DNA of 53,402 nucleotides, filler included, from Sluysia triapertura (taxonomy: Eukaryota): NCBI GenBank assembly GCA_046118255.1. It is 4 parts of 4 records of this genome, joined end to end, with 100 filler letters (N's around TTAATTAATTAA, not from the genome) between each part and the next. Parts side by side here need not be neighbours in the genome. Positions count along the whole stretch, not along the records: positions 1 to 11,377 come from JBJNIA010185413.1; 3 more parts are not named here. The stretch is one strand, 5' to 3'. The position numbers and the translations under genes were made by a program. Shown piece by piece: positions 1 to 53,402 of the stretch. Below the pieces are notes generated by a model. That model was given only the letters and a program-made list of their open reading frames with translations. It was not told the origin of the DNA and searched no databases. How positions within the stretch are numbered: position 1 is the stretch's first letter; each line of letters starts with the position of its first letter.

Positions 1-77
<77 letters not shown>
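1..77. repeat. (ATT)n microsatellite
   Basis: Near-perfect ATT run at the window start. Confidence 0.97.
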
Positions 78-300
78 GTTACATAATGCAAGTGATTTTC
101 TTCTAAAACTTAAACTTACAAAATATCTAAGGAGTCATTTCGCCTAATATATACGATTTATACCACTATTAGAGACGTATTATTAGGATTTTTAATACTT
201 ATACTTTTTTAACACAAACTTAATTTAAAACTTTCGTTTATACCTTACAGTAGAATATGAATTAACTTCTTAACAGTTTAATTAATTATATTTTATAATT

Positions 301-645
301 ACGCAACCAGTATTAAGGTGTTGCTTTAAGAATTAATAATATCTTAGTAGATTGCGCAACCTTTCTTAAGGTGTTGCTTCAAAACAAGTTTATGAATTTA
401 GTATTTACGCAACCATTCTTAAGGTATTGCTTTAAAAAATTCAGTTTTTTGTATAAAAATTAATTAATAAAACCTAACTCACTAATGTTTATTATAAAAA
501 TGAAAAAATTTACTTATGCTAAAAGGTTACACCAAACAATAATTATAATAACAATAATAATTTTAAGTTATACAATTTAACTTAATAATTATTGTAATGT
601 AAATTTATAGTGAGATTGCGCAACTCTTTTTAAGATGTTGCATAA
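301..645. repeat. Degenerate 53-bp-period array of ~26-bp palindromic units (CGCAACC-N-TTAAGGTGTTGC)
   Basis: CGCAAC starts at 302, 355, 408 (period 53) and 619 (211 nt later, about 4 periods); GCAAC/GTTGC inverted arms in each unit (ATTGC in the third). Confidence 0.8.
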
Positions 646-2617
646 AATAAAAATTATTTTGTGATTTTATGATTCCCTATATTGGTGAATCAAAACTTAA
701 TTAAAATAAAATTACTTGTTCATAGATAAAAGAAACAATTCTTCTATAATAAGTTCCCAAAACAAATATTGTCGAAAAATCTTGTTCTGAATTTTTATTC
801 TGAATTTTAAAATTTATCGAACCTATATATTACCATTTGAAACCTTCCATATTATTTTCAGCCATTTGACTAAATTACTTAATTAAAAGAAAAATAAATT
901 TAAAACAAATTATTTAACTTTTACTTGTCTCACATTTTATTTTATCTCAATTTTTATTATCTAAATTTCATAATTTTTTAATTTGTTAATTTTTTCCTTT
1001 AATTTTATGAATTTAATTTATTTAATTATAATAGAGATAATATTAAAATTAATAAAATAATATTTACAAAATAGCACATAATAAAATACTAAAAAATAAC
1101 ATTGACAATATTAAAACAAAATACAAAAATATGCACACACTTAACATTAACAGAATTATTTATTAAGTTTACATTTGTGTACATGCATTATTTCAAATTA
1201 TAACATTAACCATGCATTAAATATTAATATTTCCAAAATAATTTTAATAAAATAAATATATTAAAATGAACGTGTATTGTTGATGTAACATAAGATTTAA
1301 GTGGACTATCCCATAATTTAAGTTTTATATCCTACACTCACAAAATAAAAGGTGTAAATAAGAGAAAACTTTGCAATAATCATCATTCGTCAAATAAATC
1401 ATTTATTCCTATTATATCAATAATTATTCGTTATAACTAAAACCCAAAATAACTTACTTTTTCCAAAAACTTTAACATTGTCTATTCTCATTTCTTCAGC
1501 TTTTCTTTACTCACACAAAAATTTCTTCCTTTTCAAAACCTTAGGCATATAATAATAATTATTATTATTGTTGTTTTATTCTTGCCATTTTTTAAATTAT
1601 TTTTATTAGTTTTTTATTTCATATTAAAATTATGCATTTAAATCTGTTAAAACAATAAAATACAATGAATAAAGATATGTGACTATGATTGAAAAAACCG
1701 AATAAGCCTTTTGCTAGTTATGCAGATGCCATTTAAGGCCTCAATTATGATAAATCGATTTCTTGCTGAACTTAGTCGATTTACCAAAATTGATAGTATC
1801 AGTAGTGATATTTGTTTGGATATGATAACAGATGTGCTGAACAGCTAATAAAAGAACATTTCCGACAATCATCTTTGCATCGCTTAAAAGAACTCGAAAG
1901 TATCTTCAAAATTCGTGAAGTGAATGTGGAAAACTGGCCACTATGGAAGGTGATCGTAGTAAAAAATGAACGAAATCGTGAATTGCGAATAATAAATAAA
2001 TAATAAGTCCGAATCGTTGTTGTGTAATGAAATTAAAGAATTACGAGAGGTAGTTTCGTTGAAGAGCAAATTTGTGGATCAAGAACAAACATGGACAATA
2101 TTGCAAACATACAATATTAAAACTGGATAAAATCATTATCATGAAAAATCTAAAAACTAGAAGATATTAGTCAGAAACAATGTCAAAAAATAACTCTAAC
2201 GAAAATGAAGGCTCACATCGATCTTTTTTTAGAACAAGTTGCTGATTGGATTAAAAAATTTCAGTATATGAAAGAAACTTTAGAAGACAGTAAATAGATC
2301 TTTGAGCTGTCATCAGTAGACTATATTTAGATTTAACAAATTTTCAATAAATATTTCTAATATTTATATTAAAAAATTAATGCATTTTTAATAAAAAATA
2401 AACCAAATCAATAAATTTTGTTTTAATAATTTCCGTAAAATAGCGTGATTACTTTATGCCGAAAAGCAGATGCATTACGTACTGATTTGAGTCATATGTA
2501 ACGCATTATTCAGAATTTAAAAATTGATGTATTTAGCCAAAGTTCATAATATTTTCCATCAAATAAAATAAAATATTAAAATTTAACCAATGAATAAGAG
2601 ATTAGTCTGTATCTTAA

Positions 2618-2764
2618 TGTTGGGGTAAGAAGGCCTAAAGTGCCATGTAATATAATGGACTAGATAAATATAAAATTGTTAGACGGGGCTGATAGTTCAG
2701 TGGTAGAGCATTCTAACTGCACAGCGAGGGTCCCGGATTCGATCCCCCCTTACAAAGTCTAACA
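2618..2764 (+). mobile_element. tRNA-containing TGTT...AACA short element, copy 1
   Basis: Begins TGTTGGGGTAAGAAGGCCTAAAGTGCCAT, ends AAGTCTAACA; TTAA on both flanks; internal tRNA-Cys-like segment from 2685 with A box TAGTTCAGTGG and B box GATTCGATCC. Confidence 0.85.
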
Positions 2765-3759
2765 TTAATAAGGCATAGAAATAATATCCTTTGCATATTT
2801 GAAAAAATCGAATTCCTAAAATAACTTTAAATTAAAGTGTAATTGTTGATCTTGAAAATCGTAAGAATGTAAATTGTCCACCACAGGCGGACCCTACGAT
2901 AGTAACGTTATTTCTAAGTTGAATTTTGTAGGAAACATATGATATCTTATAATTAATAAAATAAATTTTTTCATCAAATATGACATTTTAGTGTTGGACT
3001 AAAAAAAATTGTAATACAGTTTAAGAAAAGATTGAAATTTGTTTGAAGTTCTTCTTTATTTTTGAGACTTTGAAAGAAAATTTTTCGCATTTCCATTTCC
3101 TACGTTGGAAATAAGTTAGAATTACAACTTCAGAGATAAAACTGTACACATTAAGGTTTTAAAGTTATTTACCATTAATCAAAGTATTGAAACAATTTAA
3201 GTTATTAAAAGTTATCGATTATTAAGTTAAATGGAATAATTTTAAATAATTAGAGGCAAAAGCTCTATAAAGTTTGTAATGTCTTAACGTTTACGAATAA
3301 CTTTCAACCATTAATTATTAGGAAACATATAGAGTAAGTTTGTAAGTTTAAAGTAATAGTACACAATGTTTTATAACACACCTATTTAGCTATCTTTATC
3401 CGTCCTTCTTTTGTTTTAATTTTGCGTTTTATAAAATTTTTATTCTGCACTTAAAATATCTTCACTACTTTTTAATAAGTCATCTGTTAACTATAATTAT
3501 TTGATTTTGGCTTCTCATCTTTATAGTACAAATACTTATCACGTATATTAAATTAAATTTTAAATAATCTACATATTATTATTATTATTATTATTATTAT
3601 CATTTCAAAGTCCTAATACTTATTTTCGTCACATGAATACACATAATTTAAACAAAGTTATAATTGAATTAAAATTCAGAATTGACAATTAAAATGAAAT
3701 TAAAATGAAATATATCTTTTTTATTATTGCAACTCAATACCACATATTTAGATAAGCAA

Positions 3760-3940
3760 GTTTTGAAATTGAATTTATTGAATTGAATTCATAAAAAGTT
3801 AAAGTTTTGTTCAAATTTATTAAGCACTTAATATAATAGTTTAAATATTCTAGTAACATCTGCGGAATTCTGTTATATAATTTATCAATTCGAGAAAAGA
3901 ACAAATTAATGAGAATTTATTTTGATAAAAAATGATAGAT
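3760..3940 (-). mobile_element. Decayed LINE ORF2 C-terminal remnant
   Basis: Minus strand reads SRIDKLYNRIPQMLLEY...NKFEQNFNFL, resembling the CR1/L2 terminal R..KLWN.LP...FK..L motif. Confidence 0.35.
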
Positions 3941-5680
3941 TAACTCTAACTTTGCATAATTTAATTTATTACAAGCATTAATTAATAATGCAGCATTTAT
4001 CTCTTTAATAAAGACTTTACTACAACACCTTTAAAAAGGAATTTAATAAAAATGATCCTGTAGATGTTCATAAATTAAAAGATGTCGTTTGATATTCTAA
4101 AATATGTGAGAAAAGTACAATAGAATAAAGTAAAAGCTTAAAGTGAGTACACCAACGTACTGGACTTACCAGCTAGGGCCAGCCGTTAGATTTTGTAGAT
4201 AAGAGTAAAAAGAATTCCTTCGAAATGCAATGTTGGTTAAAAAGGAAACTTCTTTAGTTGGTCCTACTTTTGAAAATTCTGGCAATATAAATTTGTTCGT
4301 CGAATAAATCTTAGTAAATCAAATCAGTTGGTGGTAATATTGATAATCTGTTCGTCGGAGAAATTCCAGCGTTTAATAAGTCAGTGACATTTAGTCCACT
4401 CGTTCGAAAAGTTCTCGAATTACGTATAGTACAATTTGGTGGCATACTAAGTCATTCTAATTAGATCAAATTCCTGTGTGACCTGAATAAATAATTTAAA
4501 TGATTTGCGATCGAGAATTTGAAACTATGAGTAAGCTTTGTATGTTAAGTTTAATCTCTTTTAGGAGATATAAAAATACAACTCAAAATCTTAATCATCA
4601 CGTTTAGTTTCGGCTAGATAAAATCATTTTTAAAATCTTATTATAGCTTTAGAAATCTTTTCTAATAATAATTTTAATTTATTTTTATTATTATTTGAAA
4701 TAAATTGTAATATATTTCTCGTTTTTTGGTAATACATTTTGTAGTTTTGTCTTTTATTTAGTTGATTTTTTAAAGTAATTACTAAATTAACGAAGTCAAG
4801 TTCAACTGAATTAAACGTAACATTTTAATTTATCTTTAGAATTAATAAGCAGTCACTAAGCTAAAGAAGCCAATTTCAACCGAGTTGAATATAATATTTT
4901 ATTGATTTTTAAATTATAAAGTAACGACAAATACTTAGTTAAAAAGAAGCATAAATATAAAGTTTTATATTCTTAAATAAAATTAAACATAATTAAGGAA
5001 TTACATACAAGACAGTTCTTTTCCAGAATTAAGCATTTATACTAAGAAAGAGAGTAACCTTTGAGGAGAATAAGGTTTTTAGGTAATTTATATAAGAAAG
5101 TTAGAACATAAGCTAATTGTCAGAAAAAACCCTCAGAAGTTTTCTAAGCATAAAAGACTATAGATTCATAGTTTTTGTTATTAATTACAAGAAAAGAGTA
5201 CATATTCGCATATACTTTAATTACAAGAAAAGCTTTTTAAGTCTACGTGCTGTTACTTACGAGTGCCTCTTCCTAGGGTTAAAGTTTACATGGTAAGTGG
5301 ACCTTTAGAATTAAATAATCAATTTGCAAAGTACAAGAAAATACTAGCATAAATATAGAAACCGATTCATGTGAAGAAAACAAGGAAGTAATATTAAATT
5401 AATTTTATATAATTTAAAATATAACCAAAATGAAATTTTAGAAGAAAATGTATTGTCCGAAACAAATTTGATGGTGAAGTTCATAATAAATCATCACTTT
5501 CAATAATTTTGAATAATTACATTTTAGCAGAATCTTACCTCACATTATATTGTTTTTTCTAAATTTATTTCAATTTTCTAAATTTATTTACATTTTAAAT
5601 TATAAATTCAAAATATTTACCTACAAATACATAGTTTTATAATATAGTTATTTTATAATATAGTTATAGTTAATGCATAG

Positions 5681-6900
5681 TTATTTTATATTTAATATTT
5701 TAAATAGATCTTTTGAACAAACTGCAACGTATTTTTGTACTCTAATCTTTTTGTGATTATGTAAATTTCGATTGTAAAGTAAAATTATTTGTAAAAGAAA
5801 AATAATAGTATGCAAAGATATGGAACTAGAAATTTGTGATATGTATGAAAAATAATTGTTGGAAAAGAATATAAAAGTAATAGTAATGATTTTTAAATTA
5901 AACAAAAACGAATTGATAAATTTTAGTTCAAAGAAGTGTAATAAAAATATATTTTAAAATTATCTCATTACCAAAATACGATTCCTCTCTAATGTGGAAC
6001 ACATATTTCCAAAATTGATTTTGATATCGCAGAACTGAACTTTTATCACTGGAGTGTTTTATTTAATTTCTATTTGAAAATTTTCTAACCGTTAAAATAT
6101 ATGCTAATGATAAGAATAATGAAAAAATTGAAATTGTCTCTTAAAGTTACAATTGTTTCTATTATTATTTCTACAATTATTACAACATTGCCGGAGATTG
6201 CCATCAATCCATTGAAAGGCTAAAAGTATACCCCGAATTAAATACTCTAAAAACAATTAGTTTATGTGAATGTGTTGACAGATGAATCTTGACTTAGTAA
6301 AAGGTCGATTTCAGGTTTATACGAATTGCTTATAATATTTTGACTTTGACAAGTGTATAATCAAATGTTTCAAATTAGCTATCATTCGAAAAAGTTTTCT
6401 GAATTAGTAATATATAGGTCTCAGCAATGATACATTGGTGAAATGTTTCTTTTTTCTGTTGCTACAAAACTGAATTTTTGCATAAGCCTAGATATGGCAT
6501 ATACTTACGCGGAGAAAATGAACTATGAATTACTTACTTAACATAAATGATGACTAGATGAATATTCAGCATATTGATCAATACAAAGATTGTCAGGTAA
6601 AATAATAATAAAAATTTTTATCCTAAAATGGTAAATGGTAGCTTTATCTCAAATTTTGTCATCGTAAGGGGTGCATCGGTGTTTCGTTTAAAAGAAAAAG
6701 GATTAAAACTTCGTTCATTTTCTATTTTACTTTGTCGTTGAGTATTTGAATTATTTTTGGATACTACATTTACATTTAAGCACTGATTGAAGAAAAGCTC
6801 ATTTTATACTTTGGAAACGATTAAATCAAATAAATTTATCAAATAAACAATTATCAACAATACTTTTCCATGGCAGCATTAGTTACGCTGAACTTTTAAA
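5681..6900 (-). pseudogene. Degenerate LRR-containing GPCR (LGR-like) remnant
   Basis: Minus-strand fragments across stops and frameshifts: LRR-like KTFRMIANLKHLII, then IVFRVF...LMAISGNVVIIV resembling LGR TM1 (LRVFIW...A..GN..V), then hydrophobic ORF 5681..5905. Confidence 0.35.
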
Positions 6901-7740
6901 GTGTCTATTATCGACAATAGAATCCAGTCGCGTCACATTTCGATGAAATTAATTTTAAAAAGGAACAATCGCTTTATGGAATAATCTTTATGGAATGTAA
7001 TCTTCACAAAATTAGATCAGTACTAGCATACTTTAATGATATGCATTTTATCACGTTCGACAATGCGGTGTCCGTTATATATCACAAAATCGAGAAAAGT
7101 TTCAGTTTACCTTTCTCTATTTTAAACTATTCAGAAACTTCTCACTAAACTTATCCTTGTCTATTTTTATTAGGTAGTTGGATCACAGTATACATAATTT
7201 AATCAATAAAATTATTTAATTATAATGAAATGTATTAAATTTAGTAAAAGTTGTATATCAAAGCGTCTATTATAATCATTTTACATAATTATCCACACAA
7301 TCATTTTATCACGTGCAAAATTTGTAAAATTTGGTAATTCAGGAAGTTACATTTATATCATATATATTCTACATAATGACAAAGGTTAAAATTTTAATTT
7401 TAAAATTATTTAGATTTGTAGTCATTTTAACATACATAATTACAAAGTTAATTTCTAAAAATAAAAAATAATTTATTGTTTTTATATAAACGAATTTATA
7501 TTTATTACATTAATTAAATACTAATTAATTATTTAATTAAAAATAAAAAGTATGACAGAAAATAGCGTTTATGTTATACACAAAAATACTAAATATGCAA
7601 TATTAATATGGAACTTGTCGGTGAAAGTAATTATTTCATTTATAAAAATGGTTATATAATAGCGGTTTATGAAGGCTAAATAGCATAAATGTTAAAATTA
7701 ACTAACATGTCTAAAACAAAATCAGTCTCAGTAAAACAAT

Positions 7741-7840
7741 TTATGCAGAATATAAGGTGATTATAAAACTAGTGATAGAGATAAGAGAAAATATTAAATT
7801 ATCGGTAGATTACGAAATATTTAAAAAGAAGGCATAATAT
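7741..7840 (+). mobile_element. 5'-truncated LINE 3' fragment (same family as 24450-25560)
   Basis: GATTACGAAATATTTAAAAAGAAGGCA matches AATTATGAAATATTTATGAAAAAAGCA of the minus-strand LINE end; upstream TGCAGAAT...GTGATAG also aligns. Confidence 0.6.
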
Positions 7841-8004
7841 ATTAATTGGTGTGATTTTTTCCACCATACTTAAATCTTACAGCAAAATGAGTTTATTTTA
7901 CGGATTAGGTTGATTATCCACAACTTATAACATAGAGTAGATGCATTTGTAATTTTTTTAAATTAAGTAATTCAAATCTAAACTGCTTAATATGAGATTA
8001 CTTA

Positions 8005-8110
8005 GAACCTCTTGTTCTGACCACTAAGCTAACAGGCCCAACTAACCATTTTTTAATTATAGTTAATTATATTATTATTCTAAATGGCACTTTAGGCCTA
8101 TACCTCAACA
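8005..8110 (-). mobile_element. tRNA-containing TGTT element, copy 4 (3'-truncated)
   Basis: Reverse complement reads TGTTGAGGTATAGGCCTAAAGTGCCATTTAGAAT...GGGCCTGTTAGCTTAGTGGTCAGAACA; B box and 3' end absent. Confidence 0.75.
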
Positions 8111-8276
8111 GAGTGACAATTAATCCCTGAAATATGATTGATCTTATTTGAGATAAATTTTACCTTTACTTACTTAGTTTAAATTAACTATTAAAATGAA
8201 AATGAAAGTTGTAGTTGGTCGTTTAGCTTCGAATCGTCTATTGATTTCTGAATTTAATATTTGTTAATTTTCTTTC

Positions 8277-8434
8277 TGTTGGGGTAAAAGGCCTAAAAGT
8301 TCCATTTGGTAAAATTGAATTTAATAAAAAAACGAAATTTTAATCGGGCTTATAGCTCAGTGGTAGAGCATTCGAACTGCGCAGCGATGGTCCAGCGTTC
8401 GATCCCCGGTCAGTTCATTTTACGAAGTCTAACA
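8277..8434 (+). mobile_element. tRNA-containing TGTT...AACA short element, copy 2
   Basis: TGTTGGGGTAAAAGGCCTAA start, AAGTCTAACA end; GGGCTTATAGCTCAGTGGTAGAGCATTCGAACTGC...GTTCGATCC is tRNA-Cys-like; flanks TTTC/TTAC. Confidence 0.85.
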
Positions 8435-9962
8435 TTACCACTTCATTTTCCATTTTCGCCACAAAATGCTTTAGTCTTGTTACAAATTTCTTGGACTTTT
8501 AGTTTTAATTCAGTTTATATGTAATTTTTAATGTAGGATATTAGAGCCCAGAACTGCTATTATTATTATATTATCATTATTTCAACTGGTTGTGGTTTTC
8601 TTAATTCATAACATACGGCAAAATAAAATTGTGCAGGGTCCAGCCACAGTAAATGTCTTATGTCGTGACATGGAATATAAAATCACTGAAAATCATTAAT
8701 CGCCTTTTTGATTTTTATTAATTTTAATTTTATTATAAATTTTAAGAGGGTCTTATAATACATCAATCTTATTCCAATTATATTAAACAATTAATTCAAA
8801 ATTCTGGTTAGACTGATAAGGTACATTAAAAAACAATATCTGAAAGTCACAATTGTGTAATCAACCTCTTATAATTTATCTTGGGTTAGACTAAGTAATA
8901 AACAAGAAATATGAAAAGTTATAATTAAAATAGAAACATGAACAAAAAAGACAATAATAAAAGAAAAAAATTTAATTTACAATTAAAATCCCAAAAGAAT
9001 TTTAATTTTTGTACCATGAATTTTATTTATAAATTATTATAGTCATTACATCTGGATTAAAATTCGTTTAAGAAAGATTTTAAGTTGGAGTTTATTATTT
9101 TTATTTCTTCGAGGGAAAATAAAAATACCTTAATAAAAACAACTTACTATATCATGGAAAATAAATTGATGTTGAATTGGATGATCTATAGAAAAGGAAT
9201 TGTCCTGCTTGCGGTGGTCCCTAAATTCAGTAACAATTGATGAGAAAACCATTGAGATCGATAGAGTATCCAAAAATTGATAAAAAAATAAGATGACTGA
9301 AATTTAGGTTTACTAATTGTCATTTCATTGTGATTAGCTGCGGCTATTTACATAAAAACCAACAGCCCGATCTCGGAAAGCAAAATTATATATATTTCTT
9401 AATTTTATTTTTTATGCTACGCTATGCTATATATAAAAATAAAAAATTGACATTGAATCAAGATATTGTAATATTTTAAATAAAATTTGGATGATACTCT
9501 TGACCGAGTTATAGTATTTCTTGATCATCAAGAATGTTAAGAAATTTCGTAAAGTACCTAATGAAGGAATCGAAATTCAAGACATAAAATGTGATATATG
9601 TAGAGGATAAAGAATCTTGTATTTCAAAATCGAAGCATCAACAAAAGCTTTTGGAAGAAATGTGGTGACTCTGAAACTGATGCACTATATATCATGCTAG
9701 AAGCTTCCAAACCTAGAGGAATACCTTTATCATGTATTCAGTTAAAAGAGCTGAAACAGCATCAGACACAATTGATGTTTTAATAAGAACCTTGAAAGAC
9801 CCGAATTTTGATGGTCCGCTGGATATTTCAAAATTTTAAATTTTAGAATTGAACAATTTAGTGACAATGTTGATTAGATCATGCCAAACCTGAAATATCT
9901 GAATAAATCTTGTTTTAAAATTTAGGTTGATGATCTAGTCTAGAAAAGGGTTAGAGCATTAT

Positions 9963-10114
9963 TGTTGAGATAATAAGGCCTAATGTGCCATTTAGAATAT
10001 TATAATTGACTGTAAAATAAAATTCTTAGACAGGGCCGATATCTCAGTGGTCAGAGCATGGAACGAGAGGTGCCGGGTTCGATTTCCAATCAATCCATTT
10101 TATAAAGTCTAACA
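9963..10114 (+). mobile_element. tRNA-containing TGTT...AACA short element, copy 3
   Basis: TGTTGAGATAATAAGGCCTAATGTGCCATTT start, AAGTCTAACA end; A box TATCTCAGTGG and B box GGTTCGATTTC with a shortened anticodon arm; flanks TTAT/ATAT. Confidence 0.85.
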
Positions 10115-11305
10115 ATATGTTAACTGAAGTACAAAGTAAAATTAAACTAACTGAAGTGGTGTTTACATCTATGATAAAAATTCTAAAGAAACAGTTTGTA
10201 ATTTTTATCGTTTATTTTAGAAATTAAATTTGCTGCTTATTCTTTGCTTTTGATTTACGTAGAAACGTAGAGTAATTAAGCTTCTTTTTAATAATCCTAC
10301 TGACCTTAAGTCAATGGTTTCAACTTCAGAGTGCTTTAAACTATTTCACAGAGATAGTAAATTTTATTTCAAAGTTATATGCATCACTAAGAAATGTTCA
10401 AAAAAGGTCGTACACCAGCAGTAATTACTATCACTAAGTTTAATAAATATAACACATTTTACATTCAAAACCCTAAAATTAAGACAATAGTAAATAAAAG
10501 TAATGCTTATTTTTCAAAAATATACATAACATAAATATTATAGAAATAAAATGCCTCAACCGCCGAAAGATGAATAATACTTTAAATAATTTATTTCAAA
10601 AAAGCATTTAATATATAATTAAAATAACATTTTTTTAATTATTAAATTATTTAGTACATAAAATTTTAATAAGTTTTATGTTTTAAAACTTCACAAAAAA
10701 TATTTAATTTATACTTATTAAAATTTTCTAAATAATGAAAATGTAGTACAATAAATACAGAAAGTATTTACAGTATAATTTGCAAGTTGATTATAAAACA
10801 TTTGAAAATTAAATCATACACCCAATGCGAGAAATGTATTTGACTTTTGAAACAAAACTGAAGGTTTTTAAAAATTATAATAGATCATATTATAATTATA
10901 GTCAATCGTAAATCAAGAAATAGGGCAATTGAAAAAAAACAAAAATATATAATATATTAAAGTTAAATTTTGTACATTAATTAAAATAAAAAAACCCAGG
11001 AATTCACATTCAACTTAGTCATTGGAAAAATTAATTAAGCATTATATATATATCAGTTTTCAAATAAACTTCAAAAAAACAATTTTTTAAAAAATTTATT
11101 TCGTTAGTATAATTGAAATTATTTGTTATGTATTATAACTACAATTGGAAATTTGCAAAAATTAATAATAATGATATTTAATAATAATAATAATAATAAT
11201 ATGGTAAATAATAGAGCATAAAATAATTTAAAATGTCAATTTCAAGAAAATTAGAATTCACAAATATTAAGTGCGAAAATGATAATTTTATGTATATAAA
11301 GTCCA

Positions 11306-11377
<72 letters not shown>
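11306..11377. repeat. (AAT)n microsatellite ending at an assembly gap
   Basis: Perfect AAT run. Confidence 0.97.
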
Positions 11378-11477
11378 NNNNNNNNNNNNNNNNNNNNNNN
11401 NNNNNNNNNNNNNNNNNNNNNTTAATTAATTAANNNNNNNNNNNNNNNNNNNNNNNNNNNNNNNNNNNNNNNNNNNN
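11378..11477. other. Artificial scaffold spacer (N44-TTAATTAATTAA-N44)
   Basis: 100-nt gap with a six-frame stop linker; identical structure at three places. Confidence 0.97.
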
Positions 11478-12400
11478 GCCCATTCACACTTACTGGGCTT
11501 AATCTTTAATCCTGCAATTTCAAGACGTTGTAAAACTTGTGCTATATCTTCTATGTGTTCTTCGAATGATACTGAATAAATAAGAATATCATCAATATAT
11601 ACCATAGCGTGTGTCACATCCATCAATATGTGTGACATGCATCTCTGAAATGTTGCTGGACCTCCCGTCAATCCAAAAGGAAGAACATTAAACTCAAACA
11701 ATCCATTATGTGTAGTAAATGCTGTTTTAAATTTATCCTCTTCAGCAATTTCAATCTGCCAATAATCTGTTTGTAAATCTATGGACGCAAAAAAGGTAGC
11801 ATTATTTAGTTGATCTAGCATTTCATCAATTCGCGGTAATGAGAATGTATCTTTTTTTGTTACATTATTTAATTTTCTATAATCAGCACAAAATCTGAAT
11901 TTTCAATCTTTCTTTTTTTACCATAACTATCGGAGAAGCCCATGGAGAAAAACTACGTCGTATCACATTATTCTGTTTCATATCATCGTAAGAGCGTAAG
12001 CTAATCTGTATGGTTTTTGTTTCATAGGTTTTTCATCAGTAAGAGTTATATAATGTTTTATAATGTTTGTTCGTCCTAAGTCGGTTTCATTTTTAGCGAA
12101 AACCGTCTGAAATTTGTTAAACAATTCCATCACTATCTTGTTTTGTTCCTTTGTAAAATAGTCAAAGTGAATATCGATTTGATTTATTAATTAAACATTT
12201 TTACAGGTTCTCTGACTGATTCGATAGGTAATAAAATCCAACATTAGTCTCCTTTCTCAATATCACATTAGAATTTGAATAATTTAATATTCCCAACGGG
12301 ATAGTTTCATTATTTGCATTAACTAGCTCATTCGGTAAAATTAATGGAGTATTTGGTATTGCTCTTAATTTTGTTGTTTCAAAAAGTAAATCAAATTGGC
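11478..12400 (-). mobile_element. Ty3/Gypsy LTR retrotransposon pol fragment (reverse transcriptase)
   Basis: DLGRTNIIKH, KQKPYRL, SPWASPIVMVKKKD, RFCADYRKLN, LPRIDE, KTAFTT, PFGL..GPATFQR, YIDDILIYS, KPSKC; frameshifts upstream; cut by the gap. Confidence 0.96.
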
Positions 12401-12429
12401 AGTAGTATTTCGCTTCATTTAGGAATCTC

Positions 12430-13141
12430 GATATCTACAAGTATAACAAGATGCACATCCTCCATGTAACTGCAGTATGTCTACAAAACAAATAAGTGTA
12501 TCTTGTCACTGTCCTAGCAATTTGAAAGTTCCACCAGATGAACTGTTGTTTATATGAACAAAGAAACTCTCGCAAAATGTTTATTGCAAATACGGACTTC
12601 CAAGCAAGAACCAGATTGCAGAAGAGTTTACAACGGATAACTAAAGAAGAAACAAGATATAAAATGTCAAGAAAATTTTCAGATTTCAGAAAAATTTCAA
12701 ATTTGAGAGTAACTTAAATCTTAGTGAAGAACAATCTAATAACAGTTGTGAAAGTGATCAAAGTGTTGTAGAGGACACTATAAATCCGATAGTATTGATG
12801 ATGTAGCTGAAAGTCATATGCGAATATCCATTCTAAATTTTGTAAAAGAAGCAGACATATATGGTATATCAGACAGATCTGCAGCATCCATAGCAACAGC
12901 AGTGCTTATCGATGTTGACTTCATAACCAAGCAGAATTAAAGCTTTGTGACAGACAAGAATAAAGTACATCGTGAGAGGTTGAAGTTAAGAAAGGGTTTG
13001 CAATGTGATATCACAAATATTTACTTTGATGGTAGATGAGACACAACTTTGGTCAAAGTAAACAGAAATAGCAAGTTGTAATGTGACAATACTGTTGAAT
13101 ATCATTATGTTCTGGTTGAATAACCAAGTAGTAGCTATCTG
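12430..13141 (+). mobile_element. Decayed DNA transposase fragment, probably hAT superfamily (hATm-like)
   Basis: KVPPDELLF; EADIYGISDRSAASIATAVLID...DKNKVHRER...IYFDGR*DTT...HYVLVE*PSSSYL, matching the YFDGRKD transposase family; in-frame stops. Confidence 0.75.
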
Positions 13142-13149
13142 GTTATGGT

Positions 13150-14700
13150 TTTGAGGCCAGAGATAGCTTTATTCGTGCACGAGTAAATTCTCGCAATTCA
13201 ATGTCTCGTTTTGATTCCAAACAAGATTACTGTGATAACTTTTTACAGTAACTATTTGTTAGAAAAGGACATGTCTATATTCTGTGAGTAATTATTATTG
13301 CTTGACTGTTTATATTTGCAAACAATATTGATTTACGTTAGGTGTGTCTCATTATTTGATAATGGTTGCCAATACCATTAAAGCGAGTATTTTCTAAATT
13401 AAAAATGCACACTTACAAGTGTCCAGAAATAATTTCTTTGTGATTTTCTTTTATTTCACATGCAAACGCAAAGTTTTCTTGAGTTCCATGACAAAGTTTT
13501 ATTGTCGACGTATTTAAACCGTTGTAAAATGTAATTATAGATTTTAAGTAAATATTACTCGGTTTTTAAATAATATAAAATCTATAAAACTAACTAACAT
13601 CCTTGAACAAAATCGACTATAAAATAATGTTAGTTAAACAAATATTAAAGCCAAGGTTCTTTAGCTTGGTTAACTAATAGGCGAATGAAGTCAAATTAGT
13701 GAATACCAAAAATGTTAATAAACAATTAAATTTGTTGAGTCAAAAATGAAACTTGAAATAATAATTGCAGTTAAATAAAAATTTTGAACTGTAATGCGCA
13801 TTATAGGGATATTAATATTCTAATGAGTACTTCCATACTCATTTTTAATTGGTCGATGTTTGCTAATGGGCAAACATGTACTCTTTTTTGTGCAAATGAA
13901 GTAGGCTCTAAAGCCTATGAAAATAATAATAATTATTATTGTTATTATATTTTTAAAATTCTTATTATTATAACAAAATATATTTTTATTATATTACACA
14001 TCATTGTTCTCATATTTACAATTTATTATAATTAAGAAGTTAGTCTTAGTTTTGGGATCCTAACAATAATAATAAGATAAATTTGATAGGAAATTGAACT
14101 TAAAGGAGAATTTAAGATTATAATTTAAATATTAAAATTATCTGCCCAAATATAGATTCAACAACAATTTGAGTAAATTAATACACTTTAAGAGTGATAT
14201 CGGTTAAGCAAGTATTTTTAAATTACAAAATTTTTGATTAAAATCCTATGGTAACTTCTAAATTCATGCTTTAAAAGAATAATTTCCAAAATATATTCAG
14301 TGCTTTCAGCAGTTCTCTAATTGAATTACTTAAAATCTTAATTAATGCTTAACTTTGTCATAACCAAATTTAGTTAAAACAAATTATTGAAACGATTATA
14401 ATTGCCCAGTTAGTCTAAAGAAAAGAACTCTTAATGATTTATCGTAAATGCAAGGTTTTCTTATAGTTTACTAGTGATTTAGCAGAGACACAATTTTTAT
14501 CCAATGCAGGTAAAGAAAATATCATTACTATCCGATGGCATAGCACTACAAAACTAAGAATAAGTGAAAATTAAGGGTAAAAAACTAAAGCTTTCATTGA
14601 TACCTATGTTGTAAATTCTCTTTTCAATATATCAATATTAAAATCAGGAATTTACATCTCTCAGATGAATATATACTGGTTGTAAACTTAATAATGTATC
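13150..14700 (-). pseudogene. Degenerate multi-TM receptor remnant (class C GPCR-like loop; possible LRR upstream)
   Basis: Minus strand VLIRILISL, WYWQPLSNNETH..INIVCK and VITVILFGIKTRH..REFTRAR resemble class C TM5-ICL3 AFKTR..PENFNEAK; many stops. Confidence 0.3.
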
Positions 14701-16279
14701 TAAAGATGGGAAACAATCGTATTCAGAAGTAAAATTAATGGAAATTTACATTGAAAAACTATTCTTCTGTGGACTTCATGTCTCACTTAGGAGGGATGCC
14801 ACGTCTTAAAGGGGGGAAGCATGACTTAAATAATTTATATCTAACAGGTTGGCATAAAAACATTCATAAAACTTTGTACTGATTATAATAATTTTAATAA
14901 TAATAATTTTTAAAACAATAAAAATATTAAAATACATTAAAAATTAAAAGAATAATGATAATAATAGCGGAAAGAGAATATTTTTTCTCGAACAGAGAAA
15001 TTTCCATTCATTTGGAATCAATATAAATGCAATCAGTATAAACTCACAATTTTAATTGTACATTTAATAAGGTTATTATTGTAAGGCTGATTTAACGTTA
15101 ATCATTATTTAATATTAAATCATAAAATCAAGGTAAATTATTTTGCGCCCGATTTAATTTTGTTAGACTCATTATTAAAGCGCTTATATTTTGAAACATT
15201 TTATATTTTGTCTCTAACTGAACTATTTTTTTCTTTTATATTGATTGACAATCTTTCTATATTTTCTGTTAGGTAAGTATTTTCTATAAAACTTCTGTTT
15301 ATAAAATAAAGTAACTAATTTTAGGGTCACCTGTAGTGCACGTTTTATGCATTTACCGGAGTCGTACTTAATATGATATTGCAAGATTTTAAACAAAGAG
15401 ACAGCAACGTCGCAAATTCTTCCCAATTTGTTTTCTGTAAATATTTCTATATATATGGTACTATATATCAAAATTTCTATGATATCTTCTTACTATACTT
15501 CTAGGCAAAAATAATGAAGAAGAATTCAAAGTATATTAATAAAACTAACTAAAATCCGGAAAAAATTTTAAAAGGTAAAACTCAATATTGAAAATTTAAT
15601 CTTGTTATGCGATAAGAATAATAATATAATATAATGATAAATATAATGATAATTATAATAATAAACAGTATGAATAATTATAACAATAATATGATACGGT
15701 AGACTAAAAATAATATTAACAAAATATAATAATAATAATTTTAATTGTAATCAAAAAAATGAGTACTTACTAACTTGAAAATTCAGTACAGAAAGTTCGT
15801 GTATACTCATTCTTTTATTCACCAGTTAAGAGTGTATAAGTACTCAAACGCACTTTCAAAGTGATATATAAATAATTTATATCTAATTGTTACATATAAT
15901 TTTTATATAATTGTTATAGATAATTTTTAAATATATTTTTCATTTGGAAGAAATTATTTATAATGAAACATTTTTTTCTAATCAAATAACATTTTCATTT
16001 GAATAATTCTTCGCACATTCGGTGAAAATTCATTTCCGAGAACGGTGACTTCCACTGATGTTTTCATATATTATAGTAAGATTATTTGTTAAGTTTTCTT
16101 GCTAAAACAAGGATAAAATCCAGGCTAATTCTATTATACGTAGCCTTAAGCTGCGTATGAAATCACCATATTAAAATTTTTCAAATGAATAATATTTATG
16201 ACAAATATTTTAACTTGTATTATTAAACTGTTATAATTCTGTTTATTTTATTAATTGAAACTTAAATGAGCTTTAGTTT

Positions 16280-17600
16280 ATAATCGTGTAGCTTTTACAC
16301 TAATTTTGATTATTTGAATATTTGTAAGGTTAGCGACTTACAAATGCACAAATAGTAGTTCGATATTTTCAAATTTTGTGTCATCACAGTATAAAAAGAT
16401 GAAGAAGATGTATTTTATCTTAGTAAGTAAACTTGATAATAACCTTTAGTTTCATGTAATAGAAAAATAGTGAACAATATAAAAAGAGGAATAAAATTTA
16501 TCTACTAACGTGAAATATACTAAAATATTCGTGCAGCTTCAGAGAAGTAGTAAGAAAAATTAGAGCCTCGATAAAGTTAATGTTCAAAAGTCCATTTTTA
16601 TTTCCGAGAGAAGTGCTTTCCCAGAGCATTTAAGTCCTTTACTAAAGATGTAACCGTTATATACGTATTTTATTTTGGCAATAAATGTGTTATTAAAGAA
16701 AATAATATTGCAATTATAACTAAAAATTTAGGATCTGATAAATTACAATTTCTATGAATAAATTTAATTAATGAAGTTTTGTTGCGAACGAAAAAATAAA
16801 ATAAACTTTGGCCAAATAACTTCGCGATATCTAACAAGTATAGCATAGTTGTTAAGAATCAAAATCCTACATCTAATAAAATTACAATTTCTATGAATAA
16901 ATTTAATTAATGAAGTTTTGTTGCGAACGAAAAAATTAAATAAACTTTGGCCAAATAACTTCGCGATATCTAACAAGTATACTATAGTTGTTAAGAATCA
17001 AAAATATAATAAATCCTAATTTATCTTACAGTTGTAAAGATTTAAACAAATGCTAATAAATAAAATTTACGGAATTTAGGTACAAGAATTAGTTTAAGAA
17101 TTTTATTAAGAATATGGATTGTGTTTAATCGTTGACACATAATACTTGCTTGATAAAGTCAAAGTGGAAGTGTAAATTATTAAATATTATAATTGAAGAA
17201 CCAAAAATTGTAGTAAAAATGATTGGTAACATTTGGTTTTCCAAATGCTCCTGCAAGAAATTACTTTAATATTGAGTTACACAAGGTTGATTCCAAGAAT
17301 AAATACCATTAAATTTTAATACATCTAGATAGTAGAAAATACTTAATATTTGGTTCTCCAAATTTGGTATTTTTTCGTAAAAAAGATTCATGAATAATAA
17401 ATTTTTTCTAAATTAAAAGATGGTTCATCTTTGCCCTATTCTAATACTTAAACTACAGATTATAAATTATGGAAATGTATCAATTTCTATTGGTTTATAA
17501 CAAATATGTTCTACTGATTATTTTCAATAACTTATATTTGTTAATATAAATTATAAAACTAAATTCAAACAATTGTTTAAAACATGATATTGTTTAATGA
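16280..17600 (-). pseudogene. Second degenerate multi-TM receptor remnant
   Basis: Minus strand FYEKIPNLEN (LRR-like), GAFGKPNVT, LSDPKFLVIIAILFSLITHLLP, TTICAFVSR*PYKYSN; stops and frameshifts. Confidence 0.3.
16740..17003. repeat. Near-identical tandem duplication, ~125-bp unit, period 139
   Basis: AAATTACAATTTCTATGAAT...GTTAAGAATCAAAA at 16740-16864 and 16879-17003 with about three substitutions. Confidence 0.95.
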
Positions 17601-18079
17601 TAGAGTTATAAATAATAAATTAATCAAGAATGGAAACTTCGAAAAGTTAAACTCTGAATATATCTTAAAGAGTCATGTTTTACAAAAACAAAATATCGTA
17701 GTTCGACTATCGCTAATGTGCTTGGAGAAAAACCAAGATACCTTTTGATTATGTATAGTACAAATCATTTAAGTTTAAAAATAAATTGTTAAATCCTTTG
17801 TAGTGGTTAAATCAATAATTTCAATTAAATTTAATACATATAGTTTATACATATATAACCTGAAAATGTCACGATATATTATCACTTATTATTGATAAGT
17901 GAATTGTCAATAAACATTTTTTATTTATTTTCGATTCAAATAAATGATATTTTATTTCTTTGTCTCCCCCAGTATATCAAAAATGTTTGAATTTTATTAG
18001 TGCTTGTATTAATTGTAATGCAGTAAATTATTATTCAATTTATGTATAATTTAAATATTATTTTATCAATGGAATATAT

Positions 18080-18800
18080 TCAAGTATTTAAATTATAAAT
18101 TCTTATATAAATTCTAGGATCTAAATTACATTTACTAAAAGTTGAATAACAAAGATAATATAAAAGACATGTATTAAAATTGAACACTAATTGAATTATA
18201 ACTAAACAATTAAATGTTAATAGTTTGTTAAACATAAAATATTGGCACGTTCCTGAAAATATCACAGGCAGGACTTTAAAAGGATCAGTATAAGAATCAA
18301 TATTGTCTAGAAGTAAATGTTAATAAAAATTAAAATATCATAAGTAAAATAAATCTGTATCTCTAACGTTAAAATTCATTCTTCGAGATGTTGTTACTAT
18401 AATCGACGTAACGTATTGTGTTCAAGAAATGTTTAAGTAGCCGGTAGTTTTGATTATATCGCATTGGTCTTTAGACGTGACATTAGTAAGGATCACGATC
18501 ATATATTGGGTGACATTGATATATTTTATTAACGCATGTGATGGTACATTAAATTTATAATTTAAAGATCTTTGAAAACTAGTGATGTAAATGTATTATC
18601 AACATAGAACTTCTTATGAAAACTTTTGCTAGTTTTAATATAATTTTCAATATTAATTATTTTCATGAATTTAGCTGGAATAACCATCCATATCATTTTA
18701 GTAGATGATAATCGAAAATCAAGTAAATCAATGGCATTACATTTTATTCGAAGCTTCGTAACTACTTTCACAAAATCAAATCTAAATTTTCCGCAAACAT
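18080..18800 (-). pseudogene. Degenerate rhodopsin-class GPCR-like remnant
   Basis: Hydrophobic segments ending in LCYSTFSKCNLDPRIY (DPxxY TM7-like); interrupted by stops. Confidence 0.3.
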
Positions 18801-19338
18801 TTCATTGCTAAAATAAAAATTAAAGTGATTAATCTTGAAGTGAAGTTATAATAATAATAATCATTTTCAATTACTTTTGTGGTTATTCCTAATATTTTTG
18901 TATTATAATTATTACCATATGAATGATCGTGTTTTATAGGTTTAATTGTTGATTCTAACTTGAAACATCAGTGTTTTTCAGGTTAATGACCACTGTGTGA
19001 AATGCATGTCGACACTTTTGAAATTACTTTAAAGTCATTAAGAATATTGAAGTTACTGTAATCAAAAGGTTTATGATTGTATATCATTTATAATCTGTTT
19101 AAAAATTGTAAAAACTTTTATGACGAATAATATTACGTCTGCACTTTGTGACTAAAAATTGTTGTGCTTTATGTTTTGACTAACTGCACTTAGTTGTAAA
19201 TTTATATTGTACGTATTTACGAAATATGTTATATAAATTAATCAAATGATTATTTTTTTCTTTTGCTTTATAATTATGAATGATTCTTTTATTTTTCAGT
19301 ATTAAAAGAATAACATCCAAAAAACGATTTATTATTAT

Positions 19339-19707
19339 TTAAACATATATGTAAAAAATTTTTACAATGTCTTTGAAGGTGAAAAGCCTAGTCCTGCATA
19401 CAATTCTTGGAAGGCCATGTTCACTAACAGAAAAATAAACAAAATGTGTAATGTCACAATGATTATTAAAATTATACAATAAGTCTCGTTCATTAAAATT
19501 CTTTTTATTTTCTTCGTTTGTAGGATTCAGTGCCATTAGGTCTTCTTAAAATTCCGCTATTATAAAAGATTGACACTCATGCTTTGGTCTTAAGTCTTCT
19601 TGAGGTTCTAGTTCATATATCGTTTGTGCGTAGTGGCAAGAGACTCCGTTTTTGATACATAGACCATATTCGTCGATATAGTATGGACAAATCACGGTAA
19701 AATTCAT
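19339..19707 (-). pseudogene. Intronless CCCH-zinc-finger-like ORF with one internal stop
   Basis: MNFTVICPYYIDEYGLCIKNGVSCHYAQ (C-x9-C-x6-C-x3-Q; CAA is one base from His) in frame with ORF 19339..19536 across a single TAA. Confidence 0.5.
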
Positions 19708-19859
19708 TTTATACTCATTATATTTATAGAGATCATTACTGGTACATTAAACTTTAATAGTATAGTAACTTATGTTTGCAGAATCACTGTCTTTATAGAA
19801 ATATCCACTCTTGTTATAACATCCATCTAAAAAGTTATTATTTCTGTTATCATCATAAA

Positions 19860-20010
19860 CGCTAATACAACTTTTAATTTTAAGGTTGTATTAGCTGTCA
19901 TAATTTTTAACTTTAAAATTAATGTATTTATAATCATCGTTATCGTATCTTTTAACTTCAAGATCAAGGTATTTATAAACATTGTTATCATATCTTTTAA
20001 CTTTACTATA
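19860..20010 (-). repeat. Degenerate ~42-bp tandem repeat, possibly coding
   Basis: Minus-strand peptide repeats VKRYDNNVYKYLDL / VKRYDNDDYKYINF / VKNYDS. Confidence 0.6.
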
Positions 20011-20999
20011 AAAGTAAACATATCGGTTTATTTCTCATTTCTTTTACGTTCTTCTAATTTAGCGAGGTGTTACTTTTAATGTAGAATTGAACGAGAAGTG
20101 TAAGTTTTTGTTAGTTCTGAATCATGATTATTCGCGGGCTTGAGATAATTTATCTAGAGATGATGAAGATGAAAGATTAACAAAGCGTTTTAAGGGTTTG
20201 GTATCGAGTTCATATTTTGTTATACCCGTATGAATAGGTTTTGGTTAATCGAAGAAATGAATTGGCTCAAAGAGGAAAGTCGGTGATTAAAAGTATGAAG
20301 ATAAAGTATTGACCGGTGATATACGTGATTGTTAGTGTGGTTGGATGTGAGAAAAATGATAAGTTTGTTGATTATGCGGTACATAATAAGTGTGCACATG
20401 AGATTAATACTATGACGGATACATGTGATAATTAGTAAGTCAATTTAAAGATGGTTGAAGGTAAGGCGGCGAAGGCACTGTGGCCGGTGGCGCGATAAAA
20501 TTAGAGTGATAGCGAAATGAAGAATTATGAATTAGTGTCATGAGAGAGTATTACAAAGTTAAAAGTTGTAAAAGAAATTGCATTTAATTTATTGTTATTA
20601 TTAAATTATAAATACTAATTTAATGATTTTTGATTTTATGAGTGTTTTGGGTGATGTCAAAGTATGACTTTTAGTGTAGTATGAAGAAGTTGGCCATCAC
20701 ATCATTAGAATTTAATTTATTTATTTATTTGATTATATTTTTCCAATCGTCTTGGTTTTCAATCCATTACTCAAGTTTTATTATCTTATCAACTTTTTCT
20801 TTAGGAAATTATAATATTAAGGTTCTCCCTATTTTGGCCAGCATTAATCTGTTTGCCCACTACAGCTTATATTTTATAACTTATTTTGGCTAATACTAAC
20901 TTATCTTTGTATTTTATCTAATAATTGTATCATTATTAATTTGGTGTTTCGTTTCTCTCCATTCGTGTAATTTTATTCAGAATTTTTTTGCCTTAACTT

Positions 21000-23621
21000 T
21001 TGAGAACTATCTTCTCTACTTAACGCTAAAATAGTTTAAATTTATGGCAATCTTGAAGAATTAAGTCGGACTTACATAAATTTTCTAAATTATTTCCGAT
21101 GTTTTCTATGTCTAGTGAGTCCTGATTTAAACCTGAAAGAATATAGTAATTTATTTGTACTTAACTCTAGTGTATTTGCTTTCTTCTCTTCGTTGACTTT
21201 CGGCTCACTTTCGCTTTCCAAACTCGACTCTTCACTTGTATTCGAATTTTCTTCTTCACTGATCATTGAATTTGTTTCAGGATACCCACTTCTTACCGAT
21301 TCTGTATAAGTTCTGTTGTCTAATTCTAGAATTAATTCGGTACTGTTATTTGATTCATTTTCCTCGGTGGTAATAGAATCTGTATCACTATTGTCATTTA
21401 TTTCCATTTGTTTTTATCATTTATTACAATCACATTTTTGTCTTTTTCTAATTTCTCATCTTTCAACTCTTGTTTTCTTTTTAAATAATTAAGATACTCT
21501 TACATATAATTTACAAATGCTTCTTCTTCCTTTTCATCATCATCATCATCATCATCATCTACTTTATTCTAAAAAATTCATTAATAGATCCATATTTATT
21601 GTAAAGTCTTAATATATTCCATTGCTCTCCTATAATTTTCTTCTTTCTTAATCATGATCTCGGCATGCTCTTTCATCGTAATTATTGTAGCTATTTTGTA
21701 TTTATTGGCCCTTTATTCTTAATCTTGCCTTCGTTAAACCATACCCTATCCGAACTCATCCCTCTTTAATAATCATGCATTTTATAGAGATTTTGATTTT
21801 GATCTTAATTTCTTACAATTCCTAACACAGTGACCTTGCTTACCACAGTGACTAAATATTGCATTCCCTTCTATATTTGTCTGAGTCTTAAAATTACTAT
21901 TATATTATTAAACTTAAAATGACTCTTATTTCTAATATTACTACTATTATTTTGTCTCCCAAAATTTTCACCAAGTAATTCAATCATCTGGGTGAAGGTC
22001 ATTGCTCGTAATTTTATTGTTACCACTTTTAAAGCCATTATTTCCTTTAATCGTCAGATATTTATTTTCTCCTCTATAATTAAAATTGTTCCTAATTTCA
22101 TGATGATTGTCATACCTCAGTACTATTCGTTCTAAAATTATTTCATCTCTAACTAAAACTACTTCCTCAAAAATTGGGATAATTGCATTATAATTATTTA
22201 ATCCATACTCTGAACAATTTTCATATCCGACATTTAATTAATATTCTTATCTTCAAATCTTGGGATTCCGTTTTCTTAAAATTTCTATTTTTACAATTAT
22301 CTTCAGTATCACTTGTATAACCTATATTATCTTTTCCTGGTCTCGAGATCTCTCGATGACCCATAGTTTCTTAAATATAAATCATCAATGAAACCTAAAT
22401 GTGCTCATAACTATGAGCGTAAACCATTTTTAACTTATCAACTAAAACGTTTACTTTTTTACCGTTGGGAATTTTGGCTCCAGCCACGAAAGATTTTATG
22501 CATGTGTAAATTCCTAAACAGTTTTCTCATTTTTCATTTTTCCTATTTTAATCATCATAGCATAATACTTACTTATGTCATCAAGAGCTACCTCTTCTCT
22601 AAAAGGATTGACAAACTCTTGCCAATTTTACTTACACTTATTATGTATTTCCTTATAAGTCTGTATTACAAGTCCTGTTAAGTAATTTTGTATACTTTTA
22701 ATTTTCTTGACTTCATTCTAGCCATTGGCTTCAGCAACGCTGTCGTATTCGAAAAGGAAGTCACAAAAATTTTTATCTGCACCATTAAAATCCTTAATCG
22801 GGGAGCGCCATTGTATGCCTTATATCTTTAGCAAACGGAAGCAAACAGTCTCTAAATTCATCTACACTCAATGCCATTCTATACAAATCTAAAGAATGAC
22901 TTCTTCTCAGCTTTTTCATTTCCTTAGTAAATTCAATCAATTTTTGATTATCTGTGGTAAAACGTATATAACATCATATAAAAACTTATGATTTATCAGC
23001 AATGAAAATAAACTTAATAACTTAAGATATCAAACTTGTAACTGATATAATAAACTCGGAAAACTTTATCAATAAAAACTTTATCAAAATCAAATAATTT
23101 AGAAAAGTGGCAATTATAACCTTAAAAACTGATGCAATATAAATAAAAAGCTTAAACTTAAAAATAACGTAATGAAAATTTATATAACTTGTAACTTACA
23201 ACTTATGCAATAAACTTAACTTAATCAAACATCCTATAAAGCTTTACGAAAATCTAAATTCAACTTTGTATAATTGTATAACTTTAAAACTTGCAAACGC
23301 ATACATATATAAAACTATAATATAAAACTATAGTTAACCTTAAGCAGAAACTTATAATTCCTTATAAAATTCGAATAAAACTTAACAAATCCTAATGTTC
23401 ATTTTTAAATTAAAATATTACTTACGGACTCAATATCAAAATTCAAATAAACTTATTTAATTCAAGATAACTTATATTATAACTTAATACAAAATGAAAA
23501 TCAACTTAAACCTATTAAATTTATCATAACTTTTCTGTTAAAAAGATATGATTTTGGTTATGTTGTGTTGAAAGGAGAAAAATTTAATAAAATTTTTAAA
23601 GGTTAGAGATTGGCCACTACA
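21000..23621 (-). mobile_element. Decayed Gypsy-type element: putative LTR start, AAACTT-rich leader and gag
   Basis: Minus strand begins TGTAGTGG at 23621; gag motifs LPIKDFNG, FEYDSVAEANG*NE, YLTG; zinc knuckle (F)SHCGKQGHCVRNC at ~21810-21855; acidic S/E-rich ORF 21090..21407. Confidence 0.75.
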
Positions 23622-23639
23622 TTTACCTTATCATTTTTA

Positions 23640-23785
23640 TTTCATTTTTATTCTGGGGACACTTTTCGGAGACTCAAAAGATACCGACTCAAAGCGGCAT
23701 CCTGCGAAAAGATGCAAACAATGCAAAATACCGTTGAACCTACCAAGTTGCTTTGAAAAGTTTCACACTGTTAAAAATTATTAAA
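23640..23785 (+). mobile_element. piggyBac (PGBD-like) transposase C-terminal cysteine-rich fragment
   Basis: GHF...KRHPAKRCKQCKIPLNLPSCFEKFHTVKNY* matches the piggyBac CRD with an internal deletion. Confidence 0.75.
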
Positions 23786-23804
23786 ATTTAACTTATGTTT
23801 GTTT

Positions 23805-23904
23805 NNNNNNNNNNNNNNNNNNNNNNNNNNNNNNNNNNNNNNNNNNNNTTAATTAATTAANNNNNNNNNNNNNNNNNNNNNNNNNNNNNNNNNNNNNNNN
23901 NNNN
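23805..23904. other. Artificial scaffold spacer
   Basis: N44-TTAATTAATTAA-N44. Confidence 0.97.
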
Positions 23905-24409
23905 AATCTTGCTGCTTGATTAATTATTAATTGTAATTTTTTCACTTTTCTATCTGAAATTGAGTACAATAAACCATTGTTGTACAAATTTAAAATACAA
24001 ATTTATTTTAATAGATCAATAATAAAACTTAAGATACTATGACAAAATATTCCTTATCAATGTTTATAAAAATTTACTTTGACTAGGTCAGTAATTATAA
24101 AATTTATAATATTATAACAAAATATTTGTGAAATTAAATTAATATTTAAAAATTTATTTTAAGTAGGTCAATATAATATTTTTGAATATAATTATTATTT
24201 TTAAAAAAATTAAACAAACGTTACCAAAAGCATGGATCTTTTTTTCTCGATCACCTGTGAATGTTGTCTCCCCTTTTTTGTGATTATAAGTGTTCTAATT
24301 TATACTTTTATGTCATCCAATCATTTTTACATTCGCAATCAGAGATTACTCTTACTTAAATTATCAAAACCTCTTTTAAAGATGAAAGCGACTAAAACGA
24401 CCTTGACTC

Positions 24410-24410
<1 letters not shown>

Positions 24411-24448
<38 letters not shown>

Positions 24449-24449
24449 T
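24411..24449. repeat. (TAA)n microsatellite, likely 3' tail of the adjacent minus-strand LINE
   Basis: Perfect run immediately 3' of the LINE UTR. Confidence 0.9.
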
Positions 24450-25560
24450 ATTATATATAATAATATATTAATTTATATTGCGCTCATATCTACTATACTC
24501 AAAAGCACTTAAGGTAAATCATTAACCATAATATTTCTGAAACAGAAAGGACTTTGCTTTTTTCATAAATATTTCATAATTTTCCAGCAATTTGACATTC
24601 TCTGGTAACTGGTTGTATATTTTTGAGACATAGACAGTATACAACCTATCACCTAGCTTGTTATCACTGTGAATTCTACACAGATTATTATTATGTCTCA
24701 ATAAAATATTCATCTTCATTTCCAATTTTCGTATTATTTCCAAAAGGTATTCAGGACTTCCATCATTATTATTGTCATTATTTTGAATTATATTCTTGCT
24801 TTTATTGGCAATCAATGTAATTCCTTAAGATAAGGTGATACTTTCTTCATCTTTTAACCTTATTATATATGTTTTCATTTTCATGATTCCTTTTCCAACG
24901 ATATTTTATTATATCAATTCATCGTTTTGTATTGTTTCTTCATAAACTTGTAATTCCATGCGTTTTTCACACAGCTGGGCAATCCCATCATATCTCATTC
25001 CAGAAGTAAATGTCTTACTTGAGACATAAAAAGAAGGAAACCATGAAACTCAGGCAGCGATAATAATATCAGTGATTATATCACTATCATTAATATCATT
25101 ACTTAAATCATTAATTACAAGTTTAGGTAGAACTGCATGTGGGTTTTCCAACTTGCATTTAAGATGAGATTGGTTAATGCCGTCATTAGCTGATTTAAAT
25201 CGATTAATAAGTTACCATTCTTTGTTTTTTGTAATTGTTTATCCTGGAATTTTTAAAAATGCTTTTGAAATCTACAATACTATCGCTGTTTTTATCCCCA
25301 TCCTTTATTAAAACCATTCTGTAGCTTTTATTAATGTTATTTGTTTTTTTGATTTTATTGTCATTTTCATCTTTAGTATTTTCAAAAAAATATAACGGTA
25401 ACTATTTTGTGAATGTTGGTAATAAAATAAGCCCAAGTATCTCTTTCTACATACAGTTTATTGTTAGGCCAACTTTTGTATTCCGATTCGTACAATCAAA
25501 GATTCCTCTTCACCAATAAATAAAGAAAATGAATCACAAGCTTGTTTATAAGAAACAACT
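24450..25560 (-). mobile_element. Internally deleted LINE (CR1/L2/Jockey-like): ORF1 remnant plus ORF2 C-terminus and 3' UTR
   Basis: NKLGDRLYTVYVSKIYNQLPENVKLLENYEIFMKKAKSFL is a LINE ORF2 end; upstream KNGNLLI...LPKLVINDLSNDINDSDIITDI is ORF1-like. Confidence 0.7.
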
Positions 25561-26723
25561 TAACAATGCTTGAAAATAGTAAAAGTTACGAAATTATTTA
25601 ATTTAAAAAAAAGACTCAACGTTTTAAGATGATAGTTACGACCTTAAATATTGTATTTATTTTCTAATTGGTCAGTCTCTTAGTTATTTAATAAAATCAC
25701 CATTTAATTTGAATACAAATAATAATACTTATTATTATAATTATAATGGTTTCTAAAAGTGTTTTACATCGTTTTTGGAGAACTGAAATTCGTAACAGAT
25801 ATTTACAAAACATTTTACAAACAAAACAAATAAACAACAAAATAAGCATATAAATATCATTATGACAGAAAAATTAAGATTTAACATTGGAAACAACCTC
25901 AACTACAATCGAATTCGCATCAAAGTAAAATGTGATCAAATTAACAATTTATTATTTTTATTTAATTTAATCGATAAAATCAAAATTTTGATCATTAAAA
26001 TATGTACCACCGGAAACGAAGCAAAATAAAAACATTAAAGTAAAAGTCTTACAAGAATAATTCATTATCATTTTAATTATTCAGTATCAAAAGGTGACAT
26101 TAAATTTCATATAATTCCTCTGAATTAAGTCATCTATCTGTTAAATACTCATAATTATATGGTAATAAAGTGCAACAAACCAAACCATATCCATTATTAT
26201 GACCATGATCAACCTTTAAGAATAATTCCTAAGCTTACATAGCTATTATTTACAATATGAATTAAAACTACGCTTGCAGTTGTTTTTCATAAACTAAAAG
26301 ATTCTTTTTAATAATTAGTTGAATAATACAACATATTCAACACATGAAAATATAGAAAATCAAAGATGAATTTAAATTGTGATGCCACGAAATTGTATCA
26401 TTTAATTAATTTTAAAAATTATTTTCATCACATTACTGACATCTGTCAATAGTAACTATAATTTATTAAAATTGATTTTATTAGTATTTTCTATAAGTAA
26501 ATTAATAATAGTAACAATAATAATAGAGATATCTATGTTCTTAAAAGAAGTTTCTTCAAGTTAAGTCTATAAATAACATCGATAAAAATAAGAACAATGG
26601 TACGCATTAAATAAGGGGCTTCATTCGCGACTGCTTTTAACGTTTAAAGTAAATAACTAATAAAATGTACAATAAAATGTCTTATCCACTATTAAATCGT
26701 TAAAGTATAATTTGAACTGTTTA

Positions 26724-26980
26724 TTAGGTCTTGACGAATCTCTGATCTGCAACATTTCCGTCACTAGCATATGCAGAACCGATATTTACCGACTATTTAT
26801 TTAGAGCATCATATATTACTATATGTTTCTTTTTATTTAATTCAAAGACAGTTGTAATAATTGCTAATACAATTGATTCTTTTGCTATACTTATTATTGG
26901 CCATACTGCTGCTATTCTTCCTTTAGCACGTAACGTAAAAGTCATTGTATTTGATGCAATTTCCAAATAAAAATAAATTT
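26724..26980 (-). pseudogene. Basigin/neuroplastin-like transmembrane and cytoplasmic exon, with a stop in the tail
   Basis: TLRAKGRIAAVWPIISIAKESIVLAIITTVFELNKKK aligns without gaps to basigin [35 protein letters not shown] including the intramembrane Glu; TAG interrupts a tail ending DQRFVKT*. Confidence 0.75.
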
Positions 26981-28196
26981 CTATATAAATTTAATAATCA
27001 TTATTATTAAAATGTGTCAATGAATACAACTGTGATAGGAACGATATGAATAAGTTTCATCATTAATAAAGTAACATCAAAATCCTACAGCGATAGCATA
27101 ATACGTTTTCATCAATTTTTCTTACAATCAACAAATAAGCAAAAAAATTATCGAACAAAAACAGACAGAGAGTGGATCCGACGTCATCATCAAAATCAAT
27201 CAACAATATCATCAAAATCAATATCAATCAAGTTGAAATACAAAACAAATTCTTTTCTTTATTAAGAATACCAGAGAGTCTTTCAAATGTGTTTGAGTAT
27301 TTATTTTATAGTGGAAATTAACACTCTATATATAAAATTATTACTAAAAAGGTCATCATTTTTATTTATCAGTCAAGGTTATTCAGTGTTTCATTTTTCT
27401 CTTTACATACATTATTAATTAGGTTTACAATCGCTCTTAATCGTAAGATTCAACATAATCTCTTTCTCTTCTAAATATGTTGGATCTTATAAGTCGTGAA
27501 CAGTAAAATAGAATGAGATAACCTATTCCTAAAAGAAATCCAATGCTAGAATTTCAACAGTCCTTAAGAAATTATACATTTATAATTATAATAGAGATTT
27601 TTACTGCATCGACCAAGACCTAGAAAATATCTTTATCTTCTAGGAAAAACCTATAAAACCTTTGGATTTTATTGTGCTGGCCACGATGTAAGATCGTTGC
27701 TACATCAAATATTTTTGTTATCGGCGCTCTTAACGAAAAAACTGGTAGGAATTCGGCACAGTTCCATGAATCCCTATGATCCCGTTTGAGTAAGCTCAAG
27801 AGTAAGACACTAGGTGGCACTTCATCATTGAAACCAATAATAAAACTAAACATTATACACTAAATTTAACATCTTTATATAATGAGCAAACATTTCTATT
27901 GAGTTATTAAATCAAATAAATTTTAATTAAGTTAAGTAACAAATGTACTTTAATGTTTTAACAAATCAAACCTTTTACAGGGTTATTTTTTCGTATCTCT
28001 CATTATTTTATTTCGATTCAAATATTTTCTATGGTTATCTTACTAATGCAGTTCATCATAATGCCTTGTCTTAGTTCTTTAATAATGTTGAACCTATTCT
28101 GTCATCCTTAGTTTTGACCCTTACATCTACCATTATCTTCACCAATCCCAACAAATCTAAAAAAATAATGAATGTAAAAAATATTTTATTTTTATA

Positions 28197-28247
28197 TCGG
28201 TGCCCCTGGCATTTACCAGTCTTGCCCGCGCCTTTATCCGGCTCTGC
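28197..28247 (-). mobile_element. GC-rich terminal remnant of a non-autonomous hAT-like transposon
   Basis: Reverse complement CAGAGCCGGATAAAGGCGCGGGCAAGACTGGTAAATGCCAGGGGCACC resembles CAGGGCCGGA-type TIR ends. Confidence 0.5.
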
Positions 28248-28961
28248 GTACGTTTAAATCTTATTCAAATAATTAATTTGTAATTTTTTTTCATTTGATA
28301 TTATTATTTAAAATAATAATTATTTATTATTATTTAAAATAATAATTTATAAAATAAATTATAAATCCTGTCAATTAATATAAAAGTAACAATTGCTGAT
28401 ACAGAAAAAAAATTCCCAATTCCATCATTTTTTTTGTGCATTTACTTTTAATTAAGATAATATGGATAATAGATGGTAAAGTTTTTATTATCATTTCAAA
28501 CAATAGTCGTTTTTATTAGTTAGAATAACTATCACTTTAAGTCAAAATAATGAAAATAATAGTGGCTAAATATTTTTAAGTATTCATAATTGAGTATTCA
28601 ACTCGATAAGAAAAGGTATTACTAAATCATTATAAATATATAGTTATAATTTTTATTTTTGTTCTAATTGGTTAACAAAAATTTTATAGTTATGAAAATT
28701 ATTCGTAAAATTAAAAAATTTATTTTAACTGTAATATAATACAGTAATAAATATAATATAAATGAAATATTTAAAAATATTATAATATAATATAATAAGT
28801 GGAAAATTAATTTTAGTTAAAAATGAGGTTATATATTCTATTTATAAAATGATTCGATTTAATTAATTTACAAAATTTATCATGGTACAACAAACTAATT
28901 GTTTGGCTCTCTTTAAATGTTCTAAAGTAAATAGATTCCGAAAATAAATATCATTACTTAG

Positions 28962-29194
28962 GATTCTCTCTCATTACAAAATTTTATCAATGACATTGAT
29001 TTAAGCATCGTTGAAAGTATACAATATCATTATAAAGTTATGGAGGACACTATGAAAATTATTTTTATGCTTGCATCAATTACTAATATATACTTTATTA
29101 TGATTCCATTAAACTACTATATAGCACCACATTATGGATTAGTTTCAATATGGACAATTGTTATTTCTGATTTCGTGCCTATTATTGCAAAACA
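28962..29194 (+). CDS. Glucose-6-phosphatase (G6PC/PAP2)-like gene, exon A
   Basis: After TTAG: DSLSLQNFINDIDLSIVESIQYHY...NIYFIMIPLNYYIAPHYGLVSIWTIVISDFVPIIAK aligns with the G6PC N-terminus (...LWVAVIGDWLNLVFK); phase-2 GT donor right after the Lys, as in vertebrate intron 1. Confidence 0.75.
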
Positions 29195-29307
29195 GTTAGA
29201 GTTATTAAATGATTTACTTTATTAATGTAAACAAAAAATTATATAAGATCAATTTACAATTAGAATTGCTTATATTTGTTAGATTAAATTTGTAAATTTA
29301 TGTGTAG

Positions 29308-29487
29308 TTATCTTTCATTTCTTGGTCATCGTCCTTATTGGTGGGCAATAAAAACACACAGTAATGAAACATTGGTACATTTTGATATGACTTGTCAAAC
29401 CACTCCAGGATTTTTATCAAATCGAATTACTGTTACTACTGCTGGTTTATTTATTTTGTTGGCCTTTTTTTACAGCAGACTAAAAAG
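29308..29487 (+). CDS. Glucose-6-phosphatase-like gene, exon B (catalytic motif degenerate)
   Basis: GHRPYWW...FDMTCQTTPGFLSNR versus G6PC GQRPYWW...FPVTCETGPGSPSGH; ends at AG|GTAAGT; acceptor position uncertain. Confidence 0.8.
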
Positions 29488-30267
29488 GTAAGTTTAGTAT
29501 GTATACATGGAAAATATAAACAAGTAATTATTACTATAATTGGTGCAAATTCGCAAATATTATTGAAAAATCTATGCGCATTTTATTTTCATGTTAATAT
29601 ATTTTTATTAATTTACAGTTGTATTTTTATATAATTTTAAACTTAATTTAAGCAATACACGTGATTCATTTTAAAAAGATTATTGCGTTTTAAAAACTAC
29701 CTTTATAAGATAACTAAATAAAAATCTTTACCTTGCATATACATGAAAATGTAACATTAAAAACAAGAGTAATAATGTAAAGAAAATAATTGTTAAAATA
29801 AATATTTAATAAAGAATGAATTGTGGTGTGAACTCCTGATACCAATTTAGTTTATAACTTTTATTTTAACTTCTGTGTTTTTGAATTTTTCTAATGACTA
29901 TTTATATTCAAAGATGATTAGCTTAATTTATTCCACTAGATCACGATTATGAATCAGAGAATAGTTAATGTGTGTAAATTTATTCGATAAAATAACGTCG
30001 TTTTGCAAATATGCCGACTTTTTATTTTATGTAGACTAATAATTTTAACACTAATAATAATAGTGATAGTTATTAAACTTTATATTTTAAGTTATTATTT
30101 ACAATTAAATTAAATAAATATTATATTTATCCACAATTAAATAAATGTCATATTTTTTAATATAGATATTAGATATAAATAGAATAAATAATTTAATAGT
30201 ATTTACATAAATATTATATTTTTAATATGCATATAAATAGAATAAGAATAAATAATATCTACAAAAA

Positions 30268-30399
30268 GATTATGAAATATTTAAGAAAAAGGTAAAGTTC
30301 TTTCTGTTTCGGAAATATCGTGGTGAATGATTTACTTTAAGCGCTTTTGAGTACTTACGCAGCAGATATGAGCGCAATATAAATTAATGTATTATTATT
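30268..30399 (+). mobile_element. 5'-truncated LINE 3' end (same family as 24450-25560)
   Basis: ATTATGAAATATTT...TTTCTGTTTC...ATGATTTAC...GCTTTTGAGTA...AGATATGAGCGCAATATAAATTAAT is highly similar to the reverse complement of 24465-24585; followed by ATT repeats. Confidence 0.85.
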
Positions 30400-30789
30400 G
30401 TATTTGAGTACAGAGAATTGAATTTTCATTTATTTTATCTATTAACACTCCTAAACAACGCATCATTTTTCAAATTTTTATAAAATTTTAATAAATAGAT
30501 AAACTTTTTTGCTTCTTCCGCTAGTCTACAAAGGGTCAGCGCTTTACGTGTTAATTTTAGTAAGTTAGAGACTAATTATAAACTGAATTGTTTGATACAA
30601 TCTGACATAATTAATCGTAATATTTCAGAGTCAACTGAACTAGTAAAGTTACATCACAAAGTTAAATATACTTTAAAGTAAAATACAAGATACGATATTT
30701 AGACTAATAAAATAATATTATTTTTATTGATTTTATTATTATTACTATTACTTTTAAATTTTAATTTATTATTATTGAATATTTTGCAG

Positions 30790-30841
30790 ACAGTCAAAGC
30801 TCTAGATTATTTGAAAATGGAACTAAAGGTTATACACCGAG
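30790..30841 (+). CDS. MAP2K4: Internal exon of a MAP kinase kinase, MKK4-like (kinase subdomain VIa-VIb)
   Basis: TTTTGCAG acceptor and GTAAGT donor; encodes TVKALDYLKMELKVIHR(D), compared with MKK4 TVKALNHLKENLKIIHRD; 52 nt, phase 0 to 1. Confidence 0.88.
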
Positions 30842-32014
30842 GTAAGTTAGTATTAAATATAATAGATCCATTTTATATTCTATTTCAATAAATATAAGAT
30901 ATCTGAAGTTATCTTTTTAGCTAAACACCATTAATATAATTTTATATAATTATTTTTGGTTATTATGCAGATTAAAAGTCGTTTAATTAATCACTCAGTG
31001 GGAAAATTTTTATCGACTAATCCGAATCCCATTATTAAAGAAATATACAATCTTGCATACATGTGACATGATAAATAATTAGTCATTTTTTTATTTTCTC
31101 GACATGGACTTCTACATAATTACTACAAAACATTGCACTTTATGTCTATTTTGTTATTTGGGATTATCCTCTAAGAAATTTATGTTAAATAATAAAATTT
31201 CTAAACCGATTCACATTCCGATAAAACTTATATCTTATTTTGTTTCTGTTGATGATTTGTTTACAATTAAATACAAACAAGATAAACAGTTAAAAAAACA
31301 AAATTTATTTACGCTTTACAACTATTTCTGTAATTTATGTTAACTTTAGACAATTTTCAATCAATAAAAACGTCTTCGGCAACTAATAATCAAAATAATC
31401 TTATGCAATTTAAGAATAATCGTTATCAATAATTAATAACAATGTTTTTATCGTATTTTGTATTTACTACAATTTAGTCATTTGATTTTCTAGTTTCTAC
31501 AGCTATTTTAGTTTTTTTCCCTGTAATTCTCTTATATTATATGTTTTAATATATGGTATTTACTTTATATTTTTGTGATTTTATATTAGTTTATTTAGTT
31601 CTGACATATCTCTGATCGTGCAGTTTATTTACATCCACTTTGTATTAACTTGTATTTGTTGTGTATATTAGTGTTAATTTTTTATTTCTATTTCATTAAT
31701 ATTTCATATTTCCTCTGTGATTCATGATTGTTCTTTGTGATAATTAAGTGCGATACATTTTCAGTTACATCTCGTTTTCTTTTATTGACATTCTAAGGCC
31801 TTATTCTTATTTATAAACTCGTCAGAGTTGAAAGGATGTGATAAAGCATGTTCAAGTAAATTCAGTTTTCTGTTTATATTTGATATATTATTTTATTATA
31901 TATTTCAAAGAGATAAAAATATTAAATGTCCATTATCGAATAATAAAATAAAACTGTCTATAAGTTCGAATAATTAAAAATTAATATTGGGATTTTTTGA
32001 TTCATCGAGGAATA

Positions 32015-32200
32015 AGATGGATAAATTATCGGAAGGAGGGAAGACTTAGGTTCATTAACTCTTTCGAAAAACTCGATCAATATGGTTTTGATGTGTAATT
32101 CAAACTTCACAAGATACCAAAAGTCTGTTATAAATGATGCAACTGCACGTGTTGTGGAAATTTATAAAATAATTTCAAAAATAAATCGGTACAAAATGGT
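32015..32200 (+). mobile_element. Possible Tc1-like transposase N-terminal remnant
   Basis: MDKLSEGGK...KLHKIPKSVI HTH-like fragments across frameshifts. Confidence 0.25.
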
Positions 32201-32789
32201 TAATGTTTGGATTAATCGGTTTTTGAGAGAGAAAAAGAGTTGAAAGTGTTATTTGAAATTAAAATAATTTACGATATGAACCATTAGAGACTTATCGTGC
32301 ATTTGTGATCGAACATGTAGTCATATCTATTAATTTCACTCTAAAATGAAAGAAAAAACGAAAATAAACAAAACAAATTTTCAAAAAAGTAAAACAACGT
32401 CGTAACTATTATAATCTCCAGGCAAAGTTATTGCATGCTTACAGATTCGATTTCGATAAATATATTGAATAAAGAATTGAATATATTTATAGCACAAAAA
32501 TTACGTCAATATTAAGATGATCGCGTATGTAAGTTGCTCTTCATTAAAATTAATGATGTCACTATGTGTTCACATCTGTTTCGGCCTAAATGCAAATCTT
32601 CATGATTGTCACTTTAACATATTATGGGTTTTTTGTGGATTTAATATCAAATTATTAAAAAATTTGGTGGTTAGAATGCCGATTAAACTTTAATCTTTTA
32701 ATTGAAATCATCATTTAAAGTTTTAATTGTATTAAGGCCTCGCGTTCCAAGATGAATTTTGTAACACAGAAAATAAAATAATGAAGTTA

Positions 32790-34190
32790 AGGTGTTGGCT
32801 CATTGCATCAGTTTTCCCTGAGACGCGGATGCAAATGACACATTTTGTTTATGCCTTAAAAGGTGCGCGCTTAATTTATGGTCATGATCTTTAAGTAGAA
32901 CTGGTTCTATCAATATTGTTGTGGTTTCATTCATTCTGTTATATTGTTGGTTATAGGTTGTTAAATATATATACAAGTTTAATAGATAATTGAATAGCTT
33001 ATACTCTAAGTAGATTCTTTGATCTGTAATCATCCTTTTAGGTACACCAAATCTTGAAATCCAGTGTGTAATTGAAATTCTATATCTGGTCTCCATGGAT
33101 ACGGATCTTATAGAAAACGACTGTCAGTTTGTAATCGTAAGAATCCTTTGAATTCGGAAGATGAACGACATTATTTATGTATATTGTTTCGAATAATTGG
33201 CTAGTAGAAAAATGGAGGGTTTCTGGTTTGCTATGTTTCACGATCTTTACAGATTGTAAAGTTAAACAGGCTTTGCACTATTGTTTAACGTCTTTGTGCA
33301 TGAAAGGCCATACAACTTTGGAATGCTAAAGTTTACAGGTAGCTCTTGCTCTTAATGAGTTATATTATGCACATGTTCGAAAGCCTTTATGCGCACATTT
33401 GGTCCTTAAACTGGGATAATGATCAAACTCGCGGAGCATAGAGTTATGCAGATATTTTGACCTGAAGGAGAACTCTGTTGAAGTTAATCAATTGTGAACA
33501 TAGGTAGGATTTCTGTACTTCTGATAATGTATAGCACATTTTCTTGTCCTGAGATGTGTTCAATGTCGAAATTGAAATAGGCAAGCTATTTACTGTGCCG
33601 TTGAAGGATTTGTCAGTGAAAATATAGACCGTTCATAGAGTAAACTTTGCTTGAATGAGTAAATAATCAGTGTTTGACTGATAAATATGTCGCCAGAAGT
33701 TCGTGAGCAAATGTTGCATATCACGTTTTAACTTGTGTAAGTAAAATTCGATTGCTATAGAGAAAATGTTCTGTTTTTGCACTGGTGCTGCGTCATTTGT
33801 TGTGCTTGAATAAATGTTTGGCAAAGGGAAGACCAAACTCTGCATGCTGATATGATACCCTTAACCTATGGAAAAGCTGATAGAAGTGTTAGCCCATTTT
33901 ATGATTTGTATTTTACGGCGGAAATTGACCAGGCCTAGGAAAATTCGCATTTGGTTGAGGGAAGTATTGTGGTTATAATCTTATCATTTAAGGGTTTAAG
34001 ATTACTGTTGTTATTTTTGTTACACATATCATTACAACGGGCTTGATCTACGTAAAATCTACAGTTACGACAAAATCGGTGCTTAAGGCACTCGAAAATT
34101 TCTTTATAAAGAACGTGCGAAAATTTTATTATACACAAATAAAAAGAGGTTGATAAAAATTGTTGACACACTAAAAAAATTAACAACTAT
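32790..34190 (-). mobile_element. Heavily deleted Gypsy gag-pol remnant (RT, RNase H and integrase pieces)
   Basis: WISRFGVPKRMITDQ (integrase core), KVVWPFMHKDVKQ*CKAC (integrase Zn finger), VYIFTD (RNase H), GYH (RT), Cys-rich gag-like end. Confidence 0.8.
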
Positions 34191-34199
34191 AATAGTACA

Positions 34200-34890
34200 A
34201 GACTTACATTCACTATCAATCGCGAGACTGTCGAATATCACTGCACAACTTACACCTTTCCAAGATTTCGAACAGCACAAATTATGTCAGTAGGTTCAAA
34301 CATGATAGAAAATTCATACCAAAGGTAAACAATAATGTAGATGCAATTGATTTTAAAATTATTTAAAATTTTATACCGATCTCGACATTTTCGTATATAC
34401 GCGTTATAACTATCGATTTTGCCTAAACCTATAACTTTAAAGTCATCCACATTTTTGAATTCATAATAAAAATTCACATACGCACGACAAGACATAAAAA
34501 TAAAAGAACCATTCCAAAAATCTAGTTTAACGTGAAGATTCAACAGTCATACACCATGCACTCAATATGAACGACACAAACAAACATACCTGGGTGCAAA
34601 TCATATGTTGATTTCAAAATAAAAATCAAATTCGAATCAAAAATCGAGCAAAATTTTGCACTATGGACTCTTAAGTCTACAAACTCGCTCTCGACACCAA
34701 GCAAACAATGTTCCTGTCTAAGTCGGTTGTTGGTAGGAAAATCGATTACAAAATTTAAATAAATAATCTTATGCCTTCGATGAACTTTACAAACTACGTA
34801 GTATAAACTTCTCTTTAGAGCAGGAATATTATTGCTCGGTACTAAGTGTTGAATTAACTTCAAGTTTATATTAATCACATGCAGCAAATG
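34200..34890 (+). mobile_element. Decayed CR1-like LINE RT fragment
   Basis: VITIDFA*TYNFKVIH resembles DF.KAFD.V.H; SYVDFKI resembles YADD.KI; C/A-rich sense strand. Confidence 0.5.
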
Positions 34891-35559
34891 ACTAATAAAG
34901 AATTGTTAAATTTTGGTTAGGATTCTCAGTGCTTGTTTGTTTTAAATAATTAATTATTTTGAAATTTGATTAAAGAAACCTTTTGAAAGTAAAATACATG
35001 TAATACTTGTAATAATTAATTCTATAATGTGTATACAAATTAAGTATAAATTAATTTAACAACTTTGTTATTGGTGTGATTATTTGCAAATGATACTTGG
35101 AATTGTAATTTGCATGTACAAAAACTTCTGCATACATGAATACATAAAACAAAACAAGTTTTAATATGTAATAATTTACTATCATAAAAATTTTGAAAGA
35201 TAAATAAATTTTTATTTTTACTATGTTATTGTTATTTATTTATTATTATTATTATTATTATGTCCTTTTTCATGATTTTTTATTATATTTTTCCGCTTCA
35301 ATAATGCTGATCGGTTTTCTAAACATGATATAATTTTGTGTCTTAATGAATAAGCTTAATGAAAAGCTTCAAATAAATTATGCAAAATCGAAATTTAAGA
35401 AATCAACAAATGAACTATAATGAACGTATAAATTTTTTATGCCAATCGATAAAGAAATAATTGAAGAAATTTATGTATTCTTTAGTATTGCATTATGTGT
35501 GAAATATCAGTAAATAAATAAGGTTAATATGGATGGAAGTAATAGTGGAGTATTACATA

Positions 35560-35700
35560 TTGATTATAAACATGAAGCTCAAGTTTGAAAACGAAGCTTT
35601 CTTATAATGGATTTTTTGAATTTTATAGAATTTTACCACAAAATGATGATGAGGCAGATTTAGAAGATTTGCAGTGTAGTGGACAACCTTTATAACTATT
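35560..35700 (+). mobile_element. Mariner/Tc1 transposase remnant
   Basis: DDEADLEDLQCSGQP resembles the LED.PRSGRP linker. Confidence 0.4.
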
Positions 35701-35759
35701 AGAAATTTAAAATTTTAAAAAGAAAAACTAATTAAACCTTCAACACCCCAATATTTACA

Positions 35760-36260
35760 CATTCACAAAATAGTTCAATTCCTTAATTCTAATATTCACA
35801 AACTCATAATATATAAACTACAATCACATTTAATACCATTAATTTACACCAACAAATTTATCTAAAACATATAAATTGTCTACTTTACACCTTCGAATCA
35901 ATTACAACATCTTAAATTCACTATTCGTCTATGCATAATCACCAATAACACAATACAACACCATCAAAAACACCAAACAATCAAATCACATAAAACATTG
36001 TAAATATTTTAAATGTTGTAGTTGCCTTTTTAGATTTACTAAATTACAATCTTCTCAATAAGTTTTTTATCCACGATCTTTCAATGCTTATATCTCGTTT
36101 TCAATTATAAACTTTAATCACCATCTAAGAACTCATTCTAACATACTCTATTTCATTTCACGACTTAAATCAATTATTATATCTTGAAACGTTAACTACA
36201 CTTATCAATTCATTTAAAGCAATTCAACTCAAAAACTTTAGTTCCAAACACATTTTAAAT
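35760..36260 (+). mobile_element. Decayed CR1-like LINE 3' region
   Basis: C/A-rich strand bias and an RFTK-like fragment; highly degenerate. Confidence 0.35.
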
Positions 36261-36618
36261 TTATTGCAATATGTTAGAAATCTTTAAGAATTAAAGGAAA
36301 CTCGTGTACGGTTTTAAAGAATTCAATTTTATGCAAGGCAATAACAACAATAACTTGAACATCGTGTATCTTATTTTTGTTATTGCATTCAATGTTACCA
36401 ATTTTTTATTTCATTTTTATTTATGATATGTAAAGAATAAAAGACTGCGAAAGTAAGTTCGTATAAAATTAATAAAAGAAATTATGTATTTTTACAATTT
36501 TTTCTTATATTATTACTATTATTATTACTAATTTTATTATTATACTTATTATTATTATTATTATTATTATAAACATTTTAATTTTTACAAAATAAAATCA
36601 TCTAACAATCAGCAAATT

Positions 36619-36755
36619 ACCACCATTCATACTAACAAAGTTAATCACTATGCCCATATGAATGTCAGCATGAATGGTGGTTTGTCTCTAGTGATCATCC
36701 AACCAGAGTGAAAATAAATTTTAACTATCATTATAAACCTCTGGTTGGATAACCA
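36619..36755 (-). other. Two adjacent long hairpins (candidate structured RNA or miRNA-like cluster)
   Basis: Arms 36619-36637/36663-36681 (19 bp) and 36692-36708/36739-36755 (17 bp); two mismatches each, all G-U on the minus strand. Confidence 0.6.
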
Positions 36756-36792
36756 ATCATGTCTGGAATTTAAAAAGAATTATAATAATTAA

Positions 36793-37209
36793 ATGATACT
36801 GTTAAAAGTACAACTAAAAATAGTTTGGACTCACACTCATTTAATATTTATCGTTTTACGTTTACTAATTGTAATAATTTTTGTAATTGAAATGATCCAA
36901 CCTAAATATGGAAATCAGTTATTGAAACCTAAGTCAAAAGTGGTATTAACAAATTACTCATACCTAACTAATAATGAATTATTGTCTTATACTCCTAGTT
37001 CATTTCAGGCAAGTGATTACGATATTTTTGATGAAAAAACACCATTTAAAAAGTATATAACATTAAAGTTATCAATGATATCTTATCTGGACAAAATTGA
37101 TGCAATTATGATCGAATCGACATTAATAAATGAAATCCGACGACAACCGAAGATTATTTATGAAAGCATCGCTGTTAATTCGTCATACTCATTTCAGAGT
37201 TATGTATAA
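36793..37209 (+). CDS. Hypothetical protein or exon with an N-terminal hydrophobic segment
   Basis: Longest ORF in the window (138 aa), unusual at this AT content; no family recognised; near a contig end. Confidence 0.4.
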   Translation: MILLKVQLKIVWTHTHLIFIVLRLLIVIIFVIEMIQPKYGNQLLKPKSKVVLTNYSYLTNNELLSYTPSSFQASDYDIFDEKTPFKKYITLKLSMISYLDKIDAIMIESTLINEIRRQPKIIYESIAVNSSYSFQSYV

Positions 37210-37287
37210 TCCTATGTTATAGTTCAAAATTTTCAATAGTATTGAACAAAATTAAATCAACAAATACAATTAACGATAGATCACAAA

Positions 37288-37387
37288 NNNNNNNNNNNNN
37301 NNNNNNNNNNNNNNNNNNNNNNNNNNNNNNNTTAATTAATTAANNNNNNNNNNNNNNNNNNNNNNNNNNNNNNNNNNNNNNNNNNNN
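37288..37387. other. Artificial scaffold spacer
   Basis: N44-TTAATTAATTAA-N44. Confidence 0.97.
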
Positions 37388-38247
37388 AATTTTCTCTATT
37401 TGGATAATTTTTATAATTGTATTAAACTTCACTTCTATACAGGTTATATTTAATCATGTTTTAATGTAATTTTTTTTAAATTTGATATAACAATATTCTC
37501 TCAATCTTTAATTTAAGTTAACTTTGATCGAAAATAATGTTATTAATTTTCGATTGCACAGTAGTTTTACTCAACCTCAATTTAATATAATTTTAACTCT
37601 CATGCAAACAATATTTATGTTCTTAAAATTTAATGTTATATTGTCTTTATAGAATCTCACTTTAAAATGATTAATTACTTTATGTTAATCAAAACTAATT
37701 GTTATCTGTTATCAAACTTTGAATTTATATCAACTCTATTGAATCTCATTTTAAATTGACAAAAGCACTATAATCTTAATGAAAATGATTTTAATTTTTT
37801 AGTGGAATTTAATAAATATTATGTTACAAATATAATAAATTTAATTTTATAACCGTACACCAAAATATTTATATAAAATTTAATAATAAATATTAATATT
37901 ATCCGTTATTCAAGAAAAAGAAACAAGAATTACATAGAAAAATAAATTGTTACAAGTCAAAATATAACAAAATAAATCTTATGACAAATAATTACTGTCT
38001 ATATAAATCTAAAACTGATTTTAATTTTTAACCTAAATAATGTTACTGTGCAACATTGTATCTATTAATTGTTATCTTTTAAGTGTTTTAATCATTGTTT
38101 GTACAAAAATGTAAATAAAACTAATTAAATAAAAATAATAATATAATGTAATATATAGAAAAATTTCATTGAATTTTATTGGCTTACTCTGATTGAATAA
38201 AAATAGTATTTCATTAAAATTATTTCATTATTAATGTAAAACAAATA

Positions 38248-38575
38248 ATGATTTGGTGGTATTATTTGATCGCATTAATAATATTTTCTATTTCGAATAT
38301 AAATTGCAATAATACCATGTTAATATATAAAAATGAATATTATCCACGAAATGGAACCTGTGCGAATTTTTGGTATAAGATAGAGGGAGCTGCTGTTGAA
38401 TATGAAAATATTGATTTACCATTTACTAATTTAGAAAATTGCAAGGATATGTGTCTAAGAAATCCTGAATGTCATAGTATTGATATGGGTTTGTCACAAT
38501 GTTACCTGAACAAATATTCCGATAAATACAAATATTATAATTCTTACACACTTTATGTACTAATGTGTTTAAAAG
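38248..38575 (+). CDS. Exon 1 of a secreted/surface protein: signal peptide plus PAN/Apple domain
   Basis: MIWWYYLIALIIFSISNINC signal; LENCKDMCLRNPECHSIDMGLSQCYLN PAN core with an outer Cys pair; phase-1 donor G|GTTAAT. Confidence 0.88.
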
Positions 38576-41500
38576 GTTAATTTAATTCAATATTTTAAAA
38601 TTATTAAATTTATTAAAAAATAATATAAATTCTTATTGAATAATAAAAGAATAAATATTTTTACCCATATTTACAGAAACTATAATAGATAATTTAAAAT
38701 AGATAATTTTTATTGAAATTTAAACATTAAAATTGTTAAAATATGTCAGTGATATTACAACAGTCACAGAAATATTAATAATAATTTTTATAGTGATAAT
38801 ACCTTTTACTAAATTAGTAATCAGAAGCCTCAGACCACGAAATTATTCATTGTATCATATTATATTAATTATATTATAATATATTTTTCATTATATTTTG
38901 TAATCTATTTATTTAGTTGCTGATTATAGATTGTTGTAACACATATCATATATATAACATATCACTTATCTTATTATCACTGTGCATTCTGCATAAATAT
39001 TCATTCGGATTTACTCAATTTTTATTATCTCAAAGCGATATTCAATACTCCGTTAATATAAGAATTTAGATATTACTAAGATGATTTAAATTATTCTCAC
39101 TTTTATTTGTAGCAAGTGTAATTCTTTAAGACAGATCCCATTTTTAATTGAAATATTATTCTTGCTGATTCATTTATTACTAATTTTAAAATTTTCACTT
39201 TATTGTATGTATTTGAGTACAATATACATTTAGTAAAATTTATATTATTAGAGAGCAACTAATTTTGTCCTATTTTTATTAATAAATATTATATTAGATG
39301 ATATTCTCTTCAATTAGTATTTACACTATTTTACAATATTGTCATTAATATTTTCTTTATTAGTTTTACGAGGTGAAAATGAAAATACATAGTTAATTAT
39401 GATGGACAATGAGTTACATGTAATAAAACTAAAATTTTCTGACAATTCAAACAACAAAGTGCATTGTAATAAAATATGTGGCAATATAAAGAAGTAAGTA
39501 AATTTCAGTAATAATAGTTTAATTGTTATTTTACGAATCTAACGAGAAATTATCTGTTCCACGTATTCGTCTGATTCAATTTAGAGAAAGTTAAAAAACT
39601 TCAAATATAAAGAATGTTGCAAATGCAATAAAGGCATTTTCGAAGAAGGAAATCAAACATCTATTTACATATTTTTATCCATGATGATCTTGTTATTTTT
39701 TGTTATTGTAAGTTCATCTCATATAAGTGAGACTAAAAATTTCCTAAAAAATTGTTAAATCTTTCAAATTTTGGTAGCACAATTTTAAAATCTTTATCAA
39801 AATTCATTTCAGATGTTAGAGTAAAACCTCTAATACATTAAATTGTTTTATTTTATATCTGATAACATTACGAATTTTAATAAATGAGTTTCTTTTATAT
39901 TTTATATTTCTAAAGTATTTTCTTAAACATTTAACACTTTCGTAAAATTATAATATATTTGTGTATATATTACACTTTTATTGTAATAAAATTTGCGGTT
40001 CATATTAGACACATTAATTTAAATAAATATTTAGTCGATATGGATTGTAGCATTAATCTAGGTTTATAAGGGGACGCTCTGGACAGAATAACCAATAGCT
40101 ATTAAAGGTTTCGTTTTGAGTCGTATTTATTGCTAAGTCCTAGCTCAGACATAAAACGATCCCATAAGTGAGATCAGTAATTTGTTCTACAAAGAGAAGA
40201 ACAAAAATGGCAACACAATCTAAATTTACTTCAACTTTCTGTTAAGATTTATTTCAATCTCAAAGCCGAATAATAATAATTGGGGAAAATTTCTTTTAAC
40301 GTCTATCCAAAACTTCACTGTAATGTTGACTAACTTGGCATTTGCGAACATAATAAAATCTTTTTTTATTACTAAAAATATATTCTTTTAATAATTAATG
40401 GAGCAAGATCTATCCGAATTAAGATAAAACATAATTAACTAGATTATTAATTATAAAACAAATTTGAAGAACATAACAATAACATGAAATGTAATAAGAA
40501 TAAAATATAAATTGATCATTACAAGATTTCTACAAAATGTTATTTGAAATAAAAGACGTGCTTTAAGCATTTTCTACGCATTTTAGCTACAAATGATATT
40601 CAAGTGTATATCTCTTTAAACCTGTTTCTCGCTGATTATATATAATTGAACTGATAACGATGGTCGATGAACAAATTTCAGTAGACATATTTAGGTTGAA
40701 ATCAAAAAGCCTAACTGTTAATTATAGTAGTTTTCCGTTTAAAAATTTATGAAATTATTTTTAAAATATGTTATTGGTTTCAGCAAAATTTTATTACTTT
40801 TATTAAAACCAAAAAAAGAAGGACTTAAGGTCCTTTAAAAAACATGTCATTGAATTGAATAACAAACAAGAATAATTAATTCCATTTATTAAACAATTAA
40901 TACAAATAAAAACACTAAAAAATTTGTTATAAAAATCAAAACTAGTTAAAATTTTCAACTTTATAAAATTATTGAAACCTAGCCCACAGTAGAATTTCCA
41001 ACTAAAACCTTGTTCGCAAGAAGTGATTGCATTTCCTTAAGCAAAGTAAAATTTTCTTAAATCAAAGGCATTTTGACTTAAACATGAAACACAAAGCTTA
41101 ACAATACATGCTCGGGTAAAACTGTAGTGAGATTCTTGATTTTTTTGAACTAGTTTAGCCGCCTTCCGTTCCTTCAGCTTCGCTTTTAGTTTAGCACAAC
41201 TTAAAGGCAATTTATTTTGAAAATCATCATCGAACAAAATCCCGTTTTTTGAATATTTAAAATAAAAGTAACTTCATTTACATTATCTAAATTATTTTTA
41301 GTATTAACTTGTTCAAAGTCTACAACGCGTGCTTTGACGTTTTTGTGTGACCTATTCGTGGCTCTACTTTGTAACATTTATATTTTCTTAAAAGTTCATG
41401 TGAACTTATGGTAAACATAAAAATATTTCTTCTGAAACACTTTCTGTGGACTCTAATTGACAATAATTAAAATGAAAATATGAATTTAGTTTTACAAATT

Positions 41501-41899
41501 ACTTTTAAATTTTAATATTAAAACAAAACTTTAGAAGATAAAATATATATATGAAATTTCTTTTAAACTTTCTTGTATTTAAATCTTGTTTTGTTTCTTT
41601 TTCCTATGACTTATTTAAATATTCTTTTAGTTTTCTGTCCTCTTTAAATATTGAACAAATTTTGCCTTTATAGATTCCGTGGATATTTCAGAAATATAAC
41701 AGTGTTTCTTGCTGTATGACAAATATATAGTACAACAAAAACAATAAAATGATAATCACAGTAGGACAGCAACAATGTGACCCGTAGTGCGTTATTGGAG
41801 ATGGGATCACATTAGATCAAAAAAGAAAACGTATTAGTTTATTATGATTTTAGGGTGATTGCATTAATTTTGTTGTAAAATTTTATGTTTCGAAGTTTT

Positions 41900-42410
41900 A
41901 TGCTTATGTTAAAAGTGGTAAATTAATAATCTGTGAGCTGAATTTGGCGTATGACGAAATGTTAGTAATAGAAATTGTTGTTGGAGTTTGCGTATGTTTT
42001 AAAATGTGTGAAAAGTATCAAAATGTTTTGTTTGTGAATCGTGTATAGGTTTATGTGTGGAACCAGATCGTCGTATGTGTCTCTGGCACCACAACTACAA
42101 CTTCTATTTTCGGTAATTAGAGACAATTCCCAATTTAAATTCATTCACTTGAATGTATCGATATTAATGGAAATGAGAGTATTAAGATATCAATGTGATA
42201 TCTTTGCAAATATCTAGAAGCTTTTTGTAACGAACAAAACTAGTTTCATTATTGAAAGAAGATGAGGTAATTCATTTTTGCTTATATATTTTGAAATTAA
42301 ATAAAATCGTAAATTATTCGTGGACAAGTTAAAAAGGAATTGTAATTTGTGTTTGCTGGTTAAGAAAAGTTGTAGATCTATTTAATAATACTTGTTTATT
42401 TGCATGAAAT
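41900..42410 (-). mobile_element. Decayed CR1-like LINE RT fragment
   Basis: NIDTFK*MNLNWELSLITEN resembles DLD.+..W...W.L.LN..K; strand-biased composition. Confidence 0.45.
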
Positions 42411-43169
42411 CGTGAAAACCATAGGTCCGAATGACCAGAACTTTGTTAAGCGTAAGTGAGTTTTTGTTTTATTATGCAAAACAATTGATTACTAAATAAT
42501 TGTCGCTGAAAAATGATACACAATGTATTATGTCTAATCATATGCTTATAATTTATATGCTTTTCTAAATTATTTATTTATTTATTTATTAAGTAATTTA
42601 TTTAATATAAATAAGTAAAACTATCTCATATAACATTTTCCATTCAAAATTAATGGAATTTATATATTTATGACAAATTTTACAATAAGAAATGCATTGT
42701 GAAGAATTGTAAACACCAATTGAAGAGGTTATCAAATATCAGAAAATGTATAAATAAAGATATGAATAAATAACTGTGTTTTCATTGATAACGAATATTA
42801 CATACTATCATAATAATGATTATTATACTCATTTTCATATAAAAATACAAAATTTACAATTACTATTGAATGAATTGGTTAGAATATTTGTTCATTTAAA
42901 AGGAGACCTCGTATAACACTTTCTCTTAATGAATTATGAAGGTCACCAATAAAAAGAAGTGTAAATTCAAAATCATTATGGTAATCTCTAAATACTTACA
43001 TTATGGAAATGTTGAATAAAAACAATTGTAGAAATTAAAATGGATTTGTATTATTTTAATACTACAATTATTATTTTATTTTAATACAACAATAAACACC
43101 GTGGGTACAGAGGTAATACGAGGAGTCATAAGTTATGTGCTGTTCACTTTCAAAAATAGTCAAAAGTAA

Positions 43170-43262
43170 CTGAAAGATTATGAAATATTTAAGAAGACAA
43201 TTTATTTCTATTTCAGAAATAACATAAAAAATATCATACTCTAACTACTTTTGAGTATTTAT
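43170..43262 (+). mobile_element. Diverged 3' fragment of the same LINE family as 24450-25560
   Basis: GATTATGAAATATTTAAGAAG...TTTCTATTTCAGAAATA...CTTTTGAGTA. Confidence 0.65.
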
Positions 43263-44499
43263 TTCATAATATATTTTACCGTTAATTCATATTATCATTT
43301 TAGCTAATAAATTATATATCTTTAAAATAATCCTTTTTGTGATCACATATTATTTTATGACATTAATAATGACAAATTTATATCTTTGTCATTATAATTA
43401 AATTAATAATAAATTAATGATTTTATTTATTGTTATTTAAACTATTGTTAGAAGGTTTTATTTACTTATGCGAGAAAAATATATGAAAAATTAAATACCA
43501 CTACATGAATTTTTTAAATTATGTGTTATACAATGTAAAATAAAAGATAAATTCTAGCTTCTATTTTATTTGAATGTTTTATTAATGATGTTGTCTCGTA
43601 TTCGATTTTGATAAAATTTATTCAGATGATTATTTTGTTAATAAATATTTGTTTCTTTATTATTTTGTTCTACCAGAAATAAATGCAATTTATATTATTT
43701 GTTTAATCAGTAATTATATTTACATATAATAAAATAATGATAAAAGAAATATAAATGATGGATGTATTTTGGTTTAATGCATATAGTTTACTTCTGAATA
43801 GCTATAATAATAAATGTTTAATAATTAAAAACATGATCATTATTAAAACATTGACAATACCCTCTTAGGAATGCAAACATTAAATAATAATGTCAGAATA
43901 TATTTTGCAACAATTAGTGCTATTAATTGTTAATGCTGTATTTTGAAACAATTAACAATACACTTGGAGCTTCTTGAGAGAAATATGATTTTATTCTGCT
44001 TTTTTCATCCAACAAAGACCAAACTATTTTTTTCTTTAGTTTAATTTATTTTCATGCAAAAAATTCAATAACGTACCATTTTATTTTCTTATTCCTCATG
44101 AAAATTGTAAATTAAGTTTTCTGAACAAGTACGACCGTACCTCTAACTATAATGACAATTCTTATTGTAAATATTAACAATAAATCTCTAATAGTTTTGT
44201 TGTTTTGATTAGATATTGTGTTAAATCTTTTGCTCTGTTTTTGTCCGTTCAATAGAAAATTATATTTTACTGACGATGTTTACATAATAATTAATGCAGC
44301 CTTTTGACTTTTAAGTTCTTCTTTCAATTAATCTATCACATATCGATTCACAATTAACAACAAACAATAATTTTCGGAATTATAATATTAATTATAACAA
44401 ATATGACAAAATTAAGATAAAATCAATGCAGTAAAAAATATGAAAATCAATAATTTAAATTTTGGAGAGCACAAACCAGAACTTAATAATAATTAAGTC

Positions 44500-44528
44500 C
44501 ACCTAGGCTTAGGCGCTTAATGGCTAGT
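44500..44528 (+). mobile_element. Possible Helitron 3' terminus
   Basis: Imperfect hairpin CACCTAGGCTTAGGCG, 8 nt, then CTAG followed by T. Confidence 0.4.
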
Positions 44529-46025
44529 ACGTAGGATTTGTATAAAAGTAAGTGAATTGGAGGTTGGAAATAAATTAGATTAATTTATAATGGCAACATA
44601 TAAAATGCAGAATAATATATAATAAACAAATATTATAAACTTTGAATAAACTAATACATATTTACAACACAACCATAATCATAAACACAATCATAGACAA
44701 ACAGCAATACAATTTTCATAAATAAATCTTAAACAAACTTCAACACGATAAAACACAAAATATCGAATCAACAAACATACATAAAACAGAAACGACCTTC
44801 ATACGACACAAAATAAATTCAATTCATGTTCACATCAACAGTCATAATAATGATAGCAGTACGCATTGCAATAATTACAAACTACTATTTGTAAAAGAAT
44901 AAAATACAACATTTCATTTGTAAATTTTCTAAATATTTAAATATTTTTGTAATCTAATAAAATATATTATAAATTATTTTATTTTTTACATTTTAATTTT
45001 GTAAATATTATTTTAGTTTTTACATTTTAATTTTGTGAACATTGTAATATTTTTGTAAAATATATTATCTTAAAATATTTAAATCTTAAAAATAGTATAT
45101 TTTATCTCAAAATATCTTTACAAATTTAGAATTATTTGTATGGTATTTTTATTTATAATTCATGATATTTTTATATTAATTTGATTAAGACTTTATATCA
45201 TCACGATAATAAAATCTTTTATTGCGTATGAGATAAAACATATACATAAGAACTTCTAATGAGAAAAGTAACCGAAAAATACTCATAGTGATAAGTCATA
45301 ACAGTTCAAATTATCAAATATATTCACGCGGTTTAGCAATTATCAAATCTTTATTAAGACAAAAACTCATTTGGAAAATAGTAATTGATAACACTTGGAA
45401 AATAAATTTTTCGTGGACATATTCGTTCATGAGTATTATATTCAAGAAATTTATACATTAAATGATTATCATTTTTCTAACCAATTTTCCATGATATGAA
45501 GTCGTAAGTTATTTTTATTAAGGATTGAACTATAATATTTTAGTTTCAAAATCCTAGTTAAAATCATTAATAATTTTTACAAACTCAATAATAATTTCTG
45601 ACTTAATATTATTTTTAAAATCGATAAAAGTCTAAAGCATAGATTCAGTATTAAAATTATTTATATTTTCATATTATTCTGTTGTAGTATAACAACTGCT
45701 ATTTATTGTTTAATAAGAATTAGTCGTGAATTTGTCATTAAGTAACAATGTTAGAAAGTTTATTAAAACATTGAACTGAAATTGAGTAACATTAAATTAA
45801 TATTGTATAAAGAAAACTTAGTTTTGTTCCTAATGAAAGTTCTAACATCAATAGACCTAAGCAATCTATTTATAATTTAAATATTTGTTATTGAATAAGC
45901 TTAGATTTTCCTTCGTTTTAAGGACCATCTTTACGTAAGGATATTATTCGCAGAATGACACGCAAACCCATAAAAGAATTTAATTATAATTGTTGAGTTA
46001 TTGCGTTATTACTATTGTATTGTCA

Positions 46026-46028
<3 letters not shown>

Positions 46029-46095
<67 letters not shown>
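46029..46095. repeat. (ATT)n microsatellite
   Basis: Perfect run. Confidence 0.97.
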
Positions 46096-46098
<3 letters not shown>

Positions 46099-46165
46099 CG
46101 TTTTCTTGTGCGTCTTGTAGTTATGGTTATTATTGTTATTTCTATTAATAATAAATAATATTTAG

Positions 46166-46423
46166 ATATCTCTTACTTAATTGATAAATACCATTTGATT
46201 TTAAAAAGTGATAGTTATTATAATAAATACTTTTATATCAACCTAAATAATAGTATTACGTGTTCTGATAATGCAGTTATAAAAATGAAAGTTTCTAATT
46301 ACACTTTTAAATTTTATAATTTATCTAGCATTATCATAGAACAAACACAGGATTATAAAGGAAATGTTGTGGTTACATGCGGCATTAAAGCACTAAAGAC
46401 GACTTTTGTAATAAACATTTATT
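46166..46423 (+). CDS. PAN-protein internal exon, module A1 (two-Cys beta-rich, Ig-like)
   Basis: TTTAG acceptor and T|GTTAGT donor, open phase 1-1; ...SYYNKYFYINL...ITCSDN...KGNVVVTCGIKALKTTFVINIY. Confidence 0.75.
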
Positions 46424-47822
46424 GTTAGTGATTGATCTTTTATATATCACAAATTAATATTTTATTAATTCGCATTATTTAGTAGTCTTATTAATTTATT
46501 ATTTTTTCTAATATTACTTCACATTTAGGGTGGATCTTTAACGCTTGTTGCCTTGACATAGTTTTATAGTCTTTCGAGATGTTTACAAGATTTATAAAAT
46601 GAGTACCAAGTGAAATAAAGTTAGATTGACAAAGGTGACAAAAATTCTTTAGTAATTTTGTTAAGTTCTTCGACACTCAAAATCTGTTTACAAGAATTTC
46701 ATAAAAATTTTCATAATGAAATTAATTGAAAACTTAAGATTGTTGGATCACAATAAACTTTTACTAGCCGCATAAAATTTCCGTCTCATCATATAATTTA
46801 AAATCTTTTGAAAAACTTAAAATTTAATTGTTAAGTTGTCATCGCAACCCTCTAAAATTATGTAAATTGCTCCAAAATCATTTATAAGTCTCCTAAAACC
46901 TTTAAAATAACTTTAAAAATATTCATTTTCCAAATGATTATTTTTCATAAAAAGAAAATTTACTCCTATAAATAGATTAGAAGCTTCTGGAACATTGCAT
47001 CAATTCTTATTGGTTGATGACTATTACATAAACAAACATCAGTAAAATCACAAGAAACACAATGTATTTAAATCGATTATAGTGGCCTTTTTGCTTTTAT
47101 CATTTTAGTAATTTATCATTCCAGTTTTATTCAATATTGGTGGTATAACTATTTAGAACCTGTTTTTACCATGTTTATCAAAAGTTATTTTTATTAATGT
47201 TAAAACATTAGTAACGTAAAATACATTAAAATTTTTATATTTAAAGTATATAGTACTTATGGTTAAAATCCACTCAAAATTATTATAAACACAATTAAAG
47301 ACCCTTAGCGGTTTAATTCTACTTTATTTCTGTCTTAGTTCGTCTTTATAACATAGTTTAATTTGTTTCTTTCTCTCTCTGTCTCTCTCTCTCTATATGT
47401 AGTGAATTTATTAGATTTAGTTGAAACGCAGTTAAGATTTTAGTAAATACAATAAGTAAAACGGGTTATACAAGTGAGCATTAAGTATAGACCCTCAATA
47501 AGTTATATTATTAGTTATTAAATTGTTATTTTATACAGTTACAGGAACGGCCACTCGTCATTGTAAGTCCTTTACTATAACCGGACCCTGCTCAAAAATA
47601 ATTTTCCGAAGGTTAAGTGTCAGAAAAACCACAGCATAATAATATTAAAGTTACATGATATTAAAACAAAAAAATTTAATATATTTTTTATTAATATATA
47701 TTAAATATATTAAAATTAAATACAAATAAAATTTTTATAGGATAGATAATTTTTTTAAAGAATTTATAAAAAACATTCTTTTCACTAAGGATTAGCATAT
47801 TTTTCTTAAATTTATTATTTAG

Positions 47823-48098
47823 TGAAATATATTTTTTCGAGACCACCAAATTATCCAATATTTCCGTCAAAAAATGTTACTTCACGATTGTACCTCTTTC
47901 TCGGAAATTTAATTACCTTAATTAATTTGAATTGTTCCATATATGAAATTAATAAATGTAACTTCCTATTTATCAGCAGCCATCAAAATTACACATTTCA
48001 CTATATTTCGTTAAAAAACAATACTAAAACTTGTTATTATTGTACCTTTTTTTGTATTTCTTTACACAATATTATAGAATTACGGTTATATTCTTGCA
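47823..48098 (+). CDS. PAN-protein internal exon, module B1 (Cys-rich)
   Basis: TTTAG acceptor and A|GTAAGT donor, open phase 1-1; LNCSIYEINKC...YYCTFFC. Confidence 0.8.
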
Positions 48099-48699
48099 GT
48101 AAGTTCAGTTTATTGTTATATTAAAAATTTTTGTAATATATGTTTGTGTGTTGAAAATAAATTATAGAATATCGCTTATGCAAAACAAAAATGAAATATG
48201 AAAATAAAAATAAGTAAAAAAGTAAATATCATCTATAAATGAAATAAGCATTAATTCATAGATTGCAGTTTTTATAATTGGTAATATTTTTCGAGTCACT
48301 GGATTTTAATTTTGAAGAGAGCTATCGGAAATCAAAAATCAAATGTTACTTTTTTAGTGATATCAACATTGAATTTTCCTTTAATTAAATAAATTGTTTT
48401 AATTAATATGTTGAATGTTGTTTACAAATTTACTATTATTTTTGTAATATATAATTAGCGATACACGTTTTATCTTTTAACGTGTGAAAAGATGAATGAT
48501 AGAATTGTTTTGGATATTTAAAGTATATTTTATGTAATTGTTGATTGATGAATTAACAAATTTCGACAATATAAGAAAATACGTCCTAAAATAAAGGTAA
48601 TGACACGAATAAATAAAAAGAAAGGTGTTAGTGACTAAACAGATAATGATATTTATAAGTTATTAATAAATAAACAGATTAACATAAGCTAAAATAAAG

Positions 48700-50320
48700 A
48701 AAAACATAGGAGAATTCTGGCCTCCATTGTACTTCAATGTGATAAAACGAAGTTATTAACGACAAAAAATCGATAAAAATCTTAGACTTTGGATTAATAA
48801 TCAAGAAGGACGGATAAATATAATAACAGAAAAGTAATCAAAACATTTAATAAGCTCTCATATATGCTTGGCAGTGACAACAAGTTGAGGAAGTTCAACA
48901 AATAATGTGCCTTTGATTGTAGCAAACTGAAGATTAGTGAAAATATTTTTTATTCGATACATAGGACTGTCAAAAATCGGCACCAAATCGAATCCGAGTA
49001 AAGGATACTTTATCAGGAATGAAACTTAAGAACTTCATTAGAGAGAGAATACGCAGTAAAAGTAGGTGTAGAAATTTGTATTGCGAACACCATAACCATT
49101 CTTCAATAATAGAATAATCAAACGTTCTAAAACATTTTAAAATATTATCTAATAATTGCAGAGATGCTTTCGAAACTGGTTATATAAATTTAAATAAAGG
49201 CGACAAATTAAGGTTTATGAGAAAATAATTTATAATATTAGAACCGCAGGTAATGTATTTCTAGAAGAAACGTGGATCTACGTAATATGAAGAGAAAATT
49301 TATCACAATGTTGTAGCACAGAAAACAATCGTAGTAAGCGTAAAACATTTAATGAAAGTTTTGCTATGGAGAAAGGAATCATGATGTCACAACTAAACTA
49401 GTTGACACAGAGGAATTTAATTTAATTTAACGAGTTAGATCAATTCCAAGGTCAAATTAATATATTTTAAATAGGTAAAATTCAACTTAGGAACCGGATA
49501 TTTATATCAAAAAGATTATGAATTTCCAATAGAAGAAGTGAATCGGAAACAATTAAATAAGAATAACGATTAAAATAAAGTGAAACTCTGACTATTTTAA
49601 TGGCAAATAAAGATGATGGTTTAATATTTATTTAAAAGGTTTAATAATCTTCTGCGCTAAAGAAATTACAAAAACTAATTATCTATCCAAACAACGAATA
49701 TTGCAAGCAGAAAATAGAGCGTATGCAAAAAGTGTAAAAATATGTATTTTAAAGTTAAATAAATTTTTATTCTTATCTAGGACTAATATCTTTAGAAAAA
49801 ATATATCAAATTATGGTATATGAATTTTGGTATAGAAACGAGGCAAGTAGATTAAACCGATGGTTCTTTAAACTATCGGATTCGCTTTGGAACTTTGGAA
49901 AATGGTGTTGATTTTACATCTGGATTGACAAACATAGATGATAAATGCAATATTAATTTTATACGAATTATGACGATTTCTGGCAGGTGAAAATACGAAG
50001 GAGATAATTTAACACCAAAGAGATGATAACCAAATTTCTTTTATAACAGATACCATGGCAAAATGCACATTAAATGAAAATCAATCAAAAGATTGGCGAT
50101 TACGGACAGAATGTTGAAAATTAAAATGCAAAGGATGAGTAAAGAACTATTGTTCCACAATCTTTAATTAAACCGATATTAATTCAATTCCATGATGGGC
50201 AATTGGACGACCATGTATCGACAAGGAAGATATGGAAAATGATATTAAAATAATTGTGCACTGTTTTAAGTAAAATAGAACAAGGAAAATTAAAAAATTA
50301 AGTGACTCATTAATAGTAAC
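48700..50320 (+). mobile_element. Decayed RTE-like LINE (endonuclease and RT remnants) in an intron
   Basis: Fragments ICIANT (endonuclease), NFGIETR (YG.ETW-like), AIGRP (R.RGRP-like); purine-rich sense strand, many stops. Confidence 0.5.
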
Positions 50321-50946
50321 AAAGTATAAAAAAATTCCTAAAGATATATCTTTCGCAAGAATATAAAGCTTAGACTATAGGCGAAACCGTAATAATAATT
50401 AAATTAATTTTACATAAATAAGATAAAAACCTAGCTTAACAAAGCACACTAGAGTTTGATTAAACTGAAACTTCGGAATTACTTGGCAGTACTCTATTTG
50501 TTTCATTAATAATATTTAAAAATTTTATTTGACGAAATACTTTTGAGTAGTATTTTTTATTCAAAATGAATCATATAAAAGTTTTTTGGTAACAAATATA
50601 TTTCTGCTTCTTTGTAATGGAGGACGTTCTATAAGAATTCTAATAGATTATTTATTTACTTAAACATAAACAAAGATTTATCAATTTGTGTTAAAAGGCT
50701 TCATATTTTTCTTTAACTTATTAAAAATTATATTATTTAACTTTGATATTCAATAAAGCATTTTATTCAAATATCAAATCAACTTCTATTGTTAATGATT
50801 AAAGATAATTTTAATTTAATCTATTGTAATTTTCAACAATTTCATTCTTAAGTCAGAATCTTACAATGATAATAAAATATTCGTTAAAAATTCGAATGAA
50901 ATTAATTTTCTAGTAAAATTTTTAATTGTTAAATATTTATATTTAG

Positions 50947-51177
50947 GAAATTTTACTATTCACATACATCCACCAAAGGATTATTATTATATGACTGAAA
51001 TCGTTATTGTAAGTTTGCGATTTGTTATAAAGGGAAAACACGAAATTCCAGATTACTGCATAATAGACAACTCCCGTTTCCTTAAGACTTTACCAATGAT
51101 AAATGTATCTGGTTTGCATAACATAGCTTGTATTTTAGGCTCGCTTACTGTAAATAAAAATATTAATATTTCAAAAG
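50947..51177 (+). CDS. PAN-protein internal exon, module A2
   Basis: TTTAG acceptor and G|GTTATT donor, open phase 1-1; HPPKDYYY...DYCIIDN...SGLHNIACILGSLTVNKNINISK. Confidence 0.78.
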
Positions 51178-52626
51178 GTTATTTAATATATAGAAAAAGT
51201 TACATTAATAATTAGAATGTTATATATTTGTTTAAAAAATGTCTTGTATATTTCTCATTACTTATGGACAATCTAATAAAATTAATTAAACTATTTATAA
51301 TTTCTTTTTTATTACAATTTAATTTAGTATATTCAAATGACATTAATCAACTAATTTTAGTATTATTTTGTACAAATTGTTTATCTGCTATGGTGTGAAA
51401 TGGAAATATTTCTACAGAAACAGTAAACTCAATTTTCAAGTATGGAGGACTTTGTACGCTTTATTTATATAAAGAAATTTTATCTGTTTTTGCAAATTGA
51501 AAATATTAAACTTATGAGAAGTTTTTATTGTTCTTTTCTTATCATTATATACATTTAACTTAGGCTTAATGCCTTTAACAAAAATTAATCCGAACAAAAT
51601 AAGTAAATATGACATAACGACATATTTCTATAAATATTTGTTCGAAAGTCAGTATAATTCTTGATAAATAAATAGTGGAAATGTTTGATAAATTTTATAT
51701 AATAAATACCAACTGATTTTAATAGTATAATTGACTCAGTATACAATTCTTTAAAATTATTACGAATGTGATTATGTTTTGTATGTATTGAGTAATTTGT
51801 TTAGTAATTTGTCTGTATAAGAAGTATTTATTTGTGTTGATTTTTGTGATTGCAGTGAGATGATTTAGAGTTCAAATATTTCAAGGTGAAATATTTACGT
51901 AGTTCTTTTGTAGTATATAACTTTACTATCTTCCGAAATTTACCTTACGTGAAAACGAATAATAAATGTATGCTACAGTAGCATTCTATTTTTTACTGTT
52001 AATATGCTTTTACGTTTCACATTACATGTAGGAAAAAGTATATAGGTTAAAAAGTATAATTAAAATTTAGAATAAAAACTTTAAAAATTAACTTAAGCAA
52101 ATACGCCTAAATATCAAAGGGCAGGAATATTTTTGTTACCATAATAAAAGCCAGAATCGAAAAAATTACTAATTACGAAGTTGACTCATTTAATTTTGGA
52201 ATCATTTTTGGCCAATTATTTCGACTCGATAAAGTTATTCAACAATGTATAATTTATGATATGCATGGAAAACATTTTATAAATTGGAGTTTTCATAAAC
52301 AAAAATTTTGGATTAATATTATTGCCGATATTAAACAAATCTATTTCTTAGTATAGTTAATTGAGATTTTAATTTATTTTTTATTAGACTTTTTTCTTTA
52401 ATGAGTCCAGAACTAACTTCTAATATGTATAGTCATAATAGAAACCGATTAAACTAATAGTTTTGGTACAAAATAAAATTATTCGTCACATCTTGGTGTT
52501 AAATTTTAATAATAAAAATGGTAATTCAAGTTAGTGTGGTTTAATGGTAAATTAGTTATTGTTTTGCGACCACATAAAGTCAAAATATAAATATCTTAAA
52601 GTAATAAATGTATAAAAAGCATAAAC

Positions 52627-52627
<1 letters not shown>

Positions 52628-52695
<68 letters not shown>

Positions 52696-52696
52696 T
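52628..52696. repeat. (AAT)n microsatellite
   Basis: Perfect run. Confidence 0.97.
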
Positions 52697-52751
52697 TCAC
52701 ATTTAGTTCAATGTTATCTTGAAAGACCTAAATGTTATCCTTTTTTCCCAG

Positions 52752-52994
52752 AAAAAAATGATTTTATTACAATGAGCAGTTATTGTCCCGAAACAAAAAT
52801 AAAATTAAATATGAATTGTACAATTGAAGAACTTCCATGTAATGATTTTTTGCTGAAAATCTTAGATTCTGAAAATATGGTAGCTGAATTTTATTTTATC
52901 CATTATAAATTTTTAAAAGTACTTAATTATAAATATTGTACGTTTTTATGTTATCGAAAGTATTTGTTCTTCACATTAAAGATTTTTATCAACA
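52752..52994 (+). CDS. PAN-protein internal exon, module B2
   Basis: Polypyrimidine tract with CAG acceptor and A|GTTAGT donor, open phase 1-1; MNCTIEELPC...KYCTFLC. Confidence 0.82.
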
Positions 52995-53402
52995 GTTAGT
53001 TAATTAAATTATTAATTCATGAGATGTTGTTATTTTAAAAGAAAAAGTGTCTTCAATTTTCAAATAAATATTCATAGCAAGATAAATCTATACTTATTAT
53101 TATTGTTGTGCATACAATAAAAACTCTTCGTGTACATTAATTGGATTTATAATCAAATCTTAAAATATAATCAAATATCAGAAAAACAAATTTTATAGCA
53201 TTCTTGATTTTTTTAAGTATTGTAAAGATTAATTATTAATAAGAAAATTTCTTTGTAAAACTATCTAAAATTTAATTACACCAAAAAACTCCATTAAAAA
53301 CAATAAAATTATTGCTAATAATTACATTATAGAAAAATATTATGTAAATTAAAAATTAAGTCAAAAAGTAATAACATAATAATAAACAATAAGTGAATAA
53401 AA

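Follow-up and report, generated by a model that had tools for sequence, protein, structure and literature searches.

We found four copies (c1-c4) of a tRNA-bearing repeat of about 150 bp in the window, that is, in the whole stretch of 53.4 kb of DNA that was analysed. These copies are probably solo LTRs of a miniature retrotransposon of the Helenus type (TRIMp3), which would be Gypsy-dependent and driven by Pol III. What we observe are fixed termini, an enrichment of 4-bp flank matches, A and B boxes, acceptor, D and T arms that have been kept next to a broken anticodon arm, a T4 run and a high-copy signal.

The window is composed of four pieces with three 100-base gaps, and all copies are found in the first piece. 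It is eukaryotic DNA rich in AT, with a GC content of 21-32% per 2 kb. Three of the copies are full (147-158 bp) and one is truncated at the 3' end; all four belong to one TGTTG...TAACA family with a pairwise identity of 75-84%. The four places named in the preliminary description hold real copies. A profile made from the three full copies matches its own sources at 2618-2764 (+), 8277-8434 (+) and 9963-10114 (+), and it independently recovers c2 (8110->8016, minus strand) with E=3e-11. Pairwise blastn gives, for example, E=2e-20 for c1 and c3 and E=1.4e-9 for c2 and c4. We were not able to find any further copy in the 53.4 kb with this profile, as nothing else came below E=3.7. The features are as follows:

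2614..2617, + strand: left target-site duplication (TSD) of c1, TTAA
2618..2764, + strand: c1, solo-LTR-like unit TGTTG...TAACA, 147 bp
2677..2684, + strand: 8-nt inner inverted repeat of c1, complementary to its terminal 8 nt (2757-2764)
2686..2750, + strand: tRNA-like cassette of c1; its A box lies at 2693 and the core of its B box at 2738
2765..2768, + strand: right TSD of c1, TTAA, 4/4 match; junction within a 0-difference contig
8016..8110, - strand: c2, 5' part only (leader, spacer and A box), E=3e-11; 8110 is the end point of 202 contigs
8273..8276 and 8435..8438, + strand: flanks of c3, TTTC and TTAC
8277..8434, + strand: c3, the most complete copy, 158 bp; 153 contigs end at 8434
8346..8417, + strand: tRNA-like cassette of c3, with 6/7 acceptor, 4/4 D and 3/5 T pairs
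8418..8421, + strand: T4 run of c3, directly 3' of the discriminator base, a putative Pol III terminator
9959..9962 and 10115..10118, + strand: flanks of c4, TTAT and ATAT
9963..10114, + strand: c4, 152 bp; both junctions within a 0-difference contig
10033..10101, + strand: tRNA-like cassette of c4; its anticodon arm is shortened and a T4 run follows

In c2 the 3' end is missing and there is no TSD partner. A deletion of about 10 nt in c1 took out the 3' acceptor strand together with the T4 run. The chance of an inner inverted repeat of at least 8 nt, as seen in c1, is 0.007; the one in c4 has 6 nt (chance 0.08), and c3 is without an inner inverted repeat. Another element with TG...CA ends occupies 8591-8670.

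The contigs named in the list come from the public run X1, which contains 85% of the words sampled from positions 2000-10500. Since X1 possibly has the same source as the window, it served to sample the family across the genome and not as independent support. X1 contigs with 0 differences span both ends of c4 and, for c1 and c3, the 3' junction; in c1, c2 and c3 the 5' junction lies outside the listed pieces of such contigs.

When X1 was aligned to positions 2500-10250 at a likeness of 80%, 13,823 contigs found a place. Of the X1 contigs, 202 stop exactly at the 5' TG (8110) and 153 exactly at the 3' CA (8434). Beyond these break points the flanks are unrelated (agreement of 0.43-0.45) and long, with a median of 255 nt. 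As the break points are sharp and shared and the flanks unrelated, the family is high-copy and sharp-ended, and the ragged ends named beforehand as an argument against such a family are not what we find. The preliminary description had deduced a high copy number from four copies in 7.5 kb. The contig ends support a high copy number. The density in the window as a whole is 4 copies in 53 kb, all of them inside these 7.5 kb.

The depth of unique DNA in X1 is 12-22. The summed depth, which is not a copy number, is 25,746 for the c1 leader. Within the tRNA-like part it reaches about 1.05-1.16 million, to which genuine tRNA genes or further kinds of repeat may contribute. The largest published count for Helenus, in the part of the source available, is 5,575 LTRs (Kojima 2024, PMC10886601); our summed depth hints at more copies than this, read as a depth and not as a count. 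For a possible inner unit of 88 bp that would begin with the inner inverted repeat, there is no pile of loose ends among the entries listed (6 of 1,778). Exact-pattern scans of metagenome contigs, prokaryote genomes and viral contigs gave 0 loci; these collections are unsuited to the host and the result has little weight.

The termini of the copies read TGTTG and, on the opposite strand, TGTTA, so that both ends have the form TGTNR. The terminal inverted repeat comprises 4 bp only, and 8-11 of the first 30 positions are complementary. The flank pairs are as given before, namely TTAA/TTAA for c1, TTTC/TTAC for c3 and TTAT/ATAT for c4. We compared the flanks at lengths of 2-10 and found a single peak: length 4 alone is enriched, with 10/12 matching letters (p=0.00037 against random local DNA, n=3), and all other lengths have p>=0.097. 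The boundaries of the elements rank first among 441 offsets. With stricter null models, the 4-bp match has p=0.0035 (letter shuffle) and, in the strictest case, p=0.067 (position-wise shuffle), both with n=3. Because flank pairs that do not belong to the same copy match as well (14/24 letters), and given the position-wise shuffle, a preference for T-rich targets may contribute to the 4-bp signal; with three copies the two effects are not separable. A retention of 10/12 letters is about what is expected for copies that are 16-25% diverged.

The tRNA-like part begins 68-70 nt downstream of the TG, and here we agree with the earlier account of a segment with A and B boxes behind a leader. In every copy in the window, each box has at most 1 mismatch to its motif (box A, TRGCY..YGG; box B, GGTTC), with c2 represented by its A-box part only. 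The stems are largely paired in c3 (acceptor 6/7, D 4/4, T 3/5) and c4 (acceptor 5/7, D 3/4, T 3/5), and in both copies a T4 run stands 3' of the discriminator base; c1 has lost that stretch. Among the letter counts listed for X1 (40 of 504), the majority depth has the pairing letter at 3 stem positions of c3 and the canonical letter at 1 A-box position of c1.

The anticodon arm behaves differently. Its stem has 0-3/5 pairs in every register that we tried, and the arm is shortened in c4 and varies among other X1 contigs. Since the arm is broken and variable, an isotype "Cys" is not assignable, and the label "tRNA-Cys" had to be given up. ARAGORN found 0 tRNA genes at its default setting; at a threshold of 90% it reported c3 alone, as "tRNA-???", and when relaxed below 90% its output was mostly noise. 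The Rfam tRNA match of c3 has 24.1 bits, which is below the cut-off of 29 bits. When 9 stretches were folded as RNA, their stability did not exceed that of shuffled sequences (best z=-1.5). Judged by its sequence, the cassette is a promoter-like tRNA relic, decayed and mostly not a functional tRNA.

Which known elements have this structure? Kojima 2024 (PMC10886601) is the sole description of tRNA-bearing TRIMs that we found in the literature, and one 2026 paper cites it on this subject. According to the available part of that publication, Helenus elements are TRIMs whose LTR contains a tRNA-like sequence, in which the A and B boxes are conserved and the tRNA is mostly non-functional. In animals the TSD has 4 bp, as against 5 bp in Selaginella and fungi. 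Animal families have LTRs of 104-323 bp, and their helpers are probably Gypsy elements. Several families are filed as solo LTRs only, with the internal part undetermined. Transcription by Pol III is predicted there, not demonstrated.

The closest animal examples are Helenus-2_CGi and Helenus-5_SaGl from bivalves and Helenus-1_LAn from a brachiopod. Compared by eye, our copies have the same order of parts as animal Helenus, that is, TGT, leader, tRNA-like part, T-run, short tail and ACA. Their length of 147-158 bp falls within the published range, and the TG...CA ends and the 4-bp TSD are shared with animal Helenus. The combination of conserved boxes and pairing letters with a degenerate, variable anticodon arm is the Helenus pattern. 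The solo state is a further likeness, as solo LTRs are common in Helenus. On the other hand, the copies in the window differ from Helenus in that they come without a pair, PBS or PPT and are known here from solo units alone. Two other differences from animal Helenus are the AT-rich leader and spacer and the inner inverted repeat just 5' of the tRNA-like part in c1 and c4.

The 10-nt motif at the 3' end of our family has 0 matches in the published file of Helenus consensus sequences (line breaks could hide one), so that it is not one of the published Helenus families. It is likely a new family within a class already published in 2024, and an entry in Repbase or Dfam may exist. It is well supported that the copies work like Helenus; formally, these solo units are candidate members. 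The idea of solo LTRs from a tRNA-bearing TRIM thus fits in ends, TSD and cassette, while the class itself is not new, as it has been published as Helenus/TRIMp3 (PMC10886601).

We infer the parent element, the use of Pol III, the read-through and the helper from Kojima 2024 and from general LTR biology. The parent would consist of two such LTRs around a short spacer with PBS and PPT. The internal A and B boxes would direct Pol III to start at +1 of the tRNA-like part in the left LTR, and the transcript would read through the left T4 run and terminate at the right one. With such a start and end of the transcript, the leader of about 70 nt would correspond to U3, the tRNA-like part to R and the final 15 nt or so to U5. 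Reverse transcriptase and integrase of a helper Gypsy element would copy and insert the element, generating the 4-bp duplication, and recombination between the LTRs would leave a single LTR between the duplicated 4 bases.

Each full copy does lie between its own 4-bp match, as expected of a solo LTR. We were not able to find a PBS (TGG within the first 9 nt) 3' of the full copies (0/3) or a PPT directly upstream of the copies (0/4, with 3-9 purines in 15 nt). There is no LTR-to-LTR joint among the 15 of 209 X1 joints listed. The majority flank at the 3' end of the X1 loose ends has no PBS signal in the 6 of 1,778 entries listed, so that a collapsed internal region could be hidden. Three combinations of copies were considered and rejected. 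As paired LTRs, c1 and c3 (outer flanks 3/4) as well as c3 and c4 (outer flanks 1/4) are 75-83% alike, have no PBS or PPT and enclose no Gypsy match; as giant TIRs, c1 (+) and c2 (-) have unmatched outer flanks, TTAA/GAGT.

A search with 12 Gypsy polyproteins (tblastn, E<=0.05) gave no match between the copies. The polyproteins do match a broken reverse transcriptase at 11477-12214, which is separated from the copies by an assembly gap, and there are weak remnants of a Gypsy integrase region near 32.9-33.4 kb. The window also has PAN-like and CCCH-like ORFs; together with the Gypsy remnants they at most make an animal origin plausible.

It is unlikely that the copies are solo LTRs of a larger element, either a LARD or an autonomous Gypsy, that had acquired a tRNA or a SINE in its LTR. 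Termini, 4-bp TSD and solo state would be the same for such an element, and Kojima met tRNA-like parts in "not a few" LTRs of Repbase and retained only the TRIMs (PMC10886601, as far as the available text goes). Against this stands the Gypsy search between the copies. Moreover, an intact A/B-box cassette in an LTR of 150 bp fits the layout of TRIMp3, and Pol III is thought to be unsuited to long elements (PMC10886601).

We consider it somewhat more doubtful still that the copies are a self-moving, non-autonomous DNA unit, whose TGTNR ends are recognised by a Ginger- or Gypsy-type integrase and of which no form with PBS and PPT exists. TGTNR termini and a 4-bp TSD are common to Ginger1 and Ginger2 (PMC2836005, in the available part) and to our copies, and the solo units, the very high copy signal and the loose ends without a PBS signal in the 6 of 1,778 entries listed would all agree with such a unit. 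However, the TIR has 4 bp here, compared with 40-270 bp in Ginger1 and 50-180 bp in Ginger2 (PMC2836005). With so short a repeat the definition of Ginger does not apply, and the proposal of a Ginger-type MITE was dropped. The target sites are also other than CCGG or CCGT, which are typical of Ginger1 (0/3 here), and the word "tRNA" has 0 occurrences in the Ginger paper (PMC2836005). The inverted pair of c1 and c2 with its unmatched outer flanks indicates that the unit itself is not a TIR, and there is no evident reason why a DNA unit should retain box A, box B and three arms of the tRNA. There is a slim chance that the 150-bp unit is the entire mobile element, which has shed its PBS/PPT parent and has been spread by an integrase via its TGTNR ends to thousands or tens of thousands of copies; besides TRIMs and SINEs this would be a third route, and the lineage would be one from which Helenus is not known.

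SINEs have a tRNA head at the 5' end, a LINE-like or simple-repeat tail and a TSD of variable length. It is very improbable that the copies are a tRNA-derived SINE whose 5' leader and 3' end are fixed in an unusual way: like SINE2 elements, the copies are short and numerous, with tRNA-type internal A and B boxes, and one of them is truncated at the 3' end, but the tRNA part lies behind a conserved leader of 68-70 nt that a Pol III transcript beginning at the tRNA cannot include, both ends are fixed, the 3' end being CA without a simple tail (153 contigs), and the flank matches peak at 4 bp alone.

Among other TRIMs, Cassandra and Ajax are also non-autonomous and carry the Pol III promoter of a small-RNA gene in a short LTR (PMC10886601; PMC7215508, both in part). 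In contrast to our copies, their sequence is derived from 5S and not from tRNA, and Ajax has a TSD of 5 bp.

Taken as solo LTRs of a Helenus-type TRIM, the copies add a high-copy family to a class first described in 2024, in a host that is probably outside the taxa listed for Helenus. LTR families that bear a tRNA get misfiled as SINEs, and Helenus-like families inflate the counts of tRNA genes (PMC10886601, in the part available). A family this abundant is a good test case for the predicted Pol III transcription of Helenus, and the family in the window could show how the transcript gets past the T4 run of the left LTR.

A second, shorter element with the same terminal letters was found between two copies of the ~150-bp TG...CA repeat, together with a degraded relative in another part of the window:

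8591-8670, (+), second TG...CA element, 80 bp, flanks TGGT/TGGA (three of four letters matching)
about 47562-47633, (-), decayed copy of the 80-bp element

Among the contigs of run X1 placed on the window, 236 stop exactly at 8591, and the summed depth over this element, which is no copy number, reaches up to 3-5e4. No A or B box was found in the 80 bp. The element is likely a solo LTR from a different small LTR family.

Several other repeats are present in the window (depths are those of run X1 and are no copy numbers):

~4120-4194, further short repeat in high copy, depth per bin 1.1e5
4313-5607, stretch of middle-repetitive DNA, with summed depths of about 400-4,100
280-437, 53-bp tandem repeat, three copies, with an additional copy at 613-657
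16733-17003, 139-bp tandem duplication, 96%
24457-24583, 30266-30398 and 43170-43261, dispersed ~130-bp repeat

The first of these occurs once in the window, and 98 contigs of run X1 stop at 4194. Furthermore, we see Gypsy remnants and a few open reading frames:

11477-12214, (-), broken RT region of Gypsy type, matching Pfam RVT_1 at E=3e-30 and unnamed polyproteins at up to 71% identity
32881-33355, (-), weak integrase-region remnants
38218-38577, (+), PAN-like ORF below the Pfam cut-off, its start resembling a signal peptide
19549-19746, (-), Unkempt-like CCCH finger ORF, below the Pfam cut-off
47810-48121 and 52694-52996, (+), two ORFs, mutually similar as judged by eye

Protein searches found no close homologues of the PAN-like and Unkempt-like ORFs.

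Within the ~150-bp family, copies c2 (minus strand, 5' end at 8110) and c3 (plus strand, 5' end at 8277) stand head to head with a spacing of 166 bp, and a similar joint was seen in at least two other contigs among the joints listed for run X1. Copies c1 and c4 carry an inner inverted repeat: directly 5' of the tRNA-like +1, 8 nt in c1 (2677-2684) and 6 nt in c4 (10026-10031) are complementary to the 3' end of the element (2757-2764 and 10107-10112, respectively). On the one hand, this may be RNA pairing that prolongs the acceptor stem around the terminator-like run of four T's; on the other hand, it may be what is left of the 5' end of an LTR that was shorter.

What the first reader, a model, noticed from the sequence alone, without database searches (positions are those of the whole stretch)
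38248..52994. Modular surface protein: PAN domain followed by alternating A-B-A-B cysteine modules in symmetric phase-1 exons
Seen: five plus-strand exons (38248-38575, 46166-46423, 47823-48098, 50947-51177, 52752-52994) splice in one open frame, every junction phase 1, giving about 445 aa with many NxS/T sites. Exons 3 and 5 share NC.I.E..(.)C and YCTF.C. Exons 2 and 4 share YY...C..DN...G...+.C...L....INI. Known: one-domain-per-phase-1 exon is typical of Ig-like and other shuffled extracellular modules. Inference: a duplicated two-domain unit of highly diverged or undescribed beta-sandwich domains in a lineage-specific receptor or adhesion protein, where any exon can be skipped in frame. The gene continues beyond the window.
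Basis: partly seen in the sequence, partly recalled or inferred. Interest (0 to 1): 0.75.

Follow-up and report, generated by a model that had tools for sequence, protein, structure and literature searches.

The report
Orphan secreted PAN-domain modular gene
This is very probably a real five-exon gene from an unidentified, extremely AT-rich eukaryote; it encodes a secreted protein with a PAN/Apple-like domain and four roughly 80-95-residue cysteine modules, two of which are clear duplicates with no detectable relatives, which makes it interesting as a lineage-specific orphan but not extraordinary.

Summary
The five exons are real features. They splice into one open frame at AG/GT borders, and every junction is phase 1. 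They sit inside the five longest stop-free stretches of all six frames, all on the + strand, where about 0.4 per strand is expected.

- **Splicing:** the only public run holding this DNA (X1, library type unknown) has two contigs joining 48098 to 50947 (GT..AG). That is exactly the predicted exon 3/exon 4 junction.
- **Exon 1:** it has a signal-peptide-like start and a weak PAN/Apple signature. The Pfam hits are below cut-off. A protein language-model search also points to PAN.
- **Exons 3 and 5:** these are true paralogues (z=9.6, 31% identity). This holds only once exon 5 starts 45 nt upstream, at 52707. They share four cysteines and the motif RPxxYPxFPxKN, and 10 of 28 conserved residues use different codons.
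- **Exons 2 and 4:** no significant similarity, so "A-B-A-B" is only half shown.
- **Relatives:** an exon 3+5 profile found nothing among 1.84 billion proteins, in PDB or in metagenome contigs.
- **Fold:** AlphaFold2 models were unusable, so "beta-sandwich/Ig-like" is untested.
- **Caveat:** X1 carries a TGT>TGA change and a T7>T6 change in the exons. The organism and function are unknown.

The parts
38248..38575 (+). Exon 1: ATG, hydrophobic signal-peptide-like N-terminus (about residues 1-20), then a PAN/Apple-like domain with the cysteine core C-x3-C-x5-C-x9-C-x-L. Ends in phase 1 at the donor AAG|GTTAAT.
   Evidence: The ORF and donor are shown. Pfam gives PAN_1 E=0.005, PAN_4 E=0.0065 and PAN_3 E=0.11, all below their gathering cut-offs. 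The ESM Atlas nearest clusters are PAN/Apple families, score 0.91 with recognition 2837. AlphaFold2 places a helix at residues 3-15, at low confidence.
38576..46165 (+). Intron 1 (7590 nt). No further module-like exon was detected in it. A (TTA)31 microsatellite lies at 46006-46096, just before the acceptor.
   Evidence: tblastn of all exon peptides against the piece found no extra copies. The ORF list is and the tandem repeats. Pfam found nothing credible on intronic ORFs.
46166..46423 (+). Exon 2 ('B1', 258 nt, phase 1-1). It has two cysteines 38 residues apart and matches no family.
   Evidence: The acceptor is TATTTAG and the donor is GTTAGT, and both lie within a few nt of the ORF ends.
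47823..48098 (+). Exon 3 ('A1', 276 nt, phase 1-1). It carries the RPPNYPIFPSKN motif and four conserved cysteines spaced C-x7-C-x27-C-x3-C.
   Evidence: The donor TTGCA|GTAAGT is used in the spliced contigs of run X1, which join 48098 to 50947.
50947..51177 (+). Exon 4 ('B2', 231 nt, phase 1-1). It has two cysteines 24 residues apart. Its relation to exon 2 is not demonstrable.
   Evidence: The acceptor at 50946/50947 is confirmed by the X1 joint. That rules against the alternative phase-1 acceptor at 50913 that I considered.
52707..52994 (+). Exon 5, revised ('A2', 288 nt, phase 1-1). It is a paralogue of exon 3 over its whole length. The donor A|GTTAGT sits at the same alignment column as the exon 3 donor.
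   Evidence: tblastn of exon 3 matches 52721-52987 at E=2.7e-5. The alignment A1 shows 31% identity with 28 invariant columns, and z=9.6. Ten of the 28 conserved residues use different codons. The sequence is shown.
52627..52695 (.). A perfect (ATA)23 microsatellite directly upstream of the revised exon 5 acceptor. It is the reverse complement of the (TTA)31 run upstream of exon 2.
49200..49399 (.). A high-copy interspersed repeat inside intron 3. Further repeats lie at about 47400-47799, 49600-49999 and 51400-51999.
   Evidence: Summed contig depth in X1 is 8246 here, and 470-1150 at most of the other repeats. Single-copy intron sequence has a depth of about 12-28. No Pfam family was found on local ORFs.

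Best explanation
A genuine spliced protein-coding gene of an unidentified eukaryote with about 23% GC. It encodes a secreted or surface mosaic protein built as follows: signal peptide, one PAN/Apple-like domain (exon 1), then four cysteine-containing modules of about 77-96 residues, each on its own symmetric phase 1-1 exon.

The modules on exons 3 and 5 are ancient duplicates of one 4-Cys module, about 92 aa, with the motifs RPxxYPxFPxKN ... NC.I.E...CN ... YC.F.C. This module has no detectable relatives elsewhere. They most likely arose by tandem duplication of a roughly 4.8-kb two-exon unit (exon 2+3 giving exon 4+5), after which the first module of each unit diverged beyond recognition.

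By analogy with other PAN/Apple mosaic proteins, the likely role is extracellular binding of protein or carbohydrate (adhesion, matrix or recognition). The disulfide-stabilised modules would act as spacers or additional binding units.

**Shown:** the exon structure, the phases, the exon 3-4 junction and the exon 3/5 paralogy under protein-level constraint.
**Inferred:** the link of exon 1 to exon 2, secretion, the fold and the function.
For: - **Open frame and splice sites:** one open frame with canonical AG/GT sites and all junctions phase 1.
- **ORF excess:** the exons lie within the five longest stop-free stretches of six frames, all on one strand, against about 0.4 expected per strand.
- **Splicing:** two contigs in run X1 join 48098 to 50947, skipping 2848 nt with GT..AG ends and 50 nt on the shorter side. 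These are exactly the predicted exon 3 donor and exon 4 acceptor. Other X1 contigs cover the introns.
- **Paralogy:** exon 3 against extended exon 5 gives z=9.6 and 31% identity from end to end, with flush exon ends.
- **Protein-level constraint:** 10 of the 28 identical residues use different synonymous codons, including all three prolines of the motif.
- **PAN:** three PAN-clan Pfam models hit the same segment, and independent language-model neighbours are PAN/Apple clusters.
- **Composition:** Cys is 5.3% against 3.0%, and NxS/T sequons are 2.9 against 1.1 per 100 aa, compared with control ORFs.
- **Duplication spacing:** the spacings of exon 2 to 4 (4.78 kb) and exon 3 to 5 (4.88 kb) are similar (coordinates).
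Against: - No run on record as RNA holds the locus. X1's library type is unknown, so the spliced joint could come from a retrocopy in DNA rather than from mRNA.
- Codon-position GC is hardly periodic.257/.274/.228 against .261/.244/.241 in control ORFs, and exon GC is close to intron GC.
- Exon 3 scores like a shuffled sequence in the ESM Atlas (recognition 1030).
- All PAN hits are below the Pfam gathering cut-offs.
- X1's version of the locus has TGT>TGA at the conserved Cys codon 52817-19. It also has one T fewer in the T7 run at 48047-53 of exon 3, in 25.8 of 44.3 depth. Both would disrupt the frame in that individual or copy.
- The exon 1 to exon 2 link rests only on strand, phase and the need for a signal peptide.
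- Exon 2 and exon 4 show no significant similarity.
Confidence: 0.72

Rival explanations
1. All four modules are extremely diverged immunoglobulin-superfamily (Ig-like) domains, so the protein is simply a PAN+Ig adhesion molecule whose sequence has been eroded by AT mutation pressure.
For: - One domain per symmetric phase-1 exon of 230-290 nt is the classic IgSF gene structure (my own knowledge).
- Each module has one Cys 32-38 residues from the exon start and a 'hydrophobic-x-C' or 'Y-x-C' 14-18 residues from the exon end (sequences).
- The low-confidence AlphaFold2 model of exon 3 puts a beta hairpin at residues 71-90.
Against: - No Ig family (ig, I-set, V-set, C2-set, Ig_2, Ig_3) appears in Pfam even at E<=10 for any exon.
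- The exon 3+5 profile found nothing in PDB sequences or among 1.84 billion proteins, although Ig domains are very abundant there.
- The Cys-Cys spacings of 24-40 are shorter than typical Ig spacing, and there is no conserved Trp.
- The models are too poor (pLDDT 38) for a fold search.
Confidence: 0.3
2. The locus is a dying or polymorphic pseudogene, or one member of a fast-turnover family. The window's haplotype happens to be intact, but the gene is not maintained by selection.
For: - X1 carries an in-frame TGA at the conserved Cys codon, as the only form seen at that place. It also carries a T7>T6 frameshift in exon 3, and a cluster of four substitutions at 52747-52756 that removes the conserved P and K of the motif.
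- Eight of 13 listed variants fall in exons, which make up 13% of the laid stretch.
- Codon periodicity is weak.
Against: - Five intact long ORFs in 23% GC DNA cannot persist without selection.
- The exon 3/5 conservation is at protein level, with synonymous differences.
- The exon-biased variants may come from paralogous or retro-copied sequence laid onto the exons, not from this locus.
- Homopolymer length in short-read contigs is error-prone.
Confidence: 0.15
3. Exon 1 (the PAN domain) belongs to a different gene from exons 2-5. The true 5' exon of the module gene lies elsewhere in the 7.6-kb gap or is unrecognised.
For: - There is no junction evidence for exon 1 to exon 2, because the laid stretch began at 47000.
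- Phase compatibility alone has a 1 in 3 chance.
- Intron 1 is much longer than the other introns.
Against: - Exons 2-5 lack a start codon and signal peptide, and exon 1 supplies both and ends in the required phase with an AG|GT donor.
- No other + strand ORF of 75 or more codons, and no module-like sequence, lies in the gap.
Confidence: 0.2
4. These are chance open frames in AT-rich DNA and there is no gene.
For: - There are no homologues.
- Composition is close to background.
- Single ORFs of about 85 codons occur by chance in such DNA; the mean longest in simulations was 85-87 codons.
Against: - Five such ORFs lie on one strand, against 0.4 expected.
- The splice sites and phases are all consistent.
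- The paralogy is significant.
- There is a PAN signature.
- A spliced joint sits exactly at the predicted sites.
Confidence: 0.03

Closest known systems
PAN/Apple-domain mosaic extracellular proteins (Pfam clan PAN: PAN_1, PAN_3, PAN_4; for example plasminogen/HGF N domains, plasma kallikrein apple domains, nematode and insect PAN-containing matrix proteins, apicomplexan MIC adhesins)
   Same: It has an N-terminal secretory signal followed by a roughly 70-aa domain with the core '..C-x3-C-x5-C..(aromatic/aliphatic)..C-x-L'. It is combined with other disulfide-containing modules. The PAN families are the only Pfam and Atlas neighbours of exon 1.
   Different: Scores are below every PAN gathering cut-off. 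The partner modules are none of the usual ones (no ZP, kringle, serine protease, EGF, TSR or lectin in Pfam).
Immunoglobulin-superfamily genes with one Ig domain per phase 1-1 exon
   Same: The symmetric phase-1 exons are of Ig-domain size. There is a Cys pair per module, a 'Y-x-C' near the module end, and many N-glycosylation sequons.
   Different: There is no sequence-level Ig signal in any exon. The Cys spacing is shorter and there is no invariant Trp. The fold was not testable.
Plasmodium 6-Cys (s48/45) proteins with alternating A-type/B-type domain pairs
   Same: Both are AT-rich coding sequence for surface proteins, with cysteine modules occurring as alternating pairs (my own knowledge of that family).
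   Different: Pfam s48_45 does not match. These modules are about 80-95 aa with 2-4 conserved Cys rather than about 120 aa with 6. The multi-kb introns are unlike Plasmodium genes.
PAN + zona pellucida (ZP-N/ZP-C) cuticle and matrix proteins of insects and nematodes
   Same: A PAN domain precedes roughly 100-aa, 4-Cys, Ig-like ZP-N-type modules (my own knowledge). The A module has four conserved Cys.
   Different: The Zona_pellucida family was not detected in any exon. The module order and repetition (B-A-B-A) do not match a single ZP-N/ZP-C pair.

Membership tests
PAN/Apple domain (Pfam PAN_1 / PAN_4 / PAN_3) | A sequence match to a PAN-clan HMM at or above the curated gathering score. | tested here: not met
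   PAN_1 scores 17.0 bits against 21.4, PAN_4 16.9 against 27, and PAN_3 12.8 against 21.1. Three related models do hit the same segment at E=0.005-0.11.
PAN/Apple domain (Pfam PAN_1 / PAN_4 / PAN_3) | The conserved cysteine core (C-x3-C ... C ... C-x-L) within about 70 aa of a secreted protein. | tested here: met
   Exon 1 reads ..ENCKDMCLRNPECHSIDMGLSQCYL.. and is preceded by a hydrophobic N-terminus. Atlas neighbours are PAN/Apple clusters, score 0.91 with recognition 2837.
PAN/Apple domain (Pfam PAN_1 / PAN_4 / PAN_3) | The PAN fold (an alpha helix packed on a curved beta sheet). | tested here: inconclusive
   The single-sequence AlphaFold2 model has pLDDT 40.7, so no fold search is meaningful.
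Immunoglobulin superfamily domain | A match to an Ig-family HMM, or to solved Ig structures by sequence. | tested here: not met
   No Ig family was found at E<=10 for exons 2-5. The PDB profile search was empty, as was the search of 1.84 billion proteins.
Immunoglobulin superfamily domain | A beta-sandwich fold with a B-F strand disulfide. | tested here: inconclusive
   AlphaFold2 on the exon 3+5 alignment gave pLDDT 38.3. No fold search was run because such a model gives meaningless matches.
Immunoglobulin superfamily domain | One domain per symmetric phase-1 exon. | tested here: met
   Exon lengths are 258, 276, 231 and 288 (or 243) nt, all phase 1-1. This feature is shared with many other extracellular modules, so it is not diagnostic.
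6-Cys s48/45 domain family | A match to Pfam s48_45, with six conserved cysteines per roughly 120-aa domain. | tested here: not met
   There is no Pfam hit. Each module has only 2-4 conserved Cys.
   A1-A2 gives z=9.6. B1-B2 gives z=-0.9, or 1.9 with the ORF extension. Only the similar 4.8-kb spacing supports the B pairing.

The most novel reading that the evidence does not exclude
The exon 3/exon 5 module (about 92 aa, RPxxYPxFPxKN plus four cysteines spaced C-x7-C-x27-31-C-x3-C) is a previously undescribed extracellular domain family confined to an unsampled, extremely AT-rich eukaryotic lineage. It would be amplified by tandem duplication of a two-exon unit and could be mixed by in-frame exon skipping or alternative acceptors (52707 or 52752) to give surface-protein isoform diversity.
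Probability: 0.35. Interest if true: 0.45.

Novelty: new variant of a known kind. Interest (0 to 1): 0.35.

Why it matters
If the model holds, this is a typical product of exon shuffling: a PAN domain plus phase-1 cassette exons. Two of its cassettes belong to a module that a search of 1.84 billion proteins could not place. That would add a new extracellular domain and a marker for an under-sampled AT-rich lineage.

It is also a worked example of how far extreme AT pressure can erase family signals while the exon architecture survives. The value is modest. Orphan secreted proteins are common in poorly sampled eukaryotes, and neither the fold, the function nor the organism is known.

Tried and rejected
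**Searches and models that gave nothing**
- Word-index protein search with exon 1 and exon 3 found nothing, within its length limit of 0.55-1.75 times the query.
- The exhaustive HMMER search with the exon 3+5 profile found 0 hits at E<=1e-3.
- PDB sequence search with exon 1 and with the profile found only noise or nothing.
- Metagenome contig scans with the profile and with exon 1 gave pattern matches but no tblastn-confirmed relative.
- The ESM Atlas gave no usable hit for exon 3.
- AlphaFold2 on the exon 3+5 alignment and on exon 1 gave pLDDT 38 and 41. I therefore ran no fold search.
- Rfam and tRNA scans of the piece were empty.
- Pfam on 18 intronic ORFs, looking for transposon remnants or a lineage clue, found nothing credible. 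My by-eye suspicion of a mariner-like remnant near 49876-50040 was not supported.

**Ideas rejected**
- An alternative phase-1 acceptor for exon 4 at 50913, and the 'ILKS[DE]SY' similarity upstream of exon 4, are rejected as the used site. The X1 joint lands at 50947.
- An alternative genetic code (TGA as sense) was considered because of the TGT>TGA variant. Nothing else supports it.
- The GC-poor aphid-parasitoid wasps (23.8-25.8% GC, many orphan genes; PMC7257214) were read only as a compositional analogue. No test links this piece to them.

**Tools and steps not available or not done**
All searches were exon by exon, by reference. The joined frame was only translated locally to check that it is open.
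- The B modules (exons 2 and 4) were not put through the exhaustive search, which allows one job. The third word-index search was not spent on them either, because the length limit makes a blank uninformative.


Full report
**Scope.** Only places 37388-53402 are genome. This piece is 16,015 nt with no N and 22.8% GC. The joined protein was never given to a search or fold tool.

Yes for the gene structure.
- The five stretches join into one open frame of 1336 nt. Exon 1 is 328 nt (3n+1), and exons 2-5 are 258, 276, 231 and 243 nt, so every junction is phase 1.
- All acceptors are AG after an AT/pyrimidine tract, three of them TATTTAG. All donors are GT, reading GTTAAT, GTTAGT, GTAAGT, GTTATT and GTTAGT.
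- A mechanical list of stop-free stretches shows that the five longest in all six frames (120, 89, 104, 131 and 101 codons) are the ones containing these exons. All are on the + strand, and the next longest is 81.
- Sequences simulated with order 1-3 Markov models of the piece give on average 0.38-0.46 stretches of 89 or more codons per strand, and never five in 400 trials per order.

**2. Direct evidence of splicing.**

No run on record as RNA holds the locus. One run (X1, library type not on record) holds 86% of the sampled words. I laid its contigs on 47000-52999.
- Contigs cover the introns at a fairly even depth of about 12-28.
- Two contigs (summed depth 45.7, 50 nt on the shorter side) join 48098 directly to 50947. 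They skip 2848 nt that begin with GT and end with AG.
- Whether the contigs come from cDNA or RNA in a mixed library, or from a processed retrocopy in DNA, cannot be decided here. Either origin implies that a transcript was spliced at these sites.
- The joint also rules out the alternative exon 4 acceptor (AG at 50912-3) that I had considered.
- Exon bins are about 2-3 times deeper than single-copy intron bins, which fits an extra intron-less form.
- No joint 51177>52752 was listed. One joint row was dropped at the masked repeat 52612-52708, which contains the revised exon 5 acceptor. This is suggestive only.

**3. The modules.**

*Exons 3 and 5 are homologous.*
- BLASTP gives E=0.002, and local alignment against 2000 shuffles gives z=5.0.
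- The sequence there has a CATTTAG acceptor (AG at 52705-6) in the same phase.
- With exon 5 taken as 52707-52994, the two exons align from first to last residue. Identity is 31% with 28 invariant columns. These include R-P-x-x-Y-P-x-F-P-x-K-N, N-x-N-C-x-I-x-E, H-Y and Y-C-T-F-x-C. The score is z=9.6 with 0 of 5000 shuffles reaching it.
- Both exons end at the same alignment column, followed by A|GT(A/T)AGT.
- At the 28 identical residues, 10 codons differ synonymously, including all three motif prolines. Nucleotide identity is 0.43/0.54/0.51 at the three codon positions against about 0.32 by chance. So the conservation is at the protein level.

*Exons 2 and 4 are not demonstrably related.*
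- BLASTP gives E=0.43 and the shuffle test gives z=-0.9.
- Taking the full open stretches gives z=1.9 and p=0.05. That signal comes from an 'ILKS[DE]SY' match lying upstream of the acceptor that X1 shows to be used.
- The only further argument for an A-B-A-B duplication is positional. Exon 2 to exon 4 spans 4.78 kb and exon 3 to revised exon 5 spans 4.88 kb.
- There is no detectable DNA similarity between the introns, so the duplication is old.

*Exon 1.*
- The N-terminus is hydrophobic (MIWWYYLIALIIFSIS...).
- Three PAN-clan models then hit the same segment: PAN_1 E=0.005, PAN_4 E=0.0065 and PAN_3 E=0.11. All are below their gathering scores.
- The characteristic C-x3-C-x5-C-x9-C-x-L core is present.
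- Independently, the ESM Atlas feature search returns PAN/Apple clusters, score 0.91 with recognition 2837.
- I accept 'PAN-like' as likely but not as a certified member.

**4. Relatives and fold.**
- Exons 2-5, including the extended versions, match no Pfam family at E<=10 beyond noise.
- The exon 3+5 profile found nothing in PDB sequences, nothing at E<=1e-3 among 1.84 billion representative proteins and nothing in metagenome contigs. Exon 1 likewise found nothing.
- AlphaFold2 gave unusable models, pLDDT 38.3 for exon 3 with exon 5 as its alignment and 40.7 for exon 1. I therefore ran no fold search, and the 'beta-sandwich' idea remains untested.
- By eye each module has one Cys 32-38 residues from its start and an 'x-C' 14-18 residues from its end. 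With the exon phases, that makes a very diverged Ig-like or ZP-N-like domain a reasonable guess of about 0.3. It is a recollection-based lead, not a result.

**5. Points that weaken the case.**
- Coding signals other than ORF length are faint. GC at codon positions is .257/.274/.228 against .261/.244/.241 in control ORFs, and exon GC (22-29%) is barely above the background.
- X1 differs from the window mainly inside the exons:
  - One T fewer in the T7 run at 48047-53 of exon 3, in 25.8 of 44.3 depth, including the intron-containing contig.
  - Four substitutions at 52747-52756, in 27.3 of 39.3 depth, changing the motif's P and K.
  - At 52816, 52819 and 52859, the only form present has N>K, TGT(Cys)>TGA and I>V.
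- Eight of the 13 listed variants lie in 13% of the stretch.
- The simplest readings are that close paralogous or retro-copied sequences are being laid on the exons, or that the gene is polymorphic for disabled alleles. Fast-evolving surface-protein families often show the latter. I cannot separate these readings.

**6. What it most likely is and does.**

It is a lineage-specific gene for a secreted or surface mosaic protein of about 460 aa so far. Its parts are a signal peptide, a PAN/Apple-like domain and four disulfide modules.
- PAN/Apple domains mediate protein-protein or protein-carbohydrate binding (established knowledge of the family). The best functional guess is therefore extracellular adhesion, matrix or recognition, with the modules as binding or spacer units.
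- Because exons 2-5 are symmetric, any of them can be skipped in frame. The two in-frame exon 5 acceptors, 45 nt apart, could also give isoforms. That is arithmetic, not observation.
- The gene probably continues beyond the piece, because the exon 5 donor is positionally homologous to that of exon 3. If the donor is unused, a TAG stop follows one codon later.

**7. Organism.**

Unknown. The features are 23% GC, multi-kb GT-AG introns and interspersed repeats at several hundred to thousands of times single-copy depth in X1. These point to a repeat-bearing eukaryote with extreme AT bias. Animal genomes of this composition do exist, for example aphid-parasitoid wasps at 23.8-25.8% GC with many orphan genes (PMC7257214). 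Nothing here ties the piece to them.

**8. Verdict.**

Two corrections apply: exon 5 starts at 52707, and the B-module pairing is unproven. Novelty is a new variant of a known kind, namely a PAN-led, exon-shuffled extracellular mosaic carrying an orphan 4-Cys module. Interest is moderate to low (0.35).

Noticed in passing
window 48098 / 50947 (run X1): The only public run holding this DNA contains both intron-bearing contigs and two contigs with intron 3 precisely removed (GT..AG). The run's library type is not on record, so this is either cDNA in a mixed library or a processed retrocopy in the genome.
   Followed up: partly
window 52816, 52819, 52859: In X1 the only contig at this place has AAT>AAA (N>K), TGT>TGA at the conserved Cys of the N-x-N-C motif, and ATC>GTC (I>V). 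The TGA would be a premature stop under the standard code.
   Followed up: partly
window 48047-48053: The T7 homopolymer inside exon 3 is T6 in 25.8 of 44.3 depth in X1, including the contig that runs on into intron 3. This is either a frameshift allele or a homopolymer error.
   Followed up: partly
window 52747-52756: A cluster of four substitutions in 10 nt (C>T, C>A, A>G, A>T) occurs at 27.3 of 39.3 depth in X1. It turns TTTTTTCCCAGA into TTTTTTTCAGGA and changes the conserved P and K of the module A motif. It looks like a patch from a paralogue or a second copy.
   Followed up: no
window 46006-46096 and 52627-52695: Two long trinucleotide microsatellites, (TTA)31 and a perfect (ATA)23, are reverse complements of each other. 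Each lies directly upstream of an exon acceptor (exon 2 and revised exon 5). Together they form a 6.5-kb-spaced inverted repeat.
   Followed up: no
window 49200-49399; also 47400-47799, 49600-49999, 51400-51999: These intron segments have very high summed depth in X1 (8246 at the first, and up to about 1150 at the others, against about 12-28 for single-copy sequence). They are high-copy interspersed repeats. No Pfam family was found on their ORFs, and they show no similarity to each other within the piece.
   Followed up: partly
window 48400-50400: This part of intron 3 is somewhat GC-richer (25-30%), with strong positive GC and AT skew. It looks like an inserted element. A by-eye resemblance to a mariner-type transposase motif near 49876-50040 (- strand) was not supported by Pfam.
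   Followed up: partly
window 39585-39755 (+): A 57-codon open stretch in intron 1 has a CC-x-C cluster followed by an 18-residue hydrophobic segment. It has no Pfam match and no similarity to the modules, so it is probably chance.
   Followed up: partly
window 52440 > 47809 (run X1, table 5c): One X1 contig (depth 11.3) links sequence resembling intron 4 near 52440, through 34 foreign letters ending in a good acceptor (..TTTCCTGTTTACAGG), to sequence starting 14 nt before exon 3. It may come from a paralogous A-module locus or from a low-complexity mis-join.
   Followed up: no
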